Assembly: GCA_965198945.1 (NCBI GenBank)
Contig: CBDAQI010000001.1
Span: 256,001 to 320,000 of the forward strand
Length of the DNA: 64,000 nt
Direction of reading: 5' to 3'
Origin: Thermodesulfobacteriota bacterium
GTDB lineage: Bacteria > Desulfobacterota_D > UBA1144 > Nemesobacterales > Mycalebacteriaceae
A program made the translations under genes and the position numbers. A model generated the notes under the pieces. That model made no database searches. It was not told where the DNA came from and worked only from the letters and a program-made list of their open reading frames with translations. The first letter of the stretch is position 1; every line of letters starts with the position of its first letter. Positions 1 through 64,000 of the stretch are shown piece after piece.

Positions 1-771
1 CACATCGCGTTTTTCAATAAAGGCGTCAACACCCTCTTTTGACTCTTCAGTCAGATGGAAGAGTTCAAGAGAGCTCAAACCCATGCGCGATATGCCGAAA
101 ATGCTGTCCGTGTCGGCGTTGAAAGAGTATTTTGCCACTTTCAGCGCGGTGGGGCTTTTGGAGAGAATTTCATCACACCATTTGTTAACTTCGTCGCTCA
201 GCTTCTCAGTCGGCGCAACCGCATTTATAAGTCCCATATCAAGAGCCTCTTTCGCCGTGTATTGACGGCACAAATACCACATCTCCCGCGCCTTTTTCTC
301 ACCTATAATCCTTGCCAGATAAGCCGTTCCGAATCCGGCGTCCACGCTTCCAACTTTCGGCCCCACCTGCCCGAAAACGGCGTTTTCAGACGCGATCGTC
401 AAATCACACACCACTTGAAGCACATTTCCGCCGCCGATTGCGTAGCCTTTTACCGCAGCAATGACCGGCTTGGGAATATTGCGTATCAAGTAGTGAAGTT
501 TAGCCACATATGCGCCCACTCCGAGAAGGTTTTCATTTTCCGTCTTCTTTTTTTTCTTCGCTTTCTGGTCTCCGCCGGTTGAAAACGCCTTGTCGCCCGC
601 GCCCGTAATAACAACAACCCCGATGGCATTGTCCTTCCACGAGTCAGTAATCGCGTCTATCATTTCACGCAGAGTTTGAGCCCGGAAAGCGTTCATCACC
701 TGCGGGCGGTTGATTGTAATTACGGCGCGTCCTTTGGATTTTGAGTATTTTATGTCTTCAAACTTCTCCAT
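1..771 (-). CDS. Crotonase-family enzyme of the BadI (2-ketocyclohexanecarboxyl-CoA hydrolase)/MenB group; 3' end runs off the window
   Basis: Not in the ORF track; translated by hand from ATG at 771: MEKFEDIKYSK...ITINRPQVMNAFR...AFSTGGDQ...GYAIGGGNVLQVVCDLTIASENAVFGQVGPKVGSVDAGFGTAYLARIIGEKKAREMWYLC...SPTALKVAKYSFNADT. Open to base 1. Confidence 0.85.
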   Translation of the reverse strand, partial: MEKFEDIKYSKSKGRAVITINRPQVMNAFRAQTLREMIDAITDSWKDNAIGVVVITGAGDKAFSTGGDQKAKKKKKTENENLLGVGAYVAKLHYLIRNIPKPVIAAVKGYAIGGGNVLQVVCDLTIASENAVFGQVGPKVGSVDAGFGTAYLARIIGEKKAREMWYLCRQYTAKEALDMGLINAVAPTEKLSDEVNKWCDEILSKSPTALKVAKYSFNADTDSIFGISRMGLSSLELFHLTEESKEGVDAFIEKRDV

Positions 772-782
772 GTTTCCGTCTC

Positions 783-2252
783 TTATCCCTTATACCATTT
801 AGGCGCCGGGCCGCCGTTTGAAATGTTGACCGTTTTCGTCTCAAGATAGTTTTCAAGTCCCTCCGCTCCAAGCTCTTTGCCGAAGCCGCTCTGTTTCAGA
901 CCGCCATATGGTGTTTGCGGAACAATGCCTCCGTATGTGTTGACCCAGATATACCCCGCTTTGATTTTGCGGGCACACCTCAAGGCTCTGCTTGTGTTGT
1001 TTGTCCAGACCCCTCCTGCAAGGCCGTATTCAGTGTCATTGGCGATTTGCAGCGCCTCCTCTTCGGTTTTGAATTCCATTGCGGCAACCACAGGGCCAAA
1101 AATCTCATTCCGCGCGGCCGTACTTTGCGAATCCACTTTCTCAAGAACGGTCGGCTCAAAAAAATATCCCTTTCCGCGCCGGCGACCGCCGCCGCAGACT
1201 GTTTTTGCACCCTGTTTTACGGCTTCGTCAACGCAGCTCCGCACTTTTTCAAAATGTTCACACGATATCAGCGCCCCCATCTCCGTGCCCGGCAGTTCGG
1301 GGTTGCCGACTTTAATTTTCGCAATTCTTTTCAGGTACGCGTTCATAAAGCCGCAGTAAATTTTTTTGTGCAGAAGAAGTTTTGTAACCGCGGTGCAGTT
1401 TTGTCCCTGATTGAAAAACCCGCCTCTCAGGCAGGCCTCAACCGCCGCTTCCACATCCGCATCTTCAAAAACAATGCACGACGCTTTTCCGCCGAGCTCC
1501 AGAGACACCCGCGTTACGTTGTCCGCCGCATTCTTCATAACCGCTTTTCCCGTTGCGGTTGAGCCCGTAAAGGCAATTTTTTCCACTCCCCGGTGGCGGA
1601 CAAGCGCTTCTCCGACCAGTGAACCGGCGCCGGTAACGACATTAAAAACTCCGGGGGGAAGACCGGCTTTTTGATGGCACAATTTTGCGATTTTTGTTAT
1701 TGCAACGGATGTGAGTTCGGACGGTTTTACAACAACGGTGCATCCTGCCGCGAGAGCGGCCGATATTTTCCAGAATGCGAGCAGAACCGGGAAGTTCCAG
1801 GGCACGATTTGCGCCGCCACCCCGACCGGCTCTTTTATCGTGAAAGATGTCTGATTTGCCGGAACATCAATTGTTTCTCCGCCGATTTTGAGCGCAAGCC
1901 CCGCGAAATATTCAAGGGTTTTTACCGAACCGCCGATTTCAACCAGTTTGCTTTCCCGTATGGGCTTCCCGGTTTCCCGCGTGTTTATGAGCGCGAGTTC
2001 GTCTGAGTTTTTTTCCAGCAAGGCCGCGATTTTGAGCAGAGCCTTTGCTCTTTCGGGAGCCGGGGTGTTTTTCCAAATTTCAAAAGCTCGCCCGGCTGCT
2101 TCCACTGCGACATCAACTTCCGTCTCTGCGCAAAGGGCGACTTTTGCAAACAGTTTTTCCGTGGCCGGATTCTCGCGTGGAAAGTATTGCGCCCCGGAAG
2201 GGACTACCTCACGCCCGTCTATAAAGGGATTGCATTTGATTACCGCAGGCAC
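783..2252 (-). CDS. NAD(P)-dependent aldehyde dehydrogenase
   Basis: PWNFP, KPSE, FTGST, catalytic LELGGK and NQGQNC, EIFGPV motifs. Confidence 0.95.
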   Translation of the reverse strand: MPAVIKCNPFIDGREVVPSGAQYFPRENPATEKLFAKVALCAETEVDVAVEAAGRAFEIWKNTPAPERAKALLKIAALLEKNSDELALINTRETGKPIRESKLVEIGGSVKTLEYFAGLALKIGGETIDVPANQTSFTIKEPVGVAAQIVPWNFPVLLAFWKISAALAAGCTVVVKPSELTSVAITKIAKLCHQKAGLPPGVFNVVTGAGSLVGEALVRHRGVEKIAFTGSTATGKAVMKNAADNVTRVSLELGGKASCIVFEDADVEAAVEACLRGGFFNQGQNCTAVTKLLLHKKIYCGFMNAYLKRIAKIKVGNPELPGTEMGALISCEHFEKVRSCVDEAVKQGAKTVCGGGRRRGKGYFFEPTVLEKVDSQSTAARNEIFGPVVAAMEFKTEEEALQIANDTEYGLAGGVWTNNTSRALRCARKIKAGYIWVNTYGGIVPQTPYGGLKQSGFGKELGAEGLENYLETKTVNISNGGPAPKWYKG

Positions 2253-2336
2253 TGTTTTTACACCCGGAGATTAGTCTATACTCTATATTCATTAACCGTT
2301 ATATGTAGAAAATAAAACGGTGGGGAGGAATGCGCG

Positions 2337-2771
2337 ATGCCGGATGTTATTGAAGCGGGTGGAAAATGTGTTTGCGGGGCTGTCCGTTTTACCGCAAAAA
2401 GTGTCAGCACGAGTGTTGGGGCATGTCACTGTGGAACTTGCAGAAGTTGGGGCGGCGGTCCTTTTATGGGGGTTAATTGCGGTTCGGACGTGTCTTTTGA
2501 GGGCGGGGAAAATATAAAGGTTTTCAATTCGTCCGACTGGGCGGAGCGCGGTTTTTGCAGAAAGTGCGGGACTCATCTGTTTTACAGAATAAAAAGAAAC
2601 AAACAGCACATAATGCTCGCCGGTCTTTTCGGCGGCGGAGTGCAGTTTGTTTACACCCATCAGGTTTTTATTGATGAGAAACCCGGATTTTATGAGTTTG
2701 CCGACAAAACGGAAAACATGACGGGCGAGGAGTGTTTTGCGAAGTTCGGGGAGGGGGATTGTGAGGAATAA
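2337..2771 (+). CDS. GFA/CENP-V family zinc-binding protein
   Basis: GKCVCG, CHCGTCR and FCRKCG cysteine pattern. Confidence 0.9.
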   Translation: MPDVIEAGGKCVCGAVRFTAKSVSTSVGACHCGTCRSWGGGPFMGVNCGSDVSFEGGENIKVFNSSDWAERGFCRKCGTHLFYRIKRNKQHIMLAGLFGGGVQFVYTHQVFIDEKPGFYEFADKTENMTGEECFAKFGEGDCEE

Positions 2772-2975
2772 CGGCGGAGACTCACAGGCGATTAGGCCGT
2801 TTTAAGGGAATAGAATAATATGCCATTTACTATGGATGGTAATTTGTATTCTGCGGAATGTATGATCTGGTGGAAAAGATATTCGGTGCGCGGGAGAACC
2901 TGTATGAGTAGGGAGCGGGTTGGTGAGACGCACTCTGGCCGCCGGTATGAGAATTAAGGTCAGCTTTCAGTTTTT

Positions 2976-3005
2976 TTGACAACCCGACCTCTTTTTCTGT
3001 AAATT
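2976..3005 (+). promoter_or_regulatory. Possible sigma70 promoter of the bio genes
   Basis: TTGACA (2976-2981), 18-nt spacer, TAAATT (3000-3005). Confidence 0.4.
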
Positions 3006-3086
3006 AGCCCTGTTTCTTTTGAGGAGGAACTGAAAATTACTCTTATAGACAGCATCTACAAAAAAGTCTTTGAGCGCGGTGAGTGC

Positions 3087-4025
3087 ATGGATTTTGATGA
3101 GGCGCTCGCGCTGACAAAAATTCCCGTATCGGCAATCGGAGAGCTTATGTGTGTCGCCCGCGATGTTACAAAAAAACATCACGGAGACGGCGTTTTCCTG
3201 CGATCGATCATATCCGCACAGACCGGAAACTGTCCCGAAGACTGCTCTTTCTGCTCTCAGTCTGCGCACTATGACACCGATGTTGAAGTCCACCCGCTTA
3301 TGGCGGATGAAAAAATTCTGCAGGCGGCAAAACAGGCTGAAGCAATGGGCGCGATGGATTTTTGCATAGTTATAAGCGCAAAAGGTCCCACACCGCGCAT
3401 TTTCAAGCGAGTTCTCGGAGCCGTTGACCTTCTTAAAAAAGAAACCAATCTCAAGATAGGCTGCTCACTGGGTGAACTTACCGAAGAGCAGGCGGTTTTG
3501 CTCAAAGAGCACGGAGTCTGGAGATACAATCACAACATTGAGGCCTGCAGAAGCCATTTTCCAAACATTGTTACCACGCACACATATGATGACAGAGTCC
3601 GGACGGCAAAGATTGTGAAAAAAGTCGGTATGAACCTTTGTTCGGGGGGAATTCTCGGAATGGGCGAGACTACGCGCCAGAGGGTTGAATTCGCTTTTGA
3701 AATACGCGAGCTTGACCCGAACTGGGTTCCGATCAACTTCCTCAACCCGCGTCCGGGAACGCCGTTTTCAAATTTTGAACCGGTTCAGCCGCTTGAAGCG
3801 GTGAGGATGATTTCCATCTGGCGCCTTGTTCTTCCCGATAAAATACTCATGATTTCAGGCGGCAGAGAGGTAACGCTCAGAGACCTTCAGTCAATGGGGG
3901 TGTTTGCGGGCGCAAACGCGATGATAGTCGGCAACTATCTTACAACGCCGGGCAGGTCTCCCGAAGAAGACCTCAAAATGCTTGAAGACCTCCAGATGCC
4001 CGTTCGCACAGACATACCAAACTGA
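3087..4025 (+). CDS. bioB: Biotin synthase (radical SAM); true start may be upstream at 3030/3036
   Basis: CPEDCSFCSQS radical-SAM motif, YNHNIE, CSGGILGMGE, VPINFLNPRPGTP, GNYLTT. Confidence 0.95.
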   Translation: MDFDEALALTKIPVSAIGELMCVARDVTKKHHGDGVFLRSIISAQTGNCPEDCSFCSQSAHYDTDVEVHPLMADEKILQAAKQAEAMGAMDFCIVISAKGPTPRIFKRVLGAVDLLKKETNLKIGCSLGELTEEQAVLLKEHGVWRYNHNIEACRSHFPNIVTTHTYDDRVRTAKIVKKVGMNLCSGGILGMGETTRQRVEFAFEIRELDPNWVPINFLNPRPGTPFSNFEPVQPLEAVRMISIWRLVLPDKILMISGGREVTLRDLQSMGVFAGANAMIVGNYLTTPGRSPEEDLKMLEDLQMPVRTDIPN

Positions 4026-4050
4026 AAAACCCCGCGGGCGTCTTCATAGA

Positions 4051-5388
4051 ATGGCCGACAGACGCAGAAATATCTGGCACCCCTTCACCCAGATGAAAGA
4101 ACATGAGGAGGGCAAACCGCCGCTTATGATAGAAGGCGGCGAAGGTTCATACCTCATAGATTCCGAAGGCAACCGGTACATAGACGGTGTTTCCTCATTG
4201 TGGGTCAACATTCACGGACACGGTGTGGACGAAATAGAGTCCGCCATTAAAAGCCAGCTGGACAGCATAGGGCACAGCACTTTGCTTGGCCTCTCAAACC
4301 CCGCCGCCGAAGAGCTTGCGGAACAACTCATTAAAAATGCACCGTCCGGTCTTACCAAGGTTTTCTTTTCAGGCGACGGGGCGTCAGCCGTTGAAGTGGC
4401 GATTAAAATGGCCTTTCAGTATTGGAAAAACAAAGGAGAAACCCGCAAAACAAAGTTCATCTCGCTTGAAAACGGCTATCATGGAGACACCCTGGGAGCG
4501 GTTTCAGTCGGGGGAATAGATATGTTTCATTCCGCTTTCAAACCGCTTCTGTTTGAGTCTTTCAAAGCCCCCTCATACTACTGTTACAGGTGTCCGCTCT
4601 CAAAAACATATCCTTCGTGCGGGACTGCCTGCGCCGGTGAAGTTGAAAAAATTTGCGCCGCCCATCCGGGCGAAATTGCGGCGATAATAGTTGAGCCATA
4701 TGTTCAGGCCGCGGGCGGGATGATTGTGTCGCCTCCAAATTATCTGGAAAAAGTCAGAGAGATTGCGGACAGTCAAGATGTTTTGCTCATAACGGACGAG
4801 GTGGCCACGGGATTTGGCCGAACCGGTAAGATGTTTGCCTGTGAGCATGACGGGGTCTGTCCCGATATGATGGTTCTCGGAAAAGGACTCACGGGCGGAT
4901 ATACGGCTCTTTCCGCAACGCTCACAACCGAGCGGATATACGAAGCCTTTCTCGGTGACTACGAAGAGTTCAAAACTTTCTTTCACGGGCACAGTTATTC
5001 GGGCAATCCGCTCGCATGCGCGGCCGGAATTGGAAATTTCAAAGCTTTTGAAAACAGGAAGACGCTTGAAAAACTGCCTGAAAAGATTGAGTTTTTTGAG
5101 AATGAGCTCAAAGAGTTCAACTCAATTGATAATGTGGGAGATGTCCGCAACAAGGGTCTCATGGCGGGGATTGAGCTTGTTCGTGACAAACACACAAAAG
5201 AAAAATATTCCGCGGGAGAAAAAATGGGGTGGAAGGTTGCTGAAAAGGCGATGGGTTACGGTGCTCTGCTCCGCCCGCTCGGTGATGTCGTGGTGCTGAT
5301 GCCCCCGGTCGGGATTGAAATGGAAGATTTGAAGAAACTGATGAAAGCGACATTCAGGGCGGTCAGAGAAGTTTGTGAGGAAAGCTGA
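4051..5388 (+). CDS. bioA: Adenosylmethionine-8-amino-7-oxononanoate aminotransferase
   Basis: IWHPFTQM, DGVSSLWVNIHGH, YHGDT, DEVATGFGRTG, KGLTGGY, FFHGHSYSGNPLA; ATG at 4051 preferred to the ORF-track start. Confidence 0.95.
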   Translation: MADRRRNIWHPFTQMKEHEEGKPPLMIEGGEGSYLIDSEGNRYIDGVSSLWVNIHGHGVDEIESAIKSQLDSIGHSTLLGLSNPAAEELAEQLIKNAPSGLTKVFFSGDGASAVEVAIKMAFQYWKNKGETRKTKFISLENGYHGDTLGAVSVGGIDMFHSAFKPLLFESFKAPSYYCYRCPLSKTYPSCGTACAGEVEKICAAHPGEIAAIIVEPYVQAAGGMIVSPPNYLEKVREIADSQDVLLITDEVATGFGRTGKMFACEHDGVCPDMMVLGKGLTGGYTALSATLTTERIYEAFLGDYEEFKTFFHGHSYSGNPLACAAGIGNFKAFENRKTLEKLPEKIEFFENELKEFNSIDNVGDVRNKGLMAGIELVRDKHTKEKYSAGEKMGWKVAEKAMGYGALLRPLGDVVVLMPPVGIEMEDLKKLMKATFRAVREVCEES

Positions 5389-5465
5389 TTTGAACTCCGC
5401 CGCCGCTTCATTTAGATTTTCCTTAAAATAAGCCGTAAAAACTGCCGCTTATTCATTTATGGGCC

Positions 5466-6335
5466 ATGGGCAAAACCGCACAAAATACAAAAACCTGTGT
5501 TTCCACCAGAAAAAGGGGTGTGGAACGCCTCATAGATACTCCCTACACGGGGATAAATTCTTCGGAATATCAGATTGAGAAACGCAGACTTCAATATGGG
5601 CTTCTGAAAATTCAGCAGGATGTCGTAAAAAAAAACCGCCGCCTGGCAATTCTGTTTGAGGGTAGAGACGCGGCCGGCAAGGGCGCAACAATAAAGCGTT
5701 TTGCCGAGTATCTGATGCCCAAGCATTACAGGATAGTGGAGCTTGGAGTGCCCACTCCTAAAGAATCCAAAAACTGGTTTCACCGTTATGAAAAAGAGTT
5801 GCCGCACGATCAGGAAATTGTTTTTTTTGATCGCTCATGGTATACGCGCGCGCTTGTGGAGCCTACTATGGGTTACTGCACAGAGTCGCAATACAAGTAT
5901 TTTATGAAAAAAGTTCTAAAGTGGGAAGAGGGCCTTATGAGGCGGGGGCTTGAAATAGTGAAATTTTATCTCTCAGTTGACATTAGAACCCAGTTGATAA
6001 GGTTCAACGAGAGAATGCGCGACCCGCTGAAATTCTGGAAGCTTTCCGAAAATGACCTCAAGGCGAGAAAAAAATGGCAGCGTTTTTCGGCTTATAAAGA
6101 GCAGATGTTTGCACGAACTTCCTCCGAATTGTCGCCCTGGGTTGTTGTAAATTCAAATTCCAAACGCGAAGCGGTTTTGACCTGTATGCTTTATATGACT
6201 TCTCTTAACAATAAAGACTTTACTCCGCTTACGGGTGAGTTGATGCAAACCCAGTATGAAATAAATCTGAAGGGAGTTACTTTCAAAGGATTGAGCGCTC
6301 AGCAGTATGCGGTTATTGCGAGCCTGTCCGAATAA
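5466..6335 (+). CDS. ppk2: Polyphosphate kinase 2
   Basis: FEGRDAAGKG Walker A, FDRSWY, DPLKFWKLS, PW motifs. Confidence 0.92.
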   Translation: MGKTAQNTKTCVSTRKRGVERLIDTPYTGINSSEYQIEKRRLQYGLLKIQQDVVKKNRRLAILFEGRDAAGKGATIKRFAEYLMPKHYRIVELGVPTPKESKNWFHRYEKELPHDQEIVFFDRSWYTRALVEPTMGYCTESQYKYFMKKVLKWEEGLMRRGLEIVKFYLSVDIRTQLIRFNERMRDPLKFWKLSENDLKARKKWQRFSAYKEQMFARTSSELSPWVVVNSNSKREAVLTCMLYMTSLNNKDFTPLTGELMQTQYEINLKGVTFKGLSAQQYAVIASLSE

Positions 6336-6346
6336 GTTAAAAAAAT

Positions 6347-6835
6347 ATGAGCGAACAGGGTTTTCTCAAAGCGACCGGTCTGCCGAAAATGGAGTCCGCC
6401 GGCGGCCTGATTGTAAATTCTTCGGATTTTGTTCTTTTTATTACGAAAAGGGATAAGCTGGACCTCCCCAAAGGCAGGGTTGAGCCCGGAAGTTCATATG
6501 AAGAGACGGCCCTGCGTGAGGTTGTGGAAGAAACTTCAATTGAGCGGGATTTAATAAAAATTTCCAGTCCTCTTTGCCATACATGGCATGTAACTTCTTA
6601 CGGCGCAAAAAAATACATAAAAAAAACCGTTTGGTTTGTCATGGAATACGGCGGCAAAGGCGACAGCCTGCGCCCTCAGCTTGAAGAGGGCATAACGGAA
6701 TGCCACTGGATACATCCGGCAAATTTCAGGCTCTTCCGCACGAAAATGCGTCCCCGCATAGGGTATGTGACAAACTTGTGGAAAAAGGCGTTTTTTGAGA
6801 TAAAAGCTCTAAATATTCCTAAAAAAGCCGTATAG
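6347..6835 (+). CDS. NUDIX hydrolase
   Basis: Nudix box LPKGRVEPGSSYEETALREVVEET. Confidence 0.88.
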   Translation: MSEQGFLKATGLPKMESAGGLIVNSSDFVLFITKRDKLDLPKGRVEPGSSYEETALREVVEETSIERDLIKISSPLCHTWHVTSYGAKKYIKKTVWFVMEYGGKGDSLRPQLEEGITECHWIHPANFRLFRTKMRPRIGYVTNLWKKAFFEIKALNIPKKAV

Positions 6836-6852
6836 GGTTTTTTTGAATTTTT

Positions 6853-8034
6853 ATGGAACAACTTGGCTGGCTTGACGGTGAACTCTCTTCAATACGCGAA
6901 AAAGGCCTTTTCCGAGAACTCACTGAAATCCGGAGCGGACAGACGCCCGAAGTTTTAATCGGCGGTAAAAAATACATACTTCTCGGCTCAAACGGTTATC
7001 TTGGGCTTTCAACCCATCCCGAAGTGAAAAAAGCCGCCGCCGCAGCGCTTGAAAAATACGGAGCGGGCAGCGGCGGTTCCCGTCTTGTAAGCGGGACAAC
7101 CAACCTTCACCATGAACTTGAGCGGAAGATAGCGGATTTCAAAAAAACGGAAGCCGCGATTGTTTTCAGTTCGGGTTATCTTGCAAATATGGGAACAATT
7201 CAGGCTCTTGCCTCAAAGGGTGATGTAATTTTCAGCGATGAACTGAATCACGCTTCAATCATAGACGGCTGCGGACTTTCCGGCGCAAAAATCAGGGTTT
7301 ACGGGCATTTGGATTTCAATCGTTTGGAAGATTTAATTTCACGGGAAAATTCCGCTTCAAGAAAGCTTATAGTTACAGATACGGTTTTCAGCATGGACGG
7401 AGACCTTGCCGACCTGTCCGTGCTTTGTGAAATTGCCGAAAGGCACGGCTGCGCGCTTATGGTTGACGAGGCGCACGCAACCGGCGTTCTCGGAGAGCGG
7501 GGCAGCGGCGCAACCGAGTATTTCGGTGTTGAAAGCAGGGTTGCCATTACCATGGGAACACTTTCCAAAGCCGTCGGTTCAACCGGCGGATACATAGCCG
7601 GCGACAGGAAACTGATTGAGTTCATAAGAAACAGGGCGAGGAGTTTTATATTTGACACTTCTCCTTCAGCGCCCGCGCTTGCCGCGTCGCTTGCGGCGAT
7701 TGAAATAATAGAAAGGGACACCGCAAGGCGGGCACATCTCCGGGACATGGTGGAGATGTTCAAGGCGGGTCTGGAAAAGACCGGGCTTGATGTTCTTACT
7801 TCGCAGTCGGCAATAGTTCCAGTTCTTATCGGGGAGCCGGATGAGACTATGGAGTTTGCGGCGTTTTTAAGGAAAAACGGTGTTTATACTCCCGCAGTCA
7901 GGCCGCCTTCCGTTCCCGCCGGAAAATGCAGGATAAGGGCTTCAATAATGGCAACGCACGAAAAAAATCATATTGAAAAGGCGTTAAAAGCATTTGAAAA
8001 AGCTGCGGCGCAAGAGGGTCTGAAGGGTTTTTAG
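6853..8034 (+). CDS. bioF: 8-amino-7-oxononanoate synthase
   Basis: SNGYLGL, GSGGSRL, SGYLAN, NHASIIDG, FSMDGD, DEAHATGV, GTLSKA, RPPSVP. Confidence 0.93.
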   Translation: MEQLGWLDGELSSIREKGLFRELTEIRSGQTPEVLIGGKKYILLGSNGYLGLSTHPEVKKAAAAALEKYGAGSGGSRLVSGTTNLHHELERKIADFKKTEAAIVFSSGYLANMGTIQALASKGDVIFSDELNHASIIDGCGLSGAKIRVYGHLDFNRLEDLISRENSASRKLIVTDTVFSMDGDLADLSVLCEIAERHGCALMVDEAHATGVLGERGSGATEYFGVESRVAITMGTLSKAVGSTGGYIAGDRKLIEFIRNRARSFIFDTSPSAPALAASLAAIEIIERDTARRAHLRDMVEMFKAGLEKTGLDVLTSQSAIVPVLIGEPDETMEFAAFLRKNGVYTPAVRPPSVPAGKCRIRASIMATHEKNHIEKALKAFEKAAAQEGLKGF

Positions 8035-8135
8035 TAAAAAAGCGCGTGTGGATAAACATTTCTTTTTCATCCCGTTCATCCCGGCGCCCCTTGATTAATT
8101 CCCGGCCGCCTGTAGTTATTCCTGTTCCCTTTCCG

Positions 8136-8646
8136 TGATTCCCGCTAAAGCATGTACTTCGTTAAAACTGGGTCGGGAATCTCCCCCTCCCGTCATTCCC
8201 GTGGAAACGGGAATCCAGTATTGTGTTAAAACACATTACGGAAGGTTAGTCGGAACACCAAGGTAGAGTGTTTCATTCTGTTTTTTCTCCGGGGTGCGGA
8301 CATAAATTCGGTTTTTCATTATGGGTTGATTTGTTGTCGCTTTCTCCGCCGGCAGACAACACTGCCTTTGTTGAGTCATTTTCTGCACTTCTCCGTCATT
8401 CCCGTGGAAACGGGAATCCGGTATTGCATTTCAAAACACTTTGCGGAAGGCCAATCGTAACATCAATGCAGAGAGTTCCATTCTGTCTGTTTGCCGAGGT
8501 GCAGACACAGAGTCACTTCTTTATACGGGTTTCTTTGTTGCTCCGTTTGCAGATGACATTGCCTTTGTTGAGTCATTTGTTGCTCTGCTCTGGATTCCCG
8601 CCCCCGTCCCCGTTTTCACGGGGACAAGCTTGCACTGGAATGACGG
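8136..8646. repeat. Cluster of dRS3/REP-like palindromes inside a degenerate ~203-bp tandem duplication
   Basis: CGTCATTCCCGTGGAAACGGGAATCC at 8191 and 8394 (ATTCCC-N8-GGGAAT); expanded copy at ~8138-8181; inverted expanded copy at 8592-8646; downstream blocks such as TGCCTTTGTTGAGTCATTT are shared by both units. Confidence 0.8.
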
Positions 8647-8847
8647 GAGAGAGCCGGAATTATGGTGGTATGGTTCGGGTGTTTTCCCATAACTTTTTCA
8701 GGAAGATGCTTCTGTGGGGAAGACAAATCCATGTCGTGAAAACAACTCCGGGTTTTGCGGTCAAAATTCACAGCGGCTTTCCCCGAATTGCAATATATGG
8801 CTATAATTGGAGTCTTATGTTTGCTAACTTTCAAAGGAGGTCCTAAT

Positions 8848-9274
8848 ATGAGAATGATTTTAACAGCAGTTATTCCCTTTGTGTTTATGGCCGGCTTTGT
8901 GCAGGCAGCCGGCGCAGCCGAAGATACCGTCTACAACAGACAGAAAAAAGCAGCACTTTACCTGCAAGTGGTTTCCGTGAAAGACATGATGACTGATCGT
9001 TTCCAAAGAACTGTCAAAACAGCTGCCGGAAGATGAGAGAAAAGTATTTGAGAAAATGATGACCGAATATATTGACTTCAAATCTTTGGAGCAGTCTCTC
9101 AAGGGGCTGATGGTCAAACACTTCACGGCGGATGAAATCAAGGCGCTTACAGATTTTTACAAATCTCCCGCCGGGAGCTCGGTCATGAAAAAATTCGGCA
9201 AGTATTCGGCCGACACCGTTCCCCTTATTCAGCGGGAAATTGTCAAGGCGATTGAAAAAATTGAAAACCGGTAG
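8848..9274 (+). pseudogene. DUF2059-like exported protein split by a +1 frameshift near 8998
   Basis: AAAGGAGG RBS then ATG 8848 with signal peptide; removing one base after MMTD gives VSKELSKQLPEDERKVFEKMMTEY...HFTADEIKALTDFYKSPAG, which has the DUF2059-type FTxxEixaLxxFYxSPxG motif. Confidence 0.7.
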
Positions 9275-9295
9275 ATTTTTCAGAGAGTCTGTAAA

Positions 9296-11374
9296 GTGAA
9301 CAGGCTTGCAAAAGAAAAAAGTCCCTATCTTCTTCAACACGCAAAAAATCCGGTGGAATGGTATCCATGGGGCGATGAAGCATTTGAAAAAGCCGCACGG
9401 GAAGACAAACCCGTGCTGGTTTCGGTCGGATACTCAACCTGCCACTGGTGCCATGTGATGGAAAAAGAGTCTTTTGAAGACTCCGAAGTTGCGGCGTTGA
9501 TGAACGACACTTTTGTATCCGTCAAAGTTGACAGAGAGGAGAGGCCCGATATAGACGGCGTGCTGATGAGCGTGTGCCAAATCATCTCACAGGGAAACTG
9601 CGGATGGCCTCTGAATGTTGTCATGACACCTGAAAAAAAGCCGTTTTTTGCGGCCACATACATACCCAAACACAATAAATACAACAGGGCGGGAATGGTT
9701 GAACTCATACCGCGCCTCTCTGAACTGTGGAAAACAAGACGGCCGGATATTGAAAAATCCGCGGGCGAAATAGCGGATGCAATTCAAAACTCGCAGACAA
9801 TTATGCAGTCCGAGGGAAAAATGAGCGCGGATGAAATGCTTAAAAACGGATTCGCGCAGTTGGCAATGAACTTTGACCCGGTATTCGGTGGATTTGGAAA
9901 CGCCCCGAAATTCCCCTCCCCGCACAACCTGATTTTTCTCACAAGACACTGGAAAAGAACCGGGGAGAGCAAAGCGCTTGAAATGGCGGAAAAAACTCTC
10001 GGCGCAATGTTGAACGGAGGAATAAACGACCATATCGGTTTCGGATTTCACAGGTATTCAACAGACCGCCGTTGGCTTGTTCCGCATTTTGAAAAAATGC
10101 TTTACGACCAGGCACTCATATCGCTTGCGCTGACTGAGCTGTGGCTTGCAACACAAAAACCCGCATACCGCGAGGGGGCGGAAAAAACACTGCAATATGT
10201 TATGAGAGACTTGACGGATCGGAGCGGGGGATTTTTCTGTGCGGAAGACGCCGACAGCGAAGGTGAAGAGGGAAAGTTTTATGTTTGGAGTGCCGGAGAG
10301 TTCGGCGAAACAATCGGGAATGCGGACGGGGATGAAGCCCGGTTTGCGGCCCAAATGCTGAACATAAAAAGCGGCGGCAACTTTGTTGATGAAGCCACGG
10401 GTGAAACCCCGGGGACTAATATCCCCCACATAACGGAAAAGATTTCCGAAGCCGCCGGGCGGTTTGGAATATCGGAAAAAGAGGCGGCGCAATATCTGGA
10501 ATCGGCGAGAGAAAAACTTTTCGCCGCCAGAGAAAAACGCCCGCGCCCGCATAGAGACGACAAAATTCTTACAGACTGGAACGGTTTGATGATGGCCGCG
10601 TTTGCCAAAGCGGGACCGGCTTTCGGAGAAGAAAAATATATCCGCGCCGCGGAAAAAGCGGCGAACTTCATAACGGGCAAAATGCTTGCGGGCGGTGAAC
10701 TTCTGCACAGATTCAGAGGCGGCGAAGCGGGTATTGCGGCAAATCTGGATGACTATGCCTTCACGGTGTGGGGGCTTCTTGAACTCTATGAAGCGGGTTT
10801 TGACACTTCGTGGCTTGAACCCGCACTGTATTTGAATGACAAAATGATGGAACTGTTTTCAGACTCGGAGAAAGGCGCTTTTTTCTTTACATCGGTAAAA
10901 GCCGAACATCTGATAGCCAGAAAAAAGGAGATGCACGACGGCGCAATTCCGTGCGGAAATTCGGTTGCGGTTATGAATTTGATGAAAATTTCCCGAATTA
11001 CGGGCAACTCCGGATACCGCGAAAGAGCCCTTGAGATTGTGCATTCACTGTCGCTTTCCATTGAAAAAATACCGTCCTCACACACGATGCTGCTGTGCGC
11101 GGTGGAGTTTGAGGCCGGCAAAACAACCGAGATAGTGATTGCTTCGGACAGCCGCAGAGAAACAAAAACCGTAACGGACGCGCTTGCAAAGAATTACGAT
11201 CCCGGAACAACGGTGCTTCTCAAAGAAACAGGCGACAAGGCAATTGAACGGATCGCCCCGTTTGTGCGCGACTGCAAAACTACGGACGGCAAAGCGGCGG
11301 TTTATATCTGCGAAGACGAAACTTGCGGTCTCCCGGTCGGCGCCGAAGAGTTTGCGCAGTCTTGCAAAAACTAA
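9296..11374 (+). CDS. YyaL/SPATA20-like thioredoxin (DUF255) plus alpha/alpha-barrel protein
   Basis: [60 protein letters not shown]. Confidence 0.93.
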
Positions 11375-11455
11375 AAAAGGGTTGATTTTTTTTCCGAGTC
11401 CAATCATTATGAGCAACGGGGAGCAGCGCCCCAAATAATTGAGGGGGTTTTGATA

Positions 11456-11629
11456 GTGGCTATTTCAAGGGATGAGAAAATAAAAGACCTTGTCAGCCTC
11501 ATTGAGGAGCCGGAAGAACAGTCTTTTGTCGGAGACGGTGATCTTGATGAGATGGAGCTCTATGATATGGAGCTTGGTGAACCGGAAGAAGAGCTCTACG
11601 AAGAAGAAGACGGGGCGGAAATTACCTGA
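11456..11629 (+). CDS. Small, very acidic hypothetical protein (57 aa)
   Basis: GAGGGGG RBS at 11441, GTG start, MAISRDEKIKDLVSLIEEPEEQSFVGDGDLDEMELYDMELGEPEEELYEEEDGAEIT; below the ORF-track size cut-off. Confidence 0.6.
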   Translation: MAISRDEKIKDLVSLIEEPEEQSFVGDGDLDEMELYDMELGEPEEELYEEEDGAEIT

Positions 11630-13506
11630 CCCGGCGCGTCCGCCGCTTTTCTCAAGTGCAGCATAAGGACGGAAACGGCGGCCGGGGTCACTCCGGAAAT
11701 TCTGCCCGCCTGTCCGATGGAGTGCGGTTTGGCCGTTGAGAGCTTCTGAACTATTTCCCTGGAAAGTCCGGGTACTTTAGAGTAGTCAAAAGCCTCGGGA
11801 ATTGATAAGCTCTCAAATTTCTTGAACCTGCCAATCTGCTCGGTTTGCATCTTAACATAACCGGAGTATTTAACATGCATTTCCGCCTGCATGGCTATGT
11901 CCGAACCTTCAAGCTCGGCGGCGGACGGGTCAAAAAGCGCAAGCTCCGAGTAGGTGATTCCGGGCCTTTTTAGAATCTCGGCTAGGGAATGCTGTTTTTT
12001 AAGACCGGGTGAGCTCATCCTTTTCAGTTCCTCATCCGCCCTTCCTCCGGGAACCTCTTTTGTGTTCTCAAGTCTTTCCACTTCTCTTTCAAGAAGTTCT
12101 TTTTTCAAAACAAGTTTTTCATAACGCTCGTCGCATATCAGACCCGCCCGGTATCCCTTCTCCATCAGTCTCAAATCAGCGTTGTCTTCACGCAGAATCA
12201 GTCTGTATTCAGCTCGTGAAGTGAACATTCTGTATGGCTCGTCAACCCCTTTGGTAACAAGGTCGTCTATCATAATTCCTATGTAGGCGTCAGAACGGTC
12301 AAGAATTAAGGGCGCGTCTCCGCGTGAGTGAAGAGCGGCGTTTATCCCGGCAATAATTCCCTGCCCGGCGGCTTCCTCATAACCGGTCGTTCCGTTTACC
12401 TGACCCGCGAAGAAAAGCCCGTGCGCATACTTGCACTCAAGCGAGGAGGTCAACTGCGTGGGGTTTATAAAATCGTATTCAACCGCATATCCGGGGCGCA
12501 TTATTTCAACTTCCTCAAGCCCTTCAACCGTCCTCGCCATCTCCGTCTGGACATCAAGCGGGAGGCTTGTGGATATGCCGTTCGGATAAATTTCATATGT
12601 GTTTCTTCCCTCGGGCTCAAGGAAAATCTGGTGCCTGTTTTTGTCCGGAAATTTGACGATTTTATCCTCAACCGACGGACAGTAGCGCGGGCCCACTCCG
12701 GATATGACTCCGGAATAAAGAGGCGAGCGCGATAGGTTTCGTCTTATAACATCGTGTGTTTTTTCATTGGTATGGGTTATGAAACAAGACATCTGGCTGA
12801 TTTTTCCGCGCTCATTTGAGAAAGAAAAAGGACGGGGATTTTCGTCTCCTTTCTGTTCTTCAAGAGCTTCCCAGCGGACCGTTCTTCCGTCAAAACGCGG
12901 AGGGGTTCCGGTTTTCAGACGCCCGACTTCAAGACCCAAATCTTTGAAAGAGTTGGAAATCGTCAAAGCCGCTTTTTCCCCGGCGCGACCGGAAGAAAAT
13001 TTTTCGTCTCCCACATGTATAAGCCCGTTCGGAAAAGTTCCCGGAGTTACCACCACTGAATCAGAGAAAAAACTTTCCCCGAGGCTTGTTTTAACGCCGC
13101 ACACGGCGCCCGACGATACGAGAAATCCGTCAATCATTCTCTGTTTTATGTCAAGATTTTCACACTCTTCAAGAGCCCTGCGCATGTAAGCCCTGTAAAC
13201 CTGCCTGTCAGCCTGTGAGCGTGTGGCGCGCACGGCCGCACCTTTCCGAGTGTTGAGTGTTCTGTATTGGATTGCGCTTGCATCCGCCGCTTTTGCCATT
13301 TCGCCCCCGAGCGCATCTATCTCTCTGACTATGTGCCCCTTGCCGACTCCGCCGATGGACGGATTGCATGACATAACGCCTATTGTATCTATGTTTGCCG
13401 TCAGCAGAAGCGTTTTGCGCCCCATGCGCGCCGCCGCAAGCGCGGCTTCGCAACCCGCGTGTCCGCCACCTATGACAATCACATTGTGGGATCTTCTATT
13501 TTTCAC
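11596..13506 (-). CDS. mnmG: tRNA uridine 5-carboxymethylaminomethyl modification enzyme
   Basis: VIGGGHAGCEAA, MSCNPSIGG, LKTGTPPR, GPRYCPSVEDK, GQVNGTTGYEEAAGQG, EPYRMFTSRAEYRL. Confidence 0.97.
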   Translation of the reverse strand: MKNRRSHNVIVIGGGHAGCEAALAAARMGRKTLLLTANIDTIGVMSCNPSIGGVGKGHIVREIDALGGEMAKAADASAIQYRTLNTRKGAAVRATRSQADRQVYRAYMRRALEECENLDIKQRMIDGFLVSSGAVCGVKTSLGESFFSDSVVVTPGTFPNGLIHVGDEKFSSGRAGEKAALTISNSFKDLGLEVGRLKTGTPPRFDGRTVRWEALEEQKGDENPRPFSFSNERGKISQMSCFITHTNEKTHDVIRRNLSRSPLYSGVISGVGPRYCPSVEDKIVKFPDKNRHQIFLEPEGRNTYEIYPNGISTSLPLDVQTEMARTVEGLEEVEIMRPGYAVEYDFINPTQLTSSLECKYAHGLFFAGQVNGTTGYEEAAGQGIIAGINAALHSRGDAPLILDRSDAYIGIMIDDLVTKGVDEPYRMFTSRAEYRLILREDNADLRLMEKGYRAGLICDERYEKLVLKKELLEREVERLENTKEVPGGRADEELKRMSSPGLKKQHSLAEILKRPGITYSELALFDPSAAELEGSDIAMQAEMHVKYSGYVKMQTEQIGRFKKFESLSIPEAFDYSKVPGLSREIVQKLSTAKPHSIGQAGRISGVTPAAVSVLMLHLRKAADAPGQVISAPSSSS

Positions 13507-13584
13507 AAAAACTCCGTTTCAAGCGGCGAAATTGTAAATAAAACAAGAGGGCAGGTCAAAGAAAAATGGGATTGCGCGGAAACC

Positions 13585-14787
13585 TCATTTGATTTTATTC
13601 AGGCGAAACAGCCCCTCCCAAACACCCCCGTCACTTGTGAAATAAAGCAGCCCATCTTCACCGAACAAAACTCCGACCGGCCTTAGCAGTCTTTGTCCCG
13701 ATCTGTTTTGAAGCCCTCCAACAAGAGTTCTTACACGACCGGTCGCTTCCCCGTCCGGATTAAAATCAACGACCTCAATTAAGGGCGGGCGGCGGGTTGA
13801 CTTCGCTCCCATAAAACCGCCGTCGGGTTTAGTGCCCCAGGAGCCGTGCAGAGCCGCAACCGCACTGCCTTCCGGCACCGGCACATTAGCCCCCCGTGAA
13901 ACAAAAGTTATGCCCATTGGAGCGCTGCGTGCCGGGAAAACCGCTACCGGCGCCCTTGCATCAGTTCTCGGTGGAGGGGTTGATATGCATGAATCTCTCA
14001 CCATTTTGGAACCGTCAAACCAAAACCACGGCATTCCGTGGAAAGAGCTTTCATCAAGCCGGCTGAAGTATTCCGGAGGATGCTCATAACCAAGATGGTC
14101 CGGGCCGTTGTTCGTCGCGTAGAGAACTTTTGTCTCCGGGTGCCAGTCAAAACCGACCGGATTGCGCAAGCCGGATGCGTAAGTTTCCCACTCTCCGGTT
14201 TTTTCATTGAGCCGCAAAACCCCTCCTCTGCGGTCTTTGAAGGAATATGCTTTTCCCAGATACTCATTGCTGCAATTGCCGCTTATGCCGATGCTAACAT
14301 ATAGACCGCCGTCAGGGGCAAACGCCACAGTGCGTGTAAAATGCCCGTAACCGGAAGGCAGGTTTGCAACTTTACTGAAATCCTTTTTTATAAGCCTCCC
14401 ATCACGCCAATCGCTGTGGGACTTATACACTCCGTCAGTTTTCGCAATCCACAATTCACCGCCTCGAACCGCCACACCGTGCGGACTGCCGCCCACTTGT
14501 GCCAGCACTTCCGGGTTGTTGTATGGAGGCTTGGCCCGGTAAACCTTCCCTGAGTTTGTGCCTATAATGAAATCTTTTCCGGAAGCCGCGATCATGCGTG
14601 AATCCGGAATTTCAGCGAGAAATTCAAGTTCATAACCCTTGGGAACAGAGACTTCCCATAATGATCCGCCTATAAGAAATTTCTGCTCCGAGTAGTCAAG
14701 TTTTTCTTCGGCGTTACAGGACAAAACTCCCGCCGCGGACAGCAGGAAGAAAATACAGGCAAAAGTGAACAGTTTTCGCAGTTGCAT
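13585..14787 (-). CDS. Glucose/L-sorbosone dehydrogenase-family beta-propeller, probable lipoprotein
   Basis: Lipobox VLSC; GHFTRTVAF, LYVSIG, ASGLRNPVGFDW, SAPMG, HGSW, RPVGV, LYFTSD. Confidence 0.8.
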   Translation of the reverse strand: MQLRKLFTFACIFFLLSAAGVLSCNAEEKLDYSEQKFLIGGSLWEVSVPKGYELEFLAEIPDSRMIAASGKDFIIGTNSGKVYRAKPPYNNPEVLAQVGGSPHGVAVRGGELWIAKTDGVYKSHSDWRDGRLIKKDFSKVANLPSGYGHFTRTVAFAPDGGLYVSIGISGNCSNEYLGKAYSFKDRRGGVLRLNEKTGEWETYASGLRNPVGFDWHPETKVLYATNNGPDHLGYEHPPEYFSRLDESSFHGMPWFWFDGSKMVRDSCISTPPPRTDARAPVAVFPARSAPMGITFVSRGANVPVPEGSAVAALHGSWGTKPDGGFMGAKSTRRPPLIEVVDFNPDGEATGRVRTLVGGLQNRSGQRLLRPVGVLFGEDGLLYFTSDGGVWEGLFRLNKIK

Positions 14788-15093
14788 TGAAAAAGCCTTC
14801 TCGCCCAATCGGCTGTCTTATCATAATACAGGGAATAAGGAGTCAAAGTAATAAGCAGAGTTTCAACATCAACCGCCATGCCGTTTTCTTGTTTGCCTCA
14901 TATAAACAGCTGTTTTCATTACATTTTTTGGCAATCAATCAAATAAGAATAATTCATTGTGCTTATTGGATAACGCACTATTTGCACATTATAAGATACT
15001 GCTATCATTGTATAAACTTACTTAAAGTCAAATAAGAACAATCAATTGTCCTTATTTGACTTTTTGAGTTTTTCCACTAATGTAAAAGCAGCC

Positions 15094-16566
15094 ATGTTGG
15101 GAATTTCAACTGAAGAAAGAAATCAGCGTCTTAAAACGGACAATCCCTGGTGGGATGATCCGAGCGATGTGAGATGGAAAGACGCCCCTGAAAGAGTTTA
15201 CTTTGCACCATTCTATGAATTGGCAACGAAAACGGAAGTCAACCGCGCGGTTGTTCTGATGGGGCCCCGGAGAGTTGGCAAGACGGTCATGGTTCATCAG
15301 GCAGTCGCCGGACTTATAAAAGAAAGCGTCAATCCGAAAAAAATTCTTTACATACCCCTGGACAACCCGCTGTATGCCGGACTGTCTCTTGAAAAAATTC
15401 TTCTTGCTTTTCTTGAGCTCAATAAAAATCCGAAAAGCGAAATCGCCTATCTTTTCTTTGATGAGATTCAATACTTAAAAGACTGGGAACTTCATCTGAA
15501 GTCCCTTGTTGATTCCTATCCGCAACACCGCTTTATCGCCACCGGCTCGGCCGCGGCGGCATTAAAACTTAAAAGCAACGAGTCCGGTGCAGGAAGGTTT
15601 ACCGATTTTATTCTGCCTCCCATGACATTTCATGAATACATAAAATTTATAGACGTGGAAGAAGAACTTTTTGATAAAAATGCCGGGTTTTTGTTTGGTA
15701 TGGGAAAAGCAATAAACAACATTAAAGATATCAATACGCATTTCATAAAATACCTCAACTTTGGCGGCTACCCTGAAGCAGTGTTTTCAGAAGAAATCAA
15801 AAAAGACCCGGGCCGTTTTATAAAAAACGATATCATAGACAAGGTTCTTCTAAGAGACTTACCCAGCCTTTACGGGATAAGCGACATTCCCGAACTCAAC
15901 CGCCTGTTTACAGCTCTCGCTCACAGCACGGGGCGGGAAGTCAATTTGTCTGCTCTTTCACAAGGTTCCAATGTGGCAAAAGGCACAATATCAAGATATT
16001 TGGAATATCTTGAAGCGGCTTTTCTTATAAAACGTGTCCGCAGGGTGGATAAAAACATTAAAAGGTTCAAAAGAGACCACACTTTCAAAGTTTATCTCAC
16101 AAACCCCTCAATGTATGCGGCGCTTTTCGGCACTGTAAGCGAAGACAATAGTGAAGTGATTGGAATGTTGGTGGAAACGGCGGTTTTCAGCCACTTTTTT
16201 CACTTGATGGGAAAATCCGAACCCCTTTATTATGCTCGCTGGAACAATGGAGAGGTGGACTTGGTAGCAATGGATGAAACCGGAATAAAAGCAGCGTTTG
16301 CAATTGAAATCAAATGGTCTGACAAGCCATATCAAAATCTTTCAGAAATTAGTGGGCTGCTTGATTTCACAAAAAAACACGGAATCGGAGGAGATGCGGG
16401 CACGGCTATATGTCTCAGTAAAAGCAAATACGCCCCTAAGCCATATGAAAGCGGAACTGTCATTTTCATTCCCGTAAGTTTTGTCTGCCTTGAACTTGGA
16501 CAAATGCTAAACAGCAAGGAATTCAGGGAAGCTTTTGTAAGTGAGGAAAAAAAACTTCCGGATTAG
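15094..16566 (+). CDS. AAA_14 ATPase with DUF4143 and C-terminal PD-(D/E)xK-like motif
   Basis: GPRRVGKT Walker A, FFDEIQ Walker B, ATGS, GGYPE, YLEYLEAAFL, EVDLV...AIEIKW. Confidence 0.88.
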   Translation: MLGISTEERNQRLKTDNPWWDDPSDVRWKDAPERVYFAPFYELATKTEVNRAVVLMGPRRVGKTVMVHQAVAGLIKESVNPKKILYIPLDNPLYAGLSLEKILLAFLELNKNPKSEIAYLFFDEIQYLKDWELHLKSLVDSYPQHRFIATGSAAAALKLKSNESGAGRFTDFILPPMTFHEYIKFIDVEEELFDKNAGFLFGMGKAINNIKDINTHFIKYLNFGGYPEAVFSEEIKKDPGRFIKNDIIDKVLLRDLPSLYGISDIPELNRLFTALAHSTGREVNLSALSQGSNVAKGTISRYLEYLEAAFLIKRVRRVDKNIKRFKRDHTFKVYLTNPSMYAALFGTVSEDNSEVIGMLVETAVFSHFFHLMGKSEPLYYARWNNGEVDLVAMDETGIKAAFAIEIKWSDKPYQNLSEISGLLDFTKKHGIGGDAGTAICLSKSKYAPKPYESGTVIFIPVSFVCLELGQMLNSKEFREAFVSEEKKLPD

Positions 16567-16592
16567 ATTTTACAACCTCCATGAATGCAATA

Positions 16593-16606
16593 TATGCTAT
16601 AGCATA
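16593..16606. promoter_or_regulatory. Perfect 14-bp palindrome, candidate operator for the Xre-HsdM fusion
   Basis: TATGCTATAGCATA equals its own reverse complement; overlaps a -10-like CATAAT and ends 23 nt before the ATG at 16630. Confidence 0.55.
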
Positions 16607-16629
16607 ATAGAACTTCAGAGTTTTTTATA

Positions 16630-18463
16630 ATGACCGAAAAAGAAGACCTGTCAGAAATTATCAAAAGCGTCAGAAACACTCTGAACCTTTCCCAAGAAAA
16701 ACTCGCCTCAAAACTCGGGGTTTCATTCTCAACACTGAACGGATGGGAAAACGGCCGCCGTGTTCCCCGGAAAAAACATCTGGACAAAATTATGGAGATG
16801 GCGGAAAAAGCCGCAAATTCCGAGCCCGCAGCGCCCCGGCGCAGACTCAACACCAAACAGGATGTTTTAAGCATAAAAATGATGGAGCAGATGCTATGGG
16901 ATGCCGCCTGTTCCATAAGGGGCGAGAAAGACGCTCCGAAATTCAAGGACTACCTGCTTCCCCTAATCTTTTTGAAACGTCTTTCAGATGTTTTTGACGA
17001 TGAAATGGAGAGACTCGCAGATGAACACGGAAGTATGGAAAGGGCTCAAGACATAGTTGGCAGGGACAAAGAAATCATTCGTTTCTATCTGCCGCCGGAG
17101 ACCAGATGGGATGTTTTGAGCGGAAGAACAAGTTTCAAGTGGGCAAAAGGCGCCGAACCTAAAACACTTAGAGAGCAAATAACCTCAACTATGCGAACAG
17201 TCGCCGAGGCCAATCCTTCTCTCAAGGGAGTTATAGACCTTGTTGACTATGGAAAAACAAGCGGGGGAGAACGCGAGATAAGCGACGCGGCTCTAAAGGA
17301 AGTAATAGAGAAATTTTCAAAACCTCAGTATCGGCTTGGAATCCATGATGTGGAGCCGGATTTTCTCGGCCGCTGCTACGAATATCTTTTGAGAAAATTA
17401 GCGGAAAATTCGGGACAGAGCGCCGGAGAGTTTTTCACCCCAACGGAAGTGGGCTGGCTCATGGCGCGGATTATGAAACCGACACAGGGCGAGACGGTTT
17501 ATGAATACGCCTGCGGTTCGGCGGGTCTGCTGATAAAGTGCGAACTCGCGCTTCTTGAACGGTATCCCGATGTCAAAAAGGGGGCTCCCTTGAAACTGTT
17601 CGGACAGGAACTTGGAACTGATAACTATGCGATGGCGCAAATGAACGCAATTATCCACGATATGGAATGCAAAATTGAGCGCGGAAACTCAATGAAAAAC
17701 CCCAAGTTTCTGAACGAAACCGGAGGATTGCAGAATTTTGACATAGTTGTCGCCAACCCGATGTGGAATCAGCCGTTTGATGTTTCCGGATATGTGGAAT
17801 CAGCCGTTTGATGTTTCCGGATATGAGGAAGACAAGTTTGACCGTTTTGAGTCACAGGGAGGCGTAACAACAAGCAAAGCAGACTGGGCATGGCTTCAGC
17901 ACACGGCAAAATCCCTGAACACCAAAGGAAGGGCGGCGGTCGTGATAGACACGGGAGCGGTAACACGCGGAAGCGGAGCATCGGGAGAAGACAAAGAGAA
18001 GAGAATCCGCAAATGGTTTGTTGAAAAAGACTTGATTGAAGGCGTAATTTTTCTTCCCGAAAACCTTTTCTACAACACCACGGCGGCGGGAATAATAATT
18101 CTCCTGAACAAAAATAAAAACTCTGCGAGAAAGGGGAAAGTTGTTTTAATTAACGCAAGCGGGGAATTCAAAAAAGGCAGGCCGAAAAACTATCTGAGCG
18201 ATGAAGGTTCAAGAAGGATTGTTGATTCTTTCTTCAACGGAAAAGATGAGGAGCGTTTCTCAAAAGTCATAACAGTAAAAGAAGCGGCGGAAAATGACTA
18301 CAACCTGTCTCCTTCGCGTTACATTGACATAAGCGAGAAAGAAATTCTCCGCCCGATACCGGAAATATGGGCGGAGCTGAAAGCGCTTGAGAAAGAGGCG
18401 AAAAAGACGGACAGAGAGGTTGAAAAGATTTTCAGGGATATGGCAGCGGAGTATGAAACTTGA
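16630..18463 (+). pseudogene. hsdM: Type I R-M methyltransferase with N-terminal Xre HTH, frameshifted by a 31-bp tandem duplication
   Basis: HTH LNLSQEKLASKLGVSFSTLNGWENG; LWDAACSIRG, GEFFTP, YACGSAGLL, GQEL, VVANPMWN; the C-terminal half (ADWAWLQH, LPENLFYNT, NDYNLSPSRYI) is in another frame. Confidence 0.9.
17761..17822 (+). repeat. Perfect 31-bp tandem duplication
   Basis: ATGTGGAATCAGCCGTTTGATGTTTCCGGAT at 17761-17791 and 17792-17822. Confidence 0.97.
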
Positions 18464-18488
18464 CATTTTCAGTTGACAAGCCTAAAAT
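18460..18488 (+). promoter_or_regulatory. Near-consensus sigma70 promoter for the hairpin-NYN unit
   Basis: TTGACA (18460-18465), 17 nt, TAAAAT (18483-18488); a second TTGACA at 18473. Confidence 0.65.
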
Positions 18489-18494
18489 TCTTTC

Positions 18495-18570
18495 ATTATT
18501 TGCCCCCCCCTCGGAGCAGCCCGGGAACAACCTTTTGGGATTCTTGGGACTCTGAGTGGGGTTATTTTTT
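18495..18570 (+). ncRNA. Putative ~75-nt structured leader or small RNA ending in a U-tract
   Basis: Outer stem 18505-18516 with 18550-18561 (11/12 pairs), inner stem 18520-18527 with 18541-18548 (8/8 including G-U), CC-UUUU-GG cap, then UUAUUUUUU. Confidence 0.5.
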
Positions 18571-18591
18571 GTCCTCTTTGGAGATTCTCGG

Positions 18592-19212
18592 ATGATTGAG
18601 CCTTCAATCAAAAGAGCGTCTTTCTTTATTGACGGACAGAACCTTTTTCCCGGCGTAAAAGAAGCGTTCGGCTACCCATACCCAAACTACAACATCAAAA
18701 AACTGTCGGAGAAAATCTGTGAGATTCACAAATGGGAAATAAAGGACATATCTTTTTACACCGGAATTCCGGATGAAAAAATCAGCCCGGACTGGCATTA
18801 TTTTTGGACCACAAAAATGTCAGTAATGGGCAACATGGGAATCAAAACCTTCTCCAGAAAACTACAATACTCCAATGTAAGCAATGACCGTTCAGATCCG
18901 ATTCTGGCGGGAAGGGAAAAAGGAATTGACATACGAATTGCTCTTGACGTTACCCGGACGGTTTTTGAAGATGGTTGCGATGTTGCAATTATCTTCAGTC
19001 AGGACCAGGATTTATCCGAAGTTGCAAAAGAAGTAAGACACATTTCAAAACGCGAAAAACGCTGGATTAAAATTGCAAGCGCATTCCCGGTGAGTCCGAC
19101 AAGTAAAAACAATCGTGGAATCAACAACACGGATTGGATAAAAATTGAAAGAAAAATTTATGATGACTGTATTGACACAAGAGACTACAGACCAAAAAAA
19201 GGAACAAAATAA
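18592..19212 (+). CDS. NYN (LabA/DUF88, PIN-fold) putative RNase
   Basis: FFIDGQN, EKGIDIRIALD and IFSQDQDL catalytic aspartate motifs; GGAG RBS at 18580. Confidence 0.88.
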   Translation: MIEPSIKRASFFIDGQNLFPGVKEAFGYPYPNYNIKKLSEKICEIHKWEIKDISFYTGIPDEKISPDWHYFWTTKMSVMGNMGIKTFSRKLQYSNVSNDRSDPILAGREKGIDIRIALDVTRTVFEDGCDVAIIFSQDQDLSEVAKEVRHISKREKRWIKIASAFPVSPTSKNNRGINNTDWIKIERKIYDDCIDTRDYRPKKGTK

Positions 19213-20783
19213 TGTCTTTACAGGAAATAAACAAAAGCATTGGAGGATTTTTTGAAGAATGGAAATCCTTACAGCCTCTCAAGCCGGAGTATAAGGAGCG
19301 GCTTAACAAAAAAATCCGGCTGGAGTGGAACTACAACTCAAATCATATTGAAGGTAACACGCTGACTTACGGAGAGACCGCCGCTTTAATACTTGAGGGA
19401 AAAGAGGAGGGAATTCATCCAAAACGCGATTATATGGAAATGAAAGCGCACGATTTGGCTATAGAAAAAGTCAGGGAATTTGCGGCGGACAAAGACAGAA
19501 AACTTACGGAATCCGACATTCGGGGTTTGAACAAACTTATTCTCAAAGAGCCGTTTTGGGCGGAAGCCATAACCGCTGAAGGACAGAAGACCCAGAAAGA
19601 GATTATTCCCGGAATATACAAAACACAGCCAAATCATGTGAGGATGGAAACGGGGAAAATTTTCAAATTTGCCGAACCGCATGATGTTCCCGCAAAAATG
19701 AAAGAACTGGTGGAATGGTTTGATAGGGAAATGCAAGATCCGCCCCTTGCGGTTTCCTCTTTTCTTACGGAGCTACACCACCGTTTCATTCTCATTCATC
19801 CGTTTGATGACGGGAACGGACGCATAGTCCGTTTGTGGATGAACTATGTTTTATTGAGACTCGGCTACCCGCCCCTGGTGATAAAAAGCGAGGATAAAAA
19901 AAATTACTTTGCAGCTTTACAAAAAGCGGATGGCGGAGATATGGATATCCTTGCCGTTTATCTTGGAAATGTTTTGATTGATTGGCTGGATATTGGGATT
20001 AAAGCGGCGAAGGGAGAAAATATAAAGGATGTCACAGACGTCGACAAAGAATGGTCTATTTTTGTTGCCAGTGAAAAAAATAAAGGATTGAAAAATACAG
20101 GTGATTTCATATCTTCATCAAACGTGGAACAAATATGCGAAGAATATCTGACACCGTTTCTTAAAAATTTCGAGAAAGAATTTAGGCAGTTCTATGAAGT
20201 TTTTGCGGAAAGAAAGATTCATGTTCTGTCAAGCCCTTGTTATGAAGAAGAAAAAGAGCAAATCAACCCTCAATCATTTCGAAAAATTCATAACAATATG
20301 TTTTTCCCTTCCATATCAAACTCATTACTGAATTCTTTGTTTAATGCACCTCTTGATACTTTTATAATTGTTTCGGAAGACAGGAAAGAGACAGGTTGGG
20401 AAAAAACATTTAAAAATTTCATGGTTGGGACAAATTGGAGCAGAAAAAAAGAAAGGATTATTAGATTGAAATTACTTTGCAATGGATACATGGGAGAATG
20501 TCATAAGGTTTTTGATATCGATTCTGCTTTATTCATAGAAACCAGCGATTTTGAATATAGAACATGGATAGAAATATGCAACAAAAGAGCAATCAAAACC
20601 ATAAAAAAACAACAGATAAAAAGACAAAGATATATTCTCATTCATGGTCAAAAGAAGAAATGGACAAATTTATATTCAAAGCAAAAGAAAATCTTAATGA
20701 AATTATTAAGGAATCTATTAAGAACAAAGGGGAAAAATAAGAAAGGCAAAAATGAAACTGCAAACTTACAAATTATCCGATGA
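19212..20783 (+). CDS. Fic (Fido) family protein with long unknown C-terminal region; probable frameshift near 20603-20609
   Basis: Canonical HPFDDGNGRIVR motif and N-terminal inhibitory-type SNHIEGN motif. Confidence 0.88.
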   Translation: MSLQEINKSIGGFFEEWKSLQPLKPEYKERLNKKIRLEWNYNSNHIEGNTLTYGETAALILEGKEEGIHPKRDYMEMKAHDLAIEKVREFAADKDRKLTESDIRGLNKLILKEPFWAEAITAEGQKTQKEIIPGIYKTQPNHVRMETGKIFKFAEPHDVPAKMKELVEWFDREMQDPPLAVSSFLTELHHRFILIHPFDDGNGRIVRLWMNYVLLRLGYPPLVIKSEDKKNYFAALQKADGGDMDILAVYLGNVLIDWLDIGIKAAKGENIKDVTDVDKEWSIFVASEKNKGLKNTGDFISSSNVEQICEEYLTPFLKNFEKEFRQFYEVFAERKIHVLSSPCYEEEKEQINPQSFRKIHNNMFFPSISNSLLNSLFNAPLDTFIIVSEDRKETGWEKTFKNFMVGTNWSRKKERIIRLKLLCNGYMGECHKVFDIDSALFIETSDFEYRTWIEICNKRAIKTIKKQQIKRQRYILIHGQKKKWTNLYSKQKKILMKLLRNLLRTKGKNKKGKNETANLQIIR

Positions 20784-21992
20784 AAAAGTATTTTCTTTTG
20801 CCAATGGTCTTTGGAAGGGGAAAAAGGCGCCTTTTACAAAAGTTTCAGTAATCAGAAACACAAACTTTAGAAACAACGGAAAGATTGACTACTCAAACAT
20901 TGCCAATTTTGATGTTGAAACCAAGCAATATGAGAAAAGAAAACTTGAATACGGAGACATAATAATTGAGCGTTCTGGAGTAGGCCTTCACAACCCGTTG
21001 GTAGAGTTTGTTTCTTCAACAGTGAAGGGAAAGAAGATTTCAGCTTCAGTAATTTTACAACTAGGCTTCGCATTGTTGACTCATGCCTCTTTAATTCTCT
21101 TTTTGTTCATTACTTCCTACTAAACACATACAACAAAGGAGAAACCAATAAACTCCAAAACAAAACAACAGGCATAAGAAATCTGGACTTTAATAGATAC
21201 AAAGAAATAGAAATTCCTTCTCCTCCACTCTCCGAACAAAAAAGAATCGCCAAAACTCTCTCAACAATTCAGAATGTCATTGAAACACAAGACAAAATCA
21301 TCGCCAATGTTCGGGAACTCAAAAAAACCACAATGGAAAAGGTTTTTACAAAAGGATTGAACGGTGGAAAGACAAAGCAAACGGAAATTGGGGAAATGCC
21401 GGATGGGTGGAAACTATACACAATAGACAATCTATTTGAAATGAAACAAGGCAAATCTCTCTCCGCCAAAAAACAAACAGGAAAATATCTGAAACCTTTC
21501 TTGCGAACTTCCAATGTTTTGTGGGGAAAGTTATATCTTTCAAAAGTAGATGAAATGGACATACTTCCCGAAGAAACAAAATTGCTTGAGTTGAAAGAAA
21601 ATGACCTGCTTGTATGCGAAGGTGGAGAAATAGGACGCACAGCAATATGGAAATGTGAAATGGGAGAATGCTATTATCAAAACCATATCCATCGTCTGCG
21701 GTCTAAAAAAGACAGAATTTCCCAAGTTTTCTATATGTTTTGGTTGCAATTCGCCATTCAAATGAATAGCATTTATGGGACTTTTGGAAACCGAACAACT
21801 ATTCCAAATTTATCAGGAAAGACCTTATCAAAGTTTGTTTTGCCGCACCCAATTTTCAACGAACAAGAACGAATCGCCGAAATTTTACAATTCATTGACA
21901 GAAAAGTTGAACAACACCGAGACAAGAAAAACTCATTGCAGGATTTATTCAAAACTATGCTGAATGAATTAATGAAAAAAGGCTTGAAATAA
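20752..21992 (+). pseudogene. hsdS: Type I R-M specificity subunit, one-base deletion near 20985
   Basis: TRD1 ...GDIIIERSG continues in another frame as SQPVGRVCFF...IPSPPLSEQKRIAKTL...ELKKTTMEKVFTKG, open into ORF 21333-21992 (TEIGEMPDGW, EQERIAEIL, LFKTMLNELM). Confidence 0.88.
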
Positions 21993-22354
21993 TGCTGTAT
22001 AAGACTGTTAAAAATGTAGATATGAATTTTTCAGAAGTTACATATATTGGTTTTGACGAACAGAATACTACTTACAGTTTTAAGGTTTTCTGGGAAAGTT
22101 TGCAAAACGCCCGGATACTTCCTAATCCGGTCAGCGCCTATTCGGTTGATGGGCAAGCTAAAGTTAAAGATTTGCCCGATGAGATAAAGGAAAAAATTTA
22201 TTCTGCTGTCAAAGCAAATGTTTTTTCAGAAAAAGATGTTTGGGAGCGCAGATATTTTGCCTTCCACATTATAATAACAATTTGGCAAAAAAAGATTGGT
22301 CTGATAACTCTTTTTGTTGTGGTTTTAAACACCATAATAGGACTCTGCGGATAA
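21992..22354 (+). CDS. Hypothetical protein with hydrophobic C-terminus
   Basis: Start overlaps the hsdS stop (TAATG); ends IGLITLFVVVLNTIIGLCG. Confidence 0.55.
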   Translation: MLYKTVKNVDMNFSEVTYIGFDEQNTTYSFKVFWESLQNARILPNPVSAYSVDGQAKVKDLPDEIKEKIYSAVKANVFSEKDVWERRYFAFHIIITIWQKKIGLITLFVVVLNTIIGLCG

Positions 22355-22392
22355 ATATCTTCAATGAAAACGTAATTCTATAAATGTAACCC

Positions 22393-25320
22393 ATGCCCTC
22401 CCTAACATCCGAAAGAGAAAGCGTTCAGGAACCGCTGATTAAATACGCCTCTGAAATCGGCTGGAAAATCGTCTCCCGCGAGGAAGCCGAGAGTCTTCGC
22501 GGCGGAACTCAAGGACTTCTTTTTTCCTCCGTCTTCAAAGAAAAACTAATTACCCTCAATCCGGGACTCATTGATTCCGAAAACGCGCGGGTAGTCATTC
22601 AGTCAATGGAATCCGTCCGTTATGACATCAGGGGAAATAAAGACGCGCTCAGTTGGATGCGCGGGCAGAAAAGCATTTACAGCGAGAAAGAAAAACGGGA
22701 ACTCACCATCTCCGTCATTGATTATCAAAATCCCGATAACAACACCTTTCAAGTTACCGATGAATGGGAAACCGCCGCGCAAAAACCGCATCGCGCCGAT
22801 GTGATGTTTCTCATTAACGGCATTCCGGTTGCAATCGTGGAAACAAAAAGCGCCAGAAAGAAAGAACCGATTTGGGATGGACTGACTCAAATAAGACAGT
22901 ATCACAAAGACACCCCCGCAATGCTCGCCCTGCCTCAAGTGTTTGATATAACGGATGTGCTCGGATTCCATTACGGGGCCACATGGAATACCGAAGTAAA
23001 ATCAGTTTTCAACTGGAAAGATGAACAGGACGGCAACTTTGAAAAGAAAGTAAAGGCATTTTTTGACAGGGAAAGATTTTTGAAACTGCTTGAGAGATGG
23101 ATTCTGTTTTTTCAAAAAGACGATGAACTCAGAAAGACCGTCCTCAGACAGCACCAGACACGCGCCGTGGAAAAAATAGAAAACAGATGTGCGGACATAA
23201 AGAAAACGCGCGGTCTGATATGGCACACGCAAGGGTCGGGCAAGACCTTTACGATGATAAAAGCCGCCGAACTTGTGTTTAAGAGCAAAACCGCGCTCGG
23301 AGACCCGACCGTTATTTTGATGATAGACAGAAATGAACTTCAGGGGCAGCTGGCGGGCTGGCTTGAGTCTCTTTCTTACGAAGGCGGAATTACCGGAGTA
23401 AATATAAGACCGGCGAAAACAAAAAATGATTTGCGGGAAATCCTGAAATCTGACTTCAGAGGCCTTGCGGTTTCAATGATTCACAAATTTGATGACATGC
23501 CCGCGAACATAAACAAGAGAGAAAACATATTTGTTTTTATTGACGAAGCGCGCCGCAGCGTTGAGGGAGACTTCGGAAACTACCTGACCGGAGCGCTTCC
23601 GAACGCCACTTTTATCGGGTTCACCGGAACACCGGTGGACAAAACCCAGTATGGAAAAGGAACTTTCAAGGTTTTCGGCAAAGACGATGAAAAAGGGTAT
23701 CTGGACAAATACTCCATAATGGAATCCATCAAGGACGGCACAACAGTTGAACTGAAATACAAACTTGCTCCCGTGAAAATGAGGGTTCCCGAAGAAACTC
23801 TGGAAAGAGAGTTTCTGCAAATGGCGGAAACAGAAAGGCTTAACGATATGGAAAAATTGAACAGAGTTCTTGACAGAGCCGTAACTCTGAAAAATTTTCT
23901 GAAATCGGAGGAAAGGATAACTCTTGTGGCAAAGTATGCCGCCGAACACTTCAAGGAAAACGTTCTGCCGCTGGGATACAAAGCGTTTTTTGTGGCTGTT
24001 GACCGCGAGGCGTGCGCCCTTTACAAAAGAGAGTTTGACAGACTTCTTCCGCCCGAATCGGTAAAAGCGGTTTATACACAATCACAGCATGACACGGAAA
24101 CTCTACCGCTTGTGGCGGAATACCAGTTGTCCGGAGACGAGGAAAAATCACTGCGCAAAGAGTTTCAAAAACCCGGCAGAGACCCGAAACTGTTTGTCGT
24201 GACAGACAAACTGCTGACCGGTTTTGACGCCCCGATTCTGTATTGCATGTATCTTGACAAACCCATGCGCGACCATGTTCTGCTTCAGTCAATAGCGCGA
24301 GTTAACAGACCGTATTCATTTGAAGAAAAAGAAAAACCGCACGGTTTGATTGTGGACTTCGTGGGCATTTTGAACAGCATGAAAAAAGCGCTCGCTTTTG
24401 ATTCAAAAGATGTGAGCGGAGTCATAGAAGATATTGATATTTTGTTTGAAAGTTTCGGAGAAAAAATGAAAGAGGCGCGGGGCTGGCTCAAAATCACAGA
24501 TGGGTTGCGGGAAGACAAGGCGATTGAAAAAATCATTGAACACTTCTCGGACAAAGGCAGAAGAGACAAGTTCATTGAGTTTTTCAGGGAGACCCAGTCT
24601 CTCTACGAAATTCTCTCACCCGACGGCAAACTGGCGCAGTTCCTTGAAGGCTATAAAAATCTTTGCGGGGTGTATGAAATAGTGATGAAAGAATTTGAAA
24701 GAAACGAGCTGCCGGTTGAATATAGACAGTTTCAGAAAAAGACCGAAGAACTTATAAGGGACAAGGTCGGCGCTTATACGACTGAAGAAAAAGAGACTGA
24801 AACCGCCGTCAGTGAAAAAACCCTTGAAGAAATTACAAAAAGCGGAAAAAGCGACGAGGTCAAAGTTCACAACCTGCTGAAATTGATTGAAAAACTTAAT
24901 GCCGAACTGGAAAAAATTTTAGGACTGTCACCAATGTCTGAAAAGGCGCGGAAGTTAAGAGAAAAATATGAGAAAAACCTTGCCGGAGCGAGAGAAACGG
25001 CGGAGGAACTAAACCGGCTTTTAAGAGAAGGCCTTGAAACCAAAGCAAGATCTCAAGAAAGCGGCAAATCACCGGTTCAGTTTGTTTTCTGTCTCACACT
25101 TGAACGGGAGGGGGACACAAAAGCCGAAAAAACCGCCGCAGAGGTGGAAAAGCTTTTCAATCAGTTTCCAAACTATATTGATAACGGTCATCAGAAAAGA
25201 TCTCTGAAATCAGCCCTCTACAAAGTAGTCGGCGCCGCCGTCGGAAAAGAAAATGAAAGCGATGTAATATGGGAGATAATGAGCCTTTATGAGCGTGTCA
25301 AAAAAGAAATTCAGGGATGA
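22393..25320 (+). CDS. hsdR: Type I R-M restriction subunit (DEAH box reads DEAR)
   Basis: RADVMFLINGIPVAIVETK nuclease motif, WHTQGSGKT, FTGTP, LLTGFDAP, LLQSIARVNR. Confidence 0.92.
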   Translation: MPSLTSERESVQEPLIKYASEIGWKIVSREEAESLRGGTQGLLFSSVFKEKLITLNPGLIDSENARVVIQSMESVRYDIRGNKDALSWMRGQKSIYSEKEKRELTISVIDYQNPDNNTFQVTDEWETAAQKPHRADVMFLINGIPVAIVETKSARKKEPIWDGLTQIRQYHKDTPAMLALPQVFDITDVLGFHYGATWNTEVKSVFNWKDEQDGNFEKKVKAFFDRERFLKLLERWILFFQKDDELRKTVLRQHQTRAVEKIENRCADIKKTRGLIWHTQGSGKTFTMIKAAELVFKSKTALGDPTVILMIDRNELQGQLAGWLESLSYEGGITGVNIRPAKTKNDLREILKSDFRGLAVSMIHKFDDMPANINKRENIFVFIDEARRSVEGDFGNYLTGALPNATFIGFTGTPVDKTQYGKGTFKVFGKDDEKGYLDKYSIMESIKDGTTVELKYKLAPVKMRVPEETLEREFLQMAETERLNDMEKLNRVLDRAVTLKNFLKSEERITLVAKYAAEHFKENVLPLGYKAFFVAVDREACALYKREFDRLLPPESVKAVYTQSQHDTETLPLVAEYQLSGDEEKSLRKEFQKPGRDPKLFVVTDKLLTGFDAPILYCMYLDKPMRDHVLLQSIARVNRPYSFEEKEKPHGLIVDFVGILNSMKKALAFDSKDVSGVIEDIDILFESFGEKMKEARGWLKITDGLREDKAIEKIIEHFSDKGRRDKFIEFFRETQSLYEILSPDGKLAQFLEGYKNLCGVYEIVMKEFERNELPVEYRQFQKKTEELIRDKVGAYTTEEKETETAVSEKTLEEITKSGKSDEVKVHNLLKLIEKLNAELEKILGLSPMSEKARKLREKYEKNLAGARETAEELNRLLREGLETKARSQESGKSPVQFVFCLTLEREGDTKAEKTAAEVEKLFNQFPNYIDNGHQKRSLKSALYKVVGAAVGKENESDVIWEIMSLYERVKKEIQG

Positions 25321-25600
25321 AGTCGCGTTTTGGAGCGCAAAAATCAACGTTTGTCCGAAACGGATAACCGTGAGAGATATGACGCGCAAATGGGGCTCCT
25401 GCTCAACAGAAGGACGGGTCAGTTTCAACTCGGAACTTCTGAACAAACCTAAATGGTTCAGACATTTCGTCATAGCGCACGAACTTCTGCATCTGAAAAT
25501 CCCCAATCACGGAAAACTGTTCAAACAGATTTTGAGCGCTCATATTCCGCAATGGCGCGAAATAAAGGACTCCCAAACATTGCGCCGCAGGGAGCGGTGA
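25289..25600 (+). CDS. YgjP/DUF45 M48-like metal-dependent hydrolase
   Basis: KWGSCS and VIAHELLHLKIPNHG; usual position downstream of hsdR. Confidence 0.85.
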   Translation: MSVSKKKFRDEVAFWSAKINVCPKRITVRDMTRKWGSCSTEGRVSFNSELLNKPKWFRHFVIAHELLHLKIPNHGKLFKQILSAHIPQWREIKDSQTLRRRER

Positions 25601-25645
25601 TTATACTATCCGGTGTGGTATTGAACCACGGAGGAAAATAAGAAT

Positions 25646-26503
25646 ATGAACACTTTGAAAAGCGTTGTTTTACTCGCCGTTCTGTCGGCAATTCTTGTCT
25701 GGGCGGGCGGAACTTTCGCGGGACAGCAGGGAGCGGTTATCGCGCTTGTTTTCGCGGGGATTATGAACTTCGCAAGTTTCTGGTGGAGCGACAAAATCGT
25801 TCTGAAAATGTATCGCGCTCAGGAAGTTGACGAAAGTTCCGCACCCGAACTCTACGCCGATGTGCGCGAACTCTCTCAGAGCGCGGGTCTTCCGATGCCG
25901 AAGGTTTACATAGTTCCCGAACAGTCGCCAAACGCATTTGCAACCGGAAGAAGCCCCTCTCATTCGGCCGTAGCCGTAACTCAAGGGATAGTAAAACTTC
26001 TCAACAGGTATGAACTCAAAGGCGTTCTCGCACATGAGCTCGCACATATAAAAAACCGTGACATACTTATCGGCTCAGTCGCCGCCACGATAGCCGCCGC
26101 AATAAGCTACATAGCCTGGATGGCTCAGTTTGCGGCAATCTTCGGCGGCGGAGGCGGAAGAGACGGCAGAAACAACGTCTTCGTCCTTCTCGCAATGGCG
26201 ATAGTGGCACCGCTTGCGGCCACCATAGTTCGCCTCGCCATATCACGCACAAGGGAGTTCGGAGCGGACAGAGAGGGAGCGGCAATATGCTCAAACCCGA
26301 TGTATCTTGCGGACGCACTGCGAAAAATGGACAACTTCGCAAAAAGGATTCCACTCAATGTAAGCGAACAGGCGGCGGAAAGCACATCCCATATGATGAT
26401 TGTAAGCCCCATGATAGGCGGCAGTTTCGCAAAACTGTTCAGCACACACCCGCCCACCGAAGAGCGCATAGCCCGCCTTGAAGCGATGACCTCGTTCGGA
26501 TGA
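25646..26503 (+). CDS. htpX: Zinc metalloprotease HtpX
   Basis: PNAFATGR, GVLAHELAHI, SRTREFGAD, FSTHPPTEERI. Confidence 0.95.
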   Translation: MNTLKSVVLLAVLSAILVWAGGTFAGQQGAVIALVFAGIMNFASFWWSDKIVLKMYRAQEVDESSAPELYADVRELSQSAGLPMPKVYIVPEQSPNAFATGRSPSHSAVAVTQGIVKLLNRYELKGVLAHELAHIKNRDILIGSVAATIAAAISYIAWMAQFAAIFGGGGGRDGRNNVFVLLAMAIVAPLAATIVRLAISRTREFGADREGAAICSNPMYLADALRKMDNFAKRIPLNVSEQAAESTSHMMIVSPMIGGSFAKLFSTHPPTEERIARLEAMTSFG

Positions 26504-26526
26504 AGTAGTGTAAAATTAACCGCGTT

Positions 26527-29283
26527 TTGAGCTTCATTACGATAAAAGGCGCGAGAAGTCACAACCTGAAAAATATAAGTGTGCGGATACCGCGCGGCAA
26601 ACTCGTTACAATTACGGGCGTCAGCGGTTCCGGCAAGTCATCTCTTGCTTTTGACACCCTGTTCGCCGAAGGACAGCGGAGATTTATGCAGTCTCTGTCC
26701 GCATATGCGAGACAGTTCGTGGAACAGCTTGAAAAGCCCGATGTGGACTTTATGGACGGGCTTTCGCCGTCAATCTCTCTCAGCCAGAGAACCTTTCACC
26801 GCAACCCGCGCTCAACCGTGGGAACAATAACGGAAATCTACGATTTTATGAGGCTGCTTTTTGCGCGGGCGGCCGTGCCTTTTTGCCACAGTTGCGGTGA
26901 AGAGATAAGTCCGCAGAGTGTGGAGGCGATGGCAAAGCGCGCCATGGAAAAGGCCGGCGGAGAGGAAATAACCGTAATAGCGCCGATTGTCAGAGGGAGA
27001 AAAGGCGTCTACCGGAAAGAGATTGAAGACCTGAAAATGGAAGGGTTTGTGCGCGCCTTCATAGACGGAAAGGAAAGAGACCTTGACGATGAAATTGTTC
27101 TGGACAGGAATAAAACTCACGACATTGAGGTTGTTGTGGATGTTGTCGTCGCAACACCGGGGGCGGCAAAAAGACTTGAGGATTCTCTCGGTCTCGCTCT
27201 GAAAAAATCCGGGGTAAACGCCGTCTGTCTTGTAAAAGGTGAAAAATTGAACTTCAGCGCAACCTTTTCCTGCCCTTCATGTGGCGCGTCCTACGGGGAA
27301 ATATCTCCCAGAATCTTCTCTTTCAACAGCCCGTATGGAATGTGCGGCGGGTGCTCGGGGCTGGGAACAAAAACCGATTTTGCCCCCGAACTGATAGTGG
27401 ACTATTCACTTTCAGTGGAAGAGGGGGCGATACTTCCTTGGAAAAACTCTCCCTATCACAAGCGGAAACTGGAAGATATTGCGGAGAATTACGGCTTCAG
27501 CACAAAAGCGCCGTTCGGGAAACTTCCGGCAAAAGTCAGACGCACTGTTCTTTACGGAGAGCGAAGCGGCGAATTCACGGGTGTCATCGGAGCTTTGTCG
27601 CAGTGGCGGAGTGAAACCTCTTCGGCGGAGGTTCAAACGGGGCTTGAAGCCTATATGAAAACCTCAACCTGCGCGTCTTGCGGAGGAGCGAGAATAAGGC
27701 GGCAAAGTCTCTCGGTTCTTCTGGACAGCAAAAACATATACGACATTTCACAACTTGATGCGGACGGCGCGATGAGTTTTTTTGAAAAACTCAAGCTCGG
27801 AAACTACGAAAATGAAATAGTGGGTGGGGTTGTGGAGGAAATTAAATCAAGAATCGGGTTTCTCAAAAACGTAGGGCTCGGCTACATGTCTCTTGACCGT
27901 TCCGCCGCCACGCTTTCGGGAGGCGAAGCGCAGAGAATCCAACTGGCAACCCAGTTGGGCTCAAAAATGACCGGTGTTACATATGTGCTTGACGAGCCGT
28001 CAATAGGTCTTCATCCCTCAGACAATGACAAACTGATAAGCACACTTAAATCAATCAGGGATGACGGCAACACGGTTGTGGTTGTGGAGCATGACGAGGA
28101 TATGATACGGAACAGCGATTTTATTCTTGATCTGGGGCCATATGCGGGGCGGTTCGGCGGAGAAATTACGGGATGCGGAACGGTGAGGGATTTGACTTCA
28201 TGCAAAAACTCGCTCACGGGCAGATACCTTTCGGGGCTTGAGTCAATAGAGGTTCCGCGCTCAAGAAGAAAAGCGGAGAAATTCATAGAGCTTAAAGGTG
28301 TGAAAAAGCGAAACCTCGCAAACTTGGACGTTTCGTTCCCGGTCGGGGGGTTGACCTGCATTACCGGAGTCTCGGGATCGGGCAAAAGCACCCTCCTGCA
28401 TGAAACGCTGTGCCCCGCCATTGAAGCCGCATGGCGCGGGAAGGGTGTGATTGAAGGGTTAAAATCAATCAGGGGAACGGGGCATCTGGATAAGATCGTC
28501 AAAATAGACCAGACGCCCATAGGAAGAACCCCGAGGTCAAACCCGGCAACCTACACGGGGATTTTATCACCCATACGGGAACTTTTCGCCATGACACCGG
28601 AATCAAAACTGCGGGGCTACGGAGCGGGGCGATTCAGTTTCAATGTGAGAGAGGGTAGCTGCGGCCTGTGCGGAGGGAAGGGAAGCGTAAAAGTGGAAAT
28701 GCATTTCCTGCCAGATGTGTATACAACATGCGAGCAGTGCGGAGGAAAACGTTACGGCAGTGAGACCCTTGAAATAAAATACAGAGACAAAAACATTTCG
28801 GACATCCTTCAAATGACCGTTTCGGAAGCGGCGGATTTTTTCCCGAACATTCCGCAAATAAGCCGCAAACTGAACATTCTTGAACAGGTCGGTCTTGGAT
28901 ATATACGGCTCGGACAGGAAGCCAATACTCTTTCGGGAGGAGAGGCTCAGAGGATTAAAATCGCCAGAGAACTCTCTCACAAAGACACCGGTAAAACCCT
29001 TTACATACTTGATGAGCCGTCTATCGGGCTCCATTTCAATGATGTGAAAAAACTGCTCGCCGCGATTGAAAAACTGATTCAAAAAGGCAACACCGTGATG
29101 GTGATAGAGCACAATCTGGACATAATAAAGAGTGCTGACCGCATAATAGATTTGGGACCCGGCGGAGGACGGAACGGAGGAAAAATAGTCGCCGCCGGCA
29201 GCCCCGAACAACTTGCCCGGAAGAAAAAATCTTTGACAGGGGAATATCTTAAAAAAATACTGAAGAAAAAAGGGAGAGGGTGA
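26527..29283 (+). CDS. uvrA: Excinuclease ABC subunit A
   Basis: GARSHNLKNI, two GVSGSGKS P-loops, two LSGGEAQRI, Zn fingers, PIGRTPRSNPATY. Confidence 0.97.
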   Translation: MSFITIKGARSHNLKNISVRIPRGKLVTITGVSGSGKSSLAFDTLFAEGQRRFMQSLSAYARQFVEQLEKPDVDFMDGLSPSISLSQRTFHRNPRSTVGTITEIYDFMRLLFARAAVPFCHSCGEEISPQSVEAMAKRAMEKAGGEEITVIAPIVRGRKGVYRKEIEDLKMEGFVRAFIDGKERDLDDEIVLDRNKTHDIEVVVDVVVATPGAAKRLEDSLGLALKKSGVNAVCLVKGEKLNFSATFSCPSCGASYGEISPRIFSFNSPYGMCGGCSGLGTKTDFAPELIVDYSLSVEEGAILPWKNSPYHKRKLEDIAENYGFSTKAPFGKLPAKVRRTVLYGERSGEFTGVIGALSQWRSETSSAEVQTGLEAYMKTSTCASCGGARIRRQSLSVLLDSKNIYDISQLDADGAMSFFEKLKLGNYENEIVGGVVEEIKSRIGFLKNVGLGYMSLDRSAATLSGGEAQRIQLATQLGSKMTGVTYVLDEPSIGLHPSDNDKLISTLKSIRDDGNTVVVVEHDEDMIRNSDFILDLGPYAGRFGGEITGCGTVRDLTSCKNSLTGRYLSGLESIEVPRSRRKAEKFIELKGVKKRNLANLDVSFPVGGLTCITGVSGSGKSTLLHETLCPAIEAAWRGKGVIEGLKSIRGTGHLDKIVKIDQTPIGRTPRSNPATYTGILSPIRELFAMTPESKLRGYGAGRFSFNVREGSCGLCGGKGSVKVEMHFLPDVYTTCEQCGGKRYGSETLEIKYRDKNISDILQMTVSEAADFFPNIPQISRKLNILEQVGLGYIRLGQEANTLSGGEAQRIKIARELSHKDTGKTLYILDEPSIGLHFNDVKKLLAAIEKLIQKGNTVMVIEHNLDIIKSADRIIDLGPGGGRNGGKIVAAGSPEQLARKKKSLTGEYLKKILKKKGRG

Positions 29284-30111
29284 TTGGAAAAATTTGAGAC
29301 GGCGGTTCTTGGGGTTGTGCAGGGAATAACGGAGTTTCTTCCGATAAGCAGCACCGCCCACCTGATGATTTTCTCCTGGCTGCTGTCATGGCGGGATGCG
29401 GGGCTTGACCTCGCAGTCTGGCTTCATTCCGGAACACTGCTCGCCATTATCGTCTACTTCAGAAAAGACTGGGCCGCCATAGCAGCCGCTCTATATCGCT
29501 CTTGTCTGAGCGGCTCTTTTGAAGACTCCGGGGCAAAAATGGGCGCGGGACTTGTAATTACGACTCTGCCGGTAATCGTCTTCGGGGTCTTTTTTGAAAA
29601 TGTGGTCGCGGTCGCGCTCAGGCACCCGCTCGCAGTCGGCTGGGGACTGCTTGCCGGAAGCGCGGTGCTTTTTATCGCTGACAGAAAGTCCGGAAAAACA
29701 AAACACCTGAGCGAGCTTTCTCTCAAAGACTGTCTGCTGTTCGGGGTTGCACAGTCATTTGCACTTGTGCCGGGAGTGTCAAGGTCGGGAATCTCAATAG
29801 CCGGCGGAATGTTTCTGGGATATACGAGGGAGGACTCGGCAAAATTCGCCTTTATGATGGGTATGCCGGCCATTGTTGCGGCCATTGCGCACACGGTGTG
29901 GAAAAACGGAATGCAGTTTCATTACGACGGAGATAATATTACGGGAATTTTGACGGCCGCCGCAACGGGGTTTCTGGCCATCAGATTTCTTTTGAATTTC
30001 GCCAGAAAAAAAAGCTACACGCCCTTTGTAATATACAGAATCGCCATCGCAGCCCTGTTGTTTTTTATGTTTTTCAGCGGCGGCGGTTCCTCTCGTTTTG
30101 AGCTTCCATGA
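29284..30111 (+). CDS. uppP: Undecaprenyl-diphosphate phosphatase
   Basis: QGITEFLPISSTAH, PGVSRSG. Confidence 0.93.
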   Translation: MEKFETAVLGVVQGITEFLPISSTAHLMIFSWLLSWRDAGLDLAVWLHSGTLLAIIVYFRKDWAAIAAALYRSCLSGSFEDSGAKMGAGLVITTLPVIVFGVFFENVVAVALRHPLAVGWGLLAGSAVLFIADRKSGKTKHLSELSLKDCLLFGVAQSFALVPGVSRSGISIAGGMFLGYTREDSAKFAFMMGMPAIVAAIAHTVWKNGMQFHYDGDNITGILTAAATGFLAIRFLLNFARKKSYTPFVIYRIAIAALLFFMFFSGGGSSRFELP

Positions 30112-30466
30112 GAGCGCCTTTCAGGGTGTCCAGAGCAAGTGTTGAACATCTGGGGCGACGCACGACAATTTCTTTGCCTAAAATCTCAATCATATTCTCC
30201 CTCTTCATTAAAGATATTTCTTCGGGCTTTTTCCCGGCAATTTTCTCATAAAGAAGGGAGGCGGAAGCCTGACTGACCATGCACCCTTCACCCTCAAAAC
30301 TGACGCTCCCAACCGTGTCGCCGTCCATTTTGACATAAACGGTTATAGTGTCACCACAACCCGAATTGCCGCCGCTGCGGACAAAGTCCGCCTCACGCAT
30401 GGGGCCGGAGTTTCTCGGTTTTTCGTAATGATCCATGAGCATATCCATTAGTTCGTGGTGGATCAT
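30074..30466 (-). CDS. SufU/IscU-type scaffold or sulfur-transfer protein
   Basis: DHYEKPRNSG, NSGCGD, GEGCMVSQASAS, RPRC. Confidence 0.88.
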   Translation of the reverse strand: MIHHELMDMLMDHYEKPRNSGPMREADFVRSGGNSGCGDTITVYVKMDGDTVGSVSFEGEGCMVSQASASLLYEKIAGKKPEEISLMKRENMIEILGKEIVVRRPRCSTLALDTLKGALMEAQNERNRRR

Positions 30467-30469
30467 TTA

Positions 30470-30889
30470 TCAGTTCCGGGCTTTTTCCCCGACCTCTTTC
30501 TTTATTCTCGCATATACGGCTCCGAGCCCATACATGCGTCTTGTTCCGAGTTTTGTGTCAAGGCCGAGCCGGTTCAGGATATCCACCGGAGCGCCGATGA
30601 CCTCCTCAGGTGATACGCCCGTGAAAGCGTCAACAAGAATTGACACAAAACCGCGAACCGTGGGAGACTCTTCCGGAACGTGCGCGTATATTTCAACCTT
30701 GCCCCCGTTGACTTCAACCCACAAAAAAACCGGCGTTTCGCATTCGGGAACCTTGTTGCCGGGATTCTCAAGAAGAGGAAGGTATTTCCCCGGAAGCGGC
30801 GGAAGGCTGTCTGAATAGTCTACTAAAATATCAAGCGTGGTTTGAAAATCGGAATTTCTGAACTGTTCAACAATATCAGTAAGTCCCAT
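30470..30889 (-). CDS. sufE: SufE family sulfur acceptor
   Basis: KVPECETPVFLW, ESPTVRGF, RMYGL. Confidence 0.85.
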   Translation of the reverse strand: MGLTDIVEQFRNSDFQTTLDILVDYSDSLPPLPGKYLPLLENPGNKVPECETPVFLWVEVNGGKVEIYAHVPEESPTVRGFVSILVDAFTGVSPEEVIGAPVDILNRLGLDTKLGTRRMYGLGAVYARIKKEVGEKARN

Positions 30890-30890
30890 T

Positions 30891-31733
30891 TCACCTCTCT
30901 ACCGGAGCCCGCACGAGGTTGCCCCATTCCGTCCACGAACCGTCATAGTTTCTAACGTTTTCGTAACCCAGAAGGTAAGTGAGAACAAACCATGTGTGCG
31001 AAGACCTTTCTCCTATTCTGCAATAGACCACAAGGTCATCATCGGAACTCAGATTCTGTTCGTTCTGGTATATTTCGGCAAGCTCTTCGGCAGACTTGAA
31101 AGTGCCGTTTTCGTTTGCCGCGCGCGCCCAGGGAACATTGCTTGCTCCGGGAATGTGCCCGCCCCTGAGACAACCTTCCTGAGGGTAAGCCTCCATATGA
31201 AGAAGCTCACCGCTAAACTCCTTCGGAGAGCGGACGTCCACCAGCGCTCCGCCCGAAGACATATGCTCAAAAACTTCATCACGGAAAGCCCTTATGGACT
31301 CATCAATTTTTCCGACTTTGTATTGAGTTTTCGGGAGTTCGGGAACTTCTCTTGTCAACTCCCTTTTTTCATCCACCCATTTCTTTCTTCCGCCGTTCAT
31401 TATAAGGCAGTTCTTATGTCCCATAACTTTGAAAGTCCAGAATGCGTAGCATGCCCACCAGTTGCTTTTGTCTCCGTAGAAAACCACTTTTGAATCGTTT
31501 GATATGCCTTTTTCAGACATAAGTTTTTCAAAATTTTCGGCCGCAAGATAGTCTCTGACTACCTGATCCTGCAGTTCGGTCTGCCAGTCAAGTTTAATTG
31601 CGCCGGGAATATGGCCGATTTCATAGAGCAGAACATCCTCGTCAGACTCAATAACCACAATGCCGTCATCGTCTTTGTGGTCTTCAACCCACTGCGTGGA
31701 AACAAGAACTTCGGGATTTTTGTATTCAGCCAT
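30891..31733 (-). CDS. Tandem-domain rhodanese / thiosulfate sulfurtransferase (SseA/CysA-like)
   Basis: LVSTQWV, two GHIPGA, active-site [19 protein letters not shown]. Confidence 0.93.
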
Positions 31734-31863
31734 TATTACTCCTTAATGGATTTTTCTGCGCTGCCGCCCGCGGCGACGGCGGACTGTGAATAATAACACA
31801 CTGCGACCGCAATTCAATTGCCCAAACGGGCGCAATATAATAGAATTATCCTCGGAAGAGACA

Positions 31864-32337
31864 ATGGTGAAAGGAAAAGGCCTGGGACAAATTCCCGTCA
31901 GCGAAATGATAAAAAACCGTGAGGTTTTCTACTCCGTAAGTGCGGACGACACGGCAAGAGGAGCCGCGGAGACACTGAGGCGGCTGAAAATCCGTGCGAC
32001 CGGAGTTCTGGAAGATGAAAAACTGGTGGGAGTTATCAGCCACTATGATGTTTCAACAAAAATCGTGGTTGAAGGAAAAGATCCCTCCGAGACAAAAGTC
32101 AGAAACATAATGACCCGTGATGTCATAAAGGTCAATCTCATTCAAACTTTCTCCGAGTGCCTTGAACTAGTTGAAAAGCACAATATTTCACACCTTGTCG
32201 TTGAAGACAGAAATGGAAATTACTACGGGGTTCTGTCATGCAGAGACATGCAGAGAAAGATGCTCGAAAATCTTAAATCCCAGCTTGAAATAACCTGGGA
32301 ATATGCTTTCGGTCCCAGTCCGTCAAAACGCGGCTGA
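31864..32337 (+). CDS. CBS-pair protein
   Basis: Two CBS motifs (KLVGVISHYD...VRNIMTRDV; ISHLVV...GVLSCRD). Confidence 0.85.
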   Translation: MVKGKGLGQIPVSEMIKNREVFYSVSADDTARGAAETLRRLKIRATGVLEDEKLVGVISHYDVSTKIVVEGKDPSETKVRNIMTRDVIKVNLIQTFSECLELVEKHNISHLVVEDRNGNYYGVLSCRDMQRKMLENLKSQLEITWEYAFGPSPSKRG

Positions 32338-32356
32338 GCAGAAAAAGGGAGGAAAA

Positions 32357-32524
32357 ATGTCTGAAGAAACGGAAAACGCAAAAGAGAAAAAAGAGGTCGT
32401 ATTCGGTCAGCTCCGGGTTCCAAACATTAAAAAGGGCTACAACCCGAACTATCCTTTTTATATGATGGGTATCTTTGTCGTGCTCATTGTTTTAAGCGCT
32501 CTTTTTGCTCTGGCTACGGACTGA
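32357..32524 (+). CDS. Small single-pass membrane protein (55 aa)
   Basis: GGGAGG RBS, ATG 32357, C-terminal hydrophobic helix FYMMGIFVVLIVLSALFALA. Confidence 0.65.
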   Translation: MSEETENAKEKKEVVFGQLRVPNIKKGYNPNYPFYMMGIFVVLIVLSALFALATD

Positions 32525-32527
32525 AAT

Positions 32528-35368
32528 TCACTTTCTGATACAGCCCGAGACAATTTCGGCAAAATGAACCGGTTGCCTGCCGGAAAAATGTCTTATCTGC
32601 TCCATGCAGGAAATCCCCGTGGCACAGACAAGGGAGTTTTTTTCAAGTTTTTCAATTGCGGGCAGAAGCCTGTCTTCCGCGATTTTTTTTGAAATACCGT
32701 AGTGTTTTTTCTCGTAACCGAAACCACCAGCCATCCCGCAGCATCCGGCTCCCGAATCAACGGCATCAAACCCCAGAGCGCTTAAGACCGGCTGCAGCCC
32801 GCAGTCCGGGCGGGCGGCTTTGCTGTGGCAATGCGTGTGGGTAAGAACGGGCGCGCGGGGAGGTTCTATTTTTGCCGCAAGGGCGGCGGAATGTTCCCCC
32901 ACAAATTCCTCAAGAGTGAAAAACATCCCCGCGACCGTCTCGTGTTTTCCGCCCGGGGGCAGAATGTCGGAATAGTCATCCCTGAACATTGAGACACAAC
33001 TCGGCTCGGTTCCGATTATCGGTATTCCCGCGCTTGCGTGCCGGTGCAGAACACCGATGTTGATTTCAGCATTTGCGCGCGCTTTATCAATCATGCCGCG
33101 GCTCATCATCGGTCTGCCGCAGCAGACTCTTTTGTTTTCAATGATGACTTCATAGCCAAGCGTCTCAAGAATGTTGACGGCTCCAATCCCCGCCGCCGGA
33201 TTGTAAAATTCAGCCCAGGTGTCATGAAAATAGACGGCTTTTTTACCCGTCCCGGAAATTGAACCGGCGCCCTTTTTCCTTTGCAAAAACCAGTCGCTGA
33301 ATTTTTCATCTGACAGGCGGGGCAACCGTCTGCGGGAGTCCATACCCACAAGCCCGAGCGCATAGTCCGCAATACCGCCGCGCAGAGCAAAATTCACAAA
33401 CCGCGAAGCCTTTGACATCAAAGATGAGATGCTGTGAATATCCGAAAAAATTCTGTCAGCGGCTGAAAACCCCGGAGAAGAACCGCGCAGGGCGAGAAAT
33501 TCCGTTTTCATTTTCGCCACATCAACGGATGACGGGCATTCGGTTTTACACGCTTTGCATCCCACGCACAGGCTGAAAACCTCTTCCGCCTCGTCGCTCA
33601 AAAGAAAATCCGCGTCAACCTCTCCGTTGAGCGCGGCACGCAAAAGATTTGCACGCGCCCTTGTCGTGTGCGCCTCATCGAGGGTCGCCATAAAAGACGG
33701 GCACATTGCGCCGTCGGTTTTTCTGCAAACTCCCTGCCCGTTGCATATGTCAATCGCGGATGCGATTCCCTCATCGCCCCATTCAAGAAGCGGCGAAATG
33801 CGGGACGAGTCGCCTCTCGTCCGGTTTCTTATATTTTCCTTCACATCGTTTGAGCAGTTCACAACCTTGCCCGGATTGAAAACATTTCCGGGGTCAAAGA
33901 TATTTTTTAAATCCGTCATAGCACCGTAAATCTCAGCCCCGAAAAGCCGCTCGTTCAGATGGCTTCTCTGCAGACCGTCTCCGTGTTCTCCGCTCATAAC
34001 GCCACCGTATTTGAGAGCAAGCCCAAGCGCAGCGTCTGACACTTCTTCCATAATCGCGGCGCCTTTTTCCGTTGAAAGATCTATAAGCGGACGGACATGA
34101 AGACATCCGGCGCTTGCATGAGCATAGAAACCCGCTTTGAGACCGAGAGATGAAAAAACCTCCGATATTTCGCGCGTATATGCGGCGAGGAACGGAACCG
34201 GAACCGACACGTCTTCAATGCACGGAACGGGCTTTGCGGCGGAGCGGGAACTCATTAAAAGGCCGAGCCCCGCGGTACGCACTCCCCACACTTTTGCCTG
34301 TTCATCACGGGAAACAGCAAGCCCCTTTTCACACCGGAGCCCTTTTTCATTCAGGGAACCAACAAAATTTTGCGCTTTTGAGCGACATTCATCGGCTGTT
34401 TTTCCGAAAAACTCAACCGCGAGAACCGCTTCGGGCGCTCCGTTTACAAATGAAAGAAGATGCGAAAAACCGCCGTGTTTTCTCGTAAGCCCGATAAGCA
34501 TCCCGTCTATGAGCTCAACGGCGGAGGGGTTGCTTTCAAGAAGCAGCGGAACGGATTCAATCGCGCTGAGAAGGTTGTCAAACTGCAAAACGGCGAGTGC
34601 CGTATGCGCCGGTTTTTCAACAAGTTTGAGCGTAAGCTCGGTCGTAATTCCAAATGTTCCTTCGGATGATGCGAAAAGTTTTGCGGGGTTGAAAGTGTCA
34701 TCAAGCAGATAGTTAAGTGAATAACCCGAAGCCCTGCGCCAGTGTTTTGGAAACTTTTCAGCGACAAGTTCACGGTTTGCGTATCTGTATTGCAGAAGAG
34801 TGCTGAAAAGCGCCATATCGGAACAGCCGGAAGATGAAAAAGAAACTTCCTCACCCGTGTGAAGGACTGATTTGAGCGAGGTAACATTGTCTCCCGCCAT
34901 TCCGTAGACAATTGAGTGTGCTCCCGTTCCGTTGCTCGCCACAACCCCGCCGGCCGTGGCAACTTTTGCGCTTGCGGGATCGGGACCAAACATCAGACCC
35001 TTTTCCGCCGCTATGGAGTTGAGCCGCCCGACACAAATTCCCGGACGGACGGTTGCGGTTTTGTTTTCGGCGTCAATTCCAATGACTCCGTCCATGTATT
35101 TGGACATATCAACGGCAATTCCACTTCCGAGACACTGCCCGGCAAGCCCCGTTCCGCCGCCGCGCGGAAGGATTGAGACACCTAATTCCCCGGCGATTTT
35201 AACAGTTTCGGCAACATCCTCCGCCGTGCGGGGAATTACAACACCGAGAGGCTCAACACTGTAGTTGCTCGCATCTGTTGAGTAAAGAATACGGTCTATT
35301 TTGCGGAAACGGACTTCGGAGTTTGTGCGAGATAAGAGGGTTTTTGCGAGGTCGGTTGAGAGAGGCAT
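32528..35368 (-). CDS. FAD-linked oxidase fused to 4Fe-4S and CCG domains (GlcD/GlcF, YdiJ-like 2-hydroxyacid dehydrogenase)
   Basis: YSTDASNY, PRGGGTGLAGQ, HASAGCLHVRP, SGEHGDG, CNGQGVC, CVGCKACKTECP, CCGMAG. Confidence 0.9.
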   Translation of the reverse strand: MPLSTDLAKTLLSRTNSEVRFRKIDRILYSTDASNYSVEPLGVVIPRTAEDVAETVKIAGELGVSILPRGGGTGLAGQCLGSGIAVDMSKYMDGVIGIDAENKTATVRPGICVGRLNSIAAEKGLMFGPDPASAKVATAGGVVASNGTGAHSIVYGMAGDNVTSLKSVLHTGEEVSFSSSGCSDMALFSTLLQYRYANRELVAEKFPKHWRRASGYSLNYLLDDTFNPAKLFASSEGTFGITTELTLKLVEKPAHTALAVLQFDNLLSAIESVPLLLESNPSAVELIDGMLIGLTRKHGGFSHLLSFVNGAPEAVLAVEFFGKTADECRSKAQNFVGSLNEKGLRCEKGLAVSRDEQAKVWGVRTAGLGLLMSSRSAAKPVPCIEDVSVPVPFLAAYTREISEVFSSLGLKAGFYAHASAGCLHVRPLIDLSTEKGAAIMEEVSDAALGLALKYGGVMSGEHGDGLQRSHLNERLFGAEIYGAMTDLKNIFDPGNVFNPGKVVNCSNDVKENIRNRTRGDSSRISPLLEWGDEGIASAIDICNGQGVCRKTDGAMCPSFMATLDEAHTTRARANLLRAALNGEVDADFLLSDEAEEVFSLCVGCKACKTECPSSVDVAKMKTEFLALRGSSPGFSAADRIFSDIHSISSLMSKASRFVNFALRGGIADYALGLVGMDSRRRLPRLSDEKFSDWFLQRKKGAGSISGTGKKAVYFHDTWAEFYNPAAGIGAVNILETLGYEVIIENKRVCCGRPMMSRGMIDKARANAEINIGVLHRHASAGIPIIGTEPSCVSMFRDDYSDILPPGGKHETVAGMFFTLEEFVGEHSAALAAKIEPPRAPVLTHTHCHSKAARPDCGLQPVLSALGFDAVDSGAGCCGMAGGFGYEKKHYGISKKIAEDRLLPAIEKLEKNSLVCATGISCMEQIRHFSGRQPVHFAEIVSGCIRK

Positions 35369-35457
35369 TGTCAGTCAAAGTTTAACTGACAAAGCTGTCC
35401 GGAAGCTTGTAATACTTATGGCTTGTTTTATAAGGTGTGGAAAAATTGGTTCTTTAA

Positions 35458-35516
35458 TTAAACCACCCCTGTGCCACCATTTCATCCGCAACTTTGTTGG
35501 AGTCGGCTATGTTCAC
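35458..35516 (-). repeat. Degenerate copy of the last 20 codons of gdhA
   Basis: Aligns to 36009-36068 at 50/60 positions with one gap, same orientation. Confidence 0.85.
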
Positions 35517-35524
35517 CATACTCC

Positions 35525-35740
35525 CTAAAGTTTTTCCTTAAACTCATCAACCGAAATACCCGCATCCTTTACTATTGCCCCCATTGTGTATGAATTAATC
35601 GGATTTTTTCTGGGAATAACAAGGTCATCAACACCATTGGACATTATGGTGTGTTTCCTACCCTCTCTGACAATGGAAAATCCGCACTTTTGTAAGGCAC
35701 GAACCGCGCGTCGGTGGTTCACTCCGGAAATTTTGGACAA
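35525..35740 (-). CDS. hicA: HicA family mRNA interferase toxin
   Basis: RALQKCGFSIVREGRKHTIM with catalytic His; GAIVKDAGISVDEF. Confidence 0.88.
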   Translation of the reverse strand: MSKISGVNHRRAVRALQKCGFSIVREGRKHTIMSNGVDDLVIPRKNPINSYTMGAIVKDAGISVDEFKEKL

Positions 35741-35742
35741 TC

Positions 35743-35943
35743 TTACACCGCCGCAATTTCAACTTCATGAATTTCGCTTTCTTCATCCTTCTCTTGAAGA
35801 AAAGCAATATATTCCTGAATTGCATCGGCAATGTTCTCAAGGGCATCCTCTTTTGTCTTGCCTTGAGAATGACATCCACGAAATGCGGGACAGGATACGC
35901 TGTATCCTTCATCAGACTTTCTAATAACAACTTTGTATTTCAT
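35743..35943 (-). CDS. hicB: Short HicB family antitoxin without DNA-binding domain (66 aa)
   Basis: YSVSCPAFRGCHSQGKTKEDALENIADAI; ATG at 35943. Confidence 0.88.
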   Translation of the reverse strand: MKYKVVIRKSDEGYSVSCPAFRGCHSQGKTKEDALENIADAIQEYIAFLQEKDEESEIHEVEIAAV

Positions 35944-36008
35944 AATATGCTCTTCCAAAAGACACCTTATTATAATGTAGGTTAGGCGACCAGACAGCAA
36001 TAGACAAA

Positions 36009-37358
36009 TCAAACCACCCCTTGCGCCACCATTGCATCCGCAACCTTTTTGAAACCGGCTATGTTCGCTCCGGCCACATAGTCAAGCTTTCTGCCTTTTT
36101 TGCCGAACTCAAGGCACCTTTCATGAATGCCGACCATAATGTCTCTCAGTTTTTCCTCAACCTCTTCGCGGCTCCAGAAAAGTTTCATGCTGTTCTGGGT
36201 CATCTCAAGTCCCGAAACCGCCACGCCTCCCGCGTTACAAGCTTTTGCGGGAGCAAGCAGAACACCGGCTTTCTGAAAAATGTGAACCGCCTCAAGGTCG
36301 CAGGGCATATTGGCTCCCTCACCGACGACTTTCACACCGTTCTTGACAAGAATACTTGCGTCCGTTCCCAAAAGCTCATTCTGTGTCGCGGAGGGAAACG
36401 CCACATTGCACTTGACGCCCCACGGTGTTTTGCCTTTGTAAAATCTGCATTTGAATTTTTTCGCATATTCGCTTATGCGTCCGCGCCTGTTGTTTTTCAA
36501 ATCCATAACCCACGCGAGTTTTTCGGGTGTTATTCCAGCGGGGTCGTGTATAAAACCGTCCGAATCAGACATCGTAACCGCCTTGCCGCCAAGCTGGTTG
36601 ACCTTCTCAACCGTGTATTGGGCCACATTTCCGGAACCTGACACAACACAGGTTTTACCTTCAATGTCGTCGCCTGCGGCTTTGAGGATCTCCCGGACAA
36701 AAAATACGCTTCCGTAACCGGTTGCCTCGGGACGGATCAGACTGCCGCCGAATGATATGCCCTTTCCGGTCAGAACTCCCGTGAACTTGCCAGAAATACG
36801 CCTGTGCTGACCAAACATGTAGCCGATTTCACGCCCGCCGACCCCTATGTCTCCGGCGGGAACATCCACATCCTCGCCGACGTGTCTGGCAAGTTCAGTC
36901 ATAAACGCCTGACAAAACCTCATAACCTCTCCGTCAGACTTTCCGCGCGGATTGAAGTCGCTTCCGCCCTTGCCGCCGCCCATCGGAAGACCGGTCAAAC
37001 TGTTTTTGAAAATCTGCTCAAACGCCAGAAACTTCATAACACTCAGACTGACGGACGGATGAAAGCGCAGCCCGCCTTTGTAGGGCCCTATTACCCCGCT
37101 GAACTGAACCCTGTATCCGCGGTTTGTGCGGATGTTTCCATCGTCGTCCTCCCAGCAAACACGGAATGACACTATTCTGTCAGGCTCGGTAAGACGCTCA
37201 ATAATCTGTTTTTTTATGTAAACGGGATTCTTTGATATAAAGGGAATAAGAGATTCGGAAACCTCTCTTACGGCCTGATGAAATTCATGCTCACCGGGAT
37301 TTCTGCGTTCAACCCCGCCCATAAAGCCTTTGAGATTAAGAGACAGTCTTGCCGCCAT
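36009..37358 (-). CDS. gdhA: NADP-specific glutamate dehydrogenase
   Basis: EFHQAVREV, GPYKGGLRFH, GGGKGGSDF, DVPAGDIGVG, RPEATGYG, GSGNVA, GANIAGF. Confidence 0.96.
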   Translation of the reverse strand: MAARLSLNLKGFMGGVERRNPGEHEFHQAVREVSESLIPFISKNPVYIKKQIIERLTEPDRIVSFRVCWEDDDGNIRTNRGYRVQFSGVIGPYKGGLRFHPSVSLSVMKFLAFEQIFKNSLTGLPMGGGKGGSDFNPRGKSDGEVMRFCQAFMTELARHVGEDVDVPAGDIGVGGREIGYMFGQHRRISGKFTGVLTGKGISFGGSLIRPEATGYGSVFFVREILKAAGDDIEGKTCVVSGSGNVAQYTVEKVNQLGGKAVTMSDSDGFIHDPAGITPEKLAWVMDLKNNRRGRISEYAKKFKCRFYKGKTPWGVKCNVAFPSATQNELLGTDASILVKNGVKVVGEGANMPCDLEAVHIFQKAGVLLAPAKACNAGGVAVSGLEMTQNSMKLFWSREEVEEKLRDIMVGIHERCLEFGKKGRKLDYVAGANIAGFKKVADAMVAQGVV

Positions 37359-38577
37359 CGGAACCTCCTGAAACTGTGTTTATTTCCGCGTCAAATTTTT
37401 TCAAAATTCCGTAAACGGTGTTTCTCTCTGCGGGAATCCGGCCTATTTCGCGCGTGAGGCGGCGGAATTCTTCGGGTGGAAAATACTGACCGTAGCTTGC
37501 GCCCGCGAAACGCGAAATCTGCTCTTCCATAAGCGTTCCGCCAAAATCGTTCGCGCCGGCGGTCAGTGAAAACTGCGCAAATTCAGGCCCCTGCTTAACC
37601 CATGAAACTTGAATATTATCTATCCAGCCGCGCAGAAAAAGACGCGAAACGGCATACATTTTCAGTTGGTGGAGGTCTGTCGGCCCCTCGTGAACCTTGC
37701 CTTTTGAATTTTTGAAAATCCGTGTCTCCCACGGAATAAAACGGAGCGGAACAAATTCCGTGAACCCGCCCGTGTTTTTCTGTATGTCGCGCAGAACACC
37801 GAGGTGGATTGACCAGTGGCGCGGCTCATCAAGGTGGCCATACATTATGGTTGAAGTGGTTTTCATTCCCGCTTCATGGATCTTTTCAACAACCCGTATC
37901 CAAACCTCGGTCGGAATTTTGCGCGGAGCGATTTTTTTCCTCACATCTTCAACAAGCACTTCCGCGGCCGTGCCCGGAAAAGTGTTATGGCCGGCATCCT
38001 TGAGCATATTGATAAAATCAGTCTCCTCAATCCCCAGAGTGTCAGCCCCATACCAGACTTCGTAGGGGGAAAACGCGTGCGTGTGCATATCAGGAACCGC
38101 GTTTTTAACATTTTTGATTAAATCCACATAGTAGTTCCCGTCTATTTTGGGATGCATTCCGCCCTGCATGCAAACCTCTGTCGCGCCGATTTCCCAGGCC
38201 TCTTTTGTTTTGTCGGCAATCTCATCCATTGAAAGAAAATAAGCCCTTTCGTCTCCCTCAGGAGCCATAAAATTGCAAAACCCGCAATAGACATCGCAGA
38301 TATTGGTGAAATTTATGTTCCGGTTCACAACATATGTTATGACCTCTCCCACATCTTCTTTTCTTATGTTGTCCGCGGCGATTGCGAGAGCCGCTACCTC
38401 ATCGGGTTTTCGGGCGGCAAAAAGCGTGTCCGCTTCGGGAACTGAAATTTCTTTTGATTCAAGTGATTTGCCAATAATGGCGGCGATACCCGAATCTATG
38501 CGTGACAGACACGCCTCAACGCCCGATGCGCGTCTGTCATTTATCAAATCAATCAAATCTTTGAGCTGTTCTGACAT
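37336..38577 (-). CDS. cofH: FO synthase subunit CofH (radical SAM)
   Basis: VVNRNINFTNICDVYCGFC, ATEVCMQGG, PGTAAE, GGFTEFVPLRF, NIQVSWVK, GANDFGGTLMEE; adjacent to cofG. Confidence 0.85.
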   Translation of the reverse strand: MSEQLKDLIDLINDRRASGVEACLSRIDSGIAAIIGKSLESKEISVPEADTLFAARKPDEVAALAIAADNIRKEDVGEVITYVVNRNINFTNICDVYCGFCNFMAPEGDERAYFLSMDEIADKTKEAWEIGATEVCMQGGMHPKIDGNYYVDLIKNVKNAVPDMHTHAFSPYEVWYGADTLGIEETDFINMLKDAGHNTFPGTAAEVLVEDVRKKIAPRKIPTEVWIRVVEKIHEAGMKTTSTIMYGHLDEPRHWSIHLGVLRDIQKNTGGFTEFVPLRFIPWETRIFKNSKGKVHEGPTDLHQLKMYAVSRLFLRGWIDNIQVSWVKQGPEFAQFSLTAGANDFGGTLMEEQISRFAGASYGQYFPPEEFRRLTREIGRIPAERNTVYGILKKFDAEINTVSGGSDGGKTVS

Positions 38578-38580
38578 CGG

Positions 38581-39837
38581 TCAGTTCCCTTCCGGTATCA
38601 GACCGCTTTGGTCAATGCGGGATTTAACCATCGCAAGCATTTCAGGTCCGAGAAAATCCGAATTTGCATATTCGGGATAAACGGGGAGCCGCTCTCTGAG
38701 TTCAAATCCCAGAGACGAAACCTGCCCCCGCATCTCATCAAGCAGCGGCCACGGGGCTTCGGGGTTAACATAGTCAATCGTGAGCGGAGAAATCCCTCCG
38801 AGGTCGTTTATACCGGCCGGTATGAATTTTGAATATGTTGCACCGTTGAGGTTCGGCGGTATCTGAATGTTCATCTCTCCGCCGAAAATAAGGCGGGCGA
38901 GCGCAACGGTTTTAAGCATTTCGGTGAACTCCGGAGGAGGGAAATTCTCCATGGAGATGCCGTCTTTGGGGCTGAAGTTCTGAACTATAATTTCCTGAAT
39001 ATGCCCGTGGCGGTCGGACATCTCTTTGAGCCCGAAAAGTGAGTCAACCCTTTCGCGGCGGGTCTCTCCTATGCCGACAAGTATTCCGCTTGTCCATGGG
39101 ATTTTGAGCCTGCCCGCGTGTTCCATCGTCTCCATTCTGAGTTTTGGCACCTTGTCCGCGCAGCGGTGGTGCGCCTGCCCCTTTTTCAGCAGACGGGGGC
39201 TTATATTTTCAAGCATAAGACCCATGCTTGGGTTGCTTTTCTTGAGACGGGAAAGCTCTTCGGGAGTGGCAAGACCGAGATTTGAATGAGGGAAAATTCC
39301 GTGTCCTATCACAGACTCGCAGACTTCGGCCAGATATTCCGCTGTTGTTGAGCATCCGGCCACGCCGAGTTTTTCCCTGTATTGCGGGTAGACCGCTTCG
39401 GGCTTGTCTCCGAGAACGAAAAGCAGCTCCGTGCATCCGAGTTCCGCGCCTTTCCGCGCGATTTCATCCACCTCATCGGGACTGACAAGAAGTTCCGCCT
39501 CTCCCGGCTCTATCTTGAAAGTGCAGTATCCGCAATGGTTTCTGCAAAGACGGGTCAGCGGAACAAAAACATTTTTAGAGTATGTGAGTCTCCTCCCATG
39601 GGAGCGAATCGCAAGAAAAGACGCCGCGCTCAAAAGTGCGGGAATCTGCTCGTCCGGCATTTCGGCAAGAAGAAGCGCATCTTCCGGCTCCGGGCCTCTT
39701 GTGACGGCGTTTTCGCAAATACGCTCTATGTTCGGGTCGGGAGCCGGCACGGCTGTCCCGTCCAGTCCGGCAATCTGCGCCATAAACTCAAGACGCGAGC
39801 GGTCAAAAATCTCATTTTCCGAACACTCAAACCCCAT
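38581..39837 (-). CDS. cofG: FO synthase subunit CofG (radical SAM)
   Basis: TYSKNVFVPLTRLCRNHCGYCTF, SMGLMLE, HIQEIIVQNF, IQIPPNL, GINDLGGISPLTIDYVNPEAPWP, ERLPVYP. Confidence 0.88.
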   Translation of the reverse strand: MGFECSENEIFDRSRLEFMAQIAGLDGTAVPAPDPNIERICENAVTRGPEPEDALLLAEMPDEQIPALLSAASFLAIRSHGRRLTYSKNVFVPLTRLCRNHCGYCTFKIEPGEAELLVSPDEVDEIARKGAELGCTELLFVLGDKPEAVYPQYREKLGVAGCSTTAEYLAEVCESVIGHGIFPHSNLGLATPEELSRLKKSNPSMGLMLENISPRLLKKGQAHHRCADKVPKLRMETMEHAGRLKIPWTSGILVGIGETRRERVDSLFGLKEMSDRHGHIQEIIVQNFSPKDGISMENFPPPEFTEMLKTVALARLIFGGEMNIQIPPNLNGATYSKFIPAGINDLGGISPLTIDYVNPEAPWPLLDEMRGQVSSLGFELRERLPVYPEYANSDFLGPEMLAMVKSRIDQSGLIPEGN

Positions 39838-39920
39838 AAAATCTCCGCAAGCGGGAAGTGAGCTGATTATAATGTATAATTGCCGAATAATAAAAGAGTT
39901 TCCCGAACTATTAACTGAAC

Positions 39921-40544
39921 ATGCTCATTACTTTTGAAGGAATTGACGGTTGCGGAAAGTCAACTCAATCTCTGCTTTTAAGCCGCCACCTTGAGAAAAA
40001 GGGAAAAAAAACCATTCTCACGCACGAACCCGGCGCCGGAGGAGAAATAGGGCAAAGAATCAGAAACACAATACTTCTCGGGGAGATGAAAAAAACCGAT
40101 CCCCTTACTGAGGTATTTCTTTTCTGCGCAGACAGAGTCAACCATGTTCAAAAAGTCGTGAAGCCAGCTCTGGATGAGGGGAAAACAGTCATTTCCGACA
40201 GATTCTTTGATTCCACGGTGGTCTATCAGGGATACGGCAGAAAAATTGATATTGATTTTGTCACACTTGCGGCAAAAAAATCGGCTCTCGGTCTTGAGCC
40301 TGATATTACATTTTTCCTTGACGCGCCGATAGAGGTCTGCATGGAAAGACTCAAAGACAGGCAAAAAAGCGGCAAGCCCTTTAACAGGATGGACGGGGAA
40401 ACGGAAATATTTTACAAACGCCTGCGCGCAGGCTTTCTGTCTGAGTCTGAAAAACAGCCGGACAGAATCAAAACCATTGATGCAAGCGGTGAGGTTGAAG
40501 ACACTCGTCTGGCTATAACGGCTGTTATTGCCGGAAAGCTCTGA
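39921..40544 (+). CDS. tmk: Thymidylate kinase
   Basis: ITFEGIDGCGKSTQ, HEPG, SDRFFDSTVVYQGYGR. Confidence 0.95.
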   Translation: MLITFEGIDGCGKSTQSLLLSRHLEKKGKKTILTHEPGAGGEIGQRIRNTILLGEMKKTDPLTEVFLFCADRVNHVQKVVKPALDEGKTVISDRFFDSTVVYQGYGRKIDIDFVTLAAKKSALGLEPDITFFLDAPIEVCMERLKDRQKSGKPFNRMDGETEIFYKRLRAGFLSESEKQPDRIKTIDASGEVEDTRLAITAVIAGKL

Positions 40545-40558
40545 GTTGAAACTGCTGA

Positions 40559-41551
40559 ATGTTTGAAGAAATAGACGGGCACGGACGCGCAAAACAGACA
40601 TTGCAGAGAGCGATTGCGAACGGACGGATAGCTCACGCATATTTGTTTTCTGGACCAGAAGGCGTGGGAAAAAAGCTCACCGCAATCTCTTTCGCCAAAC
40701 AACTGATATGTCCTGAAAAAACGGGAGGCGCCTGCGGGTGTTCGGTCTGTTCACGGATTGACGGCCGCATACATCCGGATGTTTTACTGTTTGAATACAA
40801 AGACAGGCAGACCATAGCGGTTGACAATGTGCGCGATGAAATAGAGAGGGAAATTTTCCTCAGACCTTTTGAATCAAAATATAAAATTTTCATTGTTGAC
40901 GGCTCCGAGAGAATGAACACAAGCGCGCAGAACGCTTTTTTGAAAACCCTTGAAGAGCCGCCGCGATACTGCGTTATAATCATTACGACCCACGCTCCGT
41001 CAATGATGCTGCAAACCATCCGGTCCAGATGCCGAACGGTTGTGTTTGGAAAACTTGACGGAAGGCTTGCGCGCGAAAAACTTGTTGAAAGAGGTGAATT
41101 TTCAGGCCCCGAAATTGATCTGGCGCTGAAAATTGTGGACGGCAGCCCCGGCAAAGCGTTGAAAATCACCCCCGAGGAAGCGGGCGGGATTTTGGAAACT
41201 ATCAAAACGCTTGCGGAAATTAACTCAGGCAGTCCTTCGGAAGTTTTTGAGTTTGTGGAAAATATTCTTGGCAAAGCGAAAGGAAACAAGGAGCAGCGGG
41301 TTAAGGCTGAAAAATTTGCTGAAATTACGGCTCTGTGGATTCGGGATTTGATATACGCAACCGCAGGGTCTGGGGAACCGGCATACCGGTCTCTCAGAGA
41401 AACTTCACTGAACTTCGCGCGAAAAAGAGAGGCGGCTTCAATCATTGAAAAAGCCGCCGCGGTTGAAAACACCGTAGCCGGAATCAGGCTGGGCAATCTC
41501 AACTGCCGCCTGGCGCTTGAAAATCTTGTATTAAAAATTGCCGAAGTATAG
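40559..41551 (+). CDS. holB: DNA polymerase III delta' subunit
   Basis: HAYLFSGPEGVGK, CGCSVC, HPD, AQNAFLKTLEEPP, TIRSRC; follows tmk. Confidence 0.93.
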   Translation: MFEEIDGHGRAKQTLQRAIANGRIAHAYLFSGPEGVGKKLTAISFAKQLICPEKTGGACGCSVCSRIDGRIHPDVLLFEYKDRQTIAVDNVRDEIEREIFLRPFESKYKIFIVDGSERMNTSAQNAFLKTLEEPPRYCVIIITTHAPSMMLQTIRSRCRTVVFGKLDGRLAREKLVERGEFSGPEIDLALKIVDGSPGKALKITPEEAGGILETIKTLAEINSGSPSEVFEFVENILGKAKGNKEQRVKAEKFAEITALWIRDLIYATAGSGEPAYRSLRETSLNFARKREAASIIEKAAAVENTVAGIRLGNLNCRLALENLVLKIAEV

Positions 41552-41562
41552 ATTAGTGCCTT

Positions 41563-44500
41563 ATGAAAAAAGCAACTCACGCTTTCCAGCCTTCTGATTT
41601 CCCCGAAAGCGGAAAAGGAACCATCGGAAAACTAGCGCTGGCTCTTATAGCCGTGTTCTTGTTGATTTGCTCACAACCGGCGGCACATGCGGTTGAAGTA
41701 ACCGTCAACCCGCAAGACGTTATAGATACGAGTCTGACTCAGGACGGGAATGTTGATGATGAACTGCTGATTCCTTCTTTGAACGCAAGTTTCTTTACAA
41801 ACGGCGCGTTTGCGGATTTCGGAGAGGGCACGGGAAAAGACTCAATCACCATCACCGTCGGCGGCGGAAATTTCAGCGCGGTGGAAATCAGTCCGAGCGG
41901 GTTGTTCAGAAACTTTGAAATAGTAAATCTGTCCGAACAGAATGACTTTTGGACTGTTACCGATAACGACGAGTTGCTTGAATACATTGACGGGCGCACG
42001 GGAGATGACACGGTCGTGTTCGGAGATGGAAGCCACAGCGCGGAAGAGATACATTCGGAAGGGCTTTACAGAGACTTCCAGCGCGTGAGGCTTTCGGACA
42101 GCGACAACATCTGGACTGTTACCGACAATGATGAAGCCCTTCAATTCATTAACGCCGCCGGAGGAAATGACTCAATCGCTTTCGGGGACGGAGACCACAG
42201 CGCGGAAAGTATAAATTCATCAGACGGGCTCTATAGAAACTTTGAGCGCGCCACTCTGTCTGATAATGACAATGTCTGGACTGTTACTGATAACGACCAA
42301 AGTCTGCAATATATTAACGCGCTCGCAGGAAATGACTCAGTCGCGTTTGTAGACGGCAGCAGCCACAGTGCGGCAAACATAAGCGACACGGGACGCTACA
42401 GAAACTTTGAGCGGGTCAGGCTCTCTGATATTGACAATGTCTGGACTGGTACTGATAACGACGAACCACTTCAATACATTGACGCACTCGGCGGAACCGA
42501 AGACACGGTTGCTTTTGCTGGCTTCGGAGACGGTAATTACAGCGCGGCAAATATAAGCGACACGGGACGCTACAGAAACTTTGAGCAAGTAACTCTCTCA
42601 GATAATGACAATGTCTGGGCGGTTACCGAAAACGACGAAGATCTTGAAAACATTAACGCGCTGGAAGGAACGGACACTCTGGAAAATCAGATAACGAAAG
42701 AAGACGAAGGTCCTTTCAGCGCGGCAGACACCGATTTCAGAGTCGGAGACTTCTACTCCTCTACAGGAGAGGCCACACACTGGTCAGCAACCGGAGATGC
42801 AAGGGCCACAAGATACTCCGGCTTTGAGAGGGCCGCAGTAGGAATCAATGATGAAGACAATACATGGGAAGCCTCAAGAGATGACCGCGACCCCGTTCGT
42901 GACTGGCAGTGGATAAACGCAAGGGGAGGAAATGACAGCCTCGTTCTCGGAGACTTGGAACAAAGTGCGGCAAACATATCTTCAACCGGATTTTACAGAA
43001 ACTTTGAGATGGTTGATCTCTCGGAGAACGACAACATTTGGACTGTCACTGATAACGACCAGCCACTTCAATATATCAACGGACTTGGCGGAGATGACAC
43101 CGTCGCATTTGTAAACGGCAGCAGCCACAGTGCCGCAAGTATAAATTCATCAGACGGACGTTACAGAAACTTTGAGCGGGTCAGGCTCTCTGATATTGAC
43201 AATGTCTGGACCGTTACTGATAACGACAGACAGCTTCAATACATAGACGCGCTGCCGGGAACTGATACGGTCATACTTGGAGACGGAGACCACAGTGCGG
43301 AAAACATACATGCAGGCGGACGCTACAGAGGCTTTGAACAGGCTAATCTCTCAAATAATAATAATAATGTATGGACTGTCTCTGATAACGACGAAAACCT
43401 TGAAAGCATTAATGCGCTTGGGGGAACCGACACTCTGGTAAACCCCGTTGCGGACAGAAACGGTGACGGCTCCTTTAATGTGATGGACTCTTCTTTCTCA
43501 ACCGGAGATCTTGGAAACGGATCTTTTGCAAATTATTCCAATTTTGAGCAGGTGGCTGTGGTAATCAACGAGGAAAACAACACATGGACGGCTTCGGAAG
43601 AAGATTCCACAAAGGATTGGCAGTGGATAAATGCAAGCGGCGGAACTGACACAGTCGTGCTCGGAGATCTGGAACAAAGCGCGGCAAACATATCTTCAAC
43701 CGGATTCTACAGAAATTTTGAACGCGTAGACCTCTCGGACAATAACAACATTTGGACTGTTACGAACAATGATGAAGACCTTGAATACATTGATGCTCTA
43801 CTGGGAACTGACACAATTTCATTCGGAGACGGAGACCACAGTGCGGCAAACATAGGCGATGCGGAACGCTACAGAAACTTTGAACAGGTAACTCTCTCAA
43901 ACGGAAACAACTCATGGGCTATCAGTGAAAATGACGCAGACCTTGATAGAATTGATGCGCTCGGTGGGACGGACACTCTGGAAGATCAGATAGAGGGTGA
44001 TGGTCCCTTCAGCGCGGAAGACTCAGATTTCTCAGTCGGAGACCTTGGAACCGGAGAATTCACAAAATACTCCGGTTTTGAACAAGTCGCAGTCGGAATC
44101 AATGACGAAGACAATACATGGGAAGCCTCAGAAGATGACCGTGCCCCCGACCGCGGCTGGAAGTGGATAAACGCGCGGGGAGGAACGGACACCATTGTGC
44201 TTGGAGACGGAAACCACAATGCGGCAAACATAAGCTCAACCGGATTCTACAGAAACTTTGAGCGGGTTACTCTCTCGATTAATAACAACAGATGGACTGT
44301 CACTGAAAACGATGAAAACCCTGAACTTGAATACATTGATGCTCTACTGGGAACTGACACAATCTCATTCGGAGATGGGAACCACAGCGCGGCAAACATA
44401 AATTCATCAGACGGATGCTACAGAGGCTTTGAGGTAGTTGAGCTCTCGGACAATGACAATATATGGACTGTCACCGATAACGATAGAAGTCCGGGTCTTG

Positions 44501-47112
44501 AATACATTGACGCCCTTGGGGGGAATGACTCGGTCGCATTCGGAGACGGCGACCACAGCGCACAAGACATAAGTGAAGACGGGCGCTACAGAAATTTTGA
44601 GCGCGTAACGCTTTCAGACAATGACAATGTCTGGACTGTTACGGAAAATGATGAAGCCCTCCAATTTATTAACGCCGCCGGGGGGAATGACTCGGTCGCA
44701 TTCGGAGACGGCGACCACAGCGCGGAAAACATCAATTCAAGCGGACGCTACAGAAACTTTGAGCGGGTTACTCTGTCTGACAATAACAATGTCTGGACTG
44801 TTACGGAAAACGATGAAGCCCTCCAATTTATTAACGCCGCCGGAGGAAACGAAGACACGGTCGCTTTCGGAAACGGTAGCCACAGCGCGGCAAATATAAA
44901 CTCAAGCAATGGACGCTACAGAAATTTTGAGCGCGTAACGCTTTCAGAGGAAGACGACTCGTGGGAAATCACCGAAAACGATAAAGACCTTGACAGCATT
45001 GATGCGCTCGGAGGAATGGACACTTTGGAGACCATTCTAACAGATGTGAATGATGACGGCTCTTTTAATGCATCGGACACTTCTTTTTCAATCACCGACC
45101 TTAACAACCCCGCCAAACCTGAATTTGGAAATTATTCCAATTTTGAACAGGTCGCGGTCGGAATCAATGAGGGAAACAACACTTGGGTGGCTTGGGTTAA
45201 CGATTCCACAAAAGGCTGGCAGTGGATAAACGCGCGTGGGGGGACCGACACCCTTGCGCTCGGAAACGGAAGTCACAACGCCGCAAACATCAATTCAAGC
45301 GGATTCTACAGAAACTTTGAGCAAGTAACTCTTTCAAACAGCACAGACATTTGGACTTTTACCGAAAACGACGAAGAGCTTACGGTCATTGACGCTCTCA
45401 GAGGAATTGACACCCTTGTGTTTGGAGACGGGAGTCACAGCGCGGCAAACATAAGCGACACGGGACGTTACAGAAACTTCCAGCGCGTGCACCTTTCAGA
45501 CAGCGCCAATATGTGGACTGTTACCGACAATGACCGGAACCTTGAATATATTGACGCGCTTGATGAAACAGATTCAATTCTTGTAAATGTGGGTAATGGT
45601 TCCGCCGCCGCCATAAACGCCGACGATTTTGGGGAAGAAAACCTTTACAGAAACTTTGAATCGCTGAAAAAAACCGGAGAAGGAACTCTTTTTGTACAAA
45701 AAAAGATTAATTTTGGAGAATCCGGAAACGTTTCCGTTGAAGAAGGCACTCTTTCTTTTGATATCTCCATTGAAACGCAAGACGGAGCAGGCGCATCCGC
45801 CGCGAATTCGGGAAGGCTGGTTGCGGGAGGCATATATACGACAGCGAACTCTTCCATAGCGGTCAACGGTTTGAATGTTGTCAGCCTGTCACAAAGTGAA
45901 AGCAGGGAGGTTTCCGTATTTGCAGGAAACACAAGCGGTGTAAATGCAAGCACCTCATTTGTTGATCCGGGGCTTTTCGTTGAACTTGAACGGCGCCCCG
46001 ATGAAATATATGTCGGTTTTGATACCCGTGAAGACGAAATAGACGCCGATTTTGAAACCACAAACCAGCGCACTCTGCTTAAAACAATTCAAACGGCCCT
46101 CAAACAGGGGAAAATAGAGTCAGACTCTTCGGGAATAGTAAACCTCTTAAACAACCGGCGCTTAAATCAGGCACAAGTCAACGGTTTAATTCCGGGCGAG
46201 CACGGCGGTATTGACTATGAGATTATAGATATCCAGAGAACCCTTTTCGGCCAGATTGAAGAAAAGGTTGTTGAAGCGGTCCAACTCAGGCCATGGGAAA
46301 CTGAGCGTGACACTCACCACTTCAAAATTTTTGCAGGCGGTTTTGAAAAGACCATTTCGGGAGATCTGTTTAAAGTCGGCGCGCGCGGATTTTCCGGCGG
46401 AGTTCACAGGCTGCTGTTTAATGAAAAAATGGGTGTTGGAATTGCCGCCGCCGCCTCTTTTCTGGAAACGAGAAGAGAGCGGGTAAATGAGAAAACGGAA
46501 GGTTTTCACGGAGCGCTTTACACAAAATACAAATCGGGCAGGATTTCGGCGACGGGAATACTTTCAGCGGGAACACACGATTATAAATCCAGCAGGAATT
46601 CGGTTTTCGGGGAGATAAGAGGAGAAACCGATATCCTGGTCTATGGCGGAAAAGTGTCGGCCGGAATTGAAATTCTTGAAAATCTGCCGGTGAGAATCAA
46701 ACCCGAGGCTTCCTTCATGTTTGCCCAATCATCAACAGAACCCTACACGGAAACCGGGGGACTGGGAATTTCAGTTAAAAAGACAGAAACGGAATCCGCA
46801 GAAGCCGGAGCAAAAATCAACATAGCTTTTAATCCTCTGACAACCGCCCTGAGAACCCTTGTTCAGCCTGAGCTGGAAGCCGGAATATATTACGATTTTC
46901 TTTCCGGAGGCAACAATGCCCGTGCGTCCGTCTTCAACACTGACTACACCATATTCCGCTCTCAGGTTTCAGACGGAACACGTTATTCCACCGGAGTAAA
47001 GCTCACTATGTCCGACAACAAACACCTTGCATTCAAAATCGGATACAAGGTTGAATTTTTCAATGGTATGCGCTCATATTTGGGCTCCGGACAGTTTTTT
47101 GTGCGCTTCTGA
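41563..47112 (+). CDS. Large autotransporter (type Va) with repetitive acidic passenger
   Basis: Extended signal peptide ending AHA; ~22 tandem repeats; LKKTGEGTL passenger motif; C-terminal amphipathic beta-barrel ending GQFFVRF. Confidence 0.85.
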   Translation: MKKATHAFQPSDFPESGKGTIGKLALALIAVFLLICSQPAAHAVEVTVNPQDVIDTSLTQDGNVDDELLIPSLNASFFTNGAFADFGEGTGKDSITITVGGGNFSAVEISPSGLFRNFEIVNLSEQNDFWTVTDNDELLEYIDGRTGDDTVVFGDGSHSAEEIHSEGLYRDFQRVRLSDSDNIWTVTDNDEALQFINAAGGNDSIAFGDGDHSAESINSSDGLYRNFERATLSDNDNVWTVTDNDQSLQYINALAGNDSVAFVDGSSHSAANISDTGRYRNFERVRLSDIDNVWTGTDNDEPLQYIDALGGTEDTVAFAGFGDGNYSAANISDTGRYRNFEQVTLSDNDNVWAVTENDEDLENINALEGTDTLENQITKEDEGPFSAADTDFRVGDFYSSTGEATHWSATGDARATRYSGFERAAVGINDEDNTWEASRDDRDPVRDWQWINARGGNDSLVLGDLEQSAANISSTGFYRNFEMVDLSENDNIWTVTDNDQPLQYINGLGGDDTVAFVNGSSHSAASINSSDGRYRNFERVRLSDIDNVWTVTDNDRQLQYIDALPGTDTVILGDGDHSAENIHAGGRYRGFEQANLSNNNNNVWTVSDNDENLESINALGGTDTLVNPVADRNGDGSFNVMDSSFSTGDLGNGSFANYSNFEQVAVVINEENNTWTASEEDSTKDWQWINASGGTDTVVLGDLEQSAANISSTGFYRNFERVDLSDNNNIWTVTNNDEDLEYIDALLGTDTISFGDGDHSAANIGDAERYRNFEQVTLSNGNNSWAISENDADLDRIDALGGTDTLEDQIEGDGPFSAEDSDFSVGDLGTGEFTKYSGFEQVAVGINDEDNTWEASEDDRAPDRGWKWINARGGTDTIVLGDGNHNAANISSTGFYRNFERVTLSINNNRWTVTENDENPELEYIDALLGTDTISFGDGNHSAANINSSDGCYRGFEVVELSDNDNIWTVTDNDRSPGLEYIDALGGNDSVAFGDGDHSAQDISEDGRYRNFERVTLSDNDNVWTVTENDEALQFINAAGGNDSVAFGDGDHSAENINSSGRYRNFERVTLSDNNNVWTVTENDEALQFINAAGGNEDTVAFGNGSHSAANINSSNGRYRNFERVTLSEEDDSWEITENDKDLDSIDALGGMDTLETILTDVNDDGSFNASDTSFSITDLNNPAKPEFGNYSNFEQVAVGINEGNNTWVAWVNDSTKGWQWINARGGTDTLALGNGSHNAANINSSGFYRNFEQVTLSNSTDIWTFTENDEELTVIDALRGIDTLVFGDGSHSAANISDTGRYRNFQRVHLSDSANMWTVTDNDRNLEYIDALDETDSILVNVGNGSAAAINADDFGEENLYRNFESLKKTGEGTLFVQKKINFGESGNVSVEEGTLSFDISIETQDGAGASAANSGRLVAGGIYTTANSSIAVNGLNVVSLSQSESREVSVFAGNTSGVNASTSFVDPGLFVELERRPDEIYVGFDTREDEIDADFETTNQRTLLKTIQTALKQGKIESDSSGIVNLLNNRRLNQAQVNGLIPGEHGGIDYEIIDIQRTLFGQIEEKVVEAVQLRPWETERDTHHFKIFAGGFEKTISGDLFKVGARGFSGGVHRLLFNEKMGVGIAAAASFLETRRERVNEKTEGFHGALYTKYKSGRISATGILSAGTHDYKSSRNSVFGEIRGETDILVYGGKVSAGIEILENLPVRIKPEASFMFAQSSTEPYTETGGLGISVKKTETESAEAGAKINIAFNPLTTALRTLVQPELEAGIYYDFLSGGNNARASVFNTDYTIFRSQVSDGTRYSTGVKLTMSDNKHLAFKIGYKVEFFNGMRSYLGSGQFFVRF
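41810..45690 (+). repeat. ~22 imperfect coding repeats (~54-56 aa, four longer variants)
   Basis: Consensus WTVTDND..L.YI(D/N)A.GG.D(T/S)V.FGDG.HSA.NI...G.YRNFE.V.LSD.DN. Confidence 0.92.
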
Positions 47113-47118
47113 CACCGG

Positions 47119-48672
47119 ATGAAAACATACTACATTACAACTCCAATCTACTACGTAAACGACTCTCCCCACATAGGGCACGCCTATACAACCGTGGCCG
47201 CCGATGCGCTGGCACGTCATCACAGACTGCGGGGGGAAAGTGTGTTTATGCTTACGGGAACCGATGAACACGGAAGAAAAATTGAACAGACCGCCTCTGA
47301 AACGGGTGAGACCCCGAAGCAACTCGCCGACAGGGTTGTGGAAAGGTTCCACTTTCTGTGGGAAAAATTGAGAATTGAAAATGACGATTTCATAAGAACC
47401 ACCGAGAAAAGACACGAAAAATGCGCTCAAAAACTTTTCACTGCGGCGTTTAACGCCGGAGACATATATCTCGGCCAATATGAAGGTTGGTATGATGTGC
47501 GCGAGGAAAGCTTTCTCACCGAAACCCAGATGGAGGAAGTCAATAAGCTTCCGCCGGAGAAACGCCCCAAAATTGAAAAAATAAAAGAAGAGTGTTTTTT
47601 CTTCAAACTTTCCTCATTCGGAGACCGTCTGCTTGAATATTACGACAAAAATCCCGATTTTGTAATGCCGAAGGAGAGGATGAATGAAGTCCGCCAGTTT
47701 GTGGAGTCGGGCCTTAGAGATTTGAGCATAAGCCGCACTACATTTTCATGGGGTGTCCCGGTTCCGGGAAGCCCGGAACATGTTATGTATGTCTGGTTTG
47801 ACGCTCTTTCCAACTACCTGACCGCCGCCTGTTTTGAATCGGAAACGGAAAAATTCTCCGCCGTCTGGCCGGCGGACCTGCATCTGGTCGGCAAAGATAT
47901 CATAAGGTTTCATGCCGTTTACTGGCCCGCTTTCCTGATGTCTGCCGGCATAGAACTGCCGAAAAGAATCTTTGCTCACGGATGGTGGACGGTTGAAGGT
48001 GAAAAAATGTCAAAATCTCTCGGCAATTCCGTAAATCCCGTTGAAATCACAGACGAATTTGGGGTTGACACTTTCAGATATTTTATTATGAGAGAAATAC
48101 CGTTCGGAAAAGACGGAGATTTTTCCCGCAGGGCTTTGATTTCTCGTATCAATTCGGATCTGGCAAACGGCCTGGGCAATCTTGTGAGCCGGACGCTCGG
48201 CATGGTTGAGCGTTATTTTGACGGAATTGTTCCCGATGGAACCGGCATGGAATGCGGAAATTCCGCTCTGAAAAAATCCGCGGAAGCATGCGCGGCGGAA
48301 ATACCGGCCGCCATGGATGAGGTGGCTCCCGGCAAAGCGCTTTCATGTTTGTGGAAATTGATCGGTGAAGCGGACAGGTTTGTGGAAGAGACAAAACCGT
48401 GGGAGCTTTATAAAAAAAATGAGAAGGAAAAGCTTTCGGGGGTTTTGTGGACTCTTTGCGAAACTTTGAGAATAGTCTCCATCCATATCTACCCTTTTAT
48501 GCCTGAAACGGCCGAAAAACTCCGGGAAAAGCTGGGGTTTGAAAAATCGCTCAAGACCCTCTCACAAGACGGCTCCGGAATAAAGAATCTTTCAACCGGG
48601 TGGGGGGGCTTTGCCGCCGGAGCCAGGGTCAGAAAAGGCGACAACCTTTTTATAAGAATAGAGAATGATTAG
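47119..48672 (+). CDS. metG: Methionyl-tRNA synthetase, short monomeric type
   Basis: YYITTPIYYVN, HIGH, GTDEHG, YVWFDAL, GKDIIRFHAVYWP, KMSKS. Confidence 0.96.
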   Translation: MKTYYITTPIYYVNDSPHIGHAYTTVAADALARHHRLRGESVFMLTGTDEHGRKIEQTASETGETPKQLADRVVERFHFLWEKLRIENDDFIRTTEKRHEKCAQKLFTAAFNAGDIYLGQYEGWYDVREESFLTETQMEEVNKLPPEKRPKIEKIKEECFFFKLSSFGDRLLEYYDKNPDFVMPKERMNEVRQFVESGLRDLSISRTTFSWGVPVPGSPEHVMYVWFDALSNYLTAACFESETEKFSAVWPADLHLVGKDIIRFHAVYWPAFLMSAGIELPKRIFAHGWWTVEGEKMSKSLGNSVNPVEITDEFGVDTFRYFIMREIPFGKDGDFSRRALISRINSDLANGLGNLVSRTLGMVERYFDGIVPDGTGMECGNSALKKSAEACAAEIPAAMDEVAPGKALSCLWKLIGEADRFVEETKPWELYKKNEKEKLSGVLWTLCETLRIVSIHIYPFMPETAEKLREKLGFEKSLKTLSQDGSGIKNLSTGWGGFAAGARVRKGDNLFIRIEND

Positions 48673-49012
48673 AAGCGAAAAAGGGTTCACTCTTCTGGAA
48701 GCCCTTTTTGCAATGCTTATCCTCTCGGTGGGAATAATCGCAGCGCTTGAAATTCATTCAATCACACTCAAAAACCGCGCGTGGAACAGTTTGTCCTTAC
48801 TTGCGGAAACCGGTATTGAATCGGTCATGGAAACGGACAGGGGGCGTCTTAAAACGGCCGTTAGATCAGGGGCCGCCCATCCTGTGGAACAGGTTTTCAG
48901 CCATATTCAAACTTCGCCGCTTTCATGTGAAAATCTTTCACTGCTTGATTGTGTGGAAACTGAAAGCGGAGCAAAGGTGTCCAGGGCTCCGGAAAAAATA
49001 GCGGTGTGGTAA
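48665..49012 (+). CDS. Type IV minor pilin (PilV-like)
   Basis: Prepilin cleavage site KG/FTLLEAL. Confidence 0.75.
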   Translation: MIRSEKGFTLLEALFAMLILSVGIIAALEIHSITLKNRAWNSLSLLAETGIESVMETDRGRLKTAVRSGAAHPVEQVFSHIQTSPLSCENLSLLDCVETESGAKVSRAPEKIAVW

Positions 49013-49069
49013 AAATTAAATACATAGCCTGCGCCGGAAAAAACTCATTCAGGGGCGAGCAGTTTATCC

Positions 49070-49702
49070 ATGTTTCACGGAAATAAAGAGCGGGGGTTCA
49101 CTCTGCTGGAGTTCATTTTCGCCGCCGTTCTTGTGGCGGCGCTTCCCGTGGCCGGACTTTTTGCCGTCGGAAGGCAGTCAAAAACCGAAGCTCTGTGGAA
49201 AAACATGAGCGAAATGGACCATGTCGCATATTCAATTCTCTCAATAATTTCTGATGAAATAAAAAACTCCGGTTCTTCCGGCGAATTTCAGTCTCCCATA
49301 TATTTTGTTGACGGAGGAGAAAGAATTGATCCGGACGGCGAAAAATGCGATTCCCAATCGGCAAAACAAAACGGGCCCGACTGCATAACTTTTGAAAGTT
49401 CCTCATATGAAAGAAACCGGAGAATCAAAAAAAGTTTTTTTGTTGAAAATGGGGTTTTGAAAATGCGAAACAGTGACAGTTCAAAAACCCAGTCGCTGAC
49501 CTCCGACAATGGAAAAATCGGAGTTGAGGATTTTCAAATCGGTTTTTTAATGGGCGGGGGCGACGGTTTCCAGGGCTCAATGGACGGCGGGGAGGCGGTT
49601 GAAGCCGTAAAAGTGACCATCACACTCAAATCCGGCAAAAATCCGTCGGAACCATATGAAATAAAATCATATTCTGTAGTCGCAAATCCGAGAAACATAT
49701 AA
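49070..49702 (+). CDS. Type IV minor pilin (PilW-like)
   Basis: RG/FTLLEFI; C-terminal VKVTITL...VANPRN. Confidence 0.75.
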   Translation: MFHGNKERGFTLLEFIFAAVLVAALPVAGLFAVGRQSKTEALWKNMSEMDHVAYSILSIISDEIKNSGSSGEFQSPIYFVDGGERIDPDGEKCDSQSAKQNGPDCITFESSSYERNRRIKKSFFVENGVLKMRNSDSSKTQSLTSDNGKIGVEDFQIGFLMGGGDGFQGSMDGGEAVEAVKVTITLKSGKNPSEPYEIKSYSVVANPRNI

Positions 49703-50100
49703 TGAAAAAATCAGACAAAGGCTTTGCCGTCATCATTGCGCTTCTTATCGTGGCAATAATGTCCGCCGCCGTCGCTACGGCGTTTTTCATCTCGGTTGCA
49801 GATTTGGAAATAACCTCCAACCGGATTCAAAGCTCAAAAGCCCTGAGAGACGCGGAGAGGATTCTTGCCGAAGCGGAAATGAGCATGGAAATGTGTCTTG
49901 AAGGAAACGGCATTGAAAGATGTGTGTCGGAAATTGAAGACTCGGTCAGCGGTTACGCAACGGCGTCCGTGCAGTTCCCGGAAACATTTTTTGTTTCCGC
50001 AGTCGGGCAAAGCGGAAATTTTTCCGCCGAAATACAAGCCGTTTATTCCGCCCAAAACGGAAGCGTTACAATGAATTCATGGCAACGGATACTTGAATAG
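49702..50100 (+). CDS. Type IV minor pilin (PilX-like)
   Basis: KG/FAVIIALL lacking Glu5, as is typical of PilX; ends SWQRI. Confidence 0.72.
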   Translation: MKKSDKGFAVIIALLIVAIMSAAVATAFFISVADLEITSNRIQSSKALRDAERILAEAEMSMEMCLEGNGIERCVSEIEDSVSGYATASVQFPETFFVSAVGQSGNFSAEIQAVYSAQNGSVTMNSWQRILE

Positions 50101-50591
50101 TGAAAAACCACGGATACTCGCTTCTTGAAATGCTTTTTGTCCTCGCCCTTGCGGCGGCGGCAATAGTTTCATCCGTTCCGTTTCTTGTTCAATATGCGGA
50201 AAATTCACAATTTGAAAGCGCTGCACAGAAAGTCGTATCCCAGGTGAGACGGACGAAAATGCTCGCCGTAACAAAGAAGAAAACTCACACAATTTGTGTT
50301 CCGCTCGGAGAGGCAAACGATGGAAATTTGTGGAAGTTTTTCACTTTGGAAAGCGGTCGTGACAAATGCGACGCTCCCGGAACAAAAATAATTGAAGACG
50401 CCATTCCCTACAAAATTTTTCAAAAAAGCGGAAAAACGGAAATCAAAAAAATCGTCTTCACTCCCAGGGGAACGTCTACCAACAAATCCTTCTGCATTGA
50501 AAATAAAAGAGGCGGCGGATGGAAAAAAATAACAATTTCCAATTTTGCAAGAATTACGGTAATTTCTGACTCTGCAAACCCGTGTGATTGA
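50100..50591 (+). CDS. Type IV minor pilin (FimT/FimU-like)
   Basis: HG/YSLLEML; IVFTPRG motif. Confidence 0.75.
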   Translation: MKNHGYSLLEMLFVLALAAAAIVSSVPFLVQYAENSQFESAAQKVVSQVRRTKMLAVTKKKTHTICVPLGEANDGNLWKFFTLESGRDKCDAPGTKIIEDAIPYKIFQKSGKTEIKKIVFTPRGTSTNKSFCIENKRGGGWKKITISNFARITVISDSANPCD

Positions 50592-50645
50592 CTGATTGAG
50601 GAGCGGGTATATTCTTAAAACGGCATCTGCCGGGAGTGGGAGCAA

Positions 50646-52331
50646 ATGGCGAAAAAACAAAACCCGAGACAGTTTTCTTCAATATATGTTGAGGGGCCTG
50701 ACCGCGCCCCGAGCCGCGCGATGTTGAGAGCGGTCGGCTTCAAAGACAAAGATTTTTCAAGACCGGTTGTGGGAATTGCGTCAACATGGAGCATGGTAAC
50801 CCCGTGCAACATGCACATAGACAAGCTCGCAATGCGCTCCGCAATGGGTGTGAACAAATCAGGCGGCAAAGCAGTTACTTTCAACACAATCACGGTTTCC
50901 GACGGCATTTCAATGGGAACCCCCGGCATGAGATACTCTCTGGTTTCAAGAGAGGTAATCGCAGACTCAATAGAAACGGTTGCCGCGGCCGAGGGTTTTG
51001 ACGGACTCGTTGCAATTGGCGGCTGCGATAAAAATATGCCGGGCTGCATGATGGCAATCGCGCACCTGAACCGCCCGGCGGTTTTTGTTTACGGCGGAAC
51101 CATAATGCCCGGATGCCATAACGGAAAGGATATTGACATAGTGTCGGTCTTTGAAGCGGTAGGCGCTCATGCGAGCGGTGAAATAAGTGACGGGGATTTG
51201 AAAAAAATAGAGAGCGCCGCCATACCCGGTCCCGGATCGTGCGGAGGAATGTATACCGCAAACACAATGGCTTCGGCGATTGAGGCAATGGGAATGAGTC
51301 TGCCGAACAGCTCGTCTCAGGCCGCAGTTTCACGCGAAAAAAACAACGACTGTTCCGAAGCCGGCAAGGCTGTTGTTCAGATGATGGAAAATGGAATCAA
51401 ACCGCGCGACATAATGACTAAAAAGGCGTTTGAAAACTCAATAGCCGTGGTAACAGCACTCGGCGGCTCAACAAACAGCGTGCTCCACCTCCTCGCAATG
51501 GCAAGGGCGGCAAATGTCAAATTGTCAATTGATGATTTTACAAGAATAGGAAGGCGCACCCCCGTTCTTGCGGACCTGAAACCCAGCGGAACACATATGA
51601 TGGCGGATTTTTGCAAGATAGGAGGCCTGCTTCCCCTTATGAAAACGATGCTTGATGGCGGTCTTTTGCATGGCGACTGCCTGACCGTAACCGGGAAAAC
51701 CGTGCGGGAAAATCTGCGCGGAGTGAAAAAATACGGCGCAAAACAGAAAATTGTTTCATCGCTTAAAAATCCGCTGAAAAAGGACGGACATATAATAATT
51801 CTGCGCGGCAATCTGGCCCCGGACGGAGCGGTTGCCAAAATAACGGGCAAAGAGGGAAGCGTTTTCAGCGGCGAGGCGGTTGTTTTTGATTCGGAAGAAA
51901 AAAGCATGAAAGCAATACTCGCCGGAAAAATTAAGAAGGGAAATGTGATTGTGGTCAGGTATGAGGGGCCGCGGGGCGGGCCGGGAATGAGGGAGATGCT
52001 TGGGCCGACGGCGGCGGTTGTCGGAAGGGGGCTCGGAAATGATGTGGCTCTGATAACGGACGGCAGGTTTTCCGGCGGCAGTCACGGTTTTGTAGTCGGG
52101 CACGTAACGCCTGAAGCGGCGGTCGGGGGGCCCATTGCGCTCGTAAAAACCGGAGACAAAATCACAATAGACTCAAAAAAGAGGGAGATAAATCTCTCCG
52201 TTTCAAAGGCGGAGATGAAACGCAGGGCCGCTGAATGGAAAGAACCGCCTCCGAAAGAAAAAAGGGGAACGCTTGCAAAATATGCCAAACTTGTTTCTTC
52301 CGCCTCCGAGGGAGCGGTAACGGATCTGTGA
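50646..52331 (+). CDS. ilvD: Dihydroxy-acid dehydratase
   Basis: [51 protein letters not shown]. Confidence 0.97.
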
Positions 52332-52366
52332 TATGACGGTTGGTTGATTGGCGGGGTTTTTTTGAG

Positions 52367-53575
52367 ATGAAAATTCTTGAAGGCAAAAAAATAATTTTAG
52401 GGGTTACCGGAAGCATTGCCGCTTACAAGTCGTGTGAAATCACAAGAGAGTTGATACGGTGCGGCGCAGAGGTTCAGATTGTTATGACAAAAAACGCCGG
52501 AAAGTTTATAACTCCGCTAACACTTCAAACGCTTTCGGGGAAAAAAACGGTTTCAGACCCTTTTGATATTGAATGGGAATCGGAAATCGGACACATCACT
52601 CTTGCGGACGCCGCGGACGCTGTTGTTATCGCGCCCGCAACGGCTTCCTTTATAGGTAAAATGGCGGGCGGAATTGCCGACACCCTGCTCGGAGCCCTGA
52701 TTCTTGCAACCGGGGCGCCCGTGATTGTTTGTCCGGCAATGAATGTGAACATGTATTCAAACCCTCTTGTGAAGGACAATCTTAAAAAACTCAAAAATGC
52801 GGGGATTTCCATCGTCGGCCCTTTGGAGGGAGGCCTTGCGTGCGGATGGGAAGGAAAGGGACGGCTGAGTGAAACGGACGAAATCATCGCGGAGACCGAA
52901 AAGGCGGTCGCACCAAACGACTTCAAGGGGAAAAAACTGCTTGTTACCGCCGGGGCCTCGCGTGAAAACATAGACCCCGTGCGTTTCATCTCCAATCCTT
53001 CAACGGGGAAAATGGGTTGCGCAGTTGCACGGGCGGCATGGATGAGGGGAGCCGATGTGACTCTAATTTCAGGGGTGGGAGCGGGAGTTGATCTGCCCGG
53101 AGTGCGGCGCATTGAGACCGGGTCGGTAAAGGATATGTTTGATGCGGTCATGGAAAATGTCGCGGAGGCTGATTTTGTAGTCAAAGCGGCGGCGGTGGGA
53201 GACTATACGCCCGCTGAAACGGCGGAGGAAAAAATTAAAAAGATTTCCGGGACGATGTGTCTGCAGCTTGAGAAAACGCCCGACATTCTGGAAACGGTCG
53301 GGGAAAAATACGGAAAAAACACCGTTTTAGTGGGTTTTTCTGCGGAAACACAGTCTGTTATTGAAAACTCAAAGAAAAAACTCAAAAGGAAAAAAGCGGA
53401 CATGATAATCGCCAATGATGTTTCATCCGGAGATTCGGGTTTTGGTGCGGACACAAACCGTGCTGTTTTCATCAGACCGGAAAGTGAGCCGGAAACTCTG
53501 CCGCTCATGACAAAAGAAGCGCTCGGTCATAAAATCCTTGACGCCGCTTTGCAAATTTATAATGAGAAGTTTTAG
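52367..53575 (+). CDS. coaBC: Phosphopantothenoylcysteine decarboxylase/ligase
   Basis: GVTGSIAAYK, APATA, PAMNVNM, LACG, DPVRFISNPSTGKMG, VGFSAET, IIANDV. Confidence 0.96.
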   Translation: MKILEGKKIILGVTGSIAAYKSCEITRELIRCGAEVQIVMTKNAGKFITPLTLQTLSGKKTVSDPFDIEWESEIGHITLADAADAVVIAPATASFIGKMAGGIADTLLGALILATGAPVIVCPAMNVNMYSNPLVKDNLKKLKNAGISIVGPLEGGLACGWEGKGRLSETDEIIAETEKAVAPNDFKGKKLLVTAGASRENIDPVRFISNPSTGKMGCAVARAAWMRGADVTLISGVGAGVDLPGVRRIETGSVKDMFDAVMENVAEADFVVKAAAVGDYTPAETAEEKIKKISGTMCLQLEKTPDILETVGEKYGKNTVLVGFSAETQSVIENSKKKLKRKKADMIIANDVSSGDSGFGADTNRAVFIRPESEPETLPLMTKEALGHKILDAALQIYNEKF

Positions 53576-53720
53576 CGCTCCGAAAAGAACACAGAATAAC
53601 GCAGACTTCTAAATTCAAAAATATCTTCTTTTACCCGTTTCCAAATTTGATTTATACGGGGTGACCGATAATGCAAGCAGTGATATTTTCTCATTTGTGG
53701 TAACATGCTCCGGCTTTTCC

Positions 53721-53753
53721 CCGTCATTGCCATGCAAACGGGAACTCGGTATT
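53721..53753 (+). repeat. Degenerate copy of the dRS3-like element at 8393
   Basis: CCGTCATTGCCATGCAAACGGGAACTCGGTATT matches CCGTCATTCCCGTGGAAACGGGAATCCGGTATT at 28/33. Confidence 0.65.
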
Positions 53754-53848
53754 ACGATAAGCCCTGCCATGAAACCCCGGATTCCTAGTCCCTGTTTTTC
53801 CATTTGCCGCTTCCCGCGCCTTGCTCTTATGGTAACATTAAGCCGCTG

Positions 53849-54265
53849 ATGAGCGAGCAGCAAAAAAAAATCTACCAGAAAGCGGGAGTTGTTGTCCGTA
53901 TGAGGGGAGAAGATGGGGAAGACAAAATCCTTCTTGTAAGCGCGCGCAGACATGCGGGTTCATGGGTCTTTCCTGCGGGAACCGTTGAGGAGGGAGAACT
54001 TCCCCGGCAGGCGGCGGCGAGAGAGTGTAAAGAGGAAAGCGGTTATTTGGTGGAACCCGGAGACAAACTCGGTGAGGTGAAAGTTTCGGAGCGGGACTGG
54101 ACAAAGAATTTCGTTTTTTTCTCGGCCACCGTTGTAGGTGAAACTGAAAACTGGGAAAAGGACAGGCTGCGCAAATGGGTCAGGGTTTCCGTCCTTGAGC
54201 GTGAGGTTGCGGAAGTTTTTGCTCCCATTGCGCGTATTGCCGCCGGAAACAGCGGGCCGCTTTGA
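53849..54265 (+). CDS. NUDIX hydrolase
   Basis: WVFPAGTVEEGELPRQAAARECKEESG Nudix box. Confidence 0.88.
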   Translation: MSEQQKKIYQKAGVVVRMRGEDGEDKILLVSARRHAGSWVFPAGTVEEGELPRQAAARECKEESGYLVEPGDKLGEVKVSERDWTKNFVFFSATVVGETENWEKDRLRKWVRVSVLEREVAEVFAPIARIAAGNSGPL

Positions 54266-55071
54266 GGACGGTTTTCAATTCTGTTAGAATGCCCCTGAAC
54301 CGGAAGACTGAAATGGACTATTATAAAAGACTGGCGAGCAGATACAGAAGCCTGCGTATGACCGACGGGGAGCCGGTTGATTTTATTTGCGAGCAACTTG
54401 CCGGGACCGGGAAAATTGAAGCCGCGGATATGGGTTGCGGAGTCGGGAGATACGCCAAGCTTATTCTGGAAAACTTCGGAGAAAGAATTTTTCTGAACTG
54501 TTTTGATACAAACGAATATATGCTCAATCAGCTTGATTCCTATCTGAAAAGCGAGGGGCTTTCAAACTTTTCCGCCAGAATAGCTGATGCGAGAGGAGTT
54601 CCTCTCAAAAACAGCTCCCTTGATGCGGTTTTCTCCTTTAATTCAGTTCACCACATAGGGGTTCTGGGTTTGCTGCGTGAGATTTCAAGAATTCTCAAGA
54701 CCGGTGGCAGGATTTTTATCTATACAAGGTCAAGAACTCAGAACGATCGCACTATCTGGGGCAGATACTTTCCTCTTTACCGGCGCAAAGAGTCGCGCCT
54801 TTATGAGCCTGAGGAATTTGAATTCAAGGTTGAAAAGTTTCCCGAATTTGAAATTGAATCCGCAAAGACTTTCATTTATGAACGTGTGAATTCACAGAAA
54901 GATCTGGCTGAAAAAGCATCGGAGCGCGCATACTCCGTTTTCCATTTTTACGAGCCCGAGGAGTTTGACAGGGCGTTTGGAAAGTTTAAACAAAGCCTGA
55001 AAGAACATTTTGACGGTGATGTTGAGTGGGAAGATGAGAAAATAATGTATGTTCTCAGAAAAGTCGTTTGA
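54262..55071 (+). CDS. Class I SAM-dependent methyltransferase (start uncertain)
   Basis: ADMGCGVGRY, SLDAVFSFNSVHH, RILKTGG. Confidence 0.85.
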   Translation: MRTVFNSVRMPLNRKTEMDYYKRLASRYRSLRMTDGEPVDFICEQLAGTGKIEAADMGCGVGRYAKLILENFGERIFLNCFDTNEYMLNQLDSYLKSEGLSNFSARIADARGVPLKNSSLDAVFSFNSVHHIGVLGLLREISRILKTGGRIFIYTRSRTQNDRTIWGRYFPLYRRKESRLYEPEEFEFKVEKFPEFEIESAKTFIYERVNSQKDLAEKASERAYSVFHFYEPEEFDRAFGKFKQSLKEHFDGDVEWEDEKIMYVLRKVV

Positions 55072-55083
55072 GTTCTTTCCCTT

Positions 55084-56046
55084 TTACGAACTCAGGCATT
55101 TTTTCATTGAGTGCGCAAGATTTTTCATCATTTCAACATATAAATCCGGTCCGGGAATAAGCCCTTTTCCAAGCGGATCAAGAACACCTGTTTTTGCTTT
55201 TGTTCCCTCAACAACAGTTTGAATTATTCTCTTTCCGAACTGCGGTTCGCTGAACACACACACTGCGCCCTCTTCACGGATGCTTGAACGTATACGTTTG
55301 ATTTCCGCCACCGACGGGGGCGCTTCCGGGTTTATAGTTACCGAGCCGACGGGATTCAGTCCGTATTCGCGCTCAAAATAACGGTAGGAATCGTGAAAAA
55401 CCGCATATGGAATTTTTTCCAGACCGGCGAGTTCATTTCTGATTTCCGCATCCAGATTTTTCAGTCTCTTTATGAATTTCCGGAGATTCTTTTTGTAGAG
55501 ATTTCTTTTTTTCGGATTGATTTGAGACATTTTCTTTGCGACCGTTACGGCAATTTTTTCAGCGTTTTCCGGGGAAAGCCAGACGTGCATATCATAATTT
55601 CCATGATGGTGCCCGTGGTGTTCCTCATGCCCGTGTTCATGATGCCGGTTGTTATTTTTACGGGTGTTCCGATTTACGGTGTTTAAAAGTTTAATGCCGG
55701 ATATTTCCGCGACCGGGAATTTGCGCACTTGCTTCGGAAGAGAATTCAGAGGCTTGAGGAGAAAAGTTTCAAAGTCATCTCCGATATAAAAAACCGCTTT
55801 CGCCCCGGTCATTTTTCTTATTGCAGACGGTTTCATACTGAATCCGTGCGGAGAGACTTCCGCCGGTATGATTAATTCCACCGTTTCCGCACCTTTTGTT
55901 ACACCGGAAACGATTGAGTGAAGAGGGGCGATGCTCCCCGCCACCTTGCCGGAACCATCCGCATTCGCCGCCACCGCCGATAAAAATACGGCCGCCGTGA
56001 CCATCACAAACTTCACAAACCCGAAATATTTTCCCATTTTGTTCAC
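55084..56046 (-). CDS. znuA: Zinc ABC transporter substrate-binding protein
   Basis: Signal peptide, SPHGF, His-rich loop, DMHVWLSP, FHDSYRYF, CVFSEPQF. Confidence 0.92.
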   Translation of the reverse strand: MNKMGKYFGFVKFVMVTAAVFLSAVAANADGSGKVAGSIAPLHSIVSGVTKGAETVELIIPAEVSPHGFSMKPSAIRKMTGAKAVFYIGDDFETFLLKPLNSLPKQVRKFPVAEISGIKLLNTVNRNTRKNNNRHHEHGHEEHHGHHHGNYDMHVWLSPENAEKIAVTVAKKMSQINPKKRNLYKKNLRKFIKRLKNLDAEIRNELAGLEKIPYAVFHDSYRYFEREYGLNPVGSVTINPEAPPSVAEIKRIRSSIREEGAVCVFSEPQFGKRIIQTVVEGTKAKTGVLDPLGKGLIPGPDLYVEMMKNLAHSMKKCLSS

Positions 56047-56067
56047 CTGTTATTTAGTTTTAGGTAT

Positions 56068-56082
56068 TGTTATGTTATAACA
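56068..56082. promoter_or_regulatory. Zur box between divergent znuA and zur
   Basis: TGTTAT-GTT-ATAACA inverted repeat matching the proteobacterial Zur consensus TGTTAT-N3-ATAACA. Confidence 0.85.
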
Positions 56083-56112
56083 TCACATATAAAATATCAA
56101 TCGCCGGAGAGA

Positions 56113-56577
56113 ATGAAAATGAAAAATTGGTGCAACCGCCATAGTGAATGTGTCAGGGAGGTTCAAGTTTGTGCCGAGCGGATATGTTCACAGAGAGGTG
56201 TTCGCCTGACATCTTTGAGAAAGCGTGTTCTTGAGATAGTTTCAAACAGCCATCGTCCCGTGAAGGCGTATCAAGTTCTTGAGGAGATTTCCTCTTCGGC
56301 AAAGCCGCAAACCGTATACCGTGCGCTTGATTTTCTTATTGAAAACGGACTTGTTCACAAAATTTCCAGCATGTCTTCCTACTGCGTCTGTTCTCATCCG
56401 GCGAGCGGTCATGACGAGTGTTTTTTTCTCATCTGTTCGGTTTGCGGAGACGCACGGGAGTTTTGCGGAGCCGAGTTGTCAGAAGCCGTTGAAAGGGCGG
56501 CCGTGCTTGAGGGTTTCACAAAAGCGGGAGCGGTTCTGGAAGTGCGTGGAGTTTGCGCCGGGTGCGTGGGGGGGTAG
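56113..56577 (+). CDS. zur: Zinc uptake regulator (Fur family)
   Basis: RLTSLRKRVLE, KAY, TVYRALDFL, CSVC and CAGC Zn sites; znu context. Confidence 0.9.
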   Translation: MKMKNWCNRHSECVREVQVCAERICSQRGVRLTSLRKRVLEIVSNSHRPVKAYQVLEEISSSAKPQTVYRALDFLIENGLVHKISSMSSYCVCSHPASGHDECFFLICSVCGDAREFCGAELSEAVERAAVLEGFTKAGAVLEVRGVCAGCVGG

Positions 56578-56581
56578 TTTC

Positions 56582-57334
56582 TTGAACGACGGTGTGCTTG
56601 TAAAGGCTTCCGGGGTTTCCGTTGCCCGGGGTGGAAATCAAATCCTGCGTGATATTGATATTGAGGTCAGAGAAGGAGATTTTTTGTCTGTTGTCGGACC
56701 CAACGGGGCGGGTAAAACCACCCTTGTCAAGGTCTTATCCGGCATTGTACTTCCGGACTCAGGTTTGTGTGAGCGCAAGTCCGGTCTGAGTATCGGCTAC
56801 ATGCCGCAGAGCATGGAAAGTGTGAGATACATGCCCGTTTCCGTGCGGCGGTTCATAAGGCTGCGCCATGAAACAAAGAGCGCGACATTTGAAAAAGTGT
56901 GCCGTGAAGCCGGAGTTGAGAGTATTTTGACAAGAAAAATAAGCGATCTTTCCGGTGGAGAATTTCAACACGTTCTGCTTGCCAGAGCCCTTATGAAAAA
57001 TCCCGACCTCCTTGTTCTGGATGAACCGGCACAGAACCTTGACATTTCAGGGCAGTTGGGTTTCTACAAACTCCTTGAAAAAATTCATCTTGAGCGGGGA
57101 ACCGCAATTTTAATGGTATCTCACGACCTCCATATGGTGATGTCTTCCACGAAAAAAGTCGTTTGCATGTATGGGCATATCTGTTGTGCGGGTGAGCCTT
57201 TGACCGTTGCAAAAGATCCGGAATTCATTTCAATGTTCGGTGTAGACATGGCGCGTCTTATTTCATTTTACTCACACACCCACGAACACACTCACGGGCA
57301 TTTTCAACCCCGGACGGGCGGCGGAGAAGAGTAA
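56582..57334 (+). CDS. znuC: Zinc ABC transporter ATP-binding protein
   Basis: GPNGAGKTT, LSGGE, LVLDEP, VSHDLHMV, HICC, His-rich tail; TTG start at 56582 inferred. Confidence 0.9.
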   Translation: MNDGVLVKASGVSVARGGNQILRDIDIEVREGDFLSVVGPNGAGKTTLVKVLSGIVLPDSGLCERKSGLSIGYMPQSMESVRYMPVSVRRFIRLRHETKSATFEKVCREAGVESILTRKISDLSGGEFQHVLLARALMKNPDLLVLDEPAQNLDISGQLGFYKLLEKIHLERGTAILMVSHDLHMVMSSTKKVVCMYGHICCAGEPLTVAKDPEFISMFGVDMARLISFYSHTHEHTHGHFQPRTGGGEE

Positions 57335-58182
57335 TGATGGACGAGCCTTTTATAGTTCGCGCCCTGCTTGCGGGAGTCGGAGTCGCTTTCGCCACCGGAA
57401 TGCTCGGATGCTTTGTTGTCTGGAAAAAAATGGCTTATTTTGGCGATTCCCTCGCCCACGCGTCGCTTGCGGGTATTCCTTTGGGTCTTATTGCCGGAAT
57501 GGGGACTAAGTCAGGGATTTTTGTTATAGTTTCCGTCTTTGCATTGCTCCTTGCATGGATTAACGGACGCGGCCGGATTGCCACCGACACGGTTCTCGGT
57601 ATAGTGGCTCACGCCTCCCTTGCTTTGGGTATAGTGGCGGTTTCTCTGACTGGTCTTCCCGTTTTGAATCTTCATTCCGTTCTTTTCGGCGATATTCTGG
57701 CTGTCGGCACAAATGATGTTTTTATCATCTATATTTGCTCCGCGGCGGTTTTTGTCCTTTTACTGTTTAACTGGGACTCTCTTATACTTATGACGGTCAG
57801 TGAGGATTTGGCAAAAGCCGAAGGTGTAAACACGTTTCGCCTCAATTTCCTTTTAATGTTTCTTATGGCGGCCGTAGTTGCGGTCTCCTTTCAGGTGGTG
57901 GGTGTTTTGCTTGTCACTTCAATGCTTATAATTCCCGCCGCATCGGCACGGGTGGCGGCGCGCTCTCCGGAAATTATGGCTCTTACGGCATGTCTTGCCG
58001 GGGCGGGATCGGTTTTTTTCGGAATTTACTGCTCTCTGCTTTATGACACGCCTTCGGGCCCTTCAATAGTTACGGTTTCCGCTCTGTTTTTCATTGTGTG
58101 TCTTGCGGGTTCAAACCTTTCCGGGCGCATATTCAGATGTAACGCTTATTCAAATGAACAAGGAGGAAAAAATTTTGATTGA
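57334..58182 (+). CDS. znuB: Zinc ABC transporter permease
   Basis: GCFVVWKKMAYFGDSLAH, LFGDIL, DLAKAEG, DTPSGPSIV. Confidence 0.92.
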   Translation: MMDEPFIVRALLAGVGVAFATGMLGCFVVWKKMAYFGDSLAHASLAGIPLGLIAGMGTKSGIFVIVSVFALLLAWINGRGRIATDTVLGIVAHASLALGIVAVSLTGLPVLNLHSVLFGDILAVGTNDVFIIYICSAAVFVLLLFNWDSLILMTVSEDLAKAEGVNTFRLNFLLMFLMAAVVAVSFQVVGVLLVTSMLIIPAASARVAARSPEIMALTACLAGAGSVFFGIYCSLLYDTPSGPSIVTVSALFFIVCLAGSNLSGRIFRCNAYSNEQGGKNFD

Positions 58183-59422
58183 ATTTTCTGTTGGAAAACG
58201 GACATTGAAAACGTTTTTTGTATTTTGTGTTTTGTCTTTTGGTTTGATTCCAAAGTCTTACGGCATGTTCCATATTGAAGGTGAAATTGATACGAGACTT
58301 CACTTTGACAAAGTTGTCAGCGCGGAGAACAAAAACAACGAAATCTATGAGGGATATTCCCATTCTCATATAACGGCTGAGTTATTCGCGGGGGAATGGT
58401 TCTCGGTATCCGGCGAATTGCTTCTTGAGGGAGAACCCTCAGGTCATGACCATGGAAAAGCCCACAATGAAGAAGGGGATGAGGAAGAGGAGCATGAAGA
58501 GGAGCATCTCCATGAAGAGGCTCACGGCACAAAGAGCGGAAACACATTTTTTGTGGACCACGAACTGCTTCTGGATGAATTGGCGCTGAATTTCCGCCCC
58601 GTTTCAGGTGTTGTAAACATACTGCTTTACGGGGGAAAAATCGCTCCGGTTTTCGGCCTGGACCTTCACGATTTTCCCGGAATTTATTCCTATCTGCTGC
58701 CCGAAGAGTATGAACTGCGCGGAAAAGTCGGTCTTGGCGGGCGGGTAGGATTTGACGGCATGATATACGGAAAACAAAGTTTTGATTTTTCCGCTTTTGC
58801 GGCGGACACAACTATTTTCAGCAACAACGAAGGTCGGCGTCTCCGCAAGAGCGACGGAGGAGTGTCCAACACCGGCGACCTTTCATCTTTTGCGCTTTCC
58901 ATCGGAGGCGGCGATTTCTTTTCCCTAAGAGGAGGGCTGCTAACCTATTTGCTGGAAGGATTTTCATACCGTCTCAGTTATGCCAGGCAGGCAAAGGGCA
59001 TCGGAAATAAGAAAGACGAAAACAGGTTTTCTTTTTCCAGCCGGAATATATGGCCACTCACGGAAAATTTTTCCTCTATAATTGTGAGCGAATATGTTCA
59101 TATCAGTAATCTGGGAGGCGACGCATCTCATGACCGGACATATGCAACCAATACGGTTGGTTTTGACTGGAAACAGTGGATGCTTGTGTTCGGTTTGTCT
59201 CTTGTGGAGAACAAGGCTAATGAGCGGGAAGAAAGCGCGGACGTGTCAATTTTCAGCTGTTCTCTTTTGCGTAAAATAGGAAATATGGAAATCGGAGCCG
59301 GCTACCGGAGGCGAAAAGAACAGGGAGAGAAAGCCACCGACAGAATAGGCTTCCTCCTGAGCTATCACGCGGGTTTTTCGTTTCCCGCAGGAGGTCTCGG
59401 TCATGAAGGGCACCACCACTGA
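58154..59422 (+). CDS. His/Glu-rich putative outer-membrane beta-barrel protein
   Basis: Hydrophobic N-terminal segment, HDHGKAHNEEGDEEEEHEEEHLHEEAH loop, alternating beta-strand pattern, ends YHAGFSFPAGGLGHEGHHH. Confidence 0.6.
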   Translation: MNKEEKILIEFSVGKRTLKTFFVFCVLSFGLIPKSYGMFHIEGEIDTRLHFDKVVSAENKNNEIYEGYSHSHITAELFAGEWFSVSGELLLEGEPSGHDHGKAHNEEGDEEEEHEEEHLHEEAHGTKSGNTFFVDHELLLDELALNFRPVSGVVNILLYGGKIAPVFGLDLHDFPGIYSYLLPEEYELRGKVGLGGRVGFDGMIYGKQSFDFSAFAADTTIFSNNEGRRLRKSDGGVSNTGDLSSFALSIGGGDFFSLRGGLLTYLLEGFSYRLSYARQAKGIGNKKDENRFSFSSRNIWPLTENFSSIIVSEYVHISNLGGDASHDRTYATNTVGFDWKQWMLVFGLSLVENKANEREESADVSIFSCSLLRKIGNMEIGAGYRRRKEQGEKATDRIGFLLSYHAGFSFPAGGLGHEGHHH

Positions 59423-59454
59423 AGCCTCAAGTGTGGCGGCACCCTTCCAACCTG

Positions 59455-59835
59455 TCAAATAAAATAGCCGATTAAGAACGCAAAAAAGAACCCGACCAGA
59501 TACACCATGGCCGAAAAGATTACAGACACAAGACTGATCCGTCTCAGGCGCATACACGCGCGTGCCGCCTGAGGCTCCACCGGGCACGGCGCGTTTCTCT
59601 GCGCATAACGCGCCGCCACCGCCACTGCAAGCATTATTCCGGCAGCTGCAAACACCCATACCTTGCGCTCTGAAAGCCACACGAGTTCCGGCAAGGCGCT
59701 GACAAGCCCCGCCGTAACCGCACCGAGCCCAACGCTTGCCAGAAGCGCCGGCAGGGCGCAGCATACAAGCGTTCCCGCTGATGTGAGCAGCGAAAAAAAA
59801 GGCAGAACGGAGTCTTTCCGGCTTATCTGTTTCAT
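59455..59835 (-). CDS. MerT/MerC-like heavy-metal transport membrane protein
   Basis: LVCCALP vicinal Cys pair in TM1, CP...AC loop, three hydrophobic segments. Confidence 0.75.
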   Translation of the reverse strand: MKQISRKDSVLPFFSLLTSAGTLVCCALPALLASVGLGAVTAGLVSALPELVWLSERKVWVFAAAGIMLAVAVAARYAQRNAPCPVEPQAARACMRLRRISLVSVIFSAMVYLVGFFFAFLIGYFI

Positions 59836-60221
59836 TCTGCGGCTCCTTTTCCATAACGAGAGATAGAAACCGTAGTGTAGCCGGCGTCCCTCAAGAGTTT
59901 CTTCACCTTTTTGTCAGTCATGTCTTTTTCCTCTTTCAGGTGGATAATGACCGACTTGCGTTTGAGATTGACGTCCACTTTTTTCGCCGCTCCGGTTTTC
60001 ATAAAAACTCTGCGTATTGAATATGCGCAGAAATCGCACACAAGGCCTTTCACGTCAACTTTTATAACGTTTCCCTTAACCTTTTCCGTAGCGGCATTTT
60101 CAAGCCGCCGGTCGTATTTTTCACCTTGTGAGCCGTCCTTCCCGTACTGTCCGGCATTTGCATTGCCGGAGGCAATAAAAATCCCGACCATGGCTGTCAG
60201 AATAATTTTTTTTATTATCAT
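59832..60221 (-). CDS. Exported heavy-metal-associated (MerP/CopZ-like) domain protein
   Basis: Signal peptide; VKGLVCDFCA metal motif; DAGY. Confidence 0.82.
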   Translation of the reverse strand: MIIKKIILTAMVGIFIASGNANAGQYGKDGSQGEKYDRRLENAATEKVKGNVIKVDVKGLVCDFCAYSIRRVFMKTGAAKKVDVNLKRKSVIIHLKEEKDMTDKKVKKLLRDAGYTTVSISRYGKGAAE

Positions 60222-60249
60222 TTTTTTCTCCTTTATTTTTAAGTTTTTT

Positions 60250-60885
60250 TCAGAACCGCCTTATGAAGTTCAGTGTCAGTTTCCCGCTGATACTCCAACC
60301 CGCTTCAAAGAGCAGCGGCCCTTTGAAAAAACGCACAAGAGGCGTTATTTCAGTTTCGTTTTCATAATCCGTTCCCGGATAGTGAGCAGCTTCAAGCATC
60401 AGCCAAGTGTGCAGAGAGCCGAAGTCCGCAATATAGGGAGCGATTCCCACTCTTGCGGATTGCGTAAAAGAGTTTTCTTCCGGCCCGAGAGTGTTCACCC
60501 GGTTTTTATAGCTGACAAACAGCCGTCTGGTTTCCCAGTATGCCGCAAAGCCCGCCAGCCCGGCCGGCCTGATCTTGTCATTGTCAACGGCTCCGCCCGC
60601 TCCCCAGTTGAAGTATAAGTTTGCCTGAGACTCCAGTCCGTTAAACCTTTTCAGGAGCAGGTTTACCTGAAAAAGTCCGGCAAAAGCGTCTTCATAGCGG
60701 GCGTGAACCCCTCGCAGCCCTATTGAATAACTCGCCGAGGGGGAATAGTGCAGATGAACGGAGGTGTTGGCTCTGTTGTGCATCTCCATAAAAGTCCAGC
60801 CCCCGGGATATGAAACGGGTCTGCCAAGAGCCGTCTGTGATGACAGCAATACAAACGCAAATATGACTATTTTTCTTTTTAACAT
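60250..60885 (-). CDS. Exported hypothetical protein, likely small outer-membrane barrel
   Basis: Signal peptide, RPVSYPGGW, amphipathic strands, terminal NFIRRF. Confidence 0.7.
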   Translation of the reverse strand: MLKRKIVIFAFVLLSSQTALGRPVSYPGGWTFMEMHNRANTSVHLHYSPSASYSIGLRGVHARYEDAFAGLFQVNLLLKRFNGLESQANLYFNWGAGGAVDNDKIRPAGLAGFAAYWETRRLFVSYKNRVNTLGPEENSFTQSARVGIAPYIADFGSLHTWLMLEAAHYPGTDYENETEITPLVRFFKGPLLFEAGWSISGKLTLNFIRRF

Positions 60886-60888
60886 AAA

Positions 60889-60943
60889 ACCTCCGCTTGA
60901 AAATTAATTGCAGACCGCAAACAACGGACTGAAAAGCGGAGGT
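60889..60943 (-). promoter_or_regulatory. Hairpin sequestering the SD of gene 60250-60885
   Basis: On the mRNA ACCUCCGCUU pairs with AAGCGGAGGU (10/10); the GGAGG lies 4 nt before the ATG at 60885. Confidence 0.7.
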
Positions 60944-60944
60944 A

Positions 60945-61319
60945 TCAGACGAGTATGTGTTGTGTGATTAGATAGACCGGTTTTAATCGCCGGTTTTTCA
61001 AATTTGCGGATGGTTCGGTTTTAATTTCCGCCACCCCCGTTTTGTAGAGAACGGTGCGGGGCCGCATGTCCGCGGTTATAAAGTGTTCGGTTTTGCCTGT
61101 TTTTTTGTGTTCCGCAGATGCTTCCTGCAAGTCAAGGCATTCGGCAAAGGAGGAGTATCCGCAGTCATGATGTGACTGAGGCTGCGGGTAGTCGGCGCCG
61201 TGGTGATTATGTGTGTGAGCATCGGCAGCTCCGTCCGACATCGGGCAGGGCGAGGCGTTTGCAGCCGAAACACCAAATGCAAAAATCAGTATGTAAGCAA
61301 TAAAAAAACCGCGTAACAT
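60945..61319 (-). CDS. His/Cys-rich exported-type small protein, candidate metal-responsive leader
   Basis: Signal peptide, CPM, HTHNHHG, SHHDC...EC, C-terminal PVYLITQHILV. Confidence 0.6.
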   Translation of the reverse strand: MLRGFFIAYILIFAFGVSAANASPCPMSDGAADAHTHNHHGADYPQPQSHHDCGYSSFAECLDLQEASAEHKKTGKTEHFITADMRPRTVLYKTGVAEIKTEPSANLKNRRLKPVYLITQHILV

Positions 61320-61401
61320 CTCAGGCTGAAAAATAACACAGCCGACATCTTTTTCAAGAACTCTGTCTTCACTTTTTCAAAGATGTTGTTTATGGAATAT
61401 G

Positions 61402-61476
61402 CGCGCCCGAGAGGATTTGAACCTCTGACCCTTGGCTCCGGAGGCCAATGCTCTATCCGGACTGAGCTACGGGCGC
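61402..61476 (-). tRNA. tRNA-Arg(CCG), CCA not encoded
   Basis: GCGCCCG TAGCTCAGTCCGGATAGAGC A TTGGC CTCCGGA GCCAA GGGTC AGAGG TTCAAAT CCTCT CGGGCGC G folds into a full cloverleaf. Confidence 0.96.
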
Positions 61477-62267
61477 TTTGAGTTTTTTCCAATTTCCGCC
61501 ATGACGGCTTTCATATCTTCCCAGGCAGGTTTTTTGAAAGCCGGGTTTCTGAGAAGCGCGGCGGGGTGATATGTTACTATAAGTTTTGTTCCGCCGTAGT
61601 TGTGGAAAACTCCGCGCAGGGAACCGAGTGAGGGGTTTTGGAGCTTCAAAAGCGCCTTGGCCGCCACAAGGCCGAGGCACACTATAACCTCCGGTGAAAC
61701 CGACCTTATCTGCTTTATTAAAAAAGGCTCGCAACTGGAGACTTCTTCCGGCTCGGGATTTCGGTTTCCGGGCGGTCTGCATTTAACAACATTGCAGATA
61801 TACACTTCTTCCCTTTTCATGCCCATGGCGTTTATGATTTTATCCAGAAGTTTTCCGGCCCTGCCCACAAAGGGTCTTCCCTGTTCGTCTTCGTCTTTTC
61901 CCGGTCCCTCGCCCACAAAAACGATTTTTGCTTTTGGGTTACCCTCTCCGAAAACGATTGTTTTTCTCTCCGAATGAAGCTTGCACCTTTTACAGTCGCC
62001 CATTTCATCCTTGATTCCCCCAAGTCCGCCCGGGCTGTCCGACTCAAAAATGTCCGCCATCAGGGAGACCGAAATGGGAGAGGTTTTGCCGGACGCGGAT
62101 TCGGGCTGCTTTTTAGACGGTTTTGCATTTTGCTTAGCAGTTTTTGCCGCCGAAACGGGTGCGCTTTCCACTGCGGCCATTATCCTTCCGTTTCCCATCT
62201 GCGACTGAAACTCAAGATACGCCGTAAGGTCTCTTATCAGATCTTTTACTTCTTCGGTTTTACACAT
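61467..62267 (-). CDS. Family 4 uracil-DNA glycosylase
   Basis: CKRCKL, VGEGPG, PFVGRAG, NVVKCRPPGNR, TYHPAALLR. Confidence 0.93.
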   Translation of the reverse strand: MCKTEEVKDLIRDLTAYLEFQSQMGNGRIMAAVESAPVSAAKTAKQNAKPSKKQPESASGKTSPISVSLMADIFESDSPGGLGGIKDEMGDCKRCKLHSERKTIVFGEGNPKAKIVFVGEGPGKDEDEQGRPFVGRAGKLLDKIINAMGMKREEVYICNVVKCRPPGNRNPEPEEVSSCEPFLIKQIRSVSPEVIVCLGLVAAKALLKLQNPSLGSLRGVFHNYGGTKLIVTYHPAALLRNPAFKKPAWEDMKAVMAEIGKNSKRP

Positions 62268-62363
62268 CCGCCGTGCGTCCAGAGCATTTGAAAGACGCCC
62301 CCCGTTTATCTAAAATATACATCCCCGCAGGCGGATAATGAAATCACCGCCGTGAATGCCCCG

Positions 62364-64000
62364 ATGGAAAAAACCTACGACCCCAGAACAATTGAGAAAA
62401 AGTGGCAGAAGGAGTGGGAGGAATCTTCCGCACACAAAACAGACCCCGGTTCCGGCAAGCCCGGATTTTATGTTCTTGAGATGTTTCCGTATCCGTCCGG
62501 CAGGATACATATGGGCCATGTCCGCAACTATACGATGGGCGATGTAATCGCCCGCTACCGTAGAGCGCGCGGCTTTGAGGTTCTTCATCCGATCGGCTGG
62601 GACGCCTTCGGTCTGCCGGCGGAGAACGCGGCTATAGAAAACGGGACCAGTCCCGCAGAGTGGACAAAAAAAAATATCGCCCAGATGCGGACACAGCTTA
62701 AACGGCTGGGTTTTTCCTACGACTGGTCGCGGGAGATTGCCACCTGCGACCCCTCATACTATAAATGGGAGCAGTGGCTTTTTCTGAAAATGCTTGAGAA
62801 GGGTCTCGCTTATCGCAAAAAGACTTTTGTGAACTGGGATCCCAAAGACAAAACCGTTCTCGCCAATGAGCAGGTCATAGACGGAAGGGGCTGGCGTTCG
62901 GGGGCGGTTGTGGAGCGCAGAGAAATAAACCAGTGGTTTTTGCGAATAAGCGATTATTCGGATGAACTTCTGGAATCTCTCAAGGGTCTTGACCACTGGC
63001 CTGATTCGGTAAAAACAATGCAGTCAAACTGGATAGGGCGTTCCGAGGGTGTTGAAATTGAGTTTGATTGTGAAGCGTTAGGCTTCCCGATAGAGATTTT
63101 TACCACGAGACCCGACACGGTTGCGGGCGCCACCTTTCTTGCCGTTGCTCCGGAACATCCCGCGGCTCTCAAGGCCGCACGGAAAAACAGGTTGGTTGCG
63201 GATTTTATAAATGAGACCAAATCTCTTCCAGTTTCGGAAGCGGAAATGGAAACACTTGAGAAAAAAGGCCTGCCGCTCGGCATTTCCGCGGTGAATCCGG
63301 TTACGGGTGAAAAAATTCCCGTCTGGACGGCAAATTTCGTTCTTATGAGCTATGGCACCGGGGCCGTGATGTCCGTTCCCGCGCATGACGGGCGCGATTT
63401 TGATTTTGCAAAGAAATACAACCTTCCGGTAAAACAAGTGGTTTTTCCGGAAAACACGGATTGTGACATATCTGCGGGCGCTTATACGGGAAAGGGTGTC
63501 TTGAAAAACTCCGGAAGTTTTGATGGGCTGTCTTCTGACGAGGCTTTCTATTGCATGGCGGATTTTCTGAAAAACAACGGCAAAGGCGGAAGGGCGGTAA
63601 AATACCGCCTGAGGGATTGGGGAATTTCACGCCAGCGCTACTGGGGAACCCCGATTCCCGTTATCCACTGCGGAGACTGCGGAGCGGAGCCCGTTCCTGA
63701 AAAGGATTTGCCCGTGAAATTGCCCGAAGATGTGAGTTTCGGGGGAAATAAAATTCCTTCCCTTGCGGAGATTGAATCTTTTGTTTCCGTTTTGTGTCCG
63801 AAGTGTGGCGGAGAGGCAAAAAGAGACACGGACACAATGGACACTTTTGTTGAGTCTTCGTGGTATTTTCTCAGATATGCGTCTCCGGATTTTAGCGAGG
63901 CTATTTTTGACCGTGAAGCCGTAAAAAAATGGCTGCCCGTTAATCAATACATCGGAGGAGTTGAACACGCAATCCTTCATTTGCTTTATTCAAGATTTTT
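62364..64000 (+). CDS. leuS: Leucyl-tRNA synthetase, runs off the window
   Basis: Not in the ORF track; translated by hand: MEKTYDPRTIEKKWQ...YVLEMFPYPSGRIHMGHVRNY...GWDAFGLPAENAA...RDWGISRQRYWGTPIP...YIGGVEHAILHLLYSRF. Confidence 0.97.
   Translation, partial: MEKTYDPRTIEKKWQKEWEESSAHKTDPGSGKPGFYVLEMFPYPSGRIHMGHVRNYTMGDVIARYRRARGFEVLHPIGWDAFGLPAENAAIENGTSPAEWTKKNIAQMRTQLKRLGFSYDWSREIATCDPSYYKWEQWLFLKMLEKGLAYRKKTFVNWDPKDKTVLANEQVIDGRGWRSGAVVERREINQWFLRISDYSDELLESLKGLDHWPDSVKTMQSNWIGRSEGVEIEFDCEALGFPIEIFTTRPDTVAGATFLAVAPEHPAALKAARKNRLVADFINETKSLPVSEAEMETLEKKGLPLGISAVNPVTGEKIPVWTANFVLMSYGTGAVMSVPAHDGRDFDFAKKYNLPVKQVVFPENTDCDISAGAYTGKGVLKNSGSFDGLSSDEAFYCMADFLKNNGKGGRAVKYRLRDWGISRQRYWGTPIPVIHCGDCGAEPVPEKDLPVKLPEDVSFGGNKIPSLAEIESFVSVLCPKCGGEAKRDTDTMDTFVESSWYFLRYASPDFSEAIFDREAVKKWLPVNQYIGGVEHAILHLLYSRF

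Follow-up and report, generated by a model that had tools for sequence, protein, structure and literature searches.

A mobile one-gene cassette with a LabA-like NYN gene behind a covarying, terminator-like leader hairpin

Why should a terminator-like hairpin stand inside a type I restriction-modification operon, directly ahead of an RNase-like gene? The question is raised by one locus of the window, a term that here denotes the whole analysed stretch of 64,000 nucleotides. A preliminary description had noticed a promoter overlapping the hsdM stop codon, a two-tier hairpin of about 57 nt with a U-run, a ribosome binding site and a NYN gene with intact Asp motifs, all between hsdM and hsdS, and each of these elements could be located. 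The predicted sigma-70-type promoter (18460-18488, + strand; TTGACA at 18460-18465, a 17-nt spacer and TAAAAT at 18483-18488) matches the consensus at 11 of 12 positions, ranks first among 20 promoter-like sites in a scan of 16000-26000 and overlaps with its -35 box the hsdM stop codon TGA (18461-18463). Transcription is predicted to start at about 18495. The leader RNA motif that follows (18496-18572, + strand; 48.6 bits and E 1e-6 against the covariance model R1) consists of a single-stranded 5' tail, the two-tier hairpin (18506-18561, 56 nt) and the U-tract TTATTTTTT (18562-18570). The Shine-Dalgarno sequence GGAG (18580-18583, + strand) lies 8 nt ahead of the ATG at 18592, where the gene of a LabA-like, RNase-like NYN protein of 206 aa begins (18592-19212, + strand), with a Pfam match to PF01936 and intact predicted catalytic Asp motifs. 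The location between hsdM and hsdS was correctly given, but a Fic/DOC gene (19212-20783, + strand; matches to the PDC-S04 / SoFic models) that intervenes before hsdS had gone unmentioned. Its ATG overlaps the NYN stop codon by 1 nt (TAATG) and the two genes are therefore probably co-transcribed.

The flanking hsd genes had been described as decayed. A 31-bp tandem duplication at 17761-17830 divides the HTH-fused hsdM (16630-18463, + strand) into two ORFs; the duplication junction is present at full depth in public contigs of one sample, probably the source sample, so that the assembly is supported. In hsdS, the C-terminal half alone aligns in one frame, but hsdR is a whole ORF of 975 aa.

The assignment of the NYN protein draws on profile, motifs and predicted structure. 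PF01936 is matched over residues 10-153 with 36.9 bits (cut-off 24.2, E 6.3e-9), and the Asp-bearing motifs D14-G-Q-N17, D113, D119 and S136-Q-D138-Q are invariant in 18 homologues. A search of solved structures by sequence returned no significant relative. The closest solved structures to the AlphaFold2 model (pLDDT 89.1) are 2qip (VPA0982; E 2.2e-7) and the MARF1 NYN domains 6fdl and 5yaa. As modelled, the protein has a PIN-like NYN fold with the conserved acidic residues, and it shares the PF01936 domain, these Asp residues and the fold with 2qip and the LabA-like NYN proteins of cluster NYN.COG1432 (PMC5499597). In the parts of this 2017 classification that deal with them, bacterial LabA-like NYN proteins are abundant, of unknown function and without a member of studied nuclease function, and its passages on LabA, defense islands and restriction-modification make no mention of a leader RNA (PMC5499597). 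NCBIfam holds no family for the protein, the PHROGs search gave two weak matches of unknown function, and the HEC-09 model of PADLOC is weakly matched (E 1.2e-10, model positions 2-167 of 203).

Does the hairpin ahead of this gene deserve to be called a terminator? Its lower stem (18506-18516 with 18550-18561) has 11 pairs and one bulged U at 18557, and its upper stem (18520-18527 with 18541-18548) has 8 pairs, 2 of them G-U. The apical stem of this copy is unusually long among the leaders. GGGG (18558-18561) closes the GC-rich stem and passes directly into the U-tract, with 8 U in 9 nt. In the RNA, the conserved hairpin ends in GGGG-UUAUUUUUU, and among 88 distinct sequences of relatives, 62-88 have T at the columns that follow the stem. 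Judged by these features the leader hairpin resembles an intrinsic terminator, and it would presumably terminate transcription in vivo. A terminator scan did not list it, probably because its loop exceeds the limit of the scan. Folded alone, the hairpin is mildly better than shuffled sequences (z -1.8; 8 of 200 shuffles as good), so that the argument for more than a chance fold comes from comparison with relatives and not from the single sequence.

This comparison, which the preliminary description had set beforehand as a check, gave a strongly favourable result. Sources with NYN homologues were searched with the covariance model, the metagenome part representing 80 of at least ~540 loci. In 95 of 100 sources with homologues, the motif lies directly upstream of the NYN gene on the same strand, a near-obligate linkage. 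The other five are incomplete or faulty: two break off at a contig end, one is a poly-G artefact, one has lost its 5' arm and one is a fragment of the gene. The hairpin accompanies the NYN gene family in many bacterial phyla, as one copy in 94 of the 95 loci and as two in locus L015. In the structure-fitted alignment, 98.5% of cells are paired and 10 of 13 pairs have double-sided changes, a result equalled by none of 500 shuffles, and slid registers pair merely 32-55% of cells. A MAFFT alignment, which is not fitted to structure, still gives 93.2% paired cells and 9 of 13 pairs (0/500 shuffles). G-U pairs are tolerated; one pair of the leader, for example, is UG in 42 of 89 rows.

The surroundings of the motif are equally regular. 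Scored over 88 distinct homologous loci, the best promoter upstream of the motif reaches a mean of 9.9 (shuffles: 7.9). The most frequent end point of the -10 box is 9-10 nt ahead of a conserved A at the 5' edge of the motif; further upstream, no conservation was found in the relatives. The start codon follows the last stem G after 21-24 nt in 38 of 90 loci (mode 22; 30 nt in the window). Given the position of the -10 box, the RNA has only ~7-10 nt before the stem begins, too little for an antiterminator; a riboswitch or antiterminator-type attenuator was rejected for this reason and for the absence of a competing upstream structure. Neither does the spacing of -10 box, stem and start codon leave room for a second promoter: none fits between U-tract and ribosome site, so that every NYN transcript would have to pass through the hairpin.

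Conservation extends from the structure of the leader to its primary sequence, which in this respect equals NYN codon positions 1 and 2. The mean pairwise identity is 73% for the leader and 64% for its unpaired columns, compared to 68%, 76% and 37% for codon positions 1, 2 and 3. Near-invariant unpaired positions are A3, U6, C8, C58 and the UUAU after the stem. With codon position 3 saturated and the leader at 73% with near-invariant unpaired bases, the spread of the family must be old and the leader sequence selected. These values bear on an alternative explanation of the locus, namely a generic promoter and terminator, or an mRNA-stabilising 5' stem-loop, that has no specific partner and is conserved through recent spread of the cassette. 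All hallmarks of an intrinsic terminator would be expected from it, and so would the free variation of upper stem and loop among relatives, which are capped by stable tetraloops of either the GNRA or the UUCG type. It is nevertheless unlikely, as it leaves the conservation of unpaired bases unexplained, as the hairpin has outlasted the loss of the U-tract in Methylobacterium bullatum, and as distant NYN clades keep a hairpin next to a separate terminator.

Two further NYN clades appear, from their sequences, to have promoter-hairpin-terminator leaders of their own. In a second clade, a different, two-hairpin leader with a terminator precedes the gene in 13 of 22 loci (98.7% pairing, with compensatory changes at 11 of 18 pairs; 0/500 shuffles), and in two distant NYN genes (24-26% identity) a GNRA-capped hairpin is followed by a separate terminator. 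At locus L172, two NYN cassettes of different clades follow one another in tandem, and each gene is preceded by its own type of leader. Of the NYN-B clade, 15 of 16 homologues are without a leader; the single NYN-B gene at locus L141 lies behind a leader of the window type, which looks like a transplanted module. There is also a two-hairpin viral variant, for which a wider search returned only the two loci already known.

The pairing of a NYN gene with a dedicated RNA had been proposed as undescribed, and the searches agree with this. In Rfam 15, the + strand of 18464-18600 has no match at E up to 10, the abiF motif included, the leaders of 6 typical loci have none at E up to 1, and no match was obtained for the two other leader types. 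A search of the openly accessible literature returned no paper in which a leader RNA or RNA antitoxin is connected with NYN genes. The leader is thus an RNA family undescribed in Rfam 15 and the literature searched.

How did such a unit come to lie within an hsd operon? The preliminary description considered a terminator-like element in this place hard to explain otherwise than by an RNA-controlled module. A genome of the same genus (G026) offers a plain explanation, as its hsdM stop codon is followed after 4 nt by the Fic start codon with no cassette between them. Relative to this genome, the cassette of the window occupies the junction of hsdM and Fic with nucleotide precision. Promoter, hairpin and NYN gene (~18460 to 19212) therefore constitute a self-contained, horizontally mobile one-gene cassette, Fic lay between hsdM and hsdS before the cassette did, and the terminator is found within the operon because an autonomous unit has landed there.

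It is conceivable that the hairpin serves this mobility at the DNA level, as an end for recombination or transposition like those of IS200/IS605, REP or attC elements. The exact insertion of a plainly mobile cassette and the tandem leader copies in genome G024 and locus L015 would suit such an element. The motif is, however, not dispersed (the window's own genome and three further genomes searched whole contain it once each), it always lies on the coding strand, with a conserved promoter on one side and a ribosome site on the other, and the 3' end of the cassette at the window locus is the NYN stop codon, with no matching element. The tolerated G-U pairs form in RNA, but the opposite DNA strand would have A-C mismatches in their place. 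Single copy, fixed position and G-U tolerance led us to reject an attC-like or IS-end element, and a DNA-level role in general is very improbable.

The distribution of the family is that of an accessory gene. It is patchy (10/120 and 4/151 genomes), with type I restriction-modification, Fic, HipA, PIN, CBASS-type and AbiEii-type genes as neighbours. Among 72,556 records of sequenced plasmids, only 3 carry the family, weakly or in part, and no GenBank phage record contains it; a classic addiction module would not be expected to be so nearly absent from plasmids and phages. The intact NYN gene amid decaying hsd genes had been taken as a sign of addiction. This argument is weak, since in several other genomes the NYN gene is truncated or frameshifted behind a retained leader. 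Strong orphan leaders exist for both leader types, some orphans with their promoters kept, and genome G024 carries three tandem leader copies with two promoters and without a NYN gene. Loci L016 and L017, conversely, hold pieces of the NYN gene without a whole leader. Leaders without gene and gene pieces without whole leader together give no clear asymmetry of an antitoxin outliving its toxin; the idea that the leader outlives the gene was dropped in view of these fragments and of the 11-fold larger mutational target that the gene presents.

Which known systems might explain a leader of this kind? Type III toxin-antitoxin loci consist of a promoter, a non-coding RNA, a Rho-independent terminator that sets the excess of this RNA, and an endoribonuclease gene, and the toxin cuts their antitoxin RNA from arrayed repeats of 34-45 nt. 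The cassette, as known from sequence, resembles the published ToxIN, CptIN and TenpIN systems (PMC5086642, PMC3401426, PMC8860590) in having one promoter before the RNA and a terminator between RNA and nuclease gene, and both occur in accessory, defence-linked contexts. It differs in its nuclease, a NYN/PIN-like and not a ToxN/AbiQ fold (the only Pfam match and the structural neighbours are NYN), and in its RNA, one hairpin that is itself the terminator, with two copies in L015 and three in G024. Tandem Repeats Finder detected no array in 18464-18591. Of the proposed PIN-fold nuclease controlled by RNA in the manner of a type III system, the architecture and the covarying hairpin stand, but tandem repeats and a ToxN-type toxin are absent. 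A closer functional model is provided by AbiF of Clostridioides difficile, where a structured RNA likewise lies directly upstream of a nuclease-like gene: in the account given in PMC12373285, RCd22 lowers the expression of AbiF (Abi_2) and, in cis as well as in trans, binds the protein directly and thereby neutralises it. The protein family (Abi_2, HEPN-like) and the abiF RNA motif are unrelated to those of the cassette, and RCd22 carries two motifs.

By analogy with ToxIN or AbiF/RCd22, the leading interpretation, held tentatively and with somewhat less than even confidence, is termination-gated expression in which the leader RNA is the cognate ligand of the nuclease. The sigma-70 promoter would start an RNA whose first ~75 nt form the conserved hairpin, ~20 nt before the NYN start codon, and most transcription would stop there, leaving the short leader RNA in excess over the full-length mRNA. 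Since the leader is conserved like codon positions 1 and 2 and each clade has its own leader type, we infer that the NYN protein recognises its leader. The leader RNA would then throttle NYN synthesis in cis and restrain the nuclease, as ToxI does with ToxN or RCd22 with AbiF, and the nuclease would be freed when leader supply fails, for instance upon transcription shut-off in phage infection, which would give the cassette a putative role in defence. Among the points that speak against a cognate ligand, the tight spacing to the ribosome site would fit a purely cis role equally well, and the single small hairpin of 94 of the 95 loci is unlike the processed tandem repeats of type III antitoxins.

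An autoregulatory or expression-setting leader that acts in cis only, with no trans function of the short RNA and no toxin, is nearly as likely and almost as good a fit. It would either keep NYN synthesis low or, in negative feedback, be bound or cleaved as the protein's own 5' UTR. Such control is familiar from rnc and rne of Escherichia coli, where a stem-loop in the RNase's own 5' UTR is a feedback recognition site. The location of the hairpin in the NYN 5' UTR at a fixed distance to the ribosome site, its single copy and, no less than under neutralisation, the conserved sequence and clade-specific leaders agree with such feedback. The rnc and rne elements are, however, not terminators, produce no excess RNA from a consensus promoter and belong to housekeeping, non-mobile genes. 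A near-consensus promoter with an immediate strong terminator would be a wasteful route to low expression unless the short RNA matters, promoter-keeping orphan leaders and the three-copy array of G024 are unexpected of a purely cis element, and an accessory gene with a defence-island distribution is more readily understood as a conflict gene than as a housekeeping RNase.

Linkage, sequence conservation, clade-specific leaders and orphan leader genes with promoters would also follow if the leader were neither inhibitor nor feedback site and served the NYN protein as physiological substrate or cofactor, such as a matured small RNA, guide or sensor. In a hairpin of 13 pairs whose loop varies, few single-stranded bases are left that could act as a guide, and this role is improbable.

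Whichever of these applies, a leader so closely linked to one NYN family gives a handle on the recognition and control of these enzymes, and the cassette illustrates how an autonomous unit can land within a type I restriction-modification operon. Should the RNA neutralise the nuclease, the principle of RNA antitoxins would extend to the PIN-like superfamily and a very widespread accessory module would join the candidate phage-defence systems; should it act in cis only, it would remain an RNA family not yet described and a compact case of nuclease control gated by termination. More speculatively, and with real doubt, small LabA-like NYN RNases may represent a large overlooked class of RNA-controlled nuclease modules, type III-like toxin-antitoxin or abortive infection systems on a PIN-like fold, in which at least three clades would have a cognate terminator-linked leader as antitoxin or sensor, with thousands of genes in many mostly uncultured phyla.

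HEC-09, a distant relative of probably different architecture and the only NYN candidate with a phage test in the literature searched, has been placed within a multi-gene defence system. Payne et al. (10.1101/2024.01.29.577857) present it as a NYN candidate embedded in Hma systems ('guilt by embedding'), with an N-terminal HTH-like domain and without defence against the phages tested, which counts against the cognate-ligand reading; a term search of the preprint text for 'non-coding' or 'ncRNA' gave no hit. Its candidate-family tables, which lie outside the literature covered here, may list the NYN family of the window among the genes embedded in type I restriction-modification systems.

The window locus is of the defence type. 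An HTH-fused hsdM gene (16630-18463) is followed, after a spacer of 128 nt, by the NYN gene (18592-19212, 206 aa) and a Fic gene (19212-20783; PDC-S04 / SoFic models) whose start overlaps the NYN stop, while hsdS remnants lie between Fic and hsdR (22393-25320). Fic and an AAA_14/DUF4143 ATPase gene (15046-16566, PADLOC PDC-S01) are two more candidate defence genes that flank or invade the R-M operon. The preliminary description of the spacer as promoter, two-tier hairpin, U-run and RBS was confirmed in all its parts at 18460-18583. The promoter TTGACA-17-TAAAAT (18460-18488, 11/12 positions matching) is the best promoter-like site of a 10-kb scan, the hairpin (18506-18561) comprises a lower tier of 11 pairs with one bulged U and an upper tier of 8 pairs, TTATTTTTT occupies 18562-18570 and GGAG (18580-18583) lies 8 nt ahead of the ATG. 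The fold of the window hairpin alone is unremarkable (z -1.8; 8/200 shuffles equally good), and the leader element is single-copy in the 1.39-Mb genome.

More than 3,600 relatives of the NYN protein were found (3,629 from 3,699 candidates, E <= 0.001); the top 120 share 53-74% identity, and their source labels span many phyla. The upstream DNA was read at loci from genomes (17), metagenomes (80, the best among 537 confirmed stretches) and viral contigs (13), and the same element precedes NYN nearly everywhere. It begins with a 5' tail A-U-Y-U-R-C and continues into a 10-pair stem with CCCC at its opening and GGGG at its close, topped by an asymmetric internal loop and a short, usually GNRA-capped upper stem; UUAUUUUUU stands immediately 3' of the stem. 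In 95 of 100 sources, a covariance model built from 16 sequences matched on the coding strand, directly 5' of the NYN gene, giving 96 such matches (two in L015, a locus syntenic with the window) and one weak stray match. Sources without a match are two of the 100 whose contigs hold less than 10 nt of upstream sequence (L069 and L094), a locus in which a deletion took the 5' arm (L016), a C-terminal gene fragment (L017) and a metagenome contig with a long upstream poly-G run (L060, 1-140), probably a sequencing or assembly artefact, which was left out. The window's copy scores 48.6 bits (E 1e-6) and differs mainly by its extended apical stem. Judged from these upstream regions, the hairpin goes with the NYN gene family and not with the window locus alone. 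No family in Rfam 15 matches the window leader or six typical loci.

In a model-fitted alignment of 89 distinct rows, standard pairs fill 98.5% of cells and 10/13 pairs show changes on both sides; 0/500 shuffles reach any of five measures, and pairing falls to 32-55% when the partner is slid by 1-3 columns. Because a fitted alignment favours its own structure, the count was redone on a plain MAFFT seed alignment, which gave 93.2% pairing, double changes at 9/13 pairs and again 0/500 shuffles. Both a hairpin upstream of NYN homologues and its covariation, proposed as checks in the preliminary description, were thus found. A DNA-level element seems very improbable. Near-invariant in 88 distinct sequences are A3, U6, C8, the CCCC/GGGG base, the G-C and A-U pairs closing the lower stem, C58 and the post-stem UUAU, and by this comparison leader conservation exceeds the needs of a stem. 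Mean leader identity over 85 loci is 73% (64% in unpaired columns), and identity in the adjoining, best-conserved 40 codons is 68%, 76% and 37% at positions 1, 2 and 3, respectively. These values therefore indicate that the leader sequence is selected about as strongly as the protein.

A near-consensus -35 promoter stands 5' of the motif in most loci; over 88 distinct loci the best promoter score averages 9.9 compared to 7.9 for shuffles, and it is at least 10 in 47 of them. Among loci scoring at least 9.5, the most common distance from the end of the -10 box to the conserved A is 9-10 nt (23 loci; 31 at 7-11 nt), and the RNA is therefore predicted to start at the motif's 5' edge. With start codons chosen heuristically, the distance from the last G of the stem to the start codon is 21-24 nt in 38/90 loci (mode 22). 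This geometry is too tight to fit an aptamer or antiterminator upstream or a promoter 3' of the U-tract, so that NYN transcription must cross the hairpin.

Other NYN clades carry leaders of their own. Upstream of two viral-contig genes with 24-26% identity to the window's stand a promoter, a hairpin with a GNRA cap that differs compensatorily between the two, and a separate GC-rich terminator hairpin (L110, ~2900-2982; L111, ~2920-3000); no further loci with this variant were found. A second PF01936 clade of 203 aa, which carries a CxxC insertion, has a different conserved leader in 13/22 loci (L170, 1028-1088, and 12 others), in which a promoter is followed by a 5' AUCAUCC tail, a hairpin of 10 pairs and, adjoining it, a terminator of 8 pairs with U-run. 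Its MAFFT alignment shows 98.7% pairing, double changes at 11/18 pairs and 0/500 shuffles, and it has no match in Rfam 15. Genes of the window's clade and of the second clade stand in tandem in one locus (L172, 439-2015), each with its own leader type: a window-type leader (439-492) before the gene at 511-1128 and a two-hairpin leader (1328-1388) before that at 1416-2015. In Methylobacterium bullatum, hairpin and UUAU are retained with compensatory changes and the U-run is lost. Taken together, these cases indicate that leader type follows protein clade, that predicted termination before the reading frame is a recurrent design and that the hairpin has a role beyond that of a terminator. A generic terminator module is judged unlikely.

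Comparison within the window's genus gives evidence for mobility. One genome (G027) is syntenic with the window in the order ATPase, hsdM, motif, NYN and Fic, with a nucleotide identity of 73%; in a second (G026), the hsdM stop is separated by 4 nt from the Fic ATG, and motif and NYN are both absent; in a third (G024), hsdM and Fic enclose a tandem array of three motif copies and two promoters, without NYN. The last copy of this array (L133, 1795-2122) is the Fic leader, 29 nt from the ATG. Compared with G026, the window therefore carries an inserted segment of roughly 750 bp, bounded by the -35 box and the NYN stop, unless G026 has precisely lost it; this is why a terminator-like element lies within an hsd operon, a position that the preliminary description had found otherwise hard to explain. 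From such layouts, promoter, hairpin and NYN gene are read as a mobile cassette. Elsewhere it stands mostly alone among unrelated genes, with relatives of hsd, Fic or the ATPase nearby in 12/110 loci (tblastn). Among 67 neighbours in the 17 genome loci, Pfam detected hsdM/hsdS in four loci, as well as Fic, HipA, PIN, patatin with CD-NTase, AbiEii-type ATPases and plain housekeeping genes. Distribution is patchy: the motif occurs in 10/120 genomes of the window's phylum and 4/151 of another class, has one copy in each of three other genomes that were searched in full, and the family appears in 3/72,556 sequenced plasmid records (two of them weak matches) and is absent from the GenBank phage set.

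The surrounding R-M genes are partly decayed. hsdM is broken by a 31-bp tandem duplication (2.3 copies, 17761-17830) that shifts the frame in the NPPW-type, N6-methylase catalytic-motif region; in public contigs, probably from the source sample, the junction has the full depth of its flanks, and coverage of the repeated word is about double. The duplication might be inactivating, or it might switch the R-M system on and off reversibly. hsdS aligns in frame over its C-terminal half only, and hsdR is whole. An intact NYN gene amid decayed hsd genes had been taken as a mark of an addictive module; the breakage holds for hsdM and apparently for hsdS but not for hsdR, and the pattern does not by itself point to addiction, although it fits a failing R-M system around a putatively live cassette. 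The fragmentary-looking hsdS region (20752-22354) has a sole intact ORF, the C-terminal target-recognition half (21333-21992), with S-like similarity extending upstream of its start and into a 123-aa ORF in another frame; hsdS is half-size in L015 too.

An RNA-first search, in which the leader motif was sought in whole genomes, yielded 13 matches in the window's phylum. Six intact NYN genes account for seven of them, and three precede NYN stubs that are degenerate or 20-25 codons long (L116, L117, L124); one is the G024 array ahead of Fic, and two stand ahead of non-NYN genes, which by eye we take to be a permease and a TcmP-like gene. Another class gave five, of which two precede intact genes, one an NYN pseudogene and one is an orphan; the remaining match (L141) lies ahead of an NYN gene from another, unrelated clade, the 15 other homologues of which lack the leader. 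This looks like a transplanted promoter-leader module. There, the window-type leader (1501-1560) precedes a gene at 1574-2092 (BLASTP E 0.22 against the window's protein), and a paralogue of this leader stands ahead of an NYN pseudogene in the same genome (L139). A model of the second-clade leader gave 16 matches in 13/151 genomes, ten directly before a second-clade gene (one gene in two frames) and six, four strong and two weak, without an NYN gene in the locus; the strong orphans (L199, L201, L202, L204) lie ahead of unrelated genes. Toxin-antitoxin asymmetry was considered for the gene-less leaders and dropped, because the NYN gene is split in L018 and gene fragments without a whole leader also occur (L016, L017).

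Among solved structures, the AlphaFold2 model of NYN (pLDDT 89.1, pTM 0.86) is best matched by 2qip, which is LabA-like and functionally uncharacterised, and by MARF1 NYN domains; the acidic motifs are invariant among the homologues compared. A 2017 PIN-superfamily survey lists its cluster as functionally unstudied (PMC5499597). PADLOC reports a weak match to HEC-09, which is reported as an NYN candidate embedded in Hma systems, of different architecture from the window's gene and without protection against the phages tested (10.1101/2024.01.29.577857).

With the cassette, its RNA-type structure, sequence-level selection, near-obligate linkage, mobility and clade-specific leaders established, a mechanism of three steps, in order of decreasing support, is what we infer. 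Most transcripts would be terminated at the hairpin, NYN being made from read-through only while short leader RNA accumulates. The NYN protein may then specifically recognise its own leader; a leader conserved beyond its stem might also be a substrate or cofactor of the nuclease, which is quite improbable. Finally, by analogy with ToxIN or RCd22/AbiF (PMC12373285), recognition might curb the nuclease itself, beyond its synthesis. The full chain of termination, recognition and restraint is favoured tentatively, at somewhat short of an even chance. A leader acting only in cis, through feedback or by setting expression, would suit the same geometry and is judged only a little less likely. In layout the cassette resembles type III and AbiF-type modules, but it is not a member of these families, and the type III features tested on it, toxin fold and repeat array, are both absent. 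A literature search found no link between NYN genes and a dedicated RNA; the leader would be an RNA family so far undescribed, joined to a nuclease fold that had no known control RNA.

tRNA genes lie just 5' of second-clade cassettes (L171, 1176-1248; L185, 2247-2333 and 2858-2931) and may reflect integration hot spots or a functional link. Methylobacterium bullatum, a cultured alphaproteobacterium whose NYN is 47% identical and whose leader stretch (L190, 2400-2437) is unannotated in NZ_LR743510.1, is a possible experimental host.
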